Part shown: positions 1-64,000 of the stretch, in pieces
Layout of the letters: every line of letters starts with the position of its first letter
Numbering within the stretch: position 1 is the stretch's first letter
Assembly (NCBI GenBank): GCA_965240325.2
Contig: OZ251236.1
Coordinates: 124,001 to 188,000, forward strand
Length of the DNA: 64,000 bases
Source of the DNA: Rebecca billardiae RCC1528
Lineage: Eukaryota; Protista; Haptophyta
Direction: 5' to 3'
Notes under the pieces: model-generated
What the model was told of the DNA's origin: nothing
The model's input: only the letters and a program-made list of their open reading frames with translations
The model's database searches: none
Position numbers and translations under genes: made by a program

Positions 1-1530
1 ACGGTGGCGGCGCTGGACGGCGCGCGGCGCGAGCTGGCGACCATCAGTCGAGGCGCGGTGTCGGCGGAGGCGCACGCGGCGGTGGGGAAGGAGAAGGCGC
101 AGCTCGCGGCGGTGCTCGGCGTGCGCGAGGCCGAGCTCTCCCGCGCGCGCTCCGACGCCGAGCTCGCGCGCGCCGCCATGCTGGCCGGCTTCGCCGAGGC
201 GCGCGTGGCGCAGGCGTGCCTCGGCGCGGCGCTGGCGGAGGCGGAGGCGCGCGCGCACGCGGACGCGCGCACGCTGCGGCTGCAGCGGCTGGGCGCGAAG
301 GCGCTGGGGATGGCGTACCTGCTCTCGCTCGCGCGCGCGCGGCGCGCCGCGCGCGACGCGCGCGACGCCGCCGAGAGCGCCTCCGTCGACCAGCGCCTCG
401 CCGACGCGCAAGTCGGCGCGACGCTCGCCGCGGCCGACGCCGAGCGCGCGCGGCGCGCCGAGGCGGCGATGGCGGATGAGCTGAGCGCGGTGAGCGCGGA
501 GCGCGCCGAGCTGGGCGCGAGCAACCGCGAGCTCGAGGCGGAGATCCGCGCGTACCGCATCCAGCTCAAGCGGCTCTCCGACCAGACCGCCACGCAGTCC
601 GTCCGCCTCGGCACGCTCAACCGCAAGCTTGGGGGCGCGCGCGCGCAGCTCGAGGCCACGGCCTCGCGGCTGCAGCAGACGCGCGCCGAGACCAAATTGC
701 ATGGCGCGCTCGAGGCGGCGGAGGCGAGGCTGGCGGAGGCGGAGACGAGCGGCGCGGGGCCGCTGTACGCGCCCTCCGCGCGCGCCGGCGCGGCCAGCGC
801 CGGCCGCGCGCGCGGCGCATCCTTCGGCGCCACGGTGCGAGGGCTCTCGCCGCCGCCGCCGGGCGCGCACGCGCGCGGCGCGTCCGCGGGCGCGTCGCGC
901 GCCGCGCCGCCGCCGGGCGGCCGCCCGGCGCTCGGCGGCTCGTCGCCGTCGGCGGCGCGGCCGGGCACGGCGATGGCGGCGATGGGCGGGGGCCGGGGCG
1001 AGCACCCCGGCGCGTCGCCGGGCGCGCGCCACGAGCCGCAGCCCGGGCCGTGGCAGTCTGCGGAGACATCCGCCGGCGACGGCGGGCTCGCGGCGATGGC
1101 GGGCGGCGCTGCCGGCGCGGGCGCGGGCGCGGGCGCGGGCGCGCGGCTGCGCGCCGGGACGGGGCCGGCCGCGGCGTACCACGCGCCGAGCTCGCCGCGC
1201 GGCGGGGCGACGCCGCTCTCGCCGACGACGGGCGCGGCGAGCGGCGCGCGCGCGCTCGCGCCGCTGCGTGCGCCGGCCGCCGCGGCGGGAGGCAGCGGCG
1301 CGATCGCAGGGCGGCGGCGCGGCAGCACAAGCGCGCCGGGCGGCGGCGCCGCCCTCGGCGCGGGCCCGGCGCCCGCGGCGCCGCTCGGCGCGTCGCAGCG
1401 GTACAGCGGCGGCGGCGCGGCCGGCGGGCCGGCGGCGGGCGCGGGCGGCGGCGGCGCGAGCCTCACTACCGCCGCCCGGCGGGCCGCCATGCCGCCCGCC
1501 CCGCCCGCGGCGGCGATCAACGCGTGGTAG
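1..1530 (+). CDS. 3' part of an Ala/Glu-rich coiled-coil protein with a low-complexity C-terminus (5' end outside the window)
   Basis: Open frame from the window edge to TAG at 1528-1530; heptad-like segment (ELGASNRELEAEIRAYRIQLKRL); no recognisable domain. Confidence 0.55.
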   Translation, partial: TVAALDGARRELATISRGAVSAEAHAAVGKEKAQLAAVLGVREAELSRARSDAELARAAMLAGFAEARVAQACLGAALAEAEARAHADARTLRLQRLGAKALGMAYLLSLARARRAARDARDAAESASVDQRLADAQVGATLAAADAERARRAEAAMADELSAVSAERAELGASNRELEAEIRAYRIQLKRLSDQTATQSVRLGTLNRKLGGARAQLEATASRLQQTRAETKLHGALEAAEARLAEAETSGAGPLYAPSARAGAASAGRARGASFGATVRGLSPPPPGAHARGASAGASRAAPPPGGRPALGGSSPSAARPGTAMAAMGGGRGEHPGASPGARHEPQPGPWQSAETSAGDGGLAAMAGGAAGAGAGAGAGARLRAGTGPAAAYHAPSSPRGGATPLSPTTGAASGARALAPLRAPAAAAGGSGAIAGRRRGSTSAPGGGAALGAGPAPAAPLGASQRYSGGGAAGGPAAGAGGGGASLTTAARRAAMPPAPPAAAINAW

Positions 1531-1771
1531 TACGCGTAGCTGCGCTGCTACAGATCGCGACTACAGATCGATAGTATATGAGTACGGCGGTAGTCCGGGT
1601 GGGGCGGACTTGCCGGCCATCAGCAACTCGCGTCATCATCACGCATGCTAGCTGGCGACGACTCACTGACTGCTACGAGCAGACAGCAGGTCTACAGTTT
1701 ACTAAGTCTAAGAATAAGAGACGCACACAGCTCAGGCAGGCGAGATTGACGCCCGTTTTTTTTATATTTGT

Positions 1772-2492
1772 TGTTGAGCTGACGCAGCCTGGGGCGCGCA
1801 TCTCAGCAGATGGCGTCGCCGCTGGGACGTCAGGGCCGGCGCCGCACCAGGCGGGCCGGCGGCATCAGCTACGCAGTGGCTGGCTCTGGCGGCGCGCGCG
1901 CGCGGCGCGCGCGGCGGCAGGAGCGCGAGCGCAGCAGCGCTGGCGCGGAGCGACGTGGACGCGGAGCGCGGACGCGGCAGCGCGGACGCGGAGCGACACG
2001 GACGCGGCGCGTGCGCGGGCGGTACGGCCCGGCGCACGCGGCACGGATGGCACGCCGGCGGCACAGGCGGGCGCCATCGTGGAAGAGTCCAAGGAACAAC
2101 GGACTCGATCACTTCATTCATGGACGCCCGGATTCTCAGTTTTGAGAATCGAGAATCCGGGATCATGGGTCCGTGCGCAGCTTACCCAGGTCCGATGACA
2201 TTACCGAGTACCTGGGGGAAAGATGAGCTTACGGCGGTGCGTCGGTAACGCCTGCGATTGGCGGACGCACGGAAGCGGGGCTCAGGAAGGTTACAAGATT
2301 CCCGAGCCGGGCCGCAAAACGCCGTGTCACCCTGCGCAACCGAAAGTTGGTTGCGGCAGGAGGATTAGCTTCGCTCGTCAGAGGAGCGAGGGTCGAGATT
2401 GCCTTCGTGGGCGTCACCGACGACGCGCCCGAGGACGTGCCGGTGAGCTTTTAGCAGGGCTCGAGACGCTCGGAGCTCGCGTTTACCCAATA
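1772..2492 (+). repeat. 5' LTR (TGTTG...CAATA)
   Basis: Direct repeat of 8425-9145; ORF-track translations of the two copies are identical. Confidence 0.95.
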
Positions 2493-2548
2493 TGCATGCA
2501 GCGATCGGGAGGGATCGTACGCGCGGCGCTTTCTCATCGATCGCGCCG

Positions 2549-5116
2549 ATGGGCACGAGCGGCCGGATGCACGGCTCGGTCGACGTGGGGATGCTCAACG
2601 ACAAGGGCAATCAGCAGCGCTGGCTCGCGCAATCGGCGAGCAGGCTGGCGGCGCTTCCGGCGGGGCAAGGTGCTACGATGTCCGCACTGAACGGCATCAT
2701 CGTGACGCACGGCCCGAACGCGGAGCACCGCATCAACACGCTCGAGGAGTACAACTCGACGTGGGAGACATTCAACCCATCCGCGGCGAAGATGATCAAG
2801 GTCAGTGCCGAGCGGATGGACCTGGCGCGTGAGAACTACGCGCTGCAGCAGCGGCTGCTCGACCATCGCCACGAGCACGAGCGCCGCGAGCACGCCGAGC
2901 GCCGGGCCGCGGCGGAACGCGCGGCGGCGGCGGCGGGGGCGAGGCAGGCGCCAAGCTACGCGCAGGCTGCCTCGGCGGGCGCGGGGAGTGGTTTAGCCAC
3001 TCCGGGCGGCCCGACGGCGACCGGACCGGGTTCAGGTCCGGCGGCGGGCGGCGGATCCGGAATTTTTCCGGGTCCGGCGGCCGGTACACCCGGTCCGGGT
3101 GTGGGCACAGGCGGCGCGGCAGGTGCGCCGGCTGGGACTGACGGCGCGACGCCTGTGGGCGGCGCCGGCGTCGGCGCGGTGCCTACGGGCGGCGCCGGCG
3201 GGATCGGTGGCGCGGCGCCCGCGGGCGGCGCTGCCGTGACGCTCGATCCGCGCGCGCGCGAGCTCTACCGCCGCGAGCGCGAGACCGAGGAACAGATGTA
3301 TGAGCGGCAGGCGAGCGAGCACGCCATGCTGGACATCAAGCTCCGACAGAGCGTGTTGGAGGCAGCGCCGGACGGCGACGAGGCGGACCCCGCCAAGTAC
3401 GCCGGGGCGCAGTACGAGAAAGGGACGGCTTTCTTACGCACCGAGCTGCGGTCGTGGGTGACGGAGGCTGCGTGGCAGCACATCAACCGCCTCATGGAGA
3501 CGCAGCCGGAGGTGCAGGAGGAGCGCGCGCGCCTGGGCGCACTTACGCCGGGGCGCGAGTTCCTGTACCTGTGGAAGGCGATCCTGCGCATGCGCAAGCC
3601 CGACGACATGCGGAAGTACATGTCGGTGCGGGCACGCTGGCATCGGACGGTCCTGCCGGACTGCGGCAAGGACGGCGTCGGCGCACTCGAGCTCTTCCAG
3701 GTGCTACAGCACAACCACGTGCTGCTGCAGGAGCTGAGTGACGCAGCGCCAGCGGCGGAGATGCTTGCGCGGCTCATCGAGTTCATTCCGTCGGTGGGCG
3801 CGGGCATCGAGATGCGGACGCGGTACGAGTCGAAGGACTACAGGACCGTGACGAACTTCGACGTGCAGGAGCTCGTGCACGAGCTCAACGGCAAGTTCGA
3901 GGACCGGGACTTCTCCAAGGGCAAGCGGATTGACCGCGGCGGCCCTGGGCGCCCAGGGGCGGGTGGCCGCACGCCAGGAGGCGGCGGCGCTACCCGCGCG
4001 CACCCAATCGACGGGCTCCGCCTGGCGCAGGCGGCGGCGGCGTCGGCGGGTGGTGGCGGCGGCGGCGACGCGACGTCGCCGGCTGGCCGTGGTGGCGGCG
4101 GCGGAGGTCGCGGCGGCGGCGGTGGCGGCGGTGCTGGCCGCGGCACCGGCCGCGGAGGCCACGGCGACTCCGACGACGCGCACGGGCCGCGCTGCTACAA
4201 GTGCGGCGCCGTGGGGCACATCAAGCGTTACTGCCCGCAGGTGACGCAGGCTGATCGCGACTCGAACGCTGGCGATGACGCGGCGTCGACGCGGTCGGAT
4301 CGCAGCCGTGGCTCACTGCGGAGCGGCGGCAGCGGTGGCGGCGGCGGCAGCGGGGGGAGCACCCGCGCCGTGGTCGGTAATGGCAACGGCGGCGGCACGG
4401 TCCGCACGCAGGTCGCGTTCGCTCCCGAGCAGGGTGACGAGCCCGACGGCGCCGTTGGTGGCGACGGTGGCGCAGACGCCGGAGACGGCGGCGGCACCGG
4501 CGCCGGACTCGGCTTGGCGCCTATTGGCGCGGCTATCGGCGGCAGGGCGCAGCGCGACGAGGACATCGAGATCGTCGCGGCGCGGGCGGCCGAGGCACGC
4601 GTGGCGCAGCCGGAGGACAACACGCGGGCGTTGGTGTTTGACACTGGCGCACGGAAGAACATCGCCATGACCGAGGATTTGACGAACCTTACCCCGGTGC
4701 ACGGCGCATGCCAGATCGAGTGGGGGAACGGTGCGCGGGAGCAGGTCACTCACCGCGGGACCCTGGTGGTCAAGCTTGCGGCGGACGACGACAGCGACAA
4801 GGTCCTCACGCTCGAGATCGAGGCGTGGGCGTCGCAGCGCGTCACGGCGCCGCTGCTGTCGGTCGAGCACTGCGCGGACGCAGGCATCGAGTTCCACTAC
4901 TCGCAGCGCGGCAACACTGCGGACTTTACGGCGCTGGGAGGCGGCGTCGTGCAGCTGCCGCGCGATTCCACGCTGCGCGCCGAGATCGTACGGCGCCAGG
5001 TGGGGCCAGACGTCGGCGATGCGCCGGCGGAGGCGCGCGCACGGCGCAGGGCGCCAGTGCGGCGCGTGGGCGCGGGGCGGGGGCGCATTGGCGCTGCGCC
5101 GCCCCCAAACGCCTAA
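2549..5116 (+). CDS. gag: copia Gag-protease ORF (start uncertain; in-frame ATGs at 2492 and 2549)
   Basis: CCHC knuckle CYKCGAVGHIKRYC; aspartic protease motif LVFDTGA followed by GNG...V...G.L and LLSV; stop TAA at 5114-5116. Confidence 0.9.
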   Translation: MGTSGRMHGSVDVGMLNDKGNQQRWLAQSASRLAALPAGQGATMSALNGIIVTHGPNAEHRINTLEEYNSTWETFNPSAAKMIKVSAERMDLARENYALQQRLLDHRHEHERREHAERRAAAERAAAAAGARQAPSYAQAASAGAGSGLATPGGPTATGPGSGPAAGGGSGIFPGPAAGTPGPGVGTGGAAGAPAGTDGATPVGGAGVGAVPTGGAGGIGGAAPAGGAAVTLDPRARELYRRERETEEQMYERQASEHAMLDIKLRQSVLEAAPDGDEADPAKYAGAQYEKGTAFLRTELRSWVTEAAWQHINRLMETQPEVQEERARLGALTPGREFLYLWKAILRMRKPDDMRKYMSVRARWHRTVLPDCGKDGVGALELFQVLQHNHVLLQELSDAAPAAEMLARLIEFIPSVGAGIEMRTRYESKDYRTVTNFDVQELVHELNGKFEDRDFSKGKRIDRGGPGRPGAGGRTPGGGGATRAHPIDGLRLAQAAAASAGGGGGGDATSPAGRGGGGGGRGGGGGGGAGRGTGRGGHGDSDDAHGPRCYKCGAVGHIKRYCPQVTQADRDSNAGDDAASTRSDRSRGSLRSGGSGGGGGSGGSTRAVVGNGNGGGTVRTQVAFAPEQGDEPDGAVGGDGGADAGDGGGTGAGLGLAPIGAAIGGRAQRDEDIEIVAARAAEARVAQPEDNTRALVFDTGARKNIAMTEDLTNLTPVHGACQIEWGNGAREQVTHRGTLVVKLAADDDSDKVLTLEIEAWASQRVTAPLLSVEHCADAGIEFHYSQRGNTADFTALGGGVVQLPRDSTLRAEIVRRQVGPDVGDAPAEARARRRAPVRRVGAGRGRIGAAPPPNA

Positions 5117-5211
5117 GCCCGGAACCCGCGCAGGTGCGAACCACAAACACTACGGAGGCGGCGCGAGGCGCTGATCCGGCGTGGTTGCGCACTTGGTCGG
5201 TTCGAACGGGC
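5104..5211 (+). promoter_or_regulatory. Candidate -1 programmed ribosomal frameshift signal
   Basis: In-frame X_XXY_YYZ heptamer C_CCA_AAC (5104-5110), 6-nt spacer, then a long imperfect stem-loop (5117-5144 pairing with 5181-5211). Confidence 0.75.
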
Positions 5212-8200
5212 ACCAATGACCAACGTCTACTCGAGCGCACGCGACGCGTGGCCGAGGGGATGGAGGGGGCGAACGCGCGGCGTGAGTCGCTCGACGAGCA
5301 GTCGGCGGCGGGCATGACGCGGCGGCCGTTCGCGGACGCAATGCCGACGGCGCACTACCCTGGGCAGGTGACGCACGTCGACATCTTCTCCATGGCACGC
5401 ATCGACTTACCAGTTGGGGCCGATGGCGCGCGTGGAGGGTATCCTCATGGGATCATATTCATCGATGGGCATTCACGTCGATGGCAAGTGTACGCGCTAC
5501 GCAGCTTGGATGACGCCGAGGTTGGTCGGGCATTCCGCTGGTACGCGCAGTTGCTTGGTACAGGGGCCATGCACATGTCGCATTGGGTCCTGGCGTCGGG
5601 GTGTACTATGGCGCGACGCCATATTCACACCGACGGTGGCTCGACGCTGCTGAGTACGTACGTCGAGGGTGAGCTGGCGAAGCTTGGGTTCTCGTCGACG
5701 GTCACGTCGGCGCCCGACTCGCCGAGCTCGAATGGCGTGGCGGAACGCGCTATCCGCACGCTGAAGTCGAGACTGCGCGCCACGGTCGTTGCGCGTGGAG
5801 TCTCGAGGGTCGATTGGCACTACGCGGCGTGGCACGCATGCGCGTCGCGCAATCGACTGGCGTCACGTGGTATCATTCGTGACGATGGCGACATTGAGTG
5901 GCTCACGCCGGATGAGCTGTTCTTTGGCAAACGCCCGACGTGGAAGCATCACGTGGCGTTTGGAGCGCGCTGCCGCGTGCTGATGCTGGGCGCACGGCGC
6001 AATGCATTGGGGCAGCTGAGGCAGCGCGCACTACCCGGACGTGTCTATCTCTGGGGTGGGCACGGCGTGCAGTGGCGCGGTACATGGCGCTACGTACTCG
6101 GGTACGTATGTCGTTTAGACGACGGACGTCTCGTTCACTCACGTGACGTACGCATCGACGAGACCGACCTGGTCGAGGGGGGGCACTCGTCGCTGGGCGC
6201 ACCTGACGGTGGCGCGTACGTGGGTGATGGTGACGGCGCCGCGGTAAGCGGCGGACTTCGTCCGGTCGGTGGTGACGCCGACTGTGAGGACGAGGACGGC
6301 GACGGCGGCGAGACGCCAGCCGACGCCGGGAATGACGACGCGACAGAGTTCGACGTCGGGTACGACGACGACGCAGATGCGTCAACGTCGGGGCGCGGGC
6401 GCAGCAGCGTGGACGCGGGACATCGCGGGTGCAGCAGCGCTGGCGCAGAGCCGTCGACGCCGACGCCGCAGGGCGGGCGTGACGGGGCAGGCGCGTCGAT
6501 GACGCAGCCGGGTCGGCAGGATCAGATACCGCCGACGGAATCACGGCGCGGGACCGCAGCAGATGCTGGCGGGTCGCCGCGCGGCGCAGACGGTGACGAC
6601 GGCGTGATCGAGGACGCGCCGCCGCCCGGTCTGGATATGGGACACGATCCGCTTCGCAGGGATCGGACATCGCGCCGACGGCCGCAGCTGCTTACTGCCG
6701 TCGTCAGCGCCGCGTCGGTGTTCCAGAAGATCAACGTGAAGGTGCCGACGAACTATCGCGAGGCGATGCGGTCGGCGGAGGCGCCCCAGTGGCAGGGCGC
6801 CATGCTCGAGCACTTGGAAGGTCACAAGTTGCTCGGCACCTCGGAGGAGGTGGTGGTTCCGGAGGGCACGCGGCTGTTGCCGAGCCAGTGGGTCTTTGAC
6901 GTGAAGTCGAACCCGGAGGGCGAGGTGACGCGCTTCAAGGCGCGGTCGGTGCTACTGGGGAACCTACAGCGGCCGGGGATCGACTTTCAGGAGGTCTTTG
7001 CTCCGACGATCCGGCCGGAACAAGTGCGACTACTCGTGGCGATCGCCGCTCAGCAGGCGGGCGCGAGAGTCGACTTGGGTGCAGCGTCGGTTGCGGCGCT
7101 GGGCATACTGTCGAAGGGCGACGTCAAGGACGCGTACCTCAACTCGGAGTTGAAGCCGGATGAGCGGCCTCTCTTCTCATTCCCGCCGGGCTACGTGCCG
7201 AGCACGCAGGCGCCGCCGGGGTACAAAGTCGTGGGCCGGAGCCTGAAGGCGTATCCGGGCCTACGCCAGTCTGGGCGCGCGTGGCATCGCACGCACCGCA
7301 CCCAGCTGCTCGCGCGCGGCTTCTCGGAGTGTCCGAGTGCGCCGTGCATCTACGTCAAGGAGTCGGCGCCGGGCGAGTTCATCATCGCGGGCGGCTTTGT
7401 CGACGACTTGCTGTTTCTCAACCTGACGCGCGACGCGCGCGCGGTGGAGAAGCTGGCGGCTGACCTGAAGGAGCATTACGAGATCAAGCTGAGTGAGCGG
7501 CTCGATAAGTTCCTGGGCGCCGTGTTTGAAGTTCATGACGACGGCATCCTGATGCATCTGGGGCCGTACGTCGAGAGCGTGCTTCAGCGGTTCGGTTTGA
7601 ACGCGAGCACGCCGGCGCGCACGCCGGAGCCGGCGGCGCGGGCGCAGCTGAGCGACGACGATGAGGCGTTGCTGCAGCGCGCGGAGATTGAGAACTACCA
7701 GGCGATGGTGGGATGTCTCATGTTTGCGATGGTCACGGCGCGGCCGGACATCGCGCACGCGGTGAACATGCTGACGCGACGCATGTCATGTCCGCGGGCG
7801 GTGGATCTGGTAAGTGCGAAGCGCGTGCTGCGCTACTTACGTGGATGCCCGCGATTGGGAATCTTGTTCAAGTTTGCGACAGATTCCGAGCACCCCGACC
7901 TACTTGCTTTCGCTGACTCCGATTGGGCAAGCAATCCGGTGGAGACCAAGGGCAGGTCGACGGGTGGATACATTGTGTTCTACAATGGGGCGCCGGTGTC
8001 GTGGCACAGCGGGCTGCAAGGTACAGTCTCGCTGAGCTCGACGGAGGCGGAGTACGTCGCGCTGAGCGATTGCTGCCGCGAGGTGAGCTACTTGCGGAGC
8101 ATACTCGAGTCCATGCGGCAGCCGCCGCGGGCCGCGACGGAGGTGCGAGAGGACAACAAGGGGGCTATCGACCTCGTGGAGAATCCTGTGCACCACAAGC

Positions 8201-8388
8201 GCTCGAAGCACATCGAGATCAAGCATCACTATGTGCGTGACGCGCAGGAGGGTGGCAAGGTGAAGGTGGTCAAGGTACACACCTCGCTCAACCACTCTGA
8301 CATCATGACGAAGGCGACGGACGGTGCGACGTTCAAGCGGCACGTCGACGCCATCATGGTGGACCGACACCCGACGCGCGCGCGGTAA
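5104..8388 (+). CDS. pol: copia integrase-RT-RNase H ORF, in the -1 frame relative to gag-PR
   Basis: IN: HVDI, HTDGG, SNGVAERAIRTL; RT: WVFDVK, RFKAR, DVKDAYL, GLRQSGRAW, FVDDLL; RH: FADSDWA, SSTEAEY, EDNKGA, KHIEIKHH. Confidence 0.95.
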   Translation, partial: PKRLSPEPAQVRTTNTTEAARGADPAWLRTWSVRTGTNDQRLLERTRRVAEGMEGANARRESLDEQSAAGMTRRPFADAMPTAHYPGQVTHVDIFSMARIDLPVGADGARGGYPHGIIFIDGHSRRWQVYALRSLDDAEVGRAFRWYAQLLGTGAMHMSHWVLASGCTMARRHIHTDGGSTLLSTYVEGELAKLGFSSTVTSAPDSPSSNGVAERAIRTLKSRLRATVVARGVSRVDWHYAAWHACASRNRLASRGIIRDDGDIEWLTPDELFFGKRPTWKHHVAFGARCRVLMLGARRNALGQLRQRALPGRVYLWGGHGVQWRGTWRYVLGYVCRLDDGRLVHSRDVRIDETDLVEGGHSSLGAPDGGAYVGDGDGAAVSGGLRPVGGDADCEDEDGDGGETPADAGNDDATEFDVGYDDDADASTSGRGRSSVDAGHRGCSSAGAEPSTPTPQGGRDGAGASMTQPGRQDQIPPTESRRGTAADAGGSPRGADGDDGVIEDAPPPGLDMGHDPLRRDRTSRRRPQLLTAVVSAASVFQKINVKVPTNYREAMRSAEAPQWQGAMLEHLEGHKLLGTSEEVVVPEGTRLLPSQWVFDVKSNPEGEVTRFKARSVLLGNLQRPGIDFQEVFAPTIRPEQVRLLVAIAAQQAGARVDLGAASVAALGILSKGDVKDAYLNSELKPDERPLFSFPPGYVPSTQAPPGYKVVGRSLKAYPGLRQSGRAWHRTHRTQLLARGFSECPSAPCIYVKESAPGEFIIAGGFVDDLLFLNLTRDARAVEKLAADLKEHYEIKLSERLDKFLGAVFEVHDDGILMHLGPYVESVLQRFGLNASTPARTPEPAARAQLSDDDEALLQRAEIENYQAMVGCLMFAMVTARPDIAHAVNMLTRRMSCPRAVDLVSAKRVLRYLRGCPRLGILFKFATDSEHPDLLAFADSDWASNPVETKGRSTGGYIVFYNGAPVSWHSGLQGTVSLSSTEAEYVALSDCCREVSYLRSILESMRQPPRAATEVREDNKGAIDLVENPVHHKRSKHIEIKHHYVRDAQEGGKVKVVKVHTSLNHSDIMTKATDGATFKRHVDAIMVDRHPTRAR

Positions 8389-8424
8389 GCGGCGCAGCTC
8401 GCGGCTATGGCTGTCGAGGGGGGG

Positions 8425-9145
8425 TGTTGAGCTGACGCAGCCTGGGGCGCGCATCTCAGCAGATGGCGTCGCCGCTGGGACGTCAGGGCCGGCGCCGCAC
8501 CAGGCGGGCCGGCGGCATCAGCTACGCAGTGGCTGGCTCTGGCGGCGCGCGCGCGCGGCGCGCGCGGCGGCAGGAGCGCGAGCGCAGCAGCGCTGGCGCG
8601 GAGCGACGTGGACGCGGAGCGCGGACGCGGCAGCGCGGACGCGGAGCGACACGGACGCGGCGCGTGCGCGGGCGGTACGGCCCGGCGCACGCGGCACGGA
8701 TGGCACGCCGGCGGCACAGGCGGGCGCCATCGTGGAAGAGTCCAAGGAACAACGGACTCGATCACTTCATTCATGGACGCCCGGATTCTCAGTTTTGAGA
8801 ATCGAGAATCCGGGATCATGGGTCCGTGCGCAGCTTACCCAGGTCCGATGACATTACCGAGTACCTGGGGGAAAGATGAGCTTACGGCGGTGCGTCGGTA
8901 ACGCCTGCGATTGGCGGACGCACGGAAGCGGGGCTCAGGAAGGTTACAAGATTCCCGAGCCGGGCCGCAAAACGCCGTGTCACCCTGCGCAACCGAAAGT
9001 TGGTTGCGGCAGGAGGATTAGCTTCGCTCGTCAGAGGAGCGAGGGTCGAGATTGCCTTCGTGGGCGTCACCGACGACGCGCCCGAGGACGTGCCGGTGAG
9101 CTTTTAGCAGGGCTCGAGACGCTCGGAGCTCGCGTTTACCCAATA
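8425..9145 (+). repeat. 3' LTR
   Basis: Direct repeat of 1772-2492, immediately after the polypurine tract. Confidence 0.95.
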
Positions 9146-9297
9146 TTTGTTTTAACGTGCGTAAGGCTCACGGCAGGTGGCAGGTTGCCGCGCCATCCTT
9201 CATCGCACGCTCTCCGAAGAGAGACCTGGAAACTGGTTTGAACCCATGACCTCAGACGCAAGAGCACGCCAGTACTCCCACTCGGCCACAGACCGGC
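9146..9297 (-). mobile_element. tRNA-derived SINE-like element, 5' part; its 3' part lies at about 1692-1766 on the other side of the copia
   Basis: Minus-strand Pol III A box TGGCCGAGTGG (9278-9288) and B box GGTTCAAACC (9235-9244); no complete cloverleaf; continues into an A-rich tract across the copia TSD. Confidence 0.6.
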
Positions 9298-9336
9298 GTT
9301 ACCGTCATCGGACTCGGTGTGACGGTGATCGGAGTA

Positions 9337-9843
9337 CAGGCAATCGCGGGCAATAAGAAGTCAGAGATCTCACAGCTAGCCTCGGTTTCTTAGCCGTTCG
9401 GTAGCCAGAGCGCCTACGGAGTCTCAGTTTCTTAGCTAGGTCCGCCCGCCGCGCAGGCGCGGGGGGCGCAGGGGGGCAGAGCCCCCCGCTGAGTCTTTAG
9501 GCCCGGCCGGCGAGGCCAACGAAAATTTTGGGCCTTTTTGGAGCAAATCTGGCATGATGTTGCATGGATGCTGCGGTGCACTGGCCAGGAGTCAGTCATC
9601 AGGAGAAGTCGGGACTTGGCCTGTACTCGTAGTCGGGCCGCGCGCCGCGTCCCCGACGGGCCGACTGCGCCTCGCCCCTCGGCGGACCACTCGTCAGCCG
9701 CGGGACGACGTAGTCCCGGTTTCTTAGTGTGACTATGCGTATAGCGAACCAGCCAATCGCTAGCCTCAGTTTCTAGGCCAGAACCGCAGATAGCAAGCCC
9801 CAGTTTCTTAACGTGACAGCTCCTTATTGCCCGCGATTGCCTG
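9337..9843. mobile_element. MITE, Tc1/mariner-type (TA TSD)
   Basis: Perfect 21-bp TIR CAGGCAATCGCGGGCAATAAG (9337-9357 and 9823-9843) flanked by TA on both sides; internal repeated CT/CCAGTTTCTTAG-like motif. Confidence 0.85.
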
Positions 9844-9978
9844 TAGTATAGTCGTATAGCCACTATACGTACGTGCGCGCGGACGCCTCGGACGAATATA
9901 GAGCAGCGCGCGCAGCGCGCGCAGCGCAGCGCAGTGAGCAGCACACTCTTATGAGCAGTAGTAGATAGATAGACGGCG

Positions 9979-10007
9979 GATATATATATAATATATATAT
10001 ATATATC

Positions 10008-10034
<27 letters not shown>
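9979..10034. repeat. Interrupted (TA)n microsatellite
   Basis: Seen directly. Confidence 0.95.
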
Positions 10035-10039
<5 letters not shown>

Positions 10040-10296
10040 CGGCGGCAGCGCGCGTAGCGGCGTATATAGTCGTCGCGCCGCCACCGCCATCCACAGGCTG
10101 CACGGTTACTCACTGCAGCAGTCTCAGCCACCGGGGCTTCGTCGTTTACTCGCGTCGTTTCTCGTATCGCAGCCGCATGGCAGCGGCCATCAGCGCGCAG
10201 CAGGGCGCTGGCAGCGCAAGGCGCGCGGCTCAGGGCCGAGGCCTGATGAGCGGCCTGGGCGGAGTGGCGCGGGGCGGCGCCGCAGCGCGGCCGCGG

Positions 10297-11040
10297 CTAC
10301 GACGACTTGCGGCGCTTCGACTCGGAGACACGGCCGCCGCCGCCGTCGCCGTCGCCCTCCGCCGCCGCGGCCGCGCCCTGCCGCAGGCGCTTGCTCCCGC
10401 CGCCGCCGCCGCCGCCGCCGCCCTTGTCGCCCGCGCCGCCGCCGCCGCCGCCGCCGCCGCCCGAGCCACCCTGCTTGAGAAACGACGCCTTGCTGCGCGC
10501 GGACCGGCGGACCGGCGCCGCGCGGCGGGGGCCGGGCGCGTGCACGGCTGAGCGGTGGGCGGCGCGTGCGCACGGCGCGCAGCGCATGCGTCGCGCCGCG
10601 CCGTCCGCCGCAGCGCCGTGCAGCGCGCACGGCCACGCCCATCCCTCCGCCGCAAGCAGCGCGCACACATGCACGCACACGCACACACGCACGCACACGC
10701 ACACACGCACGCACGCACGCACACACGCACACACGCACACGCACACACGCACACACACACGCGGCCACGCACGCACGCGGCCACGCACCGGCTCTCGAGC
10801 ACCTTCATCTCGCCCTCGAGCTTCTTCACCTTGGACTCGAGCTCGATCAGCTGCACGACGTCCGAGCGAAGCGCGTTGTACAGCGGCACCGTGTCGCGCG
10901 AGGGCAGCGGCCGCAGCGGGACGTCAAGGTCGCGGAGGCGCGCCTCGAAGCGCTCGGCGCCCTTGTCCGCGGCGACGCGCCGCGTCGTGATGTCGGACGA
11001 GCGCAGGAACACACCGGCCGTGCGCTGCTTCGTGCTCCGA

Positions 11041-11084
<44 letters not shown>

Positions 11085-12855
11085 TGCATGGCTCGAGCCA
11101 CCGCCGCTCGCGCCCGCGCCGCCGCGCGCCGCGCCGCCCTCGCCCGAGCGCGCGAGCAGCTTGGTCTGCTCCTTCTTGGCCAGCTTGAGCTTGTGCTCGA
11201 TGCGCCGCGCCTCCTCCAGCAGTCTGCGCGGCGGCGGCGGGCGGGCGCGCGGGCGCGGCGGCGGGTGGCAGCGGTGGGTGGGCGGGCGCGCGGCGGGTGG
11301 GCGCACGGCGGGCGGCAGCGGCGGCAGCGGGCAGAGGCGCGTGGCGGTGGCGTGGGCGCGAGACGGGGGCGAGTTGAGTGCGCGCGCCCACTGGCGGTGC
11401 AAGGCTTGCCCGCCCGAGGCCGCGCCGCGCCGCGCCTCGCGCAAGCGCTCGGCCGTGCGCCGGCCGCCCCGGCCGTGCCGTCCGCGCGGCCGCGGCCGCG
11501 GCGAGCGCGGCGCCGCGCGCTCGCGCCCAGCGCCGGCCGCGGCGCGCGCCGGCGCGCGTCGGCGCGCGGCACACCTCAGCTCCTCCGCCACCTGCGCGCG
11601 GTCGCGCCTGTACAGCGCCTCGTACGTCGCCTTCCGCTCCTCCTCGTGCCGCCGGTCGTAAGGCAGCGCAAGCAGAGGGTCGTCCGCCGAGATGCGATCT
11701 CCCGGCTGCCCCGAGATACGATCTCCCGTCTGCGGGTCGTCCGCCGAGATACGATCTCCCGGCTCGAGCGCGCCGCCGCCCGCCTGCTGCCTCTCGAGCG
11801 TGAGCTGCGCGAGCGTGCGGGCGACGGAGTAGTAGCTGGTGCGCGAGGGCGCCGCGCGCGGTTTTGGGCGGCGACGCCGCGCGCTGAGCGCCGGGCACCA
11901 CCGCGCGCGCGCCGCGGCACCGCGTGGGCGCCCGCGCCGCGCGCGCGGTCGCGCGCGTTGCCGCGTGCCGCGCGCACCGCTCCTTGAGCGCCTCGACCGA
12001 GTGCTTCCCCGGCCAGCGGTCGTGCATCACGATGAAGCGCAGCTCGAACAGCCGCGCCAGCTCCATCAGCTTGTCCGTCTGCTCGCGCGTCCACGCCGGG
12101 TCTGCAAAGGGCCAGGGGCGAGCGCGGCGGCGCGCGCGGCGCGCGCGCGCGGCGTGGGCGCGGCGTGCGTCAGGTGCTGGCGTGAGCAGCGGCGGCTCTG
12201 CGCTCGCCCCACCGGCAGCGGGCGCAGTCGCTGCCGCCCTCACTCGCCGCCGCGCAGCCCTACCCCCGTCGCCCCGCCGCCAGGCGCGGCACTGCGCTCG
12301 CGGGTGGCGGGGCCGGCGGCGCAGCGCGCGCCGGGCGCACCCTTGAGGTGCTGCTCGTACTCGTCGTCCGTGTACACGGGCACCTTCGCGCCCTTGTTGA
12401 ACCGCGCGAACTTGTAGTCCGTCGCCTTGTCCGTCGCCTGCACCCAGTGCGACAGCTCGAGGCCGTCGGTGCGAGCGGACGAGGTGAAAGAGCGCCACAC
12501 CCAGCGCGAGACGCGGCCGGAGAAGCGCTTCTCCTTGAGCGCGGCGTCGGTGGGCACGAGCGGCACGTTCTGCTTGTTCCCCATCAGCGCGTACACCTCG
12601 CGGCTCACGCCCTCCGCTGCGCGCCGCCGCGGCCGAGGGCGGATCGGGGGCGACGCGCGCACAGTGGCGCGCGGTGAGCGAGCGCGCGCGCGCGGTGCGT
12701 GTTTGTGTGTGCCGATGGCGCGGTGGGCGTGGGGCGGGGCGTGCGCGGGTACGGGCCGGATGCGCGCGCGCACGCTTCTTCTGCGAGGGCTTTGGCGCGC
12801 GCGCCGCCGGCGCCGCGCGGCCCTGCACGCCGAGGATGTCCCGCACGTCCCCCAT
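10297..12855 (-). CDS. DMAP1: DNA methyltransferase 1-associated protein 1 / SWR1-NuA4 subunit SWC4 (multi-exon)
   Basis: Exons MGDVRDILG; EGVSREVYAL; WVWRSFTSSARTDGLELSHW; YKFARFNK..VYTDDEY; SANT domain WTREQTDKLMELARLFELRFIVMHDRW; GVFLRS; GT-AG junctions checked for some introns. Confidence 0.92.
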
Positions 12856-12916
12856 CGCTGTGCCTCGCCAAAGTTGCCGGGCCGGGAGCCGGTGGCAGGC
12901 CGCTTTCGCCGCGAGC

Positions 12917-14086
12917 ATGGCTGCCGCCACTTGGCGCGTGAGCGCCCTGGCAGTGCTGGCGTGCGCGGCAGTCGCCTCGGCGCCCCTCGCGCGCGCGCCG
13001 CCAGACACGTGTGACGCGAAGCCAGCCGCCGAGCGGCGCAAGGAGCTCGCCCGATTCCGAGCGAGCTTCCGCGCCGCCGCCGCGCCGGGCGCAGAGTACC
13101 CGGGCGAACGCTGGGGCCATGAGCTGGTGTGCGGCGCGCGCGACACCGCGCTCGCGTCCAGCCGGCTTTCGGCGTTCTCGGCCAGGCCCGGGCGCCCGCC
13201 GATCGAGCTGATCAACCCGGTCAGCCGCGACGAGTTCTACGCAGCACAACTCCAGCGCAGGCGCGGGCACGCGCGCGCGAGCCGCGGCGGGCGCGGCGGC
13301 AGCCGCCTGCTCGCCGCCGATGCGGGCGCGCGCGCGTGCGCGCTGGCTGACGGCTTGGAGGTGGGCGCGCTGCACAGGCCGGCGCCGATCCCGCCGGCGT
13401 GCGCGCGGGGCATGGCGTACGTGGACCAGCTCCCGGCCGCCGAGCTGCACCGCGCGTACCCCGAGCTCGGCGGCCACGCGATCACCGCGCCTTCGATCCT
13501 AGACGACGCGTCGACGCTCGCAAAGGTTCCAAACGGAAGCCGCGGCTTCGTGATCGCGTCGCACGTGCTCGAGCACATGCCGCGCAGCGTGCGCGCGGTG
13601 CGCGCGTGGCTGCGCGTGCTCCGGCCGCGCGGGCTCGCGCTCCTCACCGTGCCGTACCAGTGCGTCACCTTCGACCAGTGGCGGCTGACGACAGACTGGC
13701 GGCACCTGCTCGCGGACGGCGGCGGCGCGGGCGGCGTGGAGCTGCGCGAGTGGCGGCTGCACCTGCCCGAGTGGACGCTGTCCCACCTGCACTCGACGGG
13801 GGAGTCGGGCGAGGCGTTCAACCGCACGCGCATGCGGTTTGAGGCCGAGCTGGCGTCGGGCGCGATGCAGGCGCGCGGCGGGGTGCACTTCCACACGTGG
13901 ACGCGCGCGTCGTGGGTCGAGTTCTGGGGGCGGCTCGACGCCAGCGGCGGCCTCGGGCGCGGCGCGCTCGTGCGCGCGCTCGGCTGGGGTGTGCCCCAGC
14001 CCGGCAGCAAGGCGGGGCTGAAGGGCGGCCGCAAGACCTCCCGAGTGGCCTGCCAGGATCTGTACGCCGTGTTAGAGAAGCGCTGA
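12917..14086 (+). CDS. Secreted/Golgi SAM-dependent methyltransferase-like protein, copy 1
   Basis: Hydrophobic N-terminus; LEVGA motif I, YVD, FVIASHVLEH, W.RVLRP.G (methyltransferase type 11-like). Confidence 0.75.
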   Translation: MAAATWRVSALAVLACAAVASAPLARAPPDTCDAKPAAERRKELARFRASFRAAAAPGAEYPGERWGHELVCGARDTALASSRLSAFSARPGRPPIELINPVSRDEFYAAQLQRRRGHARASRGGRGGSRLLAADAGARACALADGLEVGALHRPAPIPPACARGMAYVDQLPAAELHRAYPELGGHAITAPSILDDASTLAKVPNGSRGFVIASHVLEHMPRSVRAVRAWLRVLRPRGLALLTVPYQCVTFDQWRLTTDWRHLLADGGGAGGVELREWRLHLPEWTLSHLHSTGESGEAFNRTRMRFEAELASGAMQARGGVHFHTWTRASWVEFWGRLDASGGLGRGALVRALGWGVPQPGSKAGLKGGRKTSRVACQDLYAVLEKR

Positions 14087-14248
14087 ATAAGCTGAAAGCC
14101 CTGGTGTTCCAACGCTGCGCTCGCAAGTTGGCCAACCGCCGCCCTGCTCGTGAGGCGGAGCCGCCGCCAAGCAAGCCAAGCCGGTCGCAACTCGCAAGAC
14201 GTCGCAATAAAGACGCAAACATCAATCGCAAGTGCCAGGCGCAAGCCA

Positions 14249-15472
14249 ATGGCTGCCGCCACGAGTAGTACTCGCGTGAGCGCCCTGGCAGCGCTGGCGT
14301 GCGCGGCGGTGGCCTCGGCGCCCCTCGCGCGCGCGCCGCCAGACACGTGCGACGCGAAGCCAGCCGCCGAGCGGGGCAAGGAGCTCGCCCGATTCCGTGC
14401 GAGCTTCCGCGCCGCCGCCGCGCCGGGCGCAGAGTACCCGGGCGAACGCTGGGGCCATGAGCTGGTGTGCGGCGCGCGCGACACCGCGCTCGCGTCCAGC
14501 CGGCTTTCGGCGTTCTCGGCCAGGCCCGGGCGTCCGCCGATCGAGCTGATCAACCCGGGCAGCCGCGACGAGTTCTACGCGGCGCAGCTCGAGCGCAGGC
14601 GCGCGCCCGCGCCTGCGAGCCGCAGGTGGCGCGGCGCCGGGCGCGGTTGGCGCGGCGCCGTCAAAGAAAGAGAGGGCGCCGTCCGCGGTTGGCGCGGCGG
14701 CGGCCGCCGCCTGAGTAGCGAGGCGCGCGCGCGCGCGTGCGCGCTGGCTGACGGCTTGGAGGTGGGCGCGCTGCACAACCCGGCGCCGATCCCGCCGGCG
14801 TGCGCGCGGGGCATGGCGTACGTGGACCAGCTCCCCGCCGCCGAGCTGCACCGCGCGTACCCCGAGCTCGGCGGCCACGCGATCACCGCGCCTTCGATCC
14901 TGGACGACGCGTCGACGCTCGCCAAGGTTCCAAACGGAAGCCGCGGCTTCGTGATCGCGTCGCACGTGCTCGAGCACATGCCGCGCAGCGTGCGCGCGGT
15001 GCGCGCGTGGCTGCGCGTGCTCCGGCCGCGCGGGCTCGCGCTCCTCACCGTGCCGTACCAGTGCGTCACCTTCGACCAGTGGCGGCTGACGACAGACTGG
15101 CGGCACCTGCTCGCGGACGGCGGCGGCGCGGGCGGCGTGGAGCTGCGCGAGTGGCGGCTGCACCTGCCCGAGTGGACGCTGTCCCACCTGCACTCGACGG
15201 GGGAGTCGGGCGAGGCGTTCAACCGCACGCGCATGCGGTTTGAGGCCGAGCTGGCGTCGGGCGCGATGCAGGCGCGCGGCGGGGTGCACTTCCACACGTG
15301 GACGCGCGCGTCGTGGGTCGAGTTCTGGGGGCGGCTCGACGCCAGCGGCGGCCTCGGGCGCGGCGCGCTCCTGCGCGCGCTCGGCTGGGGTGTGCCCCGG
15401 CCCGCCATGGGGGACGAGGGCACCTCCCTAGCGGCCTGCCAGGATCTGTACGCCGTGTTAGAGAAGCGCTGA
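14249..15472 (+). CDS. Secreted/Golgi SAM-dependent methyltransferase-like protein, copy 2 (tandem duplicate)
   Basis: Near-identical to 12917-14086 over most of its length. Confidence 0.75.
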   Translation: MAAATSSTRVSALAALACAAVASAPLARAPPDTCDAKPAAERGKELARFRASFRAAAAPGAEYPGERWGHELVCGARDTALASSRLSAFSARPGRPPIELINPGSRDEFYAAQLERRRAPAPASRRWRGAGRGWRGAVKEREGAVRGWRGGGRRLSSEARARACALADGLEVGALHNPAPIPPACARGMAYVDQLPAAELHRAYPELGGHAITAPSILDDASTLAKVPNGSRGFVIASHVLEHMPRSVRAVRAWLRVLRPRGLALLTVPYQCVTFDQWRLTTDWRHLLADGGGAGGVELREWRLHLPEWTLSHLHSTGESGEAFNRTRMRFEAELASGAMQARGGVHFHTWTRASWVEFWGRLDASGGLGRGALLRALGWGVPRPAMGDEGTSLAACQDLYAVLEKR

Positions 15473-15735
15473 CGAGGTGCATGTGCTGAGCAGCGCCGTT
15501 CTGGGCCAGGCGCAGATGTCCGTCGTCGAGCACGTACTCGTACAGTACCGTGATCGGTGATATGCCCCTCATCAGACTGCTTCAGCTTGGCTGCGCGGCT
15601 GTCTGCTCACCAGCTGGGGTCCGTAGCGCGCTGCGCGAGCCCGCCGTGCCAGCGCCGACCAGCGGCCCGGCCGCTTGGCGGCCGCGGATACCGCCCCGGC
15701 GGCCCGGCCGCTTCAAACAGCGGCGGTTGAGAGCG

Positions 15736-18700
15736 ATGGCTGACGAGGCGGAGCAATCGCGCCTGTCCCGGCGCGCTCGCCAGCGCCGAGCGGCGGCGGC
15801 GGCGGGCGCGGCGAGCGGCGGCGGCAGAGTGGACGGGGCGGAGGAGCGCACGTCGTCGGCTGCGCGCCGCATCGCGGCCGACCCCGCCGCGGCCGCGTCG
15901 GCCGGCCTGCGCGGCGGCGGCGCCGCCGACGCAGACGGCGCGCCGGGCGCCACCGCGTCCACGGGATCGAGCGCGCGCGCGCGCAACCGGGCCCGTCGCG
16001 GCAGCCCCGGCGCGCAGCCCGCACGCGACGAGCCGCCCAGCGCGACGCCCGCCGCCGGCGCGGCGCGCGGCGCCTCGCCGACCGCCGCGGCGGACGGCGG
16101 CGCACTCGACGTGCCGTCGAGCTCGGCGGCGGCGCGCCGGCGCAGCCGGGGCCGGCCCGCGACGGCCGCGGCGTCCGACGACCCGCGGCCGTCATCGGCG
16201 CAGCCTGACGGCGCGGACGCGCCGTCGGGCGCGCGGCGGCGGCGCGGCGGCCTTGCGGCGGCTGACGGCGGCGGCAGCGGCGGCGACGGCGCGGCGCCTG
16301 GCGGCGAGGGCGCGCCAGGCGCGGGCTCGTCGCGCGCCGAGTGGCGGCGCACGCGGCGCGGCGTCGGCGCCGACGCCGCGGCCGAGCCCGAGGACGCCAC
16401 CGCGCCCGCCGACGCCGCGTCCGGCGCGCTCGCGAGCCGGCGGCGCCGCGCGCGCTCCGCCGGCGCCGCGGCCGCGCGCCGCTCGGGTCGGCAGAGCGAC
16501 GACTCGGATGGCGGCGGCGGCGGCGGCGGCGGCGTTGGCGGCGGCGGCGGCGGCGGCTCGTCGGGCGGCGGTGGGCGGTCCGCGCGCGCGTCGGCCGAGG
16601 AGCGTCCCGTCTCGCGCTTCAGCCTGCGCTCGCGCAGCCCCGCGCTCGCCACCGCCGCCGCCACCGCCGACGCCTCGCTCGAGTCCACAGTGGAGGCTGA
16701 GCTCACACGGCAGCAGCAGCACGGCGGCGCGGCCGCGGGCCAACAGCACCCGAGCTCGTTCGCGGCAACGGCGCAGCTGACGGCGACGATGCGGCGGATG
16801 TCGAAGAGCCTCACGCCCGGGGTGAGCACTCTGCGCGGCATCTTCACCAAGGGGCGCGACGCGCGCTCCTTCCGCGACGCCGACGACGACGTCGACGCGC
16901 TCCCAGAGTTCGACCGGCATGCGCTCTTCGAATCGGACGAAACCGCTTTGCGCGGCTTCGAGGCTTCGATCGCCGCGGGCGACATCCTCTCGGTGATCGT
17001 GCACCGGACGGACGAGCTGCCGGCGGACTACTGGGTGATCCACCCGATGGTGCGGCTGTACGTCTTCAACGCCAAGACCGGCCGCCTGCTGCGCAAGTCG
17101 GAGCGCGACCGGCCGGTCACGACCGCGCACGAGACGATTGCGCGGCCGCCCGGCGCGGCCGGCGGCGGTGGCGGCGGCGGCGGCGGCGGCGACGGCGCGA
17201 GGCGAGTGCCGTTCATCCTGCCGACGCAGACGCAGCCGTTCCCGCTGAAGGGGATGCAGCGGTACGCGCGCCGCGCCGCTCGCCGCGCCCGGGCCCTCCC
17301 CTCGCCCCACCGAGCGTGCGCCCGACTCTCGCCCCTGCGCCTCAGCGGCTGCCGCGCAACCCTACCCCCAACCCTAACCCACCTGCTGCGCTCTGCCGCG
17401 CAGCCGGCTGCCGGCGTGGGAGGAGGAGCTGCTGCTGCACGAGGCGTTCGGCTACGTGCTGCACCCGGACGTCGTCTTCATCTTCGAGCTGCTCGACTTC
17501 TCGCCGCAGATGGCGGCAGATCGGACCGTGGCCGGTGTGTGTGCGTGTGTGCGGCGGCGGCCTTCGCCGCGGCCTTGCTGCCGCGCCGCGCGCCGCGCCG
17601 CGCGCGCCCATGCGGCTGCCGCTGCTGAGCCGCGCGCCCGCCCGCTCCGCGCGCGCCGCGCAGACAAGATGCCCGACGGTTGGTACCGCGTGGGCTGGTC
17701 CTTCCTCCGGCCGGTCTCGCAGCGCTCGCAGCACGCCTCGTCCAACCTGCACCGCACGATGCCGCTGCGGCTGCAGCTCTACAGGCACGTGCTCGGCGGC
17801 GACGGCGGCGCGCCGGGCGGCGGCGGCGGCGCGGGCGCGCCGCCCGGCGGCTCCGCCGCCGCGCCCGCCGTGTGGGCCGAGTACCGCCAGCCGCGGCACA
17901 CGCCCTACCCGTCGACTCTGTTCGTCACAGTCCGACCGCTGCCGCGGCCGGAGCCGCAGCTAGTCGTGCATCCGTTCCGCCCGATGTCCGCGCACCATGT
18001 GGAGAAGGGGCGGCTGTCGATCGAGGAGCTGATCGCGCGGCCGATCAACCGCGAGCTCGACGGCGAGCCGGGCGAGTCCCCAGCCGCGGTGGCGGCGCGG
18101 CTTGCTGAGCTCGCGCGCGCGCCGACCGCGCTGCCAAACGCGCTGCTCTACTCGACACGGAGCGGAGGCCTCGGCGCGCGGGTGCTCAAGTTCTCGCCTT
18201 CGGGCGCGTGGCTCGCGGTGGCCGTGCTGCGCGAGGGCGGCGGCGGTGCGGCGGCGTGCGGCGAGCCCGTCGCCGCCATCTCGCTCATCGAGATGTCCAC
18301 GGGGCGGCAGCGGCAGTCGGTCCCCGCGGAGGGCGCGGCGCACACCGGGCTGGTCCACGACCTGTCGTGGGCGGCGGACGGTTCGGCGCTTCTCTCAGCC
18401 TCGTCGGACGGCACGGCGAAGGTGTGGCCGCTGGGCGTGGGCGCGGCGGCGGCGCTGCAGGCGGCGGCGGCGGCGCGTGGCGCGGCCGGCGCCGCCGCCG
18501 CCGGCGGTGCTGCCGCCGGCGCGGCGGGCGGCGCGGGCGGCGCGGCAACCTCGGACGCGGCGGCTGCGGCCGAGCCAATCGTCTTGCAGCACCCGTGTTT
18601 CGTCTACTGCGCCGCGTTCTGCGCGGCGCCGAGCGCGGACGTGGCGGACGGCGGCGGCGTGGGCTCGGCGCCGCCGCACCAGCAGCGCGTCGTCACCGGC

Positions 18701-20825
18701 GCGTACGATGGCGCAGTCCGGATCTGGGAGCTCCCGGACCCGGCGGAGCGCTCGCCGGCGCGCGGCGGCGGCGGCGCGGGCGCGCGCGACGGCGGCGCGC
18801 GGCGGCGCGGCGCGCGCGGCGGCGGCGGCGGCTCCGAGCCGGGCGCGCGCGGCGGCGGGCCCGTGCCGCCCAAGCGCGCCACGCTGGTCCGCGAGCTCGG
18901 GCCGCAGGCGCACCGCGGCCCCGTCAACTCGCTCGCGCTCTCACACGACGGCTCGCGGCTCGCGACGGCGGACGCGCTCGGGCGTGTGCATGTTTGGTCG
19001 GCGGACGGCGCACACTCGGGGCCGGTGCCGGCGAGCGCCGTGCCGCGGCGCGCGGAGAGCGGCGGCGGCGCGGGCGTCGCGACGCCCGCCGCCATCCCGA
19101 GGTGCGGCGCCGCGCCGTGCACGCGCGCTGCGCTGCGCTGCGCGCGCGCGCATGCACGCGTGCGCACGCGCACGGCGCACGCGCAACGACACTCCGCCAG
19201 CGGAGGGCCGGCTGCGATCGTGACGCGCGCGCGCGCCGACGCCCTTTGCGCGCCGCCGCCGCCGCGCGCGCAGAACCAAGCGCGCGCACGCCGCCGCGGA
19301 GTTCGAGTGGGTCTCCTCCCCCTCCGACCACCTCGCTGAGGTCCGCGACCGCGCCGTCGACCGCGTGCGCTTCCACCCGAGCGGGCGGCGGCTGCTCCTC
19401 GCCGTCCGCCAAAACGTTCTCGTGGAATTCGACTTGCGCGCCGGGCTCGCGCTCCGGCAGTTTGCTGGCTTTGAGGCGAGTGCGTACCCGGTACGCCCGC
19501 GCGCGCGTGCGCGCCGCCGCCGCCGCCGCGCGCGCTTCTCCCTCGCGCGCGCGCACCCGCGCTTTCACCATTCCAACCGCGTGCACCCCGCCGCGCGGCC
19601 GCGGCCGTGACCGCAATATCTCGCAACACCTCTGCGGCGCGCGTGCGCGGCGGCGGCGGCGTGTGTGCGCGCGCTGCAGATCAGAGCTTGCTACTCCCCC
19701 GATGGCCAGTACGTGGCGGCGGGCTCGGAGGACGGCGAGGTGCGCGTGTGGCACGGCGACACGGGCACGGCCCTCAGCCTGCCGCCGCCGCGCCTCGCCG
19801 CCTCCGCCCTCGCGCCCGTCACCGACGTCGACTGGAACTACCACGACTCCGCGCTCGCGTGCTGTGCGTTCGTGCGAGGCGCGCCACTGCTGTGCTGGGC
19901 GCACGACCCGTCGGTGGCAGCGAACGCGAGCCTGCGCGAGCTGCCGCCGCCCACGGCGAACTCGCGCGCCGCCTCGCCCTTCTCGACGCTCTCCGGCACG
20001 CGCGGCCGCGCCGCGCTCACGGCGGCCGGCGGCGGAGCCGGCGCGGCCGAGCGGCGGCCGAGCGGCGGCGCGCGCGGCTCGCCCCTGCGCCGCGCCGCGC
20101 CCTCGCGCCCAGCGGCGCCTTTCCAGCCGCCTTACGCTTCCGCGGCCTCCGCCTCGCGCCCGGGCAGCGCGGCGCCGGGCCCGCCGCCGCGCACGCCCGA
20201 TCGGTTCGGCCTGGGCGCGGGCGCGCGCGCCGGCCTCGCGCCCGCGCCGACGCACGCCGCCGCCGCGCCGCTCGCCGCTGCCGCCGCCGGCGCGCGCCGC
20301 GTCGGCGCCGCGGCTGTTCCGCCGGCGCGCGGCGGCGCGGACGGCGGCGCAGACGACGGCGGCGCAGACGGCACGGGCCGCGGCGACGCTACCGGCGCGC
20401 GCGCGCGCGCCGCGCGCGAGGCCATCGCCGCGGACGGCGGCACCAGCCCTACGCCGCGCGCGCGCACGCCCGGCGGCGGGCGGCGCGGCGCCGCGCTCGC
20501 GCCCGACATCGGCCGCGCGGCCGGCGCGGCGGCCGCCACCCCTGCGGCGCGGCCGTTCGCCGACACCGCCGCCGCTGCCCTCCGCGACGCGCCGCCGGCC
20601 GAGAGCGCGTCGGCGATCCCGGCCTCGGCCTCCCTGGACGCCAACCTCGGCGCGCTCCCCAGCGCCGCCGCCACGCCTTCTCCGGCCGTGCCGGTGCAGG
20701 CGGCAGCCGCCGACGCAGCCGGCGGAGCAGAGGACGCGGCCGGCGGCACCGCTGCGAGTGCGAGCACGGCGAGCGCGGCGCGGAGTGCTCGCAGGGCCTC
20801 GCGCCGCGCAGCCGCGTCCGAGTGA
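15736..20825 (+). CDS. AHI1: Jouberin (ciliary transition-zone C2-like plus WD40 protein), multi-exon
   Basis: VHRTD.L..D..VIHPMVR, FILPTQTQPF, WEEELL, FELLDF, W.FLRP, LRLQLY, YPSTLFVTV, then WD40 repeats (LQHPCFVYCA.F, VVTGAYDG, GSEDG). Confidence 0.85.
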
Positions 20826-21043
20826 CGACGACTGCGGTCGTCGTCAGCGCTGTAAGCCGCGGCGCTGCGGCAGCGCCGGCGCCGGCGGCGCCTCGGGCGC
20901 GGTGATGCTCGCGAGTCATCGCGGCGGATGATGATCGCGCGTCGATATCGTCGTCGCGTCATCATCACATATGGATCGGAGTGATATGGACGGCGCGGCA
21001 TATATACGGACGACGCGCGACGATCTCGGCCGGATCGATATAT

Positions 21044-21837
21044 CCCCTCTTAGACCACAGTGTCTAACGAGAACTTTAGTCGGGCCAACCGTCGGCGGCC
21101 CTTGGCAACATGGCCATTGACGGCCGGTAGAGGCCGGCAGTAAGGCAGGATCCAGGCGGAGGCTCTCACCAGAGTTGGCGGCGCCGCGCGCGCCGCGCGC
21201 GCGCGCAAGGAGAGACACCATTCGGATCGTAGCTGGCAGCCAAGGGCCCAGTAGGCAGCCGAACGCGTGAGGCCTCGGAGAGAGGTAGCTGGCAAATGGA
21301 ACATCCAGGACGTACAAACGTACACGGATGCAGCCGTACGGGCAATACGTATGATGCAGAGGTACACTGTCGCGCGACAGGAAGAGTGTGAAGTACGATC
21401 AGTCATCGCCGCCGCGCGCGCGCGCGCGCGCCAGTGCAGAAGGGAGAGGACAGGCGGAGCCGGGACCAAACGCGGAGCCCACGAAGGCAGAGGCTCGTGC
21501 GACACACGAGGATCACACGCCGCACGAGGACCGTGGCCGGGTGCGGCCCCCGAGCAGCGGGCAGAGGCGACCTATCGACGGTCGCCACACCGAGTGGCAG
21601 CCATTTCGTCCTGCGGCGAAGTCTTGCGGCCGGGCGCGCCTCCTGCGCCGCGCCCCTGGCGCGGAGCGTGGACGGGCGCAGGTTTGCGCCTCGCGCCGGC
21701 GCATCTTGGGCTCAAGCCCGTCGAAGAGCACGTGTTTGCGTCGCGCTTCGAAGGAGGGGGTTGGCAGCTCTTGTGGAGGAGGGCTCGGCGCAAGTCGAGC
21801 AAGGGTCGCCTCCTTCCACAGGAATCAAAGCTCTTTC
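21044..21837 (+). repeat. Split direct repeat A1 (794 bp; copy A2 at 28477-29270)
   Basis: Direct repeat, offset 7433. Confidence 0.95.
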
Positions 21838-22886
21838 TGTTGGTTTGGTTAAGATTGACATTGTATAGAGGGCGACATACATTGTATGCTCCGGGTCGAG
21901 AGTCTCGACAGCTGCGTTGAACAATCGTGTTGAGTGACGATGCTGTGTCTGCGGTAGCTCGCGAGCTCCGCCCAGCGCGCCTAACTACACTGGACCTTGC
22001 GGCGGACGCGCTCATCAGTGGAACCACATACGATGAGTGTACGCACGCACAGAGCAAGCCCAGAGGTGGGTAGGAAGCCACTCAAGTACGGGTTTGGCAG
22101 GCTTAGAAGCTTTCCTTGGAGTTGACGATGTTAAATCCCACGTTACAGTGACGATCGAGGTAGTTGGGCCTCCTGCATCAGGCTGTGGAGGTTGAGTGAC
22201 GACACTGTGTTTGCAGAACTGCTCGCGAGCGCCGCCCAGTTGATTTACTCAGCTGATCAACAATCGATGCATAGGATATACAGTATGGGGAACGATCTGC
22301 TCGGGGTAGAGAGTCTTGAAAGCCTGTAGTGGGCCCAAAGTCTTTCCCTCTGGAGTAGGCAAGTACCGCTGATACAACCGACTACCGAGCCAAAACATCA
22401 TGAACTGAGCTGAGAGGGCTGCGTTGGACATTCAATAAACGTGAAAGAGTAGGCTGTTGCCTGTTGACATTCAATCAAAAGCCACTCCAGTAGCGGTTCA
22501 CTGTTCAGCCTCTGTGCTGGTGACTCGCGGGGTGTAGGGGGGCGGTACCGCCGCTTGCCCAACCCCCACGACTCACTTAGACCCACCCCCCGGTAGGGAC
22601 GCCGACTGACGATTCAGATGCGACCCGTCTTTATCTTCTGTCTGTGTCCCTGCCGGGGGAACAATTCCCGCCGGGTGCAAGCCGTGGAGCACCCCTCAGT
22701 GGCAGTCGGCCGATACTGGGTTAGGGGGGCGGGTAATAAATCCCCTGAATACGTCGCCGTGGAGCAGGGAGAGTGGCGAACTCGCTGTCACGTTGAAAAA
22801 AAGAACAGCCCTCTTACTGTCAGCGGCAGCAGTAGTCGAGCACACGGACCGCACTATCCCCGACTGGGGTCCTGCGTAAGGCAAAT

Positions 22887-24407
22887 ATGACTAAAGCTTC
22901 TGTTTCCAAAACTACGCGTAACCAAGGGGGCCGGGCCGCGCCTAAACAGGCGGCGCGCCGCGAGCCATCAACAAGGAAGAAGGTACCGATCCGAGAGGAG
23001 AACGATTCGGATCACCGGGGGGAAAACGATTCGGAGGTGGATGATCAGGATGACGATGACCAGGAAGTGACTACTCTCCAGGAGGGTCGGGTGATCAGAA
23101 CGATTGAACCACCTCTCCAGGTGGAAGACATCGTCCCCCAAATAACAAGGAACGACGTTGACTATGAAGTAGATCCCAACGCAAGGAGAGGGCGGAAAGG
23201 ATCACAGGCGGGGCAAGCAGGAGCTGCCGCCCGCCCGCGCGCCACCAGGGCCGAGACTCGGGGTGGTTCTCGCGGGGAAAACAATGCCCGTCGTGCAAAG
23301 GCCGCACAGTCAACCCCGCCGGTTGCAAACCGTGCAGCCGGCGCTGACAAGAAACGGAAAGGCCAGGCAGATGAAGGTCGGCAACTCAGGCAGGGGCCCC
23401 TGTCGAATAAACGACAGCGGGCGGCCACGCCAGAGCCCGACAAAAATGGTGACTCAGGCAGTGATTCCGAATTAGGCGAAGATACGGACGATGACATTCC
23501 GAGGGGGGAGTATGAAGACGACGAGTTCCTTTCTGATCGGGAAACCGAAGTCACTCCGGTCACAAAAAAGAGACGGCGCAGGCCCAAGCATCGAGGCGGC
23601 AAGAGTCGCAGAGGGACACTAGCCGGCAGCGAGGGCGAGTCACAATCTGGCTCTCGGGCGGGCGAGGATAGCCTCCGGGGAGCCGGGCTACTACAGTCGA
23701 TACCACCACAGCTAGGGGGCATGGGAGGACCCTTGGCTGGCCCGGGGCCATTGTCGAATTTAGCCATCCAAAATTCGCTGCTGCAGCAAGCACTGACAGG
23801 GCAAGCGATCGCCCCGATTGTGGCCCTGCAGGCTTATCTGCCCCAGACAGCAAACATGCTGGACGATGCACAAATCACACACGGGGCTGATGGATCAGTG
23901 CAAACGAAGTTTAGCGTGCGAGCGGCACGGCGCATTCGCACACTCGAAGATTTTGTCATAGCATACTCTCGGTTTCTTCGCAACCAACACCAGGCGGACA
24001 TGGGCTCCATCCTCAAGGCAGCCCTCGAGCACCTTGAGCGAGTGGCGTCTATGTCTCGGAATCACAACCCACAAACAGCCGTGGCGTACGACGAATCAGT
24101 GCGGATGCACGCGGGGGAGACCGGCTTAATGGGCGAACTGCAGTATGCTTTCAACTCTGAGGCAATGACTACGGCCATCACGAAGCATAATTTCCGCGGC
24201 CCGCACGAGTCAGGGGGCGGTGGAGACGGCGGGCCGATCTGCCGCCTATTCAACAAACCGGGAGGCTGCTCATACAGTAAATGCAAATTCGCACACAAAT
24301 GCACACGTTGTCAGGGGAAATTCAGCAGGGATGTCAAATATTGTCCGAGGTGCGGCAGCGACAAGCCGGGCAGGGATCCGAAGGGGAGAGCCAAAACGGA
24401 CGGCTAG
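22887..24407 (+). CDS. Gag-like ORF1 of the YR retrotransposon
   Basis: 506 aa; C-terminal CRLFN...C...C.F.H.C..C zinc-finger-like motif and YD..VR, as seen in Ngaro/DIRS ORF1. Confidence 0.8.
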   Translation: MTKASVSKTTRNQGGRAAPKQAARREPSTRKKVPIREENDSDHRGENDSEVDDQDDDDQEVTTLQEGRVIRTIEPPLQVEDIVPQITRNDVDYEVDPNARRGRKGSQAGQAGAAARPRATRAETRGGSRGENNARRAKAAQSTPPVANRAAGADKKRKGQADEGRQLRQGPLSNKRQRAATPEPDKNGDSGSDSELGEDTDDDIPRGEYEDDEFLSDRETEVTPVTKKRRRRPKHRGGKSRRGTLAGSEGESQSGSRAGEDSLRGAGLLQSIPPQLGGMGGPLAGPGPLSNLAIQNSLLQQALTGQAIAPIVALQAYLPQTANMLDDAQITHGADGSVQTKFSVRAARRIRTLEDFVIAYSRFLRNQHQADMGSILKAALEHLERVASMSRNHNPQTAVAYDESVRMHAGETGLMGELQYAFNSEAMTTAITKHNFRGPHESGGGGDGGPICRLFNKPGGCSYSKCKFAHKCTRCQGKFSRDVKYCPRCGSDKPGRDPKGRAKTDG

Positions 24408-24415
24408 TCCACTAG

Positions 24416-26319
24416 CCCGATCAGGCGACCGTAACCTCACCAGCAAGTAATCCCGCCCGGCAAGATAGTTGCAACATCCCCTCAGCAATATCCGACGACC
24501 CCCTGCTCAACCCCCCTGAGCCAATTCCACAATGTCCAGTGTGTAGTCTAGCATGTTACGACTGTGCGTGCCAGCACAGTCAATTTTACGATAAAATCTA
24601 CCGAGGCTGCCCGCTCTTCGACGCACGGGCGAGTTGGCGGCAGCTCCTCCCGCCAGGCGACAGCACCGACGAGGCAGCACATGTTACAAGATACGTGGTG
24701 GCATGTGTGTACAGCGGTTTTAGCTGCTTCCCGGGACTGGCGTCGGCGGGAGGCGACGATCCAACATACTCGTTAGCGCAGAGCAGCCTCGCCCATTGTG
24801 ATCAGTACAATTATGATTCAGTGCACAAACATCGAGACAAGGCAGCAGACCAGGTCGAGGACTGGCTCAAAAACGGATGGGCGGTGCAAACTGAACCAGA
24901 TCGCTCTGTTTTTACGCCCCTCCCCGACGGCTCAGTCAGGCACGACCGGCTCTGTGTCACACCTCTCGGGGTGGTCCCGAAACACGGCTCGTACGATGAA
25001 ATCCGCATGATATTTGACTGTCGGCGCTCCGGGTTGAACGAAACTATACCCGATATTCCGTTTCGCTACCGCGAAGTGAATCACGCGTGTAAGGCTCTGC
25101 AGCCAGGTTATTGGATGGCGAAGGTGGACATTAAAAGTGCGTTCCCACACATTCATCTCCGTCCAGACGACTGGCGACACTTGGGCTTTGCCTGGCAGGA
25201 TGGGTTCTGCCACATGACTCGCATGCCTTTCGGGGCAAAGAGTGCGCCGTATGTATTTTCACTGGTCGGAGATGCAGTTCGCCGGGCCTTCATGGCAATC
25301 GCTCCCGACGGGGTAGTGGCACTAGTCAACTACCTCGACGATTTTCTACTGATCTGCAGAGACAAAGCCTCGTGTGAGGCGGCACTGGAGGCTTTTCACG
25401 CGCTCCTGGCCAAACTCGGCCTGGTCGTGAGGGAGGACAAGACAGTGCCGCCGACCCGTCGCTGTGAGTTTTTAGGAGTCGTCCTCGACTCGGTGAAGTG
25501 CGAGCTGACAGTCACCAGGGAGCGGCTTACCAACGTAAAAATCGAAATCGACAGTATTTTGCGGCGGCGGACGGCGGCGTCAGTGGCTCAGCTTGAGTCC
25601 CTGTGCGGCCGACTAGGCTGGCTCGCGCGAGCCAACCCTCGGTGCCGTCCGTACCTACGCCGCTTGCTCGTGCTCGTGCACGCGCGCGCGCGCGCGCGCG
25701 CGACGCGAGTCAGCAGACGACGACGAAAATAGCGAAGCGGCGCGACGGCGCGGCGAGGAGGGGGACCAAAAACCTGCCCGTGCGCTTGTCCGCAACAACA
25801 AAAGACGATCTGCGCTGGTGGGCGCGCGCGGTGCGCCACTGGCAGCCGCGCACATTGTTTTTAGAAGAACGACCTAAGCCTTGCGTAGCCGTTTTCTCGG
25901 GCGCCTCGGACAATGGCTGGGGCGCCACTGCACACGGCGAAGATACATTTGGCACTGGGTTTGCACATCATTCCTTTTCACACATCTACCCAAAAGAATT
26001 ATACGCGGTAGTCCGCGCCGCACAACGCTGGGGGCCGAAGTGGAAGGCCCAAAGGGTGCTTGCCTTTGTGGATAATAAAGCCGTCGTGGACTCAATAAAC
26101 AAACACTCGACCCGGTGCGCCGAGACTCTGCCACTCTTGCGACAACTGAATCTTCTGGAAGTACGTCATGGATTCCTTCTCCGTGCTACACACATTAGCG
26201 GCGTAGACAACGACTACGCCGATGCCCTGTCCAGAAAGGACAAGTGGCATCTCATTAAAAACATCCGCAAGCCGCCGCGGCGCGTGCGTCGCCCGGCGGG
26301 ACTGTGGAACAAATTCTGA
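24416..26319 (+). pseudogene. RT-RNase H ORF of the YR retrotransposon, frameshifted at a (CG)n run near 25681-25702
   Basis: RT: VVPK, RMIFD, KVDIKSAF, MPFG, YLDDFL, FLG; RH in the next frame: FSGAS..GWGA, HI..KEL, DN..VV, N..ADALSR. Confidence 0.85.
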
Positions 26320-26324
26320 GCTTA

Positions 26325-27353
26325 ATGGGCAGGCCACCGGCAGGCCCAACAAGGAAGGTATCTACGTTGAAACAATTAGATTCAGTGGTCGAGACAGTGG
26401 TTCAGGCGGGAGTGGAGGCAAATACAACTCGGTCGTACAATACGGCAGTCAAGGCGTGGCTGCGATTCTGCGGCCAATACCATCTACGGCCGGATGGGTT
26501 TCACATTAACAAGCAATTTGAACGGTTTGCTGGGTTCCTGCTGGCCGCTGGGAATTTGGCAAATACGGTAAAGACGTACACAGGGGCGGTCCGAGCTTGG
26601 GCACGAGCGAGAGGTTATACCGTCTGCAAACGTAGCTTCGTTGAAAAACGGATCGTACAGTTTATAGAAGCGCAACACGGAAAGACCCCCCTAAGGAAGC
26701 GGGGACTGACGGCGGCTCAACTTTCGACAGTTTGTGCTCGGCTGAAGTTGTCCCGAGCGCACCAAGATAAGATGTGGCTTGCATTAGTCACTGTGGCGAC
26801 ATTCGGGCTACTGCGGTCTGAACATTTCTCTGCAGGGGGACACTCTGCTGTGGGACAGGGTACCAGAATCATACACTGGGACGACGTGCTTTGGGACACA
26901 ACGGGAAAAGGGATATTTATCATTCTACACCGTGGCAAACGACAGCGCGAGCCAGTGGGCGTCTGGCTACCTAAGCTCACCAACACTTCAGGGGTGTGCT
27001 GCCCGGTGCGGGCACTGCGAGATTGGTGGCAGTACAGTCGCTCACGCCTCCGACGAGGTGAGGTACCGTCGGGGCCAGTCTTTAGTTCAGCCAAGTCAAG
27101 AGGCTGCCCCCTACCATATGAGGAGGCGCTAGGGTGGGCACACGCCCTCGGAGTCTCCCTGGGGTTGGGGGGTACGGCCCTCGGGACACATACATGGCGG
27201 CGTACAGGGTTATGGCTGGCAGAGTCGGCCAAATTGACGGAGGACGACTGCAAGCTTATTGGCAGGTGGCATTCGGGCGTGTGGCGATCCTACTCGTCTC
27301 AGGCTTTGCGGCGAGGCCAATTATGTGCTCGAATGGCAAAAGCACTCGGCTAA
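26325..27353 (+). CDS. Tyrosine recombinase of the retrotransposon
   Basis: T...Y...W N-terminal domain; catalytic LLR.., HTWR, GRW.S....Y. Confidence 0.9.
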   Translation: MGRPPAGPTRKVSTLKQLDSVVETVVQAGVEANTTRSYNTAVKAWLRFCGQYHLRPDGFHINKQFERFAGFLLAAGNLANTVKTYTGAVRAWARARGYTVCKRSFVEKRIVQFIEAQHGKTPLRKRGLTAAQLSTVCARLKLSRAHQDKMWLALVTVATFGLLRSEHFSAGGHSAVGQGTRIIHWDDVLWDTTGKGIFIILHRGKRQREPVGVWLPKLTNTSGVCCPVRALRDWWQYSRSRLRRGEVPSGPVFSSAKSRGCPLPYEEALGWAHALGVSLGLGGTALGTHTWRRTGLWLAESAKLTEDDCKLIGRWHSGVWRSYSSQALRRGQLCARMAKALG

Positions 27354-27940
27354 GGCTAGGCACTGGTCAGACATTGCGATTGATGCAACCGACCACGCCA
27401 AGGCTGGAAGCAAGCCCACTTGTCGAGTTATACACACGATCATAGATATATATATTTAATTAATTAATGCATTTATTCACATATGACTCATTGACCGTTC
27501 CTGACAGTGCGTCGAGTGGCGGGACAGCAGTGGTCGCTAGTGTTAAACAGTAGTTGTGTTGTGCATTTTGTCAAACGATGACAGTCATTCGTGCTGACGG
27601 AGAATGTGCACCCCCCCCCCCTTGCCCTGCTCGCACAGGTACTTTGTACTACCGGATGCACAAATCGCATGCCAGTAGACATACAATCTATATTGTTATT
27701 GTTTGGGAGAGTGATCGAACCAGGAGCCCAACTCAGGCGGGAACTAGCAGTGTGCGGCCGAATATTGTGAGTAGTTTTTCCATCGATGACCACCATCGGT
27801 CCGTCCGCTCTACATGTGGGGGATAAACTGGACAGTGCGGTCAGAAGCCCTGGCTAGCGATAGTTGTTGCTGGTCCGATATGGAAGAACCGACCGACACA
27901 GTGATACTTAGCAGTGTGTCGCTCCGGTCCATCCGGTTTG

Positions 27941-28476
27941 GGGGAATCGTTGTCTGTTGCCCAAGGTATCCACAGTCAGTGGGTCCCTGGCAAAATACAA
28001 TGACGAACAAGCATATACTATCGCTTACTTCAGCGGTGACCACGGAGTCCGACTCTGCCCCAAAGAAAGCGGACGAATCATCGGATGGAACATTGCTGGT
28101 TCGGCATCAACATCAATATCAAGACTAGACCGCCCACAAGTTCAGAGACACTGTAACTTGCTTGAACAAACATTGGGCTCACCAATCGACCACTCCCGCG
28201 AAGCCGAGGTCAAATGTACAAACGTTGATGAACCTCGTCTCGCGGTGAGCCTCTGCTTTCTGCTTGCTCGCGTAAGGAGATGGCGGAGGCAAAGCCACTA
28301 ACAATAACAAGGGCGCTCGGGCTGAAAGGCCCGGGCGTCCGCCCCCACACTCGTTCCGGTCGGGGGCCGCACATTAAAGCAAGGACGCAGTGGGGGGAGC
28401 GGGAACTTAGGCGCGCGCGCGCGCGCGCGCGGTAGTTTGCCAGCTGAGGACTAGCAGTGTTATTCTATCCGACTAA
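27941..28476 (+). repeat. Split direct repeat B1 (536 bp; copy B2 at 29435-29970)
   Basis: Direct repeat, offset 1494; one substitution noticed (CAAAATAC vs CAAAAGAC). Confidence 0.95.
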
Positions 28477-30341
28477 CCCCTCTTAGACCACAGTGTCTAA
28501 CGAGAACTTTAGTCGGGCCAACCGTCGGCGGCCCTTGGCAACATGGCCATTGACGGCCGGTAGAGGCCGGCAGTAAGGCAGGATCCAGGCGGAGGCTCTC
28601 ACCAGAGTTGGCGGCGCCGCGCGCGCCGCGCGCGCGCGCAAGGAGAGACACCATTCGGATCGTAGCTGGCAGCCAAGGGCCCAGTAGGCAGCCGAACGCG
28701 TGAGGCCTCGGAGAGAGGTAGCTGGCAAATGGAACATCCAGGACGTACAAACGTACACGGATGCAGCCGTACGGGCAATACGTATGATGCAGAGGTACAC
28801 TGTCGCGCGACAGGAAGAGTGTGAAGTACGATCAGTCATCGCCGCCGCGCGCGCGCGCGCGCGCCAGTGCAGAAGGGAGAGGACAGGCGGAGCCGGGACC
28901 AAACGCGGAGCCCACGAAGGCAGAGGCTCGTGCGACACACGAGGATCACACGCCGCACGAGGACCGTGGCCGGGTGCGGCCCCCGAGCAGCGGGCAGAGG
29001 CGACCTATCGACGGTCGCCACACCGAGTGGCAGCCATTTCGTCCTGCGGCGAAGTCTTGCGGCCGGGCGCGCCTCCTGCGCCGCGCCCCTGGCGCGGAGC
29101 GTGGACGGGCGCAGGTTTGCGCCTCGCGCCGGCGCATCTTGGGCTCAAGCCCGTCGAAGAGCACGTGTTTGCGTCGCGCTTCGAAGGAGGGGGTTGGCAG
29201 CTCTTGTGGAGGAGGGCTCGGCGCAAGTCGAGCAAGGGTCGCCTCCTTCCACAGGAATCAAAGCTCTTTCCCGCCCACCCGCCCGCACGCATTTATTTTC
29301 GTTGTTACGGGATTCCATCAACCCGAATAAACAGGGCAGCGGTGCTTCTTTTCCGGCGAGCAAGCCGAGCCTGTTGAAGCCAATGAAAACGGCTTCAACA
29401 ACCATCCTTGTTAACCAACGGACCGACGACAATTGGGGAATCGTTGTCTGTTGCCCAAGGTATCCACAGTCAGTGGGTCCCTGGCAAAAGACAATGACGA
29501 ACAAGCATATACTATCGCTTACTTCAGCGGTGACCACGGAGTCCGACTCTGCCCCAAAGAAAGCGGACGAATCATCGGATGGAACATTGCTGGTTCGGCA
29601 TCAACATCAATATCAAGACTAGACCGCCCACAAGTTCAGAGACACTGTAACTTGCTTGAACAAACATTGGGCTCACCAATCGACCACTCCCGCGAAGCCG
29701 AGGTCAAATGTACAAACGTTGATGAACCTCGTCTCGCGGTGAGCCTCTGCTTTCTGCTTGCTCGCGTAAGGAGATGGCGGAGGCAAAGCCACTAACAATA
29801 ACAAGGGCGCTCGGGCTGAAAGGCCCGGGCGTCCGCCCCCACACTCGTTCCGGTCGGGGGCCGCACATTAAAGCAAGGACGCAGTGGGGGGAGCGGGAAC
29901 TTAGGCGCGCGCGCGCGCGCGCGCGGTAGTTTGCCAGCTGAGGACTAGCAGTGTTATTCTATCCGACTAAATCGTCGCGAGTCGTCATCGCGTCGCGCGT
30001 AGTACGTCTGCTCAGCATGATGATGACTACGACCGCGCGCTACGGCTACGGCGGATGCTGCTCGATCATCGCTGCTATATAAAGTTACGGTCCGGCCGTG
30101 TGGGCCATGTGCTGGCGTGCAATCCGCCGCCGAACGGCCAGCGGTCCGCCAGCGACGGTCGTCGTCGGGCGCCTCGGCGACTCCCCGGCGCCGCGCGCGG
30201 CCGGGCGGCGGCGCAATCCGAAGCGCGTGCCGCCCGGGACGCCGCGGCCAGAGCTCGACCCGGCCACCGCCCGGACCGTCGTGCTCCTGGCTTGCCGATG
30301 GCCCTCACACGCCTCCGCGGAGTGCCGATCCTCCCGCGTTA

Positions 30342-32732
<2,391 letters not shown>

Positions 32733-32887
32733 TTATTTTCGCGCGTTTTTTCTGCCCAATCAGCCGCCGGGCGGCCGGGCCGCGTGCGTCCGCTGCTGCT
32801 TCGCGCCCAGCGCGAGCCGGCGGGTGGACAAGGGCCGCGCGCGGCGGGGCGCAAGCAAGCGTGCCGCGGGCGGAAGAGGCGTCGACG

Positions 32888-35800
32888 ATGTCCTTCTCGA
32901 ACGTGATCCTCGCAGGGAAAGACCGGGTGCGCGCCCGATGCGCTGGTCTCTACCAGCCTGCGCGCACCGCCCACGCCTCGCCGCGCGCCGCTGCGCACGC
33001 CCGCTCGCGCGCGCGCGCGTGTGCGCGCGCGCGCGCGGCGCGCCCGCGCGCCGACGCCGACGCCCGCGCATGCGCGCGCGCGCGGCGGTTGCGCGCGCGC
33101 AGTCGCTCGGCGAGCTGCGGGTGGGTGAGGACGTGGGCTTCAAGTGGCGCTCGCAGACCGCTGGGCGCGTCATCACCATCGCGCCCTCGGACGTGCGCAC
33201 CGTGCAGTGGGCGAAGGTGAGGGGCGGCTGTCAGCTGCGCGTCGGCGTGAAGGGCGGGTCGTTCGTGCGCTTCGAGGGGCTGCGCGCGGCGGAGCACGAG
33301 CGGGTGCAGCAGCTGTGCCAGGCCGCATTCGGCCTCGAGCTCCAGCCGCTCGACCTCTCCGTCAAGGGCCTCAGCTGGGGCGAGGCCACGGTGTCGGGCG
33401 CACAGGTCACCTTCAACGTCGACGGCCGCGAAGCCTTCACCATCCCGCTGTCGGAGGTGGCGCAGGCGACGACGCCGGGGAAGAACGAGGTGGCGCTCGA
33501 GTTCCACACGGCGGACACGCTCGTCCCCGAGGACGAGGCCCTCGTCGAGATCCGCCTCGGCATCCCGCCCAAGCTCGCCGAGGGCGCGGACGAGGAGGAC
33601 GAGCCCACCGCCTCGACCGCTGAGGACTTTCTCAACCAGGCGCGCGCACCGGACTGCGCCGCCCGGACTCGCGCGGCCGGACTGCGGCGGCCGGGCGCGG
33701 CCGCGCGTGCGCTCGGCTCGGGGCGGGCCGGTGGGGCTGCACGGCGCGGGGCGGCGGGAGGTGGCAGGCGCCGCGCACGCGCTCCGCCAGGCAGGCGCGA
33801 GCGTGCGCAGCCATGGCTGTGCGCCGTGCGCGCGGCAGCGGCCTCACGCACCGCGTCGGGGTGGCCAGCCCGCCTGCCCGCCGGGCAGCCAGCCACCTGC
33901 CCGCCTCCGCCGCCGCCCGCCATCCTTCGCCCCGCGCTCACGCCGCCACCGCGCTGCTGCCCGCTGCGCGCTGCGCGCTGCGCGCTGCGCGCTGCTCGCT
34001 GCGCGCAGGTGGTGGAGCGCGCGGACCTGGCCATCACCGGCGACGCGATGGCGACGGTGCCCGACCTCGCGCTCGCCGTGCCGCGCGGCCGGTACACGGT
34101 CGACTTCTATGCCGCGTTCATGAAACTGCATGGCAAGGGCTCGGACTATAAGGTGCACCCGCGCCCGCAGCGCACTGCCGCCCGCGCATGGCGCGCGACA
34201 CCGGCCCCCGCCTGCGCGGCCCTTCCCCGGCGTGCCCGATCTGACCCGCACGCCCCGCCCGGCCCTCCCGCCGGCCTGTGCGCACCCCTACCCTACCCAA
34301 CCCTACCCTACCCTACCCTACCCTACCCTACCCTGCAGATCATGTACGACTCCGTGGTGGGGCTGTACCAGCTGCCGCGGCCTGACGGGTACCACATCGG
34401 GCTGGCGGTGCACCTGGACCCGCCGATCCGGCAGGGCTCGACGTACTACCAGTTCGTGATCCTGCAGTTCCCGCGCGAGGAGGAGTTCGAGCTCGAGATC
34501 GGGCTGAGCAAGGAGCAGCTCGAGGCCAAGTTCGGCGGCAAGCTGCGCCCCAAGATGGAAGGGCTGATGCACGAGCTGGTGTCCACACTGCTGGGCGCGC
34601 TCACCGGCCGGAAGGTGCGCACGCTATGGCGCCATGGCGCCATGGCGCCGGGCCGCCAGGGCGCGAGGGCGCCGAGCGTCAAGCGCCCAAGCGCCAAGCG
34701 CCGAGAGTGCCAAGCGCCTCAACTGTCAAGCGCCAAGCGCCAAGCGCGCGGCGCGCGGGTCTTGGCGGCGCGCGGCGGGGCGCAGTGACGCTCGCGTGCG
34801 CGCTGGCCTCTGCGCGTTGGCTGACTGACTCGCCGCCCCGGCGCGCGCGACCGACCGACCGTCCGACCGACCGGCGCTCCGCGCGCCGCGCGCGCCGCGC
34901 AGCTGCACCTGCCCTCTGCCGAGCTCAAGACCTCCGTCCCGGGCGTGCAGGCGATCAAGTGCACGCTCAAGGCGGACGAGGGGACCCTGTTCGCGTACGA
35001 CCGCGCCTTCCTCTACGTCAACAAGCCGACCACGCTCATCACCTTCGAAACGGTCTCGGCAATCGAGTTCTCGCGCGTCGAGAAAGGCGTGGCCGGTGCG
35101 TCCAGCTCCCGCTCGTTCGACTGCACGGTGCACAAGAAGAGCGGCGAGGCGATCACCTTCTCCAACATCCAGCGCAAGGAGTACCAGGGTGCGCGGCGCG
35201 CGCGCGCTGCAGCCGCGCGCGCCCCGCGCCACTGCGGCCGCGCGCTCGCGCCCCGCGCCGCTGCGGCCGCGTCGCGCGCGCGCGCCGCACCGCTTGCCTC
35301 TGACCCCGCCTCGCGCGCGCGCGCACGCCGGCACACCCTGCCCCGTCGGCTCCCGCGCACGCACCCCGCACGCGCAGGCCTCTTCGCCTTCCTCATCGCC
35401 AAGAAGCTGCGCATCAAGAATATCCACAAAGGCTCGGCCGCGCTGAGCGACGACGACGATGACGACGACGACGCGGACGCGGACGCAGATGACCCTTACC
35501 TGAAGCGCGTGCGCGCGGCCAAGGCCAAGGCGAGCGCGGCGGGCGCGGACGCGCTCGAGCTGAGCGGCGACGACGAGGAGGACGACGAGGACGAGGAGGA
35601 CGACGAGGACTTCATGGTGCGCGCGCGCGCATGCGGCGCTCGCCCGCCCGCGCCGCCCAGCAGCGGCCCGGCGCACGCGCCAGAGACGGCGGCGCCGCCG
35701 CGCCCGCGCGCCGCGCGCCGATTCGGCGCGCGGCCGCGCGCGGCCGCGCGCGCTCGCTCACGCCGCCCCCCCTTGCCGCGCGCGCCTGCAGGGCGGCGAC

Positions 35801-36403
35801 GAGTCGGACGTCGACGAGGAGTACGAGGAGGAGTCCTGCTCGGACGATGACGAGGGCGCGGGGCGCGCGGGCAAGGCGAAGAAAAAGGGCGGCGCCAAGA
35901 GGCAGCACAAGCGCGAGGCGCCGGAGGACGGCTCGGGCTCCGAGGCGGACGGCGGCGCGGCGTCGGATGAGGACGGCGACGGCGCCGGCGGCAGCAGACG
36001 AGCGGCCAAGCCAGCCAAGAGGCAGAAGGGCGGCAGCCCGGGCAAGGCGAAGAAGCAGAAGGCGAAGAAGGACCCGGACGCGCCCAAAAAGCCGCCCTCG
36101 GCGTACCTGCTCTACTCAACCGACCAGCGCGCCGCGCTCAAGGCAGCGCAGCCCGAGCTCTCATTCGGCGAGCTGGGGAAGGCCCTCGGGGAGAAGTGGC
36201 GCGGAGAGGCGGACGAGGTGAAGGCGACGTATGAGCAGCGCGCCGCCGACGCGAAGGTGGCGTACGACCGCGCGCTCAAGGAGTACAAGGCGGCGGCGAA
36301 GGCGAAGGCCGCCGCGGGCGACGAGCCCACGCAGCGCGGCGACGACGACGAGTCCGAGTCGGACGACGGCGGCGCCATCGTGGACGACGACGACGACGAG
36401 TGA
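32888..36403 (+). CDS. SSRP1: FACT complex subunit SSRP1/POB3 with C-terminal HMG box, multi-exon
   Basis: KG..WG, KNEVALEFH, PRGRY..D, LDPPIRQG.T.Y, RSFD, FSNI.R.EY, acidic tract, KKDPDAPKKP.SAY HMG box. Confidence 0.95.
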
Positions 36404-37116
36404 GGCGCGCCCGCGGCGCGCCGCCGACGGCGCCGCGCGCGAGGCGGGCGCTGGCGCTGCGCGGGATGCCCTGCGCGGGCGCGCGCTCGCGCCGCTCGCC
36501 ACGCGGGCGGCGAGGCGACGGTGGGCGCGGAGTGTCAGTGCCGTCGCGTTGCCACAGCTGGTGATGAGCCGAGCCGATATTCGGCGCATCAGCGCATCAT
36601 CAGCATCGTCAGCACGCGTCGTCGTCATCGACATCGTCGTGTCGTCCATCCGCCATCGACGACGAGTTCCGACGCGACGCGAGTTCGACTTATATATTAT
36701 TATTCATCATTCATCGTCGTTCTGAGTCCGAGACTGACGGTCAAACTCAATCGGACGACTACGACTCACTGCTGACCAGTCAGTCGTCTCAGTGAGTGGT
36801 AGACGTCGATCTGACGCATATGCGCCGCGCCGCCGTGACGATGATGCGCTGCCGCGCCGTACATATATATATATATATATACGCCTGCCCGTTGGCGTTG
36901 CATAATACCACGTCAGTTATTAATATATCCGCCGTAGTAGTAGTAGCGCAGATCGCGTATATATAGTCGATGATATATTGATGCAGTGGCGCGGCGGCGG
37001 AGCGCGACGACAACGCTGCCAGCCTGCCAGGCCGGGACCCCGGGGCCGCGACAGCCAGCAGCCCAGCAGGCACTCGCCGCCTCCACGCCGTGCGCAGTGC
37101 CAGGCGCGCGCAGCAG

Positions 37117-38139
37117 TCAGCCGTTGATGAGGAAGCTCTCGAACGCCTCATCCTCCTCGCCCTGCCACTGCACGCTCACGCGCGCCGTCGGCGGCAGTCC
37201 TCGCTCGCGCGCGAACCGCGCGCCGTGCGCGCGCGCCGCGCCCTCGGCCATGCCGGCCTCAGCGCCCACCCACACGAACACGGCGGGCGGCTCGGCGCCG
37301 CGCTCGCCGAGCAGGATGAACACGCCGTCGGGCAGCAGGTCGTCGGAGTCGAACATGCTCAGCTCCTCGCCCGTGGACGCGTCGAAGAGCGCTGCGCGCA
37401 CCGCGTCCGCGTCCGCGTCCGCATCCGCATCCATTGGCGCCGCGCCGCCGGCGGGCAGCGCAAGCCTCGGCCCGTCCGGCTCGGGTCCGCGCGCCGCCGG
37501 CCCGCCGCGCGCGTGCGCGGGCGTGCCGTCCTCGCTCACGCCGCCCGGCCTGAGCCCGCCCACGCCGTAGTCGGCGTCGTACAGGCTGTTGGCGCCGACG
37601 GCGGGCGGCGAGCTCGGGTCAGCGCCTAGCGCCTGCGTGGGTGGCCGAGCGTGCGCGCGAGCCGGCGGGGCGGCGCGCGGCGGCGTGAGCGCACGCCCAG
37701 CTGACGACCCTGCTAGCGCGCGCGCACCCGGCGCGGCCGGCCCGCCGCGCGCGCGCGCGCGCAATCGCCCGCGCCCGCGCGCGCGCGCGCGCACACCTCC
37801 CAGAAAGGCGCCCAGAGCGCTGCGGGCTGCTCGGCGCCCTGGCGCGCCGTGTGCACGTGCTCGCTGCCGTGCTCGTAGCGCTGCAGCCGCTGCACCCACG
37901 CGTCCGCGTGCGCGGCGTACTCGGCGGGCGCGCGCGCGCCGTGCCACACGTACAGCGCCTCGCTCGCGTGCAGGACGAACACCGCGCGCGTGTCGAGCGC
38001 GCTCGCCTTGGGCGGCTCGGCGCCATAGACGTCCGTGCAGCGCGCGATCACCACCAACCGGCCGCCGCCGCCCTCGTAGGTTTCGTCATAGTGCTCGCCG
38101 CCGCCGATCAGCATGGCGTCCATGCCGCCGCCGTCGTCA

Positions 38140-38178
<39 letters not shown>

Positions 38179-40561
38179 TCCGCGCCGCCGCCGCGTCGCC
38201 CCGAGCCGCCGTACCGCCGCGCCTTCACCCGCCTCGGGTGGCGCAGGTGCGTGGCCAGCCGGTACAGCCGCGGCCGCGTCGGCTCGACGCCGTCGCGCAG
38301 CCGCTTCGCCCACTTCATCAACTGCACCATGAAGCCCGCGTTGGGGTTGCACACGCCGCGCACGCCGCGCACGTGCGTGTACACCTCCTCGTACGGCAGC
38401 TCGTTGCGCCACATCAGGTACGCGATCACGAGTGACGAGGAGCGCGAGACCCCCTGGTGGCAGTGCACGAGCGCGCGGCCGCCGCCGTCGATGGCGGCGC
38501 GCAGAAACTCGAGGCCGTCATACGCGTACGCGAGGAGGTCCTCGCCCTTCGAGTCGGACATGGGCAGCGTGAGGTAGCGCAGCTCCGAGCTGGGAGAGGG
38601 AGGGGCGAGGGGGAGGGGCGAGGGGTTCGGGTTGGGGTGGGTGCAGGGCGGGGCGAAGGGCTGCGGCGCGAGGGGCGTCCGGGAGAGCCGCGCGCCTGCC
38701 GCCTCGCCCCCGCGCGCAGCCCACTGCTCACGCGCGCACGGCGCAGCGCAGCGCCAGCACAGCGCACAGCGGCCCCGGCGCGCGCCCGCGCGCGGCACAC
38801 GCGCACCGGCCCTCGTGGTAGTTCGCGCACGCGACAGAGGCCGTGTTCAGAACGTGGGTGACGCCCTTGGACCGGAGCAGCTTGAGGTCTCGCGCGACGC
38901 GGTCGCTGCCGAGGAACAGCTGAGGCGTCACCTCGGAGCACACGCCGTCGAAGCGGCTGAGCTGCTGCTCCTTCAGCTCGCGCTCGGTGAGGCCGGCTGC
39001 AACCGCGGCGTCCGCTCCGCCCGCGCCGCCGCCCGCGCCGCCGCCGCCGCCCGCCTGCCGCCGCGCGGAGGCGAGACGTCCCAGGTCGAGCCCGCCCATC
39101 GCGCCGGGCGCGGGCGGCGCGCCGCGCGCGGTCGGCGGCGCCTCGCCCCCGCCGCGCGCGCCGATGCCGCCCAGCGCGAGCGCGGGCATCGCGCGCGGCG
39201 CGGCCGCGGCCGCGGCCGCGGCCGGCGGCGCCGACCCGCCCGCCGGCGCGCCGCCCGGCGCGCCGCCCGCGCCTCCGCCAAACACAAAGCCGGGACTTCG
39301 ACCGTTGGCCGTGAGCGGCGGCACGGCGGCCCGCTCGGCGTGCGCGCCGTCCGCGCGGGCCCACGGGTGGCCGAACCGCGCGCCCTGCCCATGCGCCGCC
39401 CCGTCGCCCTCCGCCGCCGCCGCCGCGCCCGCCGGCTGCCACAGCAGCTTCAGAAAAGGCGTGTGCGCGACCGCGGCCGAGTCTCGCGCGCGAGCCAGTA
39501 GCTCGAGCAGGTGGTTGGTGGGCTTGGGGAAGAGAAGGCTCTCGAGGGAGACGCCCGCCGCGCCGCCCGGCGCGGGCCACTGCGGCGCCTCGAAGAGCTG
39601 CTCCGCCACGATCACCTCCGACCCGCGCCTGCCGCCGCCGCCGCCGCCGGCAGCGTGCGCGCCGCCGCGGACGCCGCCGTCGCCGGCCGCCCACGACAGG
39701 CTGCGGCCGCTCCGGTGCAGTGCGCGGATGGTGCGCGCGTACTGGCCCCTGCGCAGGAGGAAGCGCTCGAGGTCGAAGCTGTGCGTCACCGCCACCGCGC
39801 GCGTGAGCGGCGCCGCCTCCGTCCCGTTCCACACGTACAGAGCGTGCGCGTGCCGCTCGCGGCGCGCGCCGCCCACGCCCGCCGATGCCGACGCGGGCGG
39901 CAGCGGCGCGCCGCCCGGCTGCGGCGGCAGCTGGCCCTCCTTGGCGAGGACGGCGCTGACGAGGTCGACCTGGTGGTCCTCCGGGTAGAGACCGTAGTCG
40001 TCGTACTCTGCGCGCGCGACGCCGCCGCCGCGCACGGCCAGGGGCGCGCCAGCCAGCTGAGTCAGCGGCGCGGCCGGAACCGCGCGGCACGGCGCGCCGC
40101 GCGCCGTCGCGCGCGCGCGCGCGCGCACTAGAGAAGGGCGAGGCCAGGCCGCGCGGCGTGAGCATCTGGGTGGACGACTCGGACAGGTCGGCGAGCGAAG
40201 GGAGCCGCGGCACCGGCACGCGCTTCGTGCCCGCCGGCTCACGCTCGGGCTTGCCTCCGGCTGCGCCGGCCGACGGCGACTGCGCAGACGCGTCGTCGCC
40301 GCGGCGGTAGGTGTGCAGGACGATGTAGCACTCGTGCGGGTCGAAGCCGTCAAACTCGTCTGGCCGGACCGCGGTGGTGCTCACCTCGCGACCGTTCTCG
40401 CCCACAGGGCTCACCCGCCACACCTTGAGGTTCGACCGGTACAGCGGAGCCTCGCCGCCGTCCGCGCCGTCGTCGGCGGCGAGCTCGGCCTGGAGCAGCT
40501 CGGCGAGCTCGGGTGGGCGCGCATCAAGCACCACGCGCGCCGCGCTCGAGGCGGCGCCCAT
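37117..40561 (-). CDS. Dual-specificity phosphatase with gelsolin-like repeats (plant MKP1-like architecture), multi-exon
   Basis: VHCHQGVSRS active site, AYLMW, NPNAGF..QL; gelsolin-like segments LKVWRV/CYIVL/LYVWNG, VFVL..LYVWHG...E...FW, VFVWVG...QGEE...F. Confidence 0.85.
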
Positions 40562-41765
40562 GCGCCCTCAGCGCACGCTCGGCCGGCGGCGCGTGCGGCG
40601 GCTTGCGCGACGGCTTGCAGGAGCAGCGCGCGCTCAAACAAAAGCCTGCTCGAGCGGCCTTCTGATTGGTCGGCGTCGTCGCGATCTCCGCTGTCGACCG
40701 AGGAAATTCCATCACACTTCCGGCGAAAGTTGAGTCTCACGTACGATAGATTGAGGATGAAGATGATACTGTTTTATACTGTACTTTACCTGTGCAGTAT
40801 CTCCGTACTGTTGAGGATGTCACTCTATTCATCGGCTTGGGCGCGGGCCACACTCTCACTCACAGCCGAAGGCCCTTGCTCACAAGCGCGGGACCAGTCA
40901 TTGCAGCGCGCACTCCGTGTTCAGACGTGCACAAGCGCGCGCGTCGTCAGCCCCGCCGATGCGCCCCTGTGGCGCTGTTGGCAGCGTCGGAATTCCGAGC
41001 TCGGGCTACCGGCCGCGAGGCATCATGCGTTTCAGAAACAGGTTTCCAGCCCAAGTTGACGCGCAGCGCCAACCCATAGGCATATTCATCGGCACGGCAT
41101 TGTAGACTTGTAGTACAGCAACAACATCGCTCAGAATGATCGGTCGGTGAGTGGCGTTCATGAGCTCGCGAGCGAGATCGGCAGCTGCGCCGACAGTCCC
41201 TACGTGCGCCGCGGACCTGGCACGCATCGCGGTCACGGTGACCGTGGGCCAGGCGCGCAAGTAGTGAACCGTACAGTACTCAGTAGTGCCACCGGCCCCG
41301 CCGCCGCCGTGGGAGTCCTGTTTGTTAGACCTCTGGGCGGAGATTGAATTGGCGTCCGACCGGGCCTGACAAGTGGCGCGGCCCTCCGCCCGCGGCTGCG
41401 GACAGGCGGCACTGCGACGGCGTGGCGGGTCACCGTTTCCGCCACCTGCGGCTGCTTCCCTGATGGCCCTGAGCGGCCCGTAAGGGGCAGGCATGATCTG
41501 TAACGTGCGTGATGTCTGCAGCTTCGCGCGCTGGGAGTACAGCCTCGCCCACCCACGCGGCGAGGCACACACACCCAAGCGGCAAGCACGCGTGCGCCAC
41601 AGCGCCAGCCAGTCCAGTACCCCTACCCCCATACGTACTGTACGGTAGTCCGGAAACCCTTTCAGCTGCAGGATGGGGTCGCCAGCGCATGCAAGCTCGA
41701 AAAGCACGGCGCGGGAGGCACAAGCTGGCTCCGAAGCCCTTGGCCCCCCGCGCGAGGCGTCTCCC

Positions 41766-43202
41766 ATGCGCCTCCTCCCGCCCGCGGCGGCGGTGGTGCT
41801 GCTGGTGGCATCGCCGCTGCCTCGCGCGTGGGCCTTGCTCGACGGCGATGTGGACGGCGCCCCCGCGCTCGACGACCTCACCGTCGTCACGACGAGCAGC
41901 CCGAGGTCGGACGGCGCGCCGGGCGCGTGGGCGGGCATCTTCCTCGGCACCAACGACCGCGTCGAGCCGGACGTGCTCACCGGACTCGCGTTCCACCTGA
42001 GCGCGCTCGGGGCGGACGGGGTGGAGATCGTCAGCATCATCGGCGGCATGTACTACCTCCGCCTCCTCGAGCGCACGCGCTTCCACCGGCTCACGCTCTT
42101 CGATGCGAACATTCTCGAGCTCGGGAAGGCGTGGCGCGCGTCGGCGCTGCTGCGCGCGTCGGCCAACTTCTCGAAGTACAAGGAGGCGTACGAGGCGTAC
42201 GCGCGGCGAGCGGCGTCGCGGCCCGACGCGTGGCTGCTCCCGCCGGCGCTCCAGGGCGCGCGCCTCGAGGCGCAGGCCGAGCCTCTCTCCAAGGCCGAGT
42301 CGGGCCTCGCGTATTTCGGCCCCGATCGCTACCCGGAATTCCAGTGGCAGCCGGACTCGGCCGGGGCGTACGAGAGCACGCGCGCGAACGTGCGCGCGCT
42401 GAGCGGCCGGATGTTCACGCCCGACGTGCCCACCATCGACGCCGAGGGCCGCGTCGTCCTCGTCTACCTCTCCGCCGAGAGCGACCTCGAGGCGGGCTCG
42501 TTCAGACGCGCGACAGGCGGTCGCGGCCGCTCGTTTGCGCGCGCGACGCAGAGCGCGCTCGCCCACCGCATCCGGAACGCGAGCCTGATCCTGCCGCTCT
42601 ACTCGCCGTGGCAGCTGAGTAAGAGCAACGCCAAGTACTCCAACTCGTGGCTCCTCGACCCGCACCTGTGGTGGGGCTGGGCCGTGCACAAGGAGGCCGC
42701 CGGCGGTGGACCGATGCTGCAGGTGTGGGCGGCCAAGGACCGGAGCTGGGAGGCGGTCGGCTCGTGGGCGGACGAGGTGTACGGCTTCGCCAAGGGGGTG
42801 TACGCGGACGAGTACGTGCGCCACGTCGTGCCGGAGAGCTCGCGCTGGGAGGGCACCGTCGTGCTCCACGCGCTCTTCGACGGCCTCAGCCCCGCCGAGC
42901 TCGACGGCGCCGAGCGCGCCGCGCTCGTGCGCAGCGCGATCGGCGTCGCCATCGGCAGCGGCGCGTCGCGCGTGCTCGTCACCGAGCTGCTGCTCCCGGA
43001 CCGGACGGGCGACTTTTGGAACAGCACGGTGCGGCTGCGTGAGGAGCTCCGCCGCTTCGTCGAAGACGCGATCCCGGCCGCGGCCGGGCAGGCGGGCCAG
43101 CAGCACTGTGCGCTCGGCGGCATGCGGCACGCGCCGGGAGCGGGCCTGCCTGCACTCACCACCGTCGTGCGCGTCGACTGCGTGCCGGCCAGGCGGCGCT
43201 GA
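41766..43202 (+). CDS. Unknown secreted protein, possibly with a Rossmann/SAM-binding fold
   Basis: Signal-peptide-like MRLLPPAAAVVLLVAS; complex single ORF with host-like codon usage. Confidence 0.65.
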   Translation: MRLLPPAAAVVLLVASPLPRAWALLDGDVDGAPALDDLTVVTTSSPRSDGAPGAWAGIFLGTNDRVEPDVLTGLAFHLSALGADGVEIVSIIGGMYYLRLLERTRFHRLTLFDANILELGKAWRASALLRASANFSKYKEAYEAYARRAASRPDAWLLPPALQGARLEAQAEPLSKAESGLAYFGPDRYPEFQWQPDSAGAYESTRANVRALSGRMFTPDVPTIDAEGRVVLVYLSAESDLEAGSFRRATGGRGRSFARATQSALAHRIRNASLILPLYSPWQLSKSNAKYSNSWLLDPHLWWGWAVHKEAAGGGPMLQVWAAKDRSWEAVGSWADEVYGFAKGVYADEYVRHVVPESSRWEGTVVLHALFDGLSPAELDGAERAALVRSAIGVAIGSGASRVLVTELLLPDRTGDFWNSTVRLREELRRFVEDAIPAAAGQAGQQHCALGGMRHAPGAGLPALTTVVRVDCVPARRR

Positions 43203-43573
43203 CGCGCGCGCTGAGCTTGCGGCCCTCGCGTCGTCGCGCCTCCACCTCGGACCGGGCGTGGCGCGGTGGCAGGCGACGCCCGCTACACTCGGGGCGATGG
43301 CGATAAGCTCGCAGGCCGTATCTGAGCGCGCGGCCTGGGCACGGATGCCTGCATGCGCGCGCTTATTGAAGCGCGCGCTAAGCAGCTGCGCGCTAAAATA
43401 ATAATGAATAAATTGGATATGATGCTGCTGATGATGACAGATATGCGATGTGAGACAATGAGTGGCCAGCAGGCAGCACGCCATCGACCTGACGGCCGTC
43501 GTACTCTGTGCGCTGGCCGTAGTACTCGCAGCGCGCGCGCGCAAGCCGCGGCGACTGCATGACTTATAATAAT

Positions 43574-43698
<125 letters not shown>

Positions 43699-43973
43699 GT
43701 ATACGTATGCGCCGCTGACGGTGACGACGGTTATGTATATATATACGATACCGATGATGATGAAATACATACTCATACTGTGACGCGCGCACGTGTATCT
43801 GACAACGACGACCGATATATATATAGGAGTAGTAGTGACGAGCGCTGAATCATGTCGTACGTCCGCCCTGCGAGTGCGATGTCGATGGCGCCGCCAACGG
43901 TGTCGACGGTGATGATCCGACCGCTAGCGCGCAGACTAGCAGCTTGAGCACTCGTCACAGCAGCGGGCGGCCG

Positions 43974-45850
43974 TCACAAGGCGCCGCCATCGTAGAACTC
44001 GGCGGCGTGCTCGACCGCGCGGTCGGCCTGCCGCACTGCGCGGCATGCAGGCGGCGCGCGGCGGGCGGCGGGCGACGGGCGCGCGCGCGCGCGCCACGCG
44101 TGAGGGCGCGGGCTGTGCGCTCAGCGCACGCCGCCCAGCGCGCCTCGGTCATCGGCGGCGTGCGCGCGGCGCGCGGCCGCACCGGAGACGCGCACGTCGG
44201 GCTCGTCGTCGTCGTCGTCTTCATCGTCGTCGTCGTGGCCGGGCGCGTCTTGCGCGGCCTGGTGGAACGGGACGGAGGGCGCCGCCGGCAGCTGCGACAG
44301 GTTGGCGTGCACGCGCTCGCGGATCGCGTCGAGGTACTTTGGCGAATTGAAGTTCTCCATGTTGGTGGGCGAGACGTGCAGTCTGAAGGTAGGCGCGTAG
44401 TACTCGTAGTAGTCGTTGTACGGCAGCTCGTCGGCCACGCCCTCGCCCAGCGCCATCGCCGTCTCGTACGTCCAGCACCGCGACACGTTGCAGATGGTGT
44501 ACCCGCCGCCGCCTAGCAGCAGCGTCGGCCGGCCGTGCCCCAGTACGAACTCAACGCACGCGCCATGCCCCTTGATCGACATGTTGAACGAGCCGAGACG
44601 GTCGCCGGTGAGCGAGTCGGCGCCGCACTGCAGCACGACGGCGGACGGGTCGAACGTCTCCATGATCTTGCCGATCACCGGGCGGAACACGCCGTGGTAC
44701 GACTCGTCGTCCATCCCGTCGCGCAGTGGCACGTTGACGGAGTAGTTGGCACCCGCGCCCGCGCCCACGTCTGCGAGGTCGCCGGTGCCAGGAAAGAACG
44801 CGCCGCCGAACTTGTGGAAGGACGCGGTCATCACGCGGTCGGTGGTGAAGAAGGCCTCCTCCACGCCGTCGCCGTGGTGCAGGTCGATGTCAATGTACAG
44901 CACGCGCGCGTGGTGCTTGAGCAGCTCGAGGATCGCCAGCACGATGTCGTTCACGTAGCAGAACCCGCTCGCCTCGCACTTCTTCGCGTGGTGCAGCCCG
45001 CCCGCCCAGTTGATCGCCACGTCGGCGGCCCGGTGGTTGAGCTTGACCGCGCCGCCGATCGAGCCGCCCGCTGAGATCTGGCAGAACTGGTACAGCCCGT
45101 CGAACACGGGGCAGTCCTCGCCCAGGTTGACTGGCGCGCCTCGCGCAAAGGCGGCGGGCACGCAGGCGGCAGACCGGGCGGCCGACGGACGCGCAGCGCG
45201 CACGGCGCACGCGCGCAGCCAGTCACCAACGAGCGCCCGGGCGGCGGTGCGCACGGCGTCAGCCAGCGCGCCGCGCGCGCCCCGCGCTGTGCCCGCCCGC
45301 GCTCGCTCGCGCGGCCGCCGCCCTGCGCACATCTCTGCAGCTGCTTGGTGCGCTCCGCCGCGTTGTCTGGCGTGACCTCGCGAAGAAAGGCAGTGTACTC
45401 GTCCGAGTGGAAGCGGCACATCTCGTCGTACTTAGCCGGCACCGGGCGCTGTGCGAGGCGCGGGGCCGGCAGCCGCGTGCGGCCGCGCGCACGGGCGTCA
45501 GCGGCTGGGGCGCGCTCGCACGTAAGGCGTGCGCAGTGCGTTGTGCCGCTCACGCAGCGCCGAGCCACGCACAAGTATCTGCATCTTGCTGTACAGCCCG
45601 TAGTTGAGCAGCAAGTTGTGCGCCATGCGGATGCGGTGAGGCTTCATCGAGTGCCCCGGCCCATAGTGGAAGTCGCCCACCTCGGCTGCGCGTCGCGCGC
45701 AGTGATGCGCCCGCGTCACTGCGGCAGTCGTGCGCGCACGTGTGCACGCCGCGCATGGCGTGCGCGAGTGTGGCGCGGAGGCTGCGCGCACGACGCGCGT
45801 AGTGGGTGCGCACAGTCATAGAAGTAGCACACTTTCGACTTGCGTGGCAT
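43974..45850 (-). CDS. HDAC1: Class I histone deacetylase (RPD3/HDAC1-like), 5 exons
   Basis: [74 protein letters not shown]. Confidence 0.95.
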
Positions 45851-46530
45851 CACGTGCGCTCTGAGAGATGCTAGCGCTGCGTACGCGCGAGCGCGAGCTC
45901 AGGTCGCTCGCTCCTGGTGGCGGTCCCCGACGGCGAGTCTGTCGGCAGTCCGACACAAGGACGGATATTCGGTTTGATACTTTTTGATTCCGCCGCAGCC
46001 CGCAGTGGATGGCGTTAATCACGCCTTAACCAAGTGTGCACGTTAAATCATAGTAAACTGTACTTCTGTCGACCCGCCGTTAGTTAGTAGTTACTTTCGT
46101 CGTCCAACTTACTTACCAGCGCACGTCGCTGCTGACAATCAGCCGTAGCACGGACGTACTGTATGCTGCTAATGCCCCGCCAGGCACTCGGTGCCACTCC
46201 TGCAGATGTCACGTGGTACTCGGCTTCGCGGCCTCGCCGAGCCGGCCGCTCCACCGCCGCCGAGCGGCGGCATCTTCTGCGCGCGCATTCGATGGCAGAG
46301 TGCGTGCGCCACACGCCGGACAGCGGCCTGCTGCAGTGGCCTGCGGCCCTGCGCTGACGCCGGCCGCTTTCAGTGGGCGGCGGGCGGCGGCGGCTCCTCG
46401 CGCGCCCGCGGAAGTGTCGTCGTCCTACCCCGAGCGCGCCGAGTGAGCAAGCGCGCCGCCGCGTAGCAGGAGCAGCAGTCGCCATGCGCGCGAGTCAGTT
46501 CTAGTCCCTAATAGTAGCAGGACAGTAGAC

Positions 46531-47686
46531 CTACTTGAGCGCCTTATAGACCTCGAAGATGTACTGGCCGAGTCCGGCCATCCACGCGGTGTGATATGAG
46601 GAGTGGATGATGCGCATCTCAATGCCGCGGAAGAAGACGGCGAAGAAGCCCTTGACGCGCGCCTCGGCGAGCAGCTCGGTGAGCACGCCGCCCGCCGACA
46701 GCGGCACCTCGCGGTACTTCTGGCAGTTCGCCACCCACACGTCCAGCGGCTGGTTAATCCCCGAAAAAGCGCCGCCGAAAATCCCCGACATGAATGCCTC
46801 CGCTGCGCTCAGCTTCTTCGGCTTGCCGTCGTCGGGCTTGAGCGAGAGGAAGAATTTGTCGGACATGCTCTTGCCCCAGAAGCGCAGCCCCCAGTCCACA
46901 CCGCGCCGGATCACCATCACGCCCGTGCCCTGCACGCCGCGCGCGCCGCGCGGTCGCTCGCCCACTGAGCGCGCGCGCGGCGCGCGGTGCCGCGCGAGCA
47001 TGCGCGCCGCGCGCGCACGCGCGCCGCAGCAGCCGAGGGGCTCGCGCGCACCTTGAAGACCGTGGAGATGCCCTCTTTCGCGATGACCTTTGAGATGATG
47101 TCGGTCGACACCGCGCCCGCCGCCTTGTTCGTGCCGATCATCGTCTTCAACCGCTGCGTCGGCGCGATCATCGCACCCTGCACCATGCCCGCCGTCACGC
47201 CCGCCATCACGGCCGCCTTCTGCTTCTCGACGCCGGACTTTTGGAGGCGGCTCTGCACCTCGCCCTGGGTGAACAGGACGGGCAGCCCCTTGTAGCACCC
47301 CTGCGCGAAGCCCCATGGCCAGAACCCCTTGTAGAAGCCCATCATGCCGAGCTCGGACCACATATGCCGCGCGGCCGCAAAGTAAGACGGGTAAGTACCC
47401 GCCTGGCGCTGCACCTTGAGCATCTCGAGCCAGTGCCCGCCCATCAGCATCTCGCCTGCGTCGCGCGCGCGCGCCGCGCGTCAGCGCGCGCGCCGCGCCG
47501 CGCCTGCCGCCGGCCGTGCTCGCGCGCATGCGCCCGCAGGCTGCGTGCGCTCGGCGGCGCGCGCGCGCGGCGCATGCGCTCGGTGTGCGCGCGGAGGGCG
47601 CCCGGGCGCGTACCGACGGTGGTGAAGGGCCCGATGATGAGCTTCTCCCACTGCAAGCCGCCGCCATCACCGCCCCCGCCGCCCAT
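46531..47686 (-). CDS. Mitochondrial carrier, YHM2 (citrate/oxoglutarate)-like; 3 exons
   Basis: Three carrier repeats (WLEMLK, PTQRLKT, QPLDV); G..PW....KG, WG.RF and GG..S..NQP resemble yeast Yhm2 (from memory). Confidence 0.75.
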
Positions 47687-47954
47687 GGCCAACCGCTGCC
47701 GCTGGGCTCGCGCGCGCTCCCCTGCTCACGGGCGGGCGCCTGCCGCCTGCGCTGCTAATTGGAGATTCCCCGCTGGCCGCGCGCTTTTTCCATCGATCGC
47801 GATCATGTATTTGGCCGCCATTGTTCCGGCATCTCGCGCGCAGATCGCATCTCCTCCGCCTCTTGACTGCAGCTTGCGCCTCAACCGCCTGCGGCGGCTG
47901 GCGCTTTTGAGCTTGAACCGCCCGCGGTGCATCGCGGCGGCGCAGCGCGGCGCG

Positions 47955-50900
47955 ATGGAGGACGACGCGGCGGACCGGCGCGGCTCGGGGTGGTTCGGCC
48001 GGCTCTCGGCGAGCCCGCTGGTGGGCAACGCGCGCGAGCTCGTGAGCACCGTCACGGCCAGCGCGAGCCACCTCGCGCGCGAGGCGCTCGCCGACGCGCT
48101 CGCGGAGGAGGACGAGGAGGGCGGCGCGATCGGCCGCGGCGCCGGCGCGCCGCAGACGGCGGAGGAGGTGGCCGTCGCCGCGGTCGCCGAGGCGGCGTCG
48201 CTCAAAGCGCAGCTGTACGCCATCGACGAGCAGCGCCAGACCGCCTTCGACGCGCAGCAGCGCCTGCTCGCCTCCGTGGAGCACGAGTTGGTCGACCGCG
48301 TCGGCGCGGACGCGCACGAGGACGTGCGCGCGTCGCTGGACAGCTGGGACGCGCTCGGCGTGGCGGGCACGCCGGTGCGTGGAGCGGAGGATGGCGACGG
48401 CGCCGCCGCGCGCCACGCCGGCGCGATCGCCGACGGCACCGCGCCCAACGGCAGCGCGCACGAGGCACTGGCCGAGGTGAGCCAAGCTGCGCCGCTGCGG
48501 CTGCCGCTGCCGCGCGCGCGCGCGCGCCGCGCGCCGCGCCGCCGCGTGCGCTGACGCGTGCCTGCCCGCGCGCGCGCCGCGCCGCCGCCACGCCTCGCGC
48601 GCAGGAGCTGCACGACGCGAGCGCCCGCCGCGAGGAGGCCGAGGCCGCGGCGCGCGCGGCCGCGGCCGAGGCGGCCGCACTGCGGGATGAGGTGGCGGCG
48701 TCGCGCGCGGCGACGGAGGCGGCGCAGGCGGCGGCGGCGCGCTCGGAGGAGGCGCGCGCGCAGGCGGAGGCGCGCGCGGAGGCCGAGGCGAGCCGCGCGC
48801 GCGCCGCCGCGCGCGTCGCCGCCGCGCGCGTCGCCGCCGCCGCGGCGTCGCCGCCGCCGCAGGGCGGCGGCGCGGCGGCGGCGGCGGGCGGCGGTGCCGC
48901 AGCGGCTGAGGCGGCCGCCACCGCGACGGCGGAGGCGGCGGAGGCAGCGGCGCGCGCGGAGCGCGCCGAGGCGGAGGCGGCCGAGCTCGCGCGCTCGGTC
49001 GAGGCCCTCCGCGCCGAGCTCAGCGCGGCGCGCGCCGAGCCGCGCGCCGCGTCGCCGCGCGCCGAGATCGCATCTCCCCAGATTGCGCCCGAGATCGCGG
49101 CGGTGAGCTTCGGCTCGCCGGAGGGCGCGCGCGGCGGCTTCGGCGCGCCGCGCACGCCGGCGGGCGCGAGCGTGGGGCTGGGCACGCCCTCCTCCGTCTC
49201 CGCCGCCGACGACGCGCTGCTCTCCCGCATCGAGGAGCTTCTGGCCGAGCGGCAGAAGCTGCATGCGAGCGCCGCGCATGAGCGCGCGGAGCTGGTCGCG
49301 GCGTGCGAGGCGCGGGTGGAGGCGGCGGGCGCGGCGGAGGCGGCGGCGCGCGAGGAGGCGGCGGAGGCGGTGCGCGAGGCGCGCCGCCGCGAGGCCGCCG
49401 CCGAGGCCGAGGCGGCCGCGCTCAAGCAGCAGCTCGCCGAGGCCGAGGCGGCCGCGGCCGCGGCGGCGGAGCGCGCGGCCGCGGCCGAGGCGGCCGCGGC
49501 CGCGGCGCGCGCCGACGCGGTGCGCGAGCGCGAGGCGGCGTCGTCTGTCGAGGCCGAGCGCGCCGACGCCGCGCTCGAGGCCGCGCGCGCCGACGCCGCC
49601 GCCGCCGCCGCCGAGCGCGACGAGGCGAGGGCGGCGGCGGAGGCGCAGGCGGCGCGCGCCGCCGAGCTCCAAGCCGCGGTGGAGCGCGCGCGCGCCGAAG
49701 CGGCCGAGGCGGCGTCTGCGCTGGAGGGCGCGCGTGCGGAGGCGCGCGCGGCGCACGAGGCGTGCGACGGGCTGCGCGCCGAGCTGCGCGCCGCCGAGGA
49801 GACCGCCGCCGCCGAGTGGGCGCGCGCGGACGTGGCGGCCGAGGCCGCGCGCGAGGAGATGTCTCGCGCGCGCGCGGACGGCGCGGAGGCGGCGGCGGCG
49901 CTGGCGGGCGCGCGGGCGGAGGCGGCGGAGGCGCGCGCGCGCGCGGAGGCGCTCGCGGAGGCGAGCGCGACGGCGGAGGCGAGCGCGCGCGCCGAGCTCG
50001 CCGCGGCGGCCGAGGCTTCCGAGGGCGCGGCGCGCGCGGCGGCGGCCGAGGCGCGCGCGGAGGCGGAGGCGGCGGTGGCCGCCGCGCGCGCCTCCGCTGC
50101 TGACGCGATGGCCGCGGCGCGCGCGGAGGGCTCGGCGGCGCGCGAGGCGTTGGAGCAGGCGCGCGCCGAGCTCGGCGGCGCGGCGGCGCGCGCCGACGAG
50201 CTCGCGCGCGCCAAGGCCGCCGCGGAGGCCACGGCGCGCGAGACGGCGCGCGCGCTCGACGCCGCGCGCGCCGGCGCGGACGCGGCCGGCCGCGCGCTCG
50301 AAGGTGCACAGGCAGAGGCGGCGCGCGCGGGGTCGGAGGCGGGGGCGCGCGCGCGCGCGCTCGAGGCGCGCGTGGCTGAACTCGAGGCCGCGCTCGGCGC
50401 GGCGCGCGCCGACGCCGCGCGCGGCGCGGGCGAGGCGGGCTCGGCGCTCGCCGACGCGCGCGCCGACGCGGACGCGGCGCGCGCCGACGCGGCGCGCGCG
50501 GCCGACGGCGCGCGCGAGCGCGAGGCGGCGTTGCAAGAGGTGCTGCAGGAGGCGCGGCGCGCGCTGGAGGGCCGAGAGGCCGAGCTGGGCGAGGCGCGGC
50601 GCGAGGCGGCGGCCGCCGCCGAGGCGGCCGCTGCGGCCGACGCCGCCCGCACCGAGGCGGAGGCGGCGGCGGCGGAGGCGGCGGCAGAGGCGGCGGCGGC
50701 GGCGGAGTCGATTTCGATCCAGCTCGCCGCGGCGCGCGCCGACGCCGCCGCCGCCGCCTCGGCCGCCGAGGCGGCCGAGGCGTCGCGGGCGGAGGCGGCG
50801 GAGGCGTCCGCCGCGGCGTCCGCCGAGCGCGACGCCGCGCTGGCCGCCGCCGCCGCCGCCGCCGCTGAGCTCGCCGACGCGCGCCGAGCGCATGCGGGCG

Positions 50901-53014
50901 CCGTCGACTCGACCGCCGCCAAGCTCGCGGCCGCGGCGCGCGACGGCGCGGCCTCGGCCGCGCGCGCCGACGCGGCGGAGGCGGCGTTGGAGGCGGCGCG
51001 GCGCGAGACGGCGGAGGAGGGCGACGCCGCGCTGGCGGACGCGCGCGCCGCCGCGCACGCCGCGCGCGCCGAGGCCGACGCAGCGAGCGCGGCGCTGAGC
51101 GAGGCACGCACAGACGCGGAGGCGGCGCGGCGCGCGGCCGACGCGGCCGCCGCCGAGCTCGCCGCCGCGCGCGCCGCCGCGGCCGAGGCGGCGGAGGCGG
51201 CGGCCGCCGCGCTGGCGGACGCGCACGCGGCGGCGGCGGATGCGACGGCCGCGCTCGCCGAGACGCGCCAGGCCGCGGCCGAGGCGGCCGAGGCGCACGC
51301 CGCGCAGCTCGGCGCGGCGCGCGCCGACGCGGACGGCGCGCGAGAGGCGCACGCTGCCGCGGCGCGCGACGCGGCGGCCGCGGCCGAGGCGGCCGCGGCC
51401 GCGAGCGCGCAGCTCGCCGCCGCCGCCGCCGCCGCCGCGCGCTCGGCGGAGGATGGCGAAGAGGCGGAGGCGGGCGTCGGCGCGGCGGCCGAAGACGCGC
51501 CCGCCGCGATCGCTCGGCTCGGCGCCGAGCTCGCGCGCGCGCGCGCCGCGGCAGCCGCCGCGTCGGCCGCAGCCGAGGGCACGGGCGCGCGCGCGGTGGC
51601 GTTGGCGGAACAACTCGCGAGCGCGCGCGCCGCGGCGGAGGAGGCGGAGGCGCGCGCGGGCGCGGCGGAGGGCGAGGCGGCGCGCGCGTCGCGCGAGCTC
51701 TCCGCGCTGCGCGCGCGCGCCCTCGAGACCGAGGCGGCGATGGAGGCGCTCGACGCCGAGCTCGGCGCGGCCGCGGACGCGCGGCGCGGCGCGGAGGCGC
51801 AAGCGGAGTCGGCGCGCGGCGAGGCGTCGGCCGCGCGCGCGGAGGCTTCGGCGGCGCGCGCGGAGGCGGCGGAGGCGGCGGAGCGCGCGCGCGGCGCGGG
51901 CGGCGAGGCGGCCGAGCTGCGCGCCGCCGCCGCCGCGCACGCCTCCGCGCTCGACGCGATGGCCGAGGCGATGGAGGCGGCGCGCGCCGACGCGGCGGCG
52001 GCGGCGCGCGCCGCGCATGCCGACGCGGCCGCGGCCGCGCGCTCGCTCGGCGCCGCGCTCGCCGACGCGGACGGCGAGCTGGGCGCGGCGGCGGCGGCGG
52101 CGGCGCGCGAGGCGGCGGCGGCGGCGCACGCGAGCGCCGCCGCGCACGCCGCCGCCGCCGACGCCGCCGCCTCCGCCGCCGAGTCCGCAGAGCTGCACAC
52201 CGCACTCGCCTCCTCGCGCGCGGTCGTCGAGAGTGGTGGCGCGGACGCGGACATCAACAAGCGACTCGTGGCCGAGCTGCTGATTCGGCACCGCGCGGCC
52301 GAGCTGGGCGAGCCTGGCGCGGAGGCGCCGGGCGAGCAGGCGCTGTGCGTGCTCGCGTCCATGCTCAACTGCGACCCGGAGCAGCGCCGGCTCCTCGGCC
52401 TGGACGCGCGGCGCGGCGGCGGCGGCTGGCTCGGCAGCCTGCTCCGCGGCGGCGGCGGCGGCGGCGGCGGCGGCTCGGCGCGCGCCGCGGACGCGGAGGC
52501 GGTGTCGGCGGGCGCAAAGTCCATCGCGGACGCGTGGGTGGAGTACCTGGTCTCGGAGGCGGACGCGGACGAGGCGCGAGCAAAGGCCGAGGCGGCCGAG
52601 CGCGCCGCCGCCGCCGCGCGCGCCGCGCGCGCCGCCGGGCTCACGACCCCCAAGGCATCGCCGCCGCTCTCGGCCGCGCGCGGCGGCGGCGGCGGCGGCG
52701 GCGCGCCGCGCATGCCGGCTCTCGAGTTGGGCGGCGCGGCGGCGGGCGCGCCGCTTGCCGCGGCGGAGGCGGCGCGGCCGAGCGCCGACGCCGCCGCGCC
52801 GTCGGCGGGTGGCGGCGGCGCCGAGGCAGCCTCCACGGCACAGGCTGCGCCTGCGGCCGACGTCGTCGCACCCGCGGGCGACGCCATCGATGCATCTGCG
52901 GCCGCACCGGGACCGGCGGCGGCGGGCGGCGCGGACTCCTCCGAGTCCGAGCATGCGCCGGCGACGGCCGTGGCGCCGCATGACGACGCGCCCTCGGGCG
53001 CCGCGTCCGGCTAG
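47955..53014 (+). CDS. Golgin, GMAP-210/RUD3-like (very Ala-rich coiled coil plus GRAB/GA1-like C-terminus); intron 48477-48604
   Basis: N-terminal GWFG amphipathic motif; long coiled coil; DINKRLV.ELL...L.VLASML....EQR..LGL..GGGW, then SIADAWVEYL. Confidence 0.75.
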
Positions 53015-54668
53015 CTGCCAATGCCGCGCACGCGGTCGTGTATACTGCTGAGTGGACGCCGTGCGGACCGTACGTCGGGACGGCGGATGCATCAGCCTCG
53101 CAGCCTCAGGGTCTGCCTGGGAGCCTGATGAGAGTCTGCGGCTGCCGTCTCCGTCGCATCAACTCGCATCTGGACGTCGATCGAGCCGTCGTCGGAAGCA
53201 TCGTCGGTATCATCGTCAGCAGCAGCTGATGATATATTATTATTCATGATGACGATGAATCCTCGCGCGCGCGCGCGCAGCGCTGTTAAAGCGCGCCGCG
53301 CGCGCGTTCGGCCCCGGCGGGCCCGTCATGGCATACGCCGCGTCGTAATATATAATTATATATAATATGACCGCGTTCCGCGGTCCTTCCGTAGAACCAA
53401 CGCAGTTAGGGGCCCGCGGTGTACCCTCCGTCGGCTGCTGTCAGTCTGACATGCGTAACAGTCGCCTGAGCTGCCACCGCCAACTCAGTTGCCGCCCACC
53501 GGGCCGGCGGGCCGAGTCACTGTCGCCGACGCCGACGCGCCGCCCGGGCCGCGCGGGGAAGCGGCCGCCGTGGCGCGGGCCGGCGCGTGCGCGCGTGCGG
53601 GCGCACCTGCTTGAGGTGCTCGCGCTGCGCCATGCGCTCGACGACGGGCCGCTGGTCGCTCAGCCGGCTCGCCTCGTGCCGGCAGAGCGAGAGCGCGCGC
53701 CACGCGGCTGCCCCGGCCTGCCGCTGCGCAGCCGCGCACCGAGACCGAGCGGGAGCTCGGGGTGGAACGAGGCGAGCGGGGCGTCGCGCCTGCCGCCGCG
53801 CGTGCGCGCCTGCTCCACCGCGCCGCCGTGCTCGCCCGCCGCCTCCTCCGCCGCGTCGGCGGCCTCGAAGACGGCGGCGGCCAGCCAGCGGCAGGCAGTC
53901 GGAGCCCGTGCGCGCTCAACCGGCGCCGATCGCCTCGACGGCCGTCTACTCCACAGCTGGCTGCTCGAGCTGCTGCACGGGGCGTCGCGACGAGGGCGCC
54001 GCGCGCGCCCAGCGCGTCCGTCGCCGCGTCGCGCCGCGCGTCGAGCTCGGCGCCGCGCTTCGCCAGCTCGGCGCACAGCGCCTCCGCGCACACGTGCTGG
54101 CATGCAGCACGGCCTCTCTAGTCTCTGGCATCGGTGTCGCCGTCGACCGAGTTGAGGAGGAGCTCGCGCTCGGCGTCGAGGAGCGAGCTCGCGTGCTCGA
54201 GCTCGCCCTTCAGCTGCGCGAACTCCGGGCGCATCCGGCTCATCTCCGCTGCGTGGCTCCGGGCGCGCTCCGATCCTCAAGGCGTCGCCAACGAGCTCGT
54301 GAGCGTGCTCCGGACTCGGCTCGCCCTTGCGCGCTCCTCCTCGAGCGACGAACGCGCCCGCGGGCAGGCTGTTGACCGCCGCCTCCGCCGCGATCTCGCC
54401 GCCCCCGCCGCGATCTCGTCGCGCATGCTTTGCAGCGGGGCGCTGTGTGCGCGCCGTCGGCACGGCCTGGCGAGACTCTGAGGCGAGACCGCGGACCGAG
54501 ACGCGCGCGACGCCTCGGGGAGAGCCGTCGGAGCGGAGCGCGAGGGCGAGAGCAGAGCGCGAGGGGGAGACCAGCGGCCGGCCGGCTCCCGCCACCGCGC
54601 GCGCACCGCGGCGTACGCGGCGCCGACACGCACGTCCCCGGCCAGGGCGCCGCAGCGACGAACGCGAA

Positions 54669-57070
54669 GTAGGGGGTCCATCAGATTAAATTGCTTTTTG
54701 ATTTCTTTTCTTTTCCTTTTCAGAACTTGTTCGGCGTGTTTTCGCGATCGGCAGATTCCAAATCCGCGCTCGGCTGGCCCCGGCGCGGGAGCGGAGCTCT
54801 GAACGGGGTCGGCGAGGCTGATGGCCCTCGTCGACGGCCGTCCGCTCGCCGTTGGGCGCGCCCACCTCGGCGCAGGCGCCTCGCCGAGCGGCTGGGCGGC
54901 TGCGGACAGGTAGCCATGCTTCGTGTGGACCGGGCTCTCGCTGGGAGTCGCTGGCCAGTCGACGCTCGTGCTTCATGATTTGAATCTGCGTGCTCAACGT
55001 GTGCTGCCCGCGACCAAGGAGCGCGTCCTAGGAGCACGTGCAGGCGAGCAACGCGGAGACGAACATGCGCAACGCGGTGGGATAGGCATCGGCAACGACT
55101 CGACGCTGTCTCCTTCCCCACCCGACGCTGCCTTCTCGCCCTCGGACGTGCCCGCGACGTCTCTGCCGCAAGGGCCAGCTACCGCCGACCAACTTGCGGA
55201 CCGCTGTGCCGGGCATGACGAGGTCCAGGGCGCGGCAGATGATGATGCACGCGTGCCCATGGATGTGTGCGACCCGCCCGAGGTCCCCGCTGGCACCGCC
55301 GAGGGGCTCGCCTCCTCCGCGGACGGCCTCGGCTGTGTGCAACCGTGCAGGCCCGAGCTACGGCCTGACGTCAACGTCAGCGCGCAGCAGCTCGAGGAGA
55401 CGGCGGTGGCGGCGCGCGCCATCCACGTGCTGCAGCCCTTGGCCGGTCGGCCCGTGGCCGGCTTTCGCCCGCGGTACGCATCGGTGCTCAACTTCATGCT
55501 CCTCGACCTCCTCCGCACGCTCGTGGACCTCATGCTCGAGAACTTGAAGAAGCACAAGCCGTTGGTCAGAGTGTTCACCCCGGCGTGCGCCCAGACCGCG
55601 CGCGACGGTGGGACGAAGAAGCCCAATGCGCTCGCGCTCGTCTGCGCGGATGCGCTCGGCATCTCGGCGCGCCACGACTCGCCGCTGCTGGAGGTGATCG
55701 GCATCTGGCTGATGACCGTGCACAGGTGGTGGAAGGGCAAGAACAAGGACATGGAGCGCATCCTGAGCCGGAAGCAGGGCGCGTCGGCGGCGGAGAGGAA
55801 GGCGGAGCTGGATGCCGACGACACGTCGCTGGGCGCCGGCGACGACAGCTGCCCCTTCCGCGACCTCTACTCGCCCCCCGACGCCGGCGCGCCGCGCGCG
55901 TCCGCAGCAGGCCGCGTGCAGGTGCCGCTGCACGAGCAGCGCGTGACTCCTGCTGAGCACGCGGTCATCTTGGAGCAGCAGGTGCGCCTGACGGAGCAGC
56001 AGGTGGAGCTGGACTCGTCGCGCAAGGCGACCGCGCGCGCCGTCGCCGACGCTGCGCGCGCCAGCTTGCGCGCCGACGCAACCGAGCGCAGCGCGCGGGG
56101 GGGCACAGATCGCGCTGCGGCCGAGCGGGCTGCCATGGCTGCCGACTGCGTCCAGTTCGAGCGCGAGAGGAGAGCGGCGGAGCTCGAGGGCGAGCGCGCG
56201 GCGAAGCGCGCGCAGTCCGCCGCAGTACCGGTGGACCGGTGACGGCCTCGCGTGGGCTGGGGTACGACGAACGGCGACGACGCCGGTGACACAGAGCACG
56301 GGCACGGAAGTCGCCGAACGGCCGCGGCAAGCTCTGCGGCGGCGATGACTGCTAGTCTGCGCACGCAAGCGTCGATGGCGGAGGACTCCTTCACGACTAT
56401 GGGGATGGTGGCATGCTCAGAGGTGCGCTTGGTAGTGTGCTTCGGCTTGCAGCCCGCCGCCCGCATCAGGTCCGTCCGGGCCTGCTGCGGGACGGTTTGA
56501 CGGTGGCATGAGCCCGCCGTCACTCCGCGCGGCGGCGCGGCCTATTCGGATGACCCAGTGTCACGAATAGTGAACAAGGTACCCCCATATTGACACCACC
56601 CTGAATATATATTTAAAACCCACCCGCATTGTATAATAAACGGGTGGGTGAGTGCATATATACGGGTACATGTCTCTAATTAAGTGGGTAACATGCTCGA
56701 TCTTGGAGTAGTTTTTCACCGACCTCTACGCGCACTCATCGTGCCTACTAAAATTTAGCAAGTCCACCTTAATTTTGTTGGGGCGGGTTGCAACGGTTAT
56801 GAATAAGTAAGTCCGACGACATACCGTCATTTAGCCGCCATAACAAGTCGTTGACGTTTGGCTGAATCTGTATGTGACACAGTGGCGCAGCTGGCGTGCG
56901 CGCACGACCGCGCGACGACGCGCGGAGTCGGTTTTGGGTGCTTCTGACGGCTGGGCTGGGTTCCAGGACATATTTGTGGGTGCCTCCGCAAGCGCCACGC
57001 TCGTCAGACACCTAAATCGCATGGTTGTCGAAAATCACAATTCAGTGGGCTGCTGTCATGGACCCCCTAC
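54669..57070 (+). mobile_element. Nested TIR element
   Basis: Perfect 13-bp IR GTAGGGGGTCCAT (54669-54681 and 57058-57070) flanked by GCGAA on both sides. Confidence 0.6.
55259..56242 (+). CDS. Unknown ORF inside the nested TIR element (globular segment plus coiled coil); start uncertain
   Basis: Part of the 439-codon open frame 54923-56242; no catalytic motif recognised. Confidence 0.45.
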   Translation: MDVCDPPEVPAGTAEGLASSADGLGCVQPCRPELRPDVNVSAQQLEETAVAARAIHVLQPLAGRPVAGFRPRYASVLNFMLLDLLRTLVDLMLENLKKHKPLVRVFTPACAQTARDGGTKKPNALALVCADALGISARHDSPLLEVIGIWLMTVHRWWKGKNKDMERILSRKQGASAAERKAELDADDTSLGAGDDSCPFRDLYSPPDAGAPRASAAGRVQVPLHEQRVTPAEHAVILEQQVRLTEQQVELDSSRKATARAVADAARASLRADATERSARGGTDRAAAERAAMAADCVQFERERRAAELEGERAAKRAQSAAVPVDR

Positions 57071-57389
57071 GCGAACGAGCGAGCGAGCAGCCGTGGGGAC
57101 TCGCTCGCTACTCGCTAGACGCTCGGGCAAAGACCCTCCGTGCTCGTTCGAATAAATATACGGGGCCGCGCGCGCGCCTGGCGGCTCCTGTTTAGTGAAT
57201 AAGTAGCAAAACTTGATCACTTCCAAGTGCCCGTAGTGTGTGGCCTATGTTTCCAGCACCAAGTGATGCATCGGTAAATAACAGCGCGCCGCGCGCGCAC
57301 GCAGTACGCCGACATGCAGTAGTTGAGGAGGACCCTGACCATGCACATCAACATGCACTTTCAAAAGGTTGCGCTTAGGCCCGGTTTGT

Positions 57390-57603
57390 AGGCGGGTAAC
57401 TTGTTACGTTTTAACAAGCCGCCATAGGCGCCATTCAAAGAATCTCGTTTCACATTAGTGCACAGGCGGTTCATCCATCGAGGCAGGCGGGTAATGTGGT
57501 TGAACAAGCGCTATTCAAAAGGATCTCTTTTAATATTATAAGGCGGTTCATCCATCGAGACAGGCGGGTAGCTGTTTAAACAAAGCGCTATTCAGAAGCA
57601 TCT
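57390..57603 (+). repeat. Degenerate tandem repeat, unit about 77 bp, about 2.7 copies
   Basis: AGGCGGTTCATCCATCGAG.CAGGCGGGTA...AACAA.GCGCTATTCA repeated. Confidence 0.8.
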
Positions 57604-57989
57604 GGCCTCATAGCTGTTTTCGACCCAAAACAATCAAACGTCGCTCGGCAAACTCGTACTCCAGCATACAAGAATGACAAAAATACTCACTTGTTTCACC
57701 CCCGGGGTATCTGATCCCACGTCCGTCCATCGACTTATGCGGAATGGCGTGGGCGCGCTTATTTCGTCAAGCGCGTAGTTGCTAATGCAGCAGAGCACTA
57801 TGGGCCAACGTACCCCTCGAAAAAGCGAAAACTCACCCTCCAACACCCCTCAAAATCGTCCCCCGTCCCCTTTTCTTTGATCAAAAGATCTTTTTGACAA
57901 CGTAGTGAGGGCCCCCGGCGGGGCTCCACGCTACGCGCTCCGCCCTACACCGCGGGCCATATAATTATATTGCGCAGCGCGCAGCAAGC

Positions 57990-59107
57990 TCAAGGCTCAT
58001 CAATAATAAGCCGCCAGTCGGCGTACGCCTCGCCGGGCGGCACGGTCGGCGAGCAGCCACGCAGCCGCATCCGGCCGAAGACGAGCGGCAGCGCGCGCAC
58101 ACCGTTCACGCTCGCGCACAGCAAGCGCGCCACCATCTCATACTCATGCGTCAACCGGCGAGCAAGCGCGCGCACCAGCCTCGGCTCCGGCAGGTAGTCG
58201 AGGGGCGGGTGGGTAGAGCCGTGCGAAATGTGCGGCGCGGGCCCAAGCTGGGAGAGGTCGTCGCTCCCGCGCGAGGGGGGCAGCCGCCCACCGGCGCGCG
58301 ACCACGCCACCAGCTCGCGCAGGTCCTCGTCAATCGACGGCAGCCGCACAACGAAGACATCCGTGCGGCTGCGATTGAGCATCGCCGCCTGCACGGCTGG
58401 CTCGCCCACGTACCACATGTACCCGAACTGGATGTGGTTGAGGCCGAAGTCGCGCGCGGGCTCGAGCGCGTGCTCGGCAAGCAGCCGGCAGGAGAGTCGC
58501 TCACCGCGGGGCGCGTCTGTGTGCTCGAGCGCGCCGTGCTCGCAGCTCGCTCCGGCCGCGAGTGATCCGCAATCACGTGCCTCACTCGCATTGACATCGT
58601 CGTCCACATCAGCGAGCGCGCGCGCGAGCTGCGTCGCGTTCTCGAAGCAGCCGAGGAGCGGCCGGGCATACGCCGGGTCGATGTGCTTGAGGCCGCGTGC
58701 AATGGCGTCCTCCCTCTGCCGTCGCAAGTGCCCGAACGCCGACACGAGCCGATCGACCGGGTCGCGGAGCGGGAAGACAACCCCGCCTCCGGCCGCCGCG
58801 CGAACGTCTGCCAGCTGCACGGCGGTTCGGTGGCGCTCGCAGTGCGCAATATCCTGATCGAGCATGAACCTGCGCACGCTCGACCCGCCGGCTGACGGTG
58901 GCATCGGGCATGCGGTCGCGCACGTGCGGGTGCGGCTGAATCGGTGCGGGCGCGTGGGTGGCGGCATGCGCGGGGCGCGCGCGCCGGGTGCGGCGACGCA
59001 CCCTTGCCCACGTGAACGAAGAGTACGCTATGCTCCGCTGGTCCGAAGCAATGGTTGCCCCCGCGCACGAGCACGAGGCTGACGAGGAGAGCCCCGATGC
59101 TCCACAT
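57990..59107 (-). CDS. Sulfotransferase family 2-like protein; intron 58892-59001
   Basis: Signal peptide; spliced 5'-PSB motif FVHVGKAGGSSV; 3'-PB motif LRDPVDRLVSAF. Confidence 0.8.
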
Positions 59108-59329
59108 CGTCACCGATCACGATGGCTACTTTTCCGGGCGGGAGGGGCTACCGGCAGCCGAACTAATTAAGACTGTGGCGGTACAGGTCGCTGCTTCGTT
59201 TTTCGGACGTATACTGCTTCGTTTTTCGGACCCGGGCGATGGCGATGAGTGGCTCGCTCATCGGCGGGTGCGTGGGGGCGCGCCGCGGCAGGGCTGAGCA
59301 GCCTGTCGGCGCGTGGGGTGACGTGCCCG

Positions 59330-60718
59330 TCACTATACGTTACCAGTCGGGTCGCGGTGCCTGCTGGCATCGTCCTCGGCCGCTCGCAGCTCAGACGCTG
59401 CGCTGATCGGTACGCCCGCGCTTACGCTGTGCGCGCCGGCTGGGCCCAGCGCAAGCGCCTCGATGAAGGCGGCTAAGGGCGTCAAGCCGTACTCGGTTGA
59501 GGCGCGAAAGCGGAGACCTACAAGATATGGCGCGCGGTAGTTGCCCAGAAGGCGGCTGCCATGCGGTGGTGTTGGGGCGCGCGGCTGCGTGCTCGGCCGA
59601 CGACAACGAGCCCTCTGGCACGCTCTCATCATCGAAGTTGAGTGTGTTCACAGCCACGCCGGCGGGGATGCGCTGGAAGACTGCTCCAGCCTTCCGCGCC
59701 AACGTTGAGCTTGCCAAGCAGTAGTCGGCACGCCAGGCCGCCAAGCTCGCGCGCCTTCGTGAGCAGCACGAGGCCGAACTTGATGACGCGCGCTAGGCTG
59801 AGGCGGTGAGGTTCGACGCGGCTGAGCTCGCCGACCAGCTCGGTATCCTTCCTGCACACGCCGTAGAGGTCGCCGCGCCGAAGCCGGACAACATGCGGCT
59901 CAATGATGGCCAGAATGACTCGTGGTCGTTGCGGGAATTCAACCAGAAGAAGGCCGCGCGAACTGCGCAGAAGGAGGCGGAGGCGGCGCGTGCGCGTGCT
60001 GGCCGGCGGTCCGAAAGTTCACCAGGTCGACGTCGACGGCGAACGCCGGACGGTGCCCGCAGGGGGTGCCCGCAGGGTCTGGAGCTGCCCCGGGGGTGCC
60101 CGCAGGGTCTGGAGCTGACATCGACAGTCGCCTGGTGAGCTCGCATGCTTACCTGCCCCTGGGGTTGGCTGCTACATCACGCACGTGATGTCTGGAATGT
60201 ATGATGCCGTCAGCCCGACTCAAATGGCCTACCAGGCCGCAGCTGCTAGCAGACTCCGCGTGCATGCTGAGAGCATGCGGTCCGAAAGTGGTCGACGGTG
60301 CCCGCGGCGGCGCCAGCCGCAGCTGCCGTCTGGGCGGCTAGCGCGGAAGCTGAGTGAGCATGTTCGTCCGTTCCTGAGGTGGTCTACTGCATGTATGTTA
60401 TGTCTAGAATGCATGATGCCGTTAGCCCGACTCACACGGCTCACCAGGCAGCGACTCTGACTCGGCGCGCGCGCTGAGAGCCCGCGGGTCCGAAAGTTGA
60501 AGCATGCCGTCGGCGGCCCCGTCGTGGACCTCGTGGCGTCCGTGGGGCACATGGTAGTGGAACAAAGTCGTCTAAATGGTACATAGCCGCTGGGTTGTAC
60601 CTCAGGCACACCCTGGGGGTGCCGCCAGACGCGATCTCGAGCGCCGCAGACCCCCGGGGGCGCCGCCGCCATCGTGCACAACCAAGTGTGCACGTTAAAA
60701 TAACATAGTAAACTGTAG
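59330..60718 (+). mobile_element. Degenerate repeat remnant, possibly a 5'-truncated retroposon (left boundary approximate)
   Basis: Stop-riddled coiled-coil-like frame, internal duplications, and a 3' hairpin/tail shared with 46028-46062. Confidence 0.35.
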
Positions 60719-60837
60719 CAACGGTCGTTGAGCAAGCGACGCCATCGTCGCGCCTTGGCCCATTGTGCGGGTGCTCAAGCTCGGCCGCGGCCGCCGAGGT
60801 TGCGCGCGACAACGCCGAGCGAGACCGCCGCCACGCA

Positions 60838-62111
60838 ATGACGCGCGCGGCCGCCGGCGTCGCGGCGCTGCTGCCGGCGCTCGCGCTCAGCGCGGGGCGC
60901 TCGGCGGGCGCGGCCGCGCCGGCGAGCGCGCACCTCACGCCCGCCTCGCGCCCCGTCGAGGTCCTCGCCTTCCAGCGCTCCGGCTCCAATCTGCTTCGCA
61001 CCATCCACGGGCTGACGTACGCGACGAGCGCGTACGACGCGCGCGCGCACCCGGGCACGGCGGCGCACCGGTACTGCCTGGCGTGCGTGAACTGCACGAT
61101 CCCGGGCGTGGGCGGCATCGTGCGCAACGCGCCCGGGCAGACGCATTTCCGGCTGGACAAGCCGCTCTTCCGCCCGAAGCCGCCGTACACGGCATGTGGC
61201 TTCCCCACGCTGCCGCTCTCCGTGCACGCGCTCCCGGACCTGTCCGGACTGTACGGCGCGGCGGTGACGTTCCTCGTGGTGGTGAAGGAGCCGCTCTTCT
61301 GGCTCGTCTCGATCCTCAAGTTCTGGCACCTCAAGTGCCCCGACGTCACGCAGGAGCCGTGCGCGCACCTGCTGCGCGACTGGACGGATTACTACGGCCG
61401 CTGGCTCGAGCTCACGGGCGGGCGCGCGCGCGTCGAGGCGGGCGGGAGCGCGGTGGAGATCGTGCGGTACGAGGACGTGCTGCGCGACGCGGGCGGGCTG
61501 CTCGACCGCCTCGGCCGCACGTACGGCTGGGCGCGCCAGCCCAACCGGAGCGGGTTCGACTTGGCTTCGCTCGAGGTGCCGCGCCGCGCCGCGCCGCGCC
61601 GCGCCTGCGCTCGGCAGCGGCGCCGCGCCAGCCGCGCGGCGCGCGCCCGACCTCGCGAGTCGGCGCGCGGGCTGATCGGCGGGGCGCCCCTTCCGTCCCG
61701 CGCGCGCGCTCGCAGGTGCCGCACTCCGGCTCGGACGGCTTCTACCAGAAGCGGCGAGAGTCGGAGCACCGGACTTTCCTCGCGCGCCCGCGCCACCCGG
61801 ACTTTCCGGGCGACCCGCTGGCGTGGTACCGGCTCAACTGCCCGGCGCTGCGCGCCTTCTTCGCGCGGACCGACGTGCCGCAGCGCCTCGGGTACGACCT
61901 GTGGTACCTGCGCGAGTGCGACCCGCCGGGCGTGTCCAAGCGCTGGCGCGCGCTGCTCAACGCACGCCCGTGGCTGCTCGCGCTCGGCGCAGCCGCGGCG
62001 CTCGTGGGCGCGAGCTGGGTGGCGGCGCGCAGGCGCGCGGCGGCCGCGCTCGCCGGCGAGTACGCGCCGCTGCCCTCGGCCACCGGCGCGTCGCCCGGCA
62101 GCAGGCGGTAA
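60838..62111 (+). CDS. Sulfotransferase-like membrane protein; intron 61576-61715
   Basis: Signal peptide; QRSGSN PSB loop; VVVKEP..W.VS; VRYED; C-terminal transmembrane segment. Confidence 0.75.
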
Positions 62112-62870
62112 CGGATGCCCTCGCGGCGGGGTGCCTCGACGCGGCGGTGCCCAACGCCCGAACGCCGGCCCGCGGCGCCATAAGTCGTGACGCGCCGCCG
62201 GCAACTGCTCAGCTGAGCTTCTAGCTGGATCGTCATCTGTTCGAACGCCCGGAACGGCTCAGGCGCACCTCAATGCTAGCTGGACTGAGTGCACTAGTAC
62301 TACACCACCCTGGCTGATCGCATGATGCCGCCAGCCGCGATGCTCGGCAGTATGTGGCCCGGGCCCCGGGGAGTCGGGCTGTGGCGGACGAACTCGGCCA
62401 ACCGTCGTCGTCGTGGGCGTTCGGTCGCGTTTGCTTTCACCGCCTTCTAATGGCCCTGTAACGGCCGGCGGGTCGCTCTGCGACACCGCCATCAGAAAGG
62501 CCACAGTGGAAACCCGGGGACTTTGACCCCGCGCCCCTCTCGCGGGCTCTGGCGCGCGAACGCGTACCCACTAGTGCCCCCCGAGCCGGAGGTGGGCGCT
62601 CCGTGCACCAACAAAGACATCCCCAGCCGCATGTTGCCACTCGACACCTCGTCTTGCCTCGCGCGGAGCCAACTTATTGTGGCGTGCGGGAGCCACCCGT
62701 AGCACACTGGGCTGTGTAGCGACGCGCGTGGCGGGTCAACAGTGCATCGCGAAGGCGTCGCACGCGCAATCCGTTGAGTACATACTCATGTCTGTCCCAT
62801 GACGTGGGCGTCGTGGCCGCCGCGTATTATTTAGCAGGCTGCTGCTTCTGTGCTGCTGCTGCCGCACTGC

Positions 62871-62907
<37 letters not shown>

Positions 62908-62920
62908 GCCGCCACCGCCG

Positions 62921-64000
62921 CTATTGCCGCTGCCGTTGAGACGGAGACTGCCGCTCCTTCTGCTTGCGCCTCTTCGCCTTGGCGCGCGCGACGCCGCTGG
63001 GGAGCACGCGCGCGGCGGCGGCGCACGCTCTGGCCCGGCGGCAGCCGGGCCGATACTGCTCGAGGTACGCCGCGTCCCCACCGGCGCTCGCATTGAGCGC
63101 GGCCTGGAGCCCGCGCGTCGCGTCGCGCAGCGCCGCGCGCTGCCTGAGCGAGCACTTGGCGTCGGCGCGGCCCTTGACGCACAGCTGCGTCCACCAGCGG
63201 TAGGTCGCCTCGCGCGAGAAGGTGAAGGCGCGCGAGTACCGGCCTGCGCCGTGCACGCTGCCCGCGGACGCGCAGTCCGTGAACCACGGCGGCGTCGCGA
63301 TGTACTCGCGCCAGCGCGTGCCGTTGGCGCGCGCCACGTGCGCCGCCGCGGCCGCGCCCTCGCGCGCGCGCGCCCACTCGGCCTGCCACTCTGAGTGCGA
63401 GAGGGGAGGCCAGTTGGTTCCAAGGTTGACGATGCAGTGGTCGGAGATGAAGAGCGCGTCGAAGGCGGGGCGGTCGTGCCAGTGCCACGCGGCGCACTCC
63501 GCCCAGCGCGTCGCGCCGCTCACGCACGAGCGCTCCACGCGCACGCGCACGCCCGCGCGCTCGGCCGGCGCCGCGCTCACCGGCCACAGCCGCATCAGCA
63601 TGGCCGCCGCCGCCGCCGAGAGTACGTACGCGCCTGCGGACCAGATGGGCGTCCAGCAGGGCGCGCCGAGCTGCGCACCGCGCTGCGTGAGGCCGCGCTT
63701 GTCCAGCGCCGCCGCGCGCGACGGTGCCTCCGCCGACCACGCCGCGCGCGCCGCCCTCCAGTCGTTGGGCTCCATCACCGCCATCAGCTGCAGTAGCGAC
63801 CAGTCGCGCGGCAGCGTGCGCGCGAGCGCGCCGAGTGAGTCGGTGGGCGCGGCGCCGGCGGGCTCGGCGCGCCGGCCGACGGCGTGGAAGTGCACGAGCG
63901 GCGACACGTCCATGTCGTCCTCGAGGATCAGGAAGCCCGCCGCGCTCGCGCCGCCGTCGCGGCCGGCGCGCGCCGCCGAGCTGAGCGCGAGGTACGCAGC
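62921..64000 (-). CDS. Glycosyltransferase family 25-like protein (5' end outside the window)
   Basis: FLILEDD, LP.DW..LQL and W.AGAY.LS motifs. Confidence 0.7.
   Translation of the reverse strand, partial: AAYLALSSAARAGRDGGASAAGFLILEDDMDVSPLVHFHAVGRRAEPAGAAPTDSLGALARTLPRDWSLLQLMAVMEPNDWRAARAAWSAEAPSRAAALDKRGLTQRGAQLGAPCWTPIWSAGAYVLSAAAAAMLMRLWPVSAAPAERAGVRVRVERSCVSGATRWAECAAWHWHDRPAFDALFISDHCIVNLGTNWPPLSHSEWQAEWARAREGAAAAAHVARANGTRWREYIATPPWFTDCASAGSVHGAGRYSRAFTFSREATYRWWTQLCVKGRADAKCSLRQRAALRDATRGLQAALNASAGGDAAYLEQYRPGCRRARACAAAARVLPSGVARAKAKRRKQKERQSPSQRQRQ

Follow-up and report, generated by a model that had tools for sequence, protein, structure and literature searches.

Among the closest described systems are the alpharetroviruses (Rous sarcoma/avian leukosis virus), in which the protease (PR) sits in the gag frame and is made in step with Gag, and ribosomes reach the polymerase and integrase genes by slipping back one base on an X_XXY_YYZ heptamer that closely precedes the stop and is followed by an RNA structure. 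The heptamer of Rous sarcoma virus is A_AAU_UUA, and its structure is pseudoknot-like. At the pro-pol junctions of the beta- and deltaretroviruses (MMTV, HTLV-1, SRV-1) a -1 slip likewise occurs where the protease gene ends, as part of two successive shifts (gag-pro and pro-pol); A_AAA_AAC and G_GGA_AAC are also used at retroviral gag-pro sites. Both Rous sarcoma virus frameshifting and the retroviral gag-pro sites are covered in PMC5009743. Within the Ty1/copia superfamily, Ty1, Ty2 and Ty4 of yeast and 1731 of Drosophila likewise ration Pol by ribosomal frameshifting. Ty1 does so by a +1 shift at a rare-tRNA-dependent site of 7 nt, situated upstream of PR between gag and pol. All these elements include PR in the rationed Pol part. 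The +1 shifts of Ty1, Ty2 and Ty4 and the gag-pol frameshift of 1731 are treated in passages of PMC5580714 and PMC5009743, which describe copia elements as usually having a single ORF, with the Gag:Pol ratio set via splicing, protein degradation, the +1 shift (Ty1) or stop-codon bypass (Tca2). Copia, BARE1, EVD, Ty5 and Tca2 have the same need of excess Gag but involve no frame change; the strategies of the single-ORF elements and the Tca2 bypass are taken up in parts of PMC5580714 and PMC2194720.

The window, a stretch of 64,000 nucleotides from contig OZ251236.1 of the alga Rebecca billardiae RCC1528, whose genome is very GC-rich, contains an intact LTR retrotransposon at positions 1772-9146 of the forward strand (Table 1). 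It is a member of the Ty1/copia superfamily (Pseudoviridae), as seen from its LTRs with TSD, its RVT_2 domain and the location of the integrase (IN) before RT. The domain order is Gag-PR-IN-RT-RH. ORF1, in which the zf-CCHC match is PF00098 and the protease motif VFDTGA lies at 4640-4651, and ORF2 were analysed separately, and their extents and domains bear out the sequence-only reading that gag and PR end with the first frame and IN-RT-RH occupies the -1 frame. The latter, with an open stretch from 4642/4708 to 8388, encodes a DDE core and SH3-like domain (rve/rve_3, SH3_retrovirus) upstream of RVT_2 (PF07727), as well as RNase H; the RVT_2 match at 6850-7626 scores 115 bits (cut-off 31.6), and 118.5 bits in a genome-wide search. 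Pfam searches with whole ORF1 and ORF2 gave no PR or IN match, and both domains were recovered only by segment or profile searches. A PR-region profile of 10 lineages recovered the retroviral-like aspartic protease from PDB (E ~1e-3), and 6/10 of its members matched Pfam PF22936 Pol_BBD (best E 9.8e-6). The LTRs are identical, as the sequence-only reading had it. The element is young and looks active.

Table 1. Coordinates of the features of the Ty1/copia element, as positions of the window
Feature	Position	Strand	Remarks
TSD TTTGT	left copy 1767..1771, right copy 9146-9150	+	flanks compared at both LTR ends
5' LTR	1772..2493	+	starts TG; 722 nt, 100% identical to 8425-9146
ORF1, Gag + retropepsin-like protease	2492..5116	+	CCHC knuckle ~4190-4240; TAA stop 5114-5116
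Slippery heptamer C_CCA_AAC	5104..5110	+	X_XXY_YYZ phase of ORF1; ends one codon before stop
6-nt spacer, GCC + ORF1 stop TAA	5111..5116	+	
Predicted frameshift-stimulating hairpin	5117..5211	+	95 nt; RNAfold
-1-frame coding part, IN-RT-RH	5104..8388	+	stop 8386-8388
Polypurine tract (PPT) GAGGGGGGG	8416..8424	+	precedes 3' LTR
3' LTR	8425..9146	+	722 nt

At the junction the zero-frame codons read ...CCG CCC CCA AAC GCC TAA, and C_CCA_AAC is the sole in-phase heptamer of the 889-codon ORF1 frame. RNAfold returns the long stem that had been noticed by eye downstream of it, as GCCCGGAACC/GGUUC-GAA-CGGGC and CAGGUGCGAACCAC/GUGGUU-G-CGCACUUG, with a minimum free energy of -51.5 kcal/mol and z = -3.8; 0/200 dinucleotide shuffles reach that stability. 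The linker between PR and IN contains the 5' arm GCCCG, and the 3' arm CGGGC falls within codons of the IN N-terminal 'R-T-G' motif. With the heptamer in phase, a predicted structure starting within 5-9 nt downstream and a -1 ORF devoid of a conserved AUG, the site has the sequence features of the canonical eukaryotic -1 signal. The junction P-K-R-L-S proposed by the sequence-only reading stands as a conceptual -1-frame translation (...APKRLSPEP), but under simultaneous tandem slippage the product would read ...P-P-N followed by R-L-S, because AAC is the codon of the A-site tRNA.

Could the frame break have arisen by decay, or be a mistake of assembly or of homopolymer length in the C5 run, with the functional element having a single continuous gag-pol ORF? 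The break does adjoin the C5 homopolymer, and three other copia families of the genome (L035, L036 and L037) have single ORFs of 1923-2289 aa. Against this, the LTRs are identical, and the break is common to all 30 genomic copies checked, which fall into two subfamilies that are 95-100% identical and retain the same heptamer and the ORF1 stop. No indel in the C5 run, the sign of an error, was seen in the other copies or in contigs from two samples, each of a separate study, which concur with the window at the site. Every internal indel among the copies has a length divisible by 3, 28/29 copies have an open ORF1 part and 29/29 an open ORF2 part, and an insertion in subfamily B (30 nt, in frame) is restricted to the apical loop of the hairpin. 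The variable sites display a pattern of purifying selection in which the selected frame switches from ORF1 to ORF2 at the heptamer: third positions of the ORF1 frame account for 58/107 sites ahead of the overlap and for 12/22 within it as far as the heptamer; past the heptamer, those of the ORF2 frame account for 8/11 and 50/86. The -1 arrangement also recurs, with other heptamers, in 12 further lineages taken from metagenome assemblies of Illumina type and from Logan assemblies. Decay or error therefore has practically no probability left, in line with the sequence-only reading, which had argued against a decay mutation.

The comparison covered 13 diverged lineages with 35-65% amino-acid identity, including a second family of the same genome (family D) and contigs from metagenomes and the SRA. 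ORF2 is in the -1 frame in all of the external lineages (L050-L062), and none of the 13 lineages has PR and IN in one frame. An in-phase X_XXA_AAZ heptamer occurs 0-10 codons before the ORF1 stop in 12/13 lineages, as CCCAAAC, GGGAAAC, GGGAAAG, GGGAAAU or AAAAAAC; a canonical heptamer is missing only from L059. The rest of ORF1 yields just 3 such heptamers in 6376 codons, and the two other phases yield 0. The binomial probability of this is ~5e-27 if the lineages are taken as independent, a figure that overstates their independence given shared ancestry. Family D (44-51% amino-acid identity) has G_GGA_AAC, one codon, TAG and a hairpin with z -3.9 at the same PR/IN junction, and its 10/10 loci are identical there. 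The search among relatives called for by the sequence-only reading thus recovered the -1 arrangement with other canonical heptamers in family D and 11 external lineages. Two lineages carry G_GGA_AAG; an AAG A-site codon slips poorly in eukaryotes, as in reticulocyte-lysate work. Across the clade the signal comes with four different X triplets and three Z bases, the spacer measures 6-7 nt and the stem 56-125 nt.

These lineages also bear on whether ORF2 might be translated without any frameshift, through termination-reinitiation, internal initiation or a subgenomic RNA, with IN-RT-RH as a separate protein. In L062 the ORF1 stop overlaps an ORF2 AUG as AUGA, and gene callers give ATG or alternative ORF2 starts in relatives, as expected from such initiation; but the called starts are at non-homologous positions, and no conserved AUG was found where the IN-coding part begins among the lineages compared. 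The window element has no AUG near the ORF1 stop, the first in-frame AUG past the site being inside the IN N-terminal domain. Moreover, separate translation leaves the in-phase heptamer of 12/13 lineages unexplained, and a Pol made separately from Gag would not enter particles in the usual way. We consider it very improbable.

About equally improbable is a joining of the two frames at the RNA level rather than by the ribosome, through transcriptional slippage on the C5A3 or an A6 run, or through removal of a small intron. Three lineages possess an A6 run (AAAAAAC) of a kind that can support polymerase slippage, but in most only A3 follows GGG or CCC, and on so short a run a polymerase would not stutter efficiently. 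The heptamers keep strictly to the X_XXY_YYZ phase, with 0 in the two others, which is a property of tRNA re-pairing and not of polymerase slippage, and the exact 6-nt spacing to the stem suits ribosomal frameshifting. Splicing does set the Gag:Pol ratio in Copia, BARE and EVD (PMC5580714), yet contigs aligned over 4600-5600, which are probably DNA, show no joints. A search for RNA sequencing runs that contain the element returned none.

The downstream structure is itself partly conserved. A GCCCG...CGGGC stem starting exactly 6 nt past the heptamer is common to 6 sequences from 5 lineages, with WIN_B, L050, L052, L060 and L061 in the same register as the window element, and it persists despite differences between the linker peptides at this place. 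The sixth stem pair covaries (U-A in L050 and L061, C-G in L052) and is the sole two-sided compensatory change; a check of the stem for covariation thus yielded a retained stem and one such pair. All the comparative checks proposed by the sequence-only reading had favourable outcomes. The pair counts, made by script, pertain to the closing stem only, the variable hairpin middle not being alignable with MAFFT. Lineage-specific stem extensions are also seen, and folds of 120-nt windows give unremarkable z-scores in some relatives (L050 -0.1, L060 -0.4, L056 +1.3).

The stem's 3' arm falls in a degenerate IN N-terminal domain. The HHCC zinc finger of this domain is usual in the Ty1/copia superfamily, though not its defining feature; its His/Cys ligands are absent in every clade member, with no match to PF13976, and the homologous segment reads W..W..R.G... 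The ligands are present in L035 and L036 and also missing in L037. We considered whether the hairpin had caused the loss of the finger and rejected this, because L037, a single-ORF sister family, lacks the ligands too. In some clade members the catalytic Gly of the protease is replaced (DTQ, DSQ, DSA) or the protease is missing. In a quick maximum-likelihood tree of RT-RH, the frameshift sequences group with the ORF2-only ones in a single clade (SH-aLRT 100), the sister of which is L037 of the same genome.

We assign a probability of roughly 0.87 to the reading that these elements employ a programmed -1 ribosomal frameshift at the PR/IN boundary, as an inherited and selected feature of the whole copia clade, which was found in the host alga and in environmental eukaryotes. 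Most ribosomes on the genomic RNA would produce Gag-PR (874 aa), while a minority, paused by the hairpin, would slip back one nucleotide on C_CCA_AAC and yield a Gag-PR-IN-RT-RH fusion of ~1965 aa. Because of the ORF layout, every ribosome would make Gag-PR, and IN-RT-RH would arise only after slippage. The rationing point between Gag and Pol would accordingly lie at PR/IN and not at gag/PR, and protease would be produced along with Gag. What is observed directly is how the ORFs are laid out, the signal and its conservation, and the change of selected frame at the heptamer; that ribosomes slip there, and how efficiently, we infer from these observations.

In this arrangement the elements would resemble the alpharetroviruses, from which they differ in belonging to another retroelement family, in using X_XXA_AAZ with a long predicted hairpin, and in the order IN-RT-RH as against RT-RH-IN, so that integrase comes first after the slip. 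They differ from the beta- and deltaretroviruses in requiring a single shift, with gag and PR in one frame, and L035, L036 and L037 are of the same single-ORF type as copia. It appears fairly likely that they constitute a deep, undescribed Ty1/copia clade of algae and other microbial eukaryotes, in which the rationing point has moved to PR/IN by way of a -1 frameshift and a hairpin closed by codons of a zinc-finger-less integrase N-terminal domain, with protease in step with Gag, convergently with the alpharetrovirus gag-pro/pol layout. No description of a copia PR/IN frameshift was found in the limited library of literature searched.

A clade with a retrovirus-style -1 signal placed after the protease would add an expression strategy to the Pseudoviridae, and an independent example of the gag-pro/pol layout bears on protease dosage in particle maturation. 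Annotation pipelines would label such active elements 'frameshifted' or degraded, or would report each as a pair of genes, and the ORF2-only proteins in databases illustrate this. To our knowledge recoding has barely been studied in GC-rich protists, and the clade would provide natural variants of a -1 signal in such organisms.

The window element, a Ty1/copia LTR retrotransposon, is flanked on both sides by the target-site duplication TTTGT and has a polypurine tract immediately 5' of its 3' LTR. A profile of the ORF1 C-terminus built from ten lineages matches the Pfam family Pol_BBD, described here as the copia protease barrel, in six of ten members, and also matches retroviral-like aspartic proteases in the PDB with E of about 1e-3. 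The rve integrase core and SH3_retrovirus domains were found in the ORF2 heads of relatives, above the cut-off in the contig L054. From the domain content of ORF1 and ORF2, which were analysed as separate proteins, the layout is therefore Gag and protease (PR), a -1 step, and then integrase (IN), reverse transcriptase (RT) and RNase H (RH). The first ATG of ORF1, a candidate Gag start, straddles the 5' LTR end, and the frame is open already from 2447; the stretch 2447-2500 is where a primer-binding site would be expected. The window is very rich in GC, ranging from 54 to 87% in 2-kb bins, with the most extreme composition at 48001-52000 (84-87% G+C and a strongly positive AT skew of 0.23-0.34).

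Features of the window element (window coordinates)
Feature	Position	Details
Complete LTR retrotransposon	1772-9146	LTR pair, target-site duplication, polypurine tract
5' LTR	1772-2493	722 nt; 100% identity to 3' LTR
3' LTR	8425-9146	722 nt; 100% identity to 5' LTR
ORF1	2492-5116	874 aa; CCHC zinc knuckle (PF00098); VFDTGA at 4640-4651
ORF2, -1 frame	open 4642/4708 to 8388	integrase D,D,E motifs, RVT_2 (115 bits), RNase H tail

The zero-frame codons at the end of ORF1 read CCG CCC CCA AAC GCC TAA, which puts C_CCA_AAC (5104-5110) in X_XXY_YYZ phase; as the sequence-only reading had it, this slippery heptamer finishes one codon short of the stop, and it is the sole in-phase heptamer of the 889-codon ORF1 frame. 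The long stem which that reading placed six nucleotides downstream was likewise recovered: the minimum free energy fold is one hairpin (5117-5211; -51.5 kcal/mol, z -3.8) that includes the stems it named, and 0 of 200 shuffled sequences were as stable. Searching the complete 72-Mb assembly at the DNA level turned up two subfamilies (98-100% and about 95% identity) with at least 39 copies between them, and in all 30 copies that were fetched the heptamer, spacer and stop are unchanged. Subfamily B retains the hairpin despite an in-frame insertion of 30 nt that sits in the apical loop and folds as a small stem of its own, and two substitutions, A5140G, converting an A-U pair to G-U, and G5187A at a bulge position. 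Every internal indel between copies is a multiple of three, and the ORF1 and ORF2 parts are open in 28/29 and 29/29 copies, respectively. Up to the heptamer, variable sites concentrate at third positions of ORF1 codons (58 of 107 upstream and 12 of 22 in the overlap); past it they do so at third positions of -1-frame codons (8 of 11 and then 50 of 86). Thus, purifying selection passes from the one frame to the other at the heptamer. Contigs of two samples from different studies span 5104-5116 with 0 substitutions and 0 indels, including in the run of five Cs. A decay mutation, already discounted at first reading, or an assembly error is for practical purposes excluded as the source of the frame break by the copies, the indel phase, the third-position pattern and the separate contigs.

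A search with Pfam RVT_2 told apart several copia families in this genome, three of which (L035, L036 and L037) have single ORFs of 1923-2289 aa. Family D (L032-L034 and L038-L044), with IN-RT-RH 44-51% identical to that of the window element, has the frame break in the same place with another heptamer (G_GGA_AAC GAG TAG) and a hairpin after the stop (-70.6 kcal/mol, z -3.9), the site being identical at 10/10 loci. Protein searches also retrieved 'ORF2-only' proteins (944-1257 aa, 35-57% identity) on contigs of metagenome and SRA assemblies with 49-63% GC, and in every one of these contigs ORF2 is shifted by -1 relative to an ORF upstream of it.

Heptamers of relatives and their distance from the ORF1 stop
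Contig	Heptamer	Codons to ORF1 stop
L050/L051	G_GGA_AAG	0
L052	G_GGA_AAG	0
L053	G_GGA_AAC	5
L054	A_AAA_AAC	2
L055	A_AAA_AAC	9
L056	G_GGA_AAC	4
L057	A_AAA_AAC	8
L060	G_GGA_AAC	0
L061	G_GGA_AAC	0
L062	G_GGA_AAU	5

In-phase heptamers lie at most 10 codons from the stop in 12 of 13 lineages, a canonical one being missing only in L059; the rest of ORF1 has 3 in 6376 codons, and neither of the two other phases of these stretches has any. The binomial probability of about 5e-27 assumes independent lineages and, as they are not independent, shows only that chance is no reasonable explanation. In L059 (2547-2600), G_GGG_GAA is followed by a G-rich spacer of 6 nt and then by a perfect 12-bp hairpin, with the ORF1 stop codon UAA as its 3-nt loop. 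The 16 frameshift or ORF2-only sequences group in one clade (SH-aLRT 100) in a quick ML tree of RT-RH, and the single-ORF family L037 of the same genome is its sister (SH-aLRT 96), which fits a single origin.

A 5' arm GCCCG starts exactly 6 nt past the heptamer in six sequences of five lineages (window subfamilies A and B, L050, L052, L060 and L061); its partner CGGGC lies within the codons for the 'R-T/A-G' motif in the N-terminal part of the integrase, and the hairpins span 56-125 nt. The five outer pairs are invariant and therefore uninformative either way. The sixth shows a two-sided change, U-A in L050 and L061 versus C-G in L052, and in the window element and L060 the stem resumes past a GAA bulge with GAACC/GGUUC versus GGG/CUC. 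The nucleotides xGC CCG are fixed across 5' arms encoding different peptides (LSPE, GGPS, SRPP, ISPG and SRPS), which suggests a constraint on the RNA itself. Different strong stems start 6-7 nt past the heptamer in family D, L054, L055 and L057; folding gave no convincing structure for L056, and z-scores are not significant for some relatives, arbitrary 120-nt windows having been folded.

The evidence best supports classical tandem -1 slippage, in which we infer the slip itself from the sequence. With the ribosome held up at the hairpin, the peptidyl-tRNA(Pro) would re-pair from CCA to CCC and the aminoacyl-tRNA(Asn) from AAC to AAA. Slipped ribosomes would then make a fusion of about 1965 aa, a size like that of the single-ORF polyproteins of neighbouring families, and those that do not slip would terminate two codons on, yielding Gag-PR. 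The frames may otherwise be joined by transcriptional slippage or splicing, but on neither would one expect strict phasing with ORF1 or the fixed 6-nt spacing to the stem. Production of ORF2 by reinitiation or internal initiation is unlikely: the ORF1 stop of L062 (425-431) does overlap an ORF2-frame AUG as AUGA, a possible termination-reinitiation site, but the overlap occurs in that lineage only, no AUG is conserved across lineages, and the heptamers would be left unexplained. The AUGA of L062 comes in addition to its own heptamer upstream.

Throughout the clade, the N-terminal domain of the integrase has W..W..R.G.. in place of the HHCC zinc ligands (window 5170-5335). We rejected this loss as a consequence of the overlapping hairpin, since the single-ORF sister L037 is also without the ligands; L035 and L036 have canonical HHCC. 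Three clade lineages have a protease catalytic triplet other than D-T/S-G, namely DTQ (L053:1941-2630), DSQ (L057:2226-2765) and DSA (family D, L032:3961-4470), and look intact despite this change, family D being multicopy. Heptamer, stop and IN-RT-RH in the -1 frame are all retained in the contigs L052 (1-651) and L062 (3-431), but a protease was not seen in the 142-216 aa upstream of the stop, which in L052 form a coiled-coil-like tail of Gag; PR may have been lost from these lineages or may lie elsewhere in them. The Logan contigs L057 and L058, from different runs, represent the same element, both 5964 nt long and circularly permuted, which looks as if assembly had collapsed the two LTRs to give a circle. 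In L054, L056, L058 and L062, the 'third ORF' past ORF2 probably represents gag a second time.

Frameshifting by -1 at X_XXY_YYZ with a 3' structure is a textbook retroviral device and common too among the Ty3/gypsy elements of animals, and gag-pol frameshifting is known in the Drosophila copia-like element 1731 (PMC5009743). For Ty1/copia elements, the accessible literature lists splicing or degradation acting on a single ORF, the +1 shift of Ty1 and the stop-codon bypass of Tca2 (PMC5580714). No copia lineage with the shift after the protease was found in the literature accessible to us, a 2003 survey lying outside its scope. In alpharetroviruses PR lies within the gag frame, and their gag-pro/pol layout is the closest functional analogue of the window element. 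Judged from these comparisons, we would rate the position of the shift after the protease as new for Ty1/copia elements, the -1 signal type itself being a known one.
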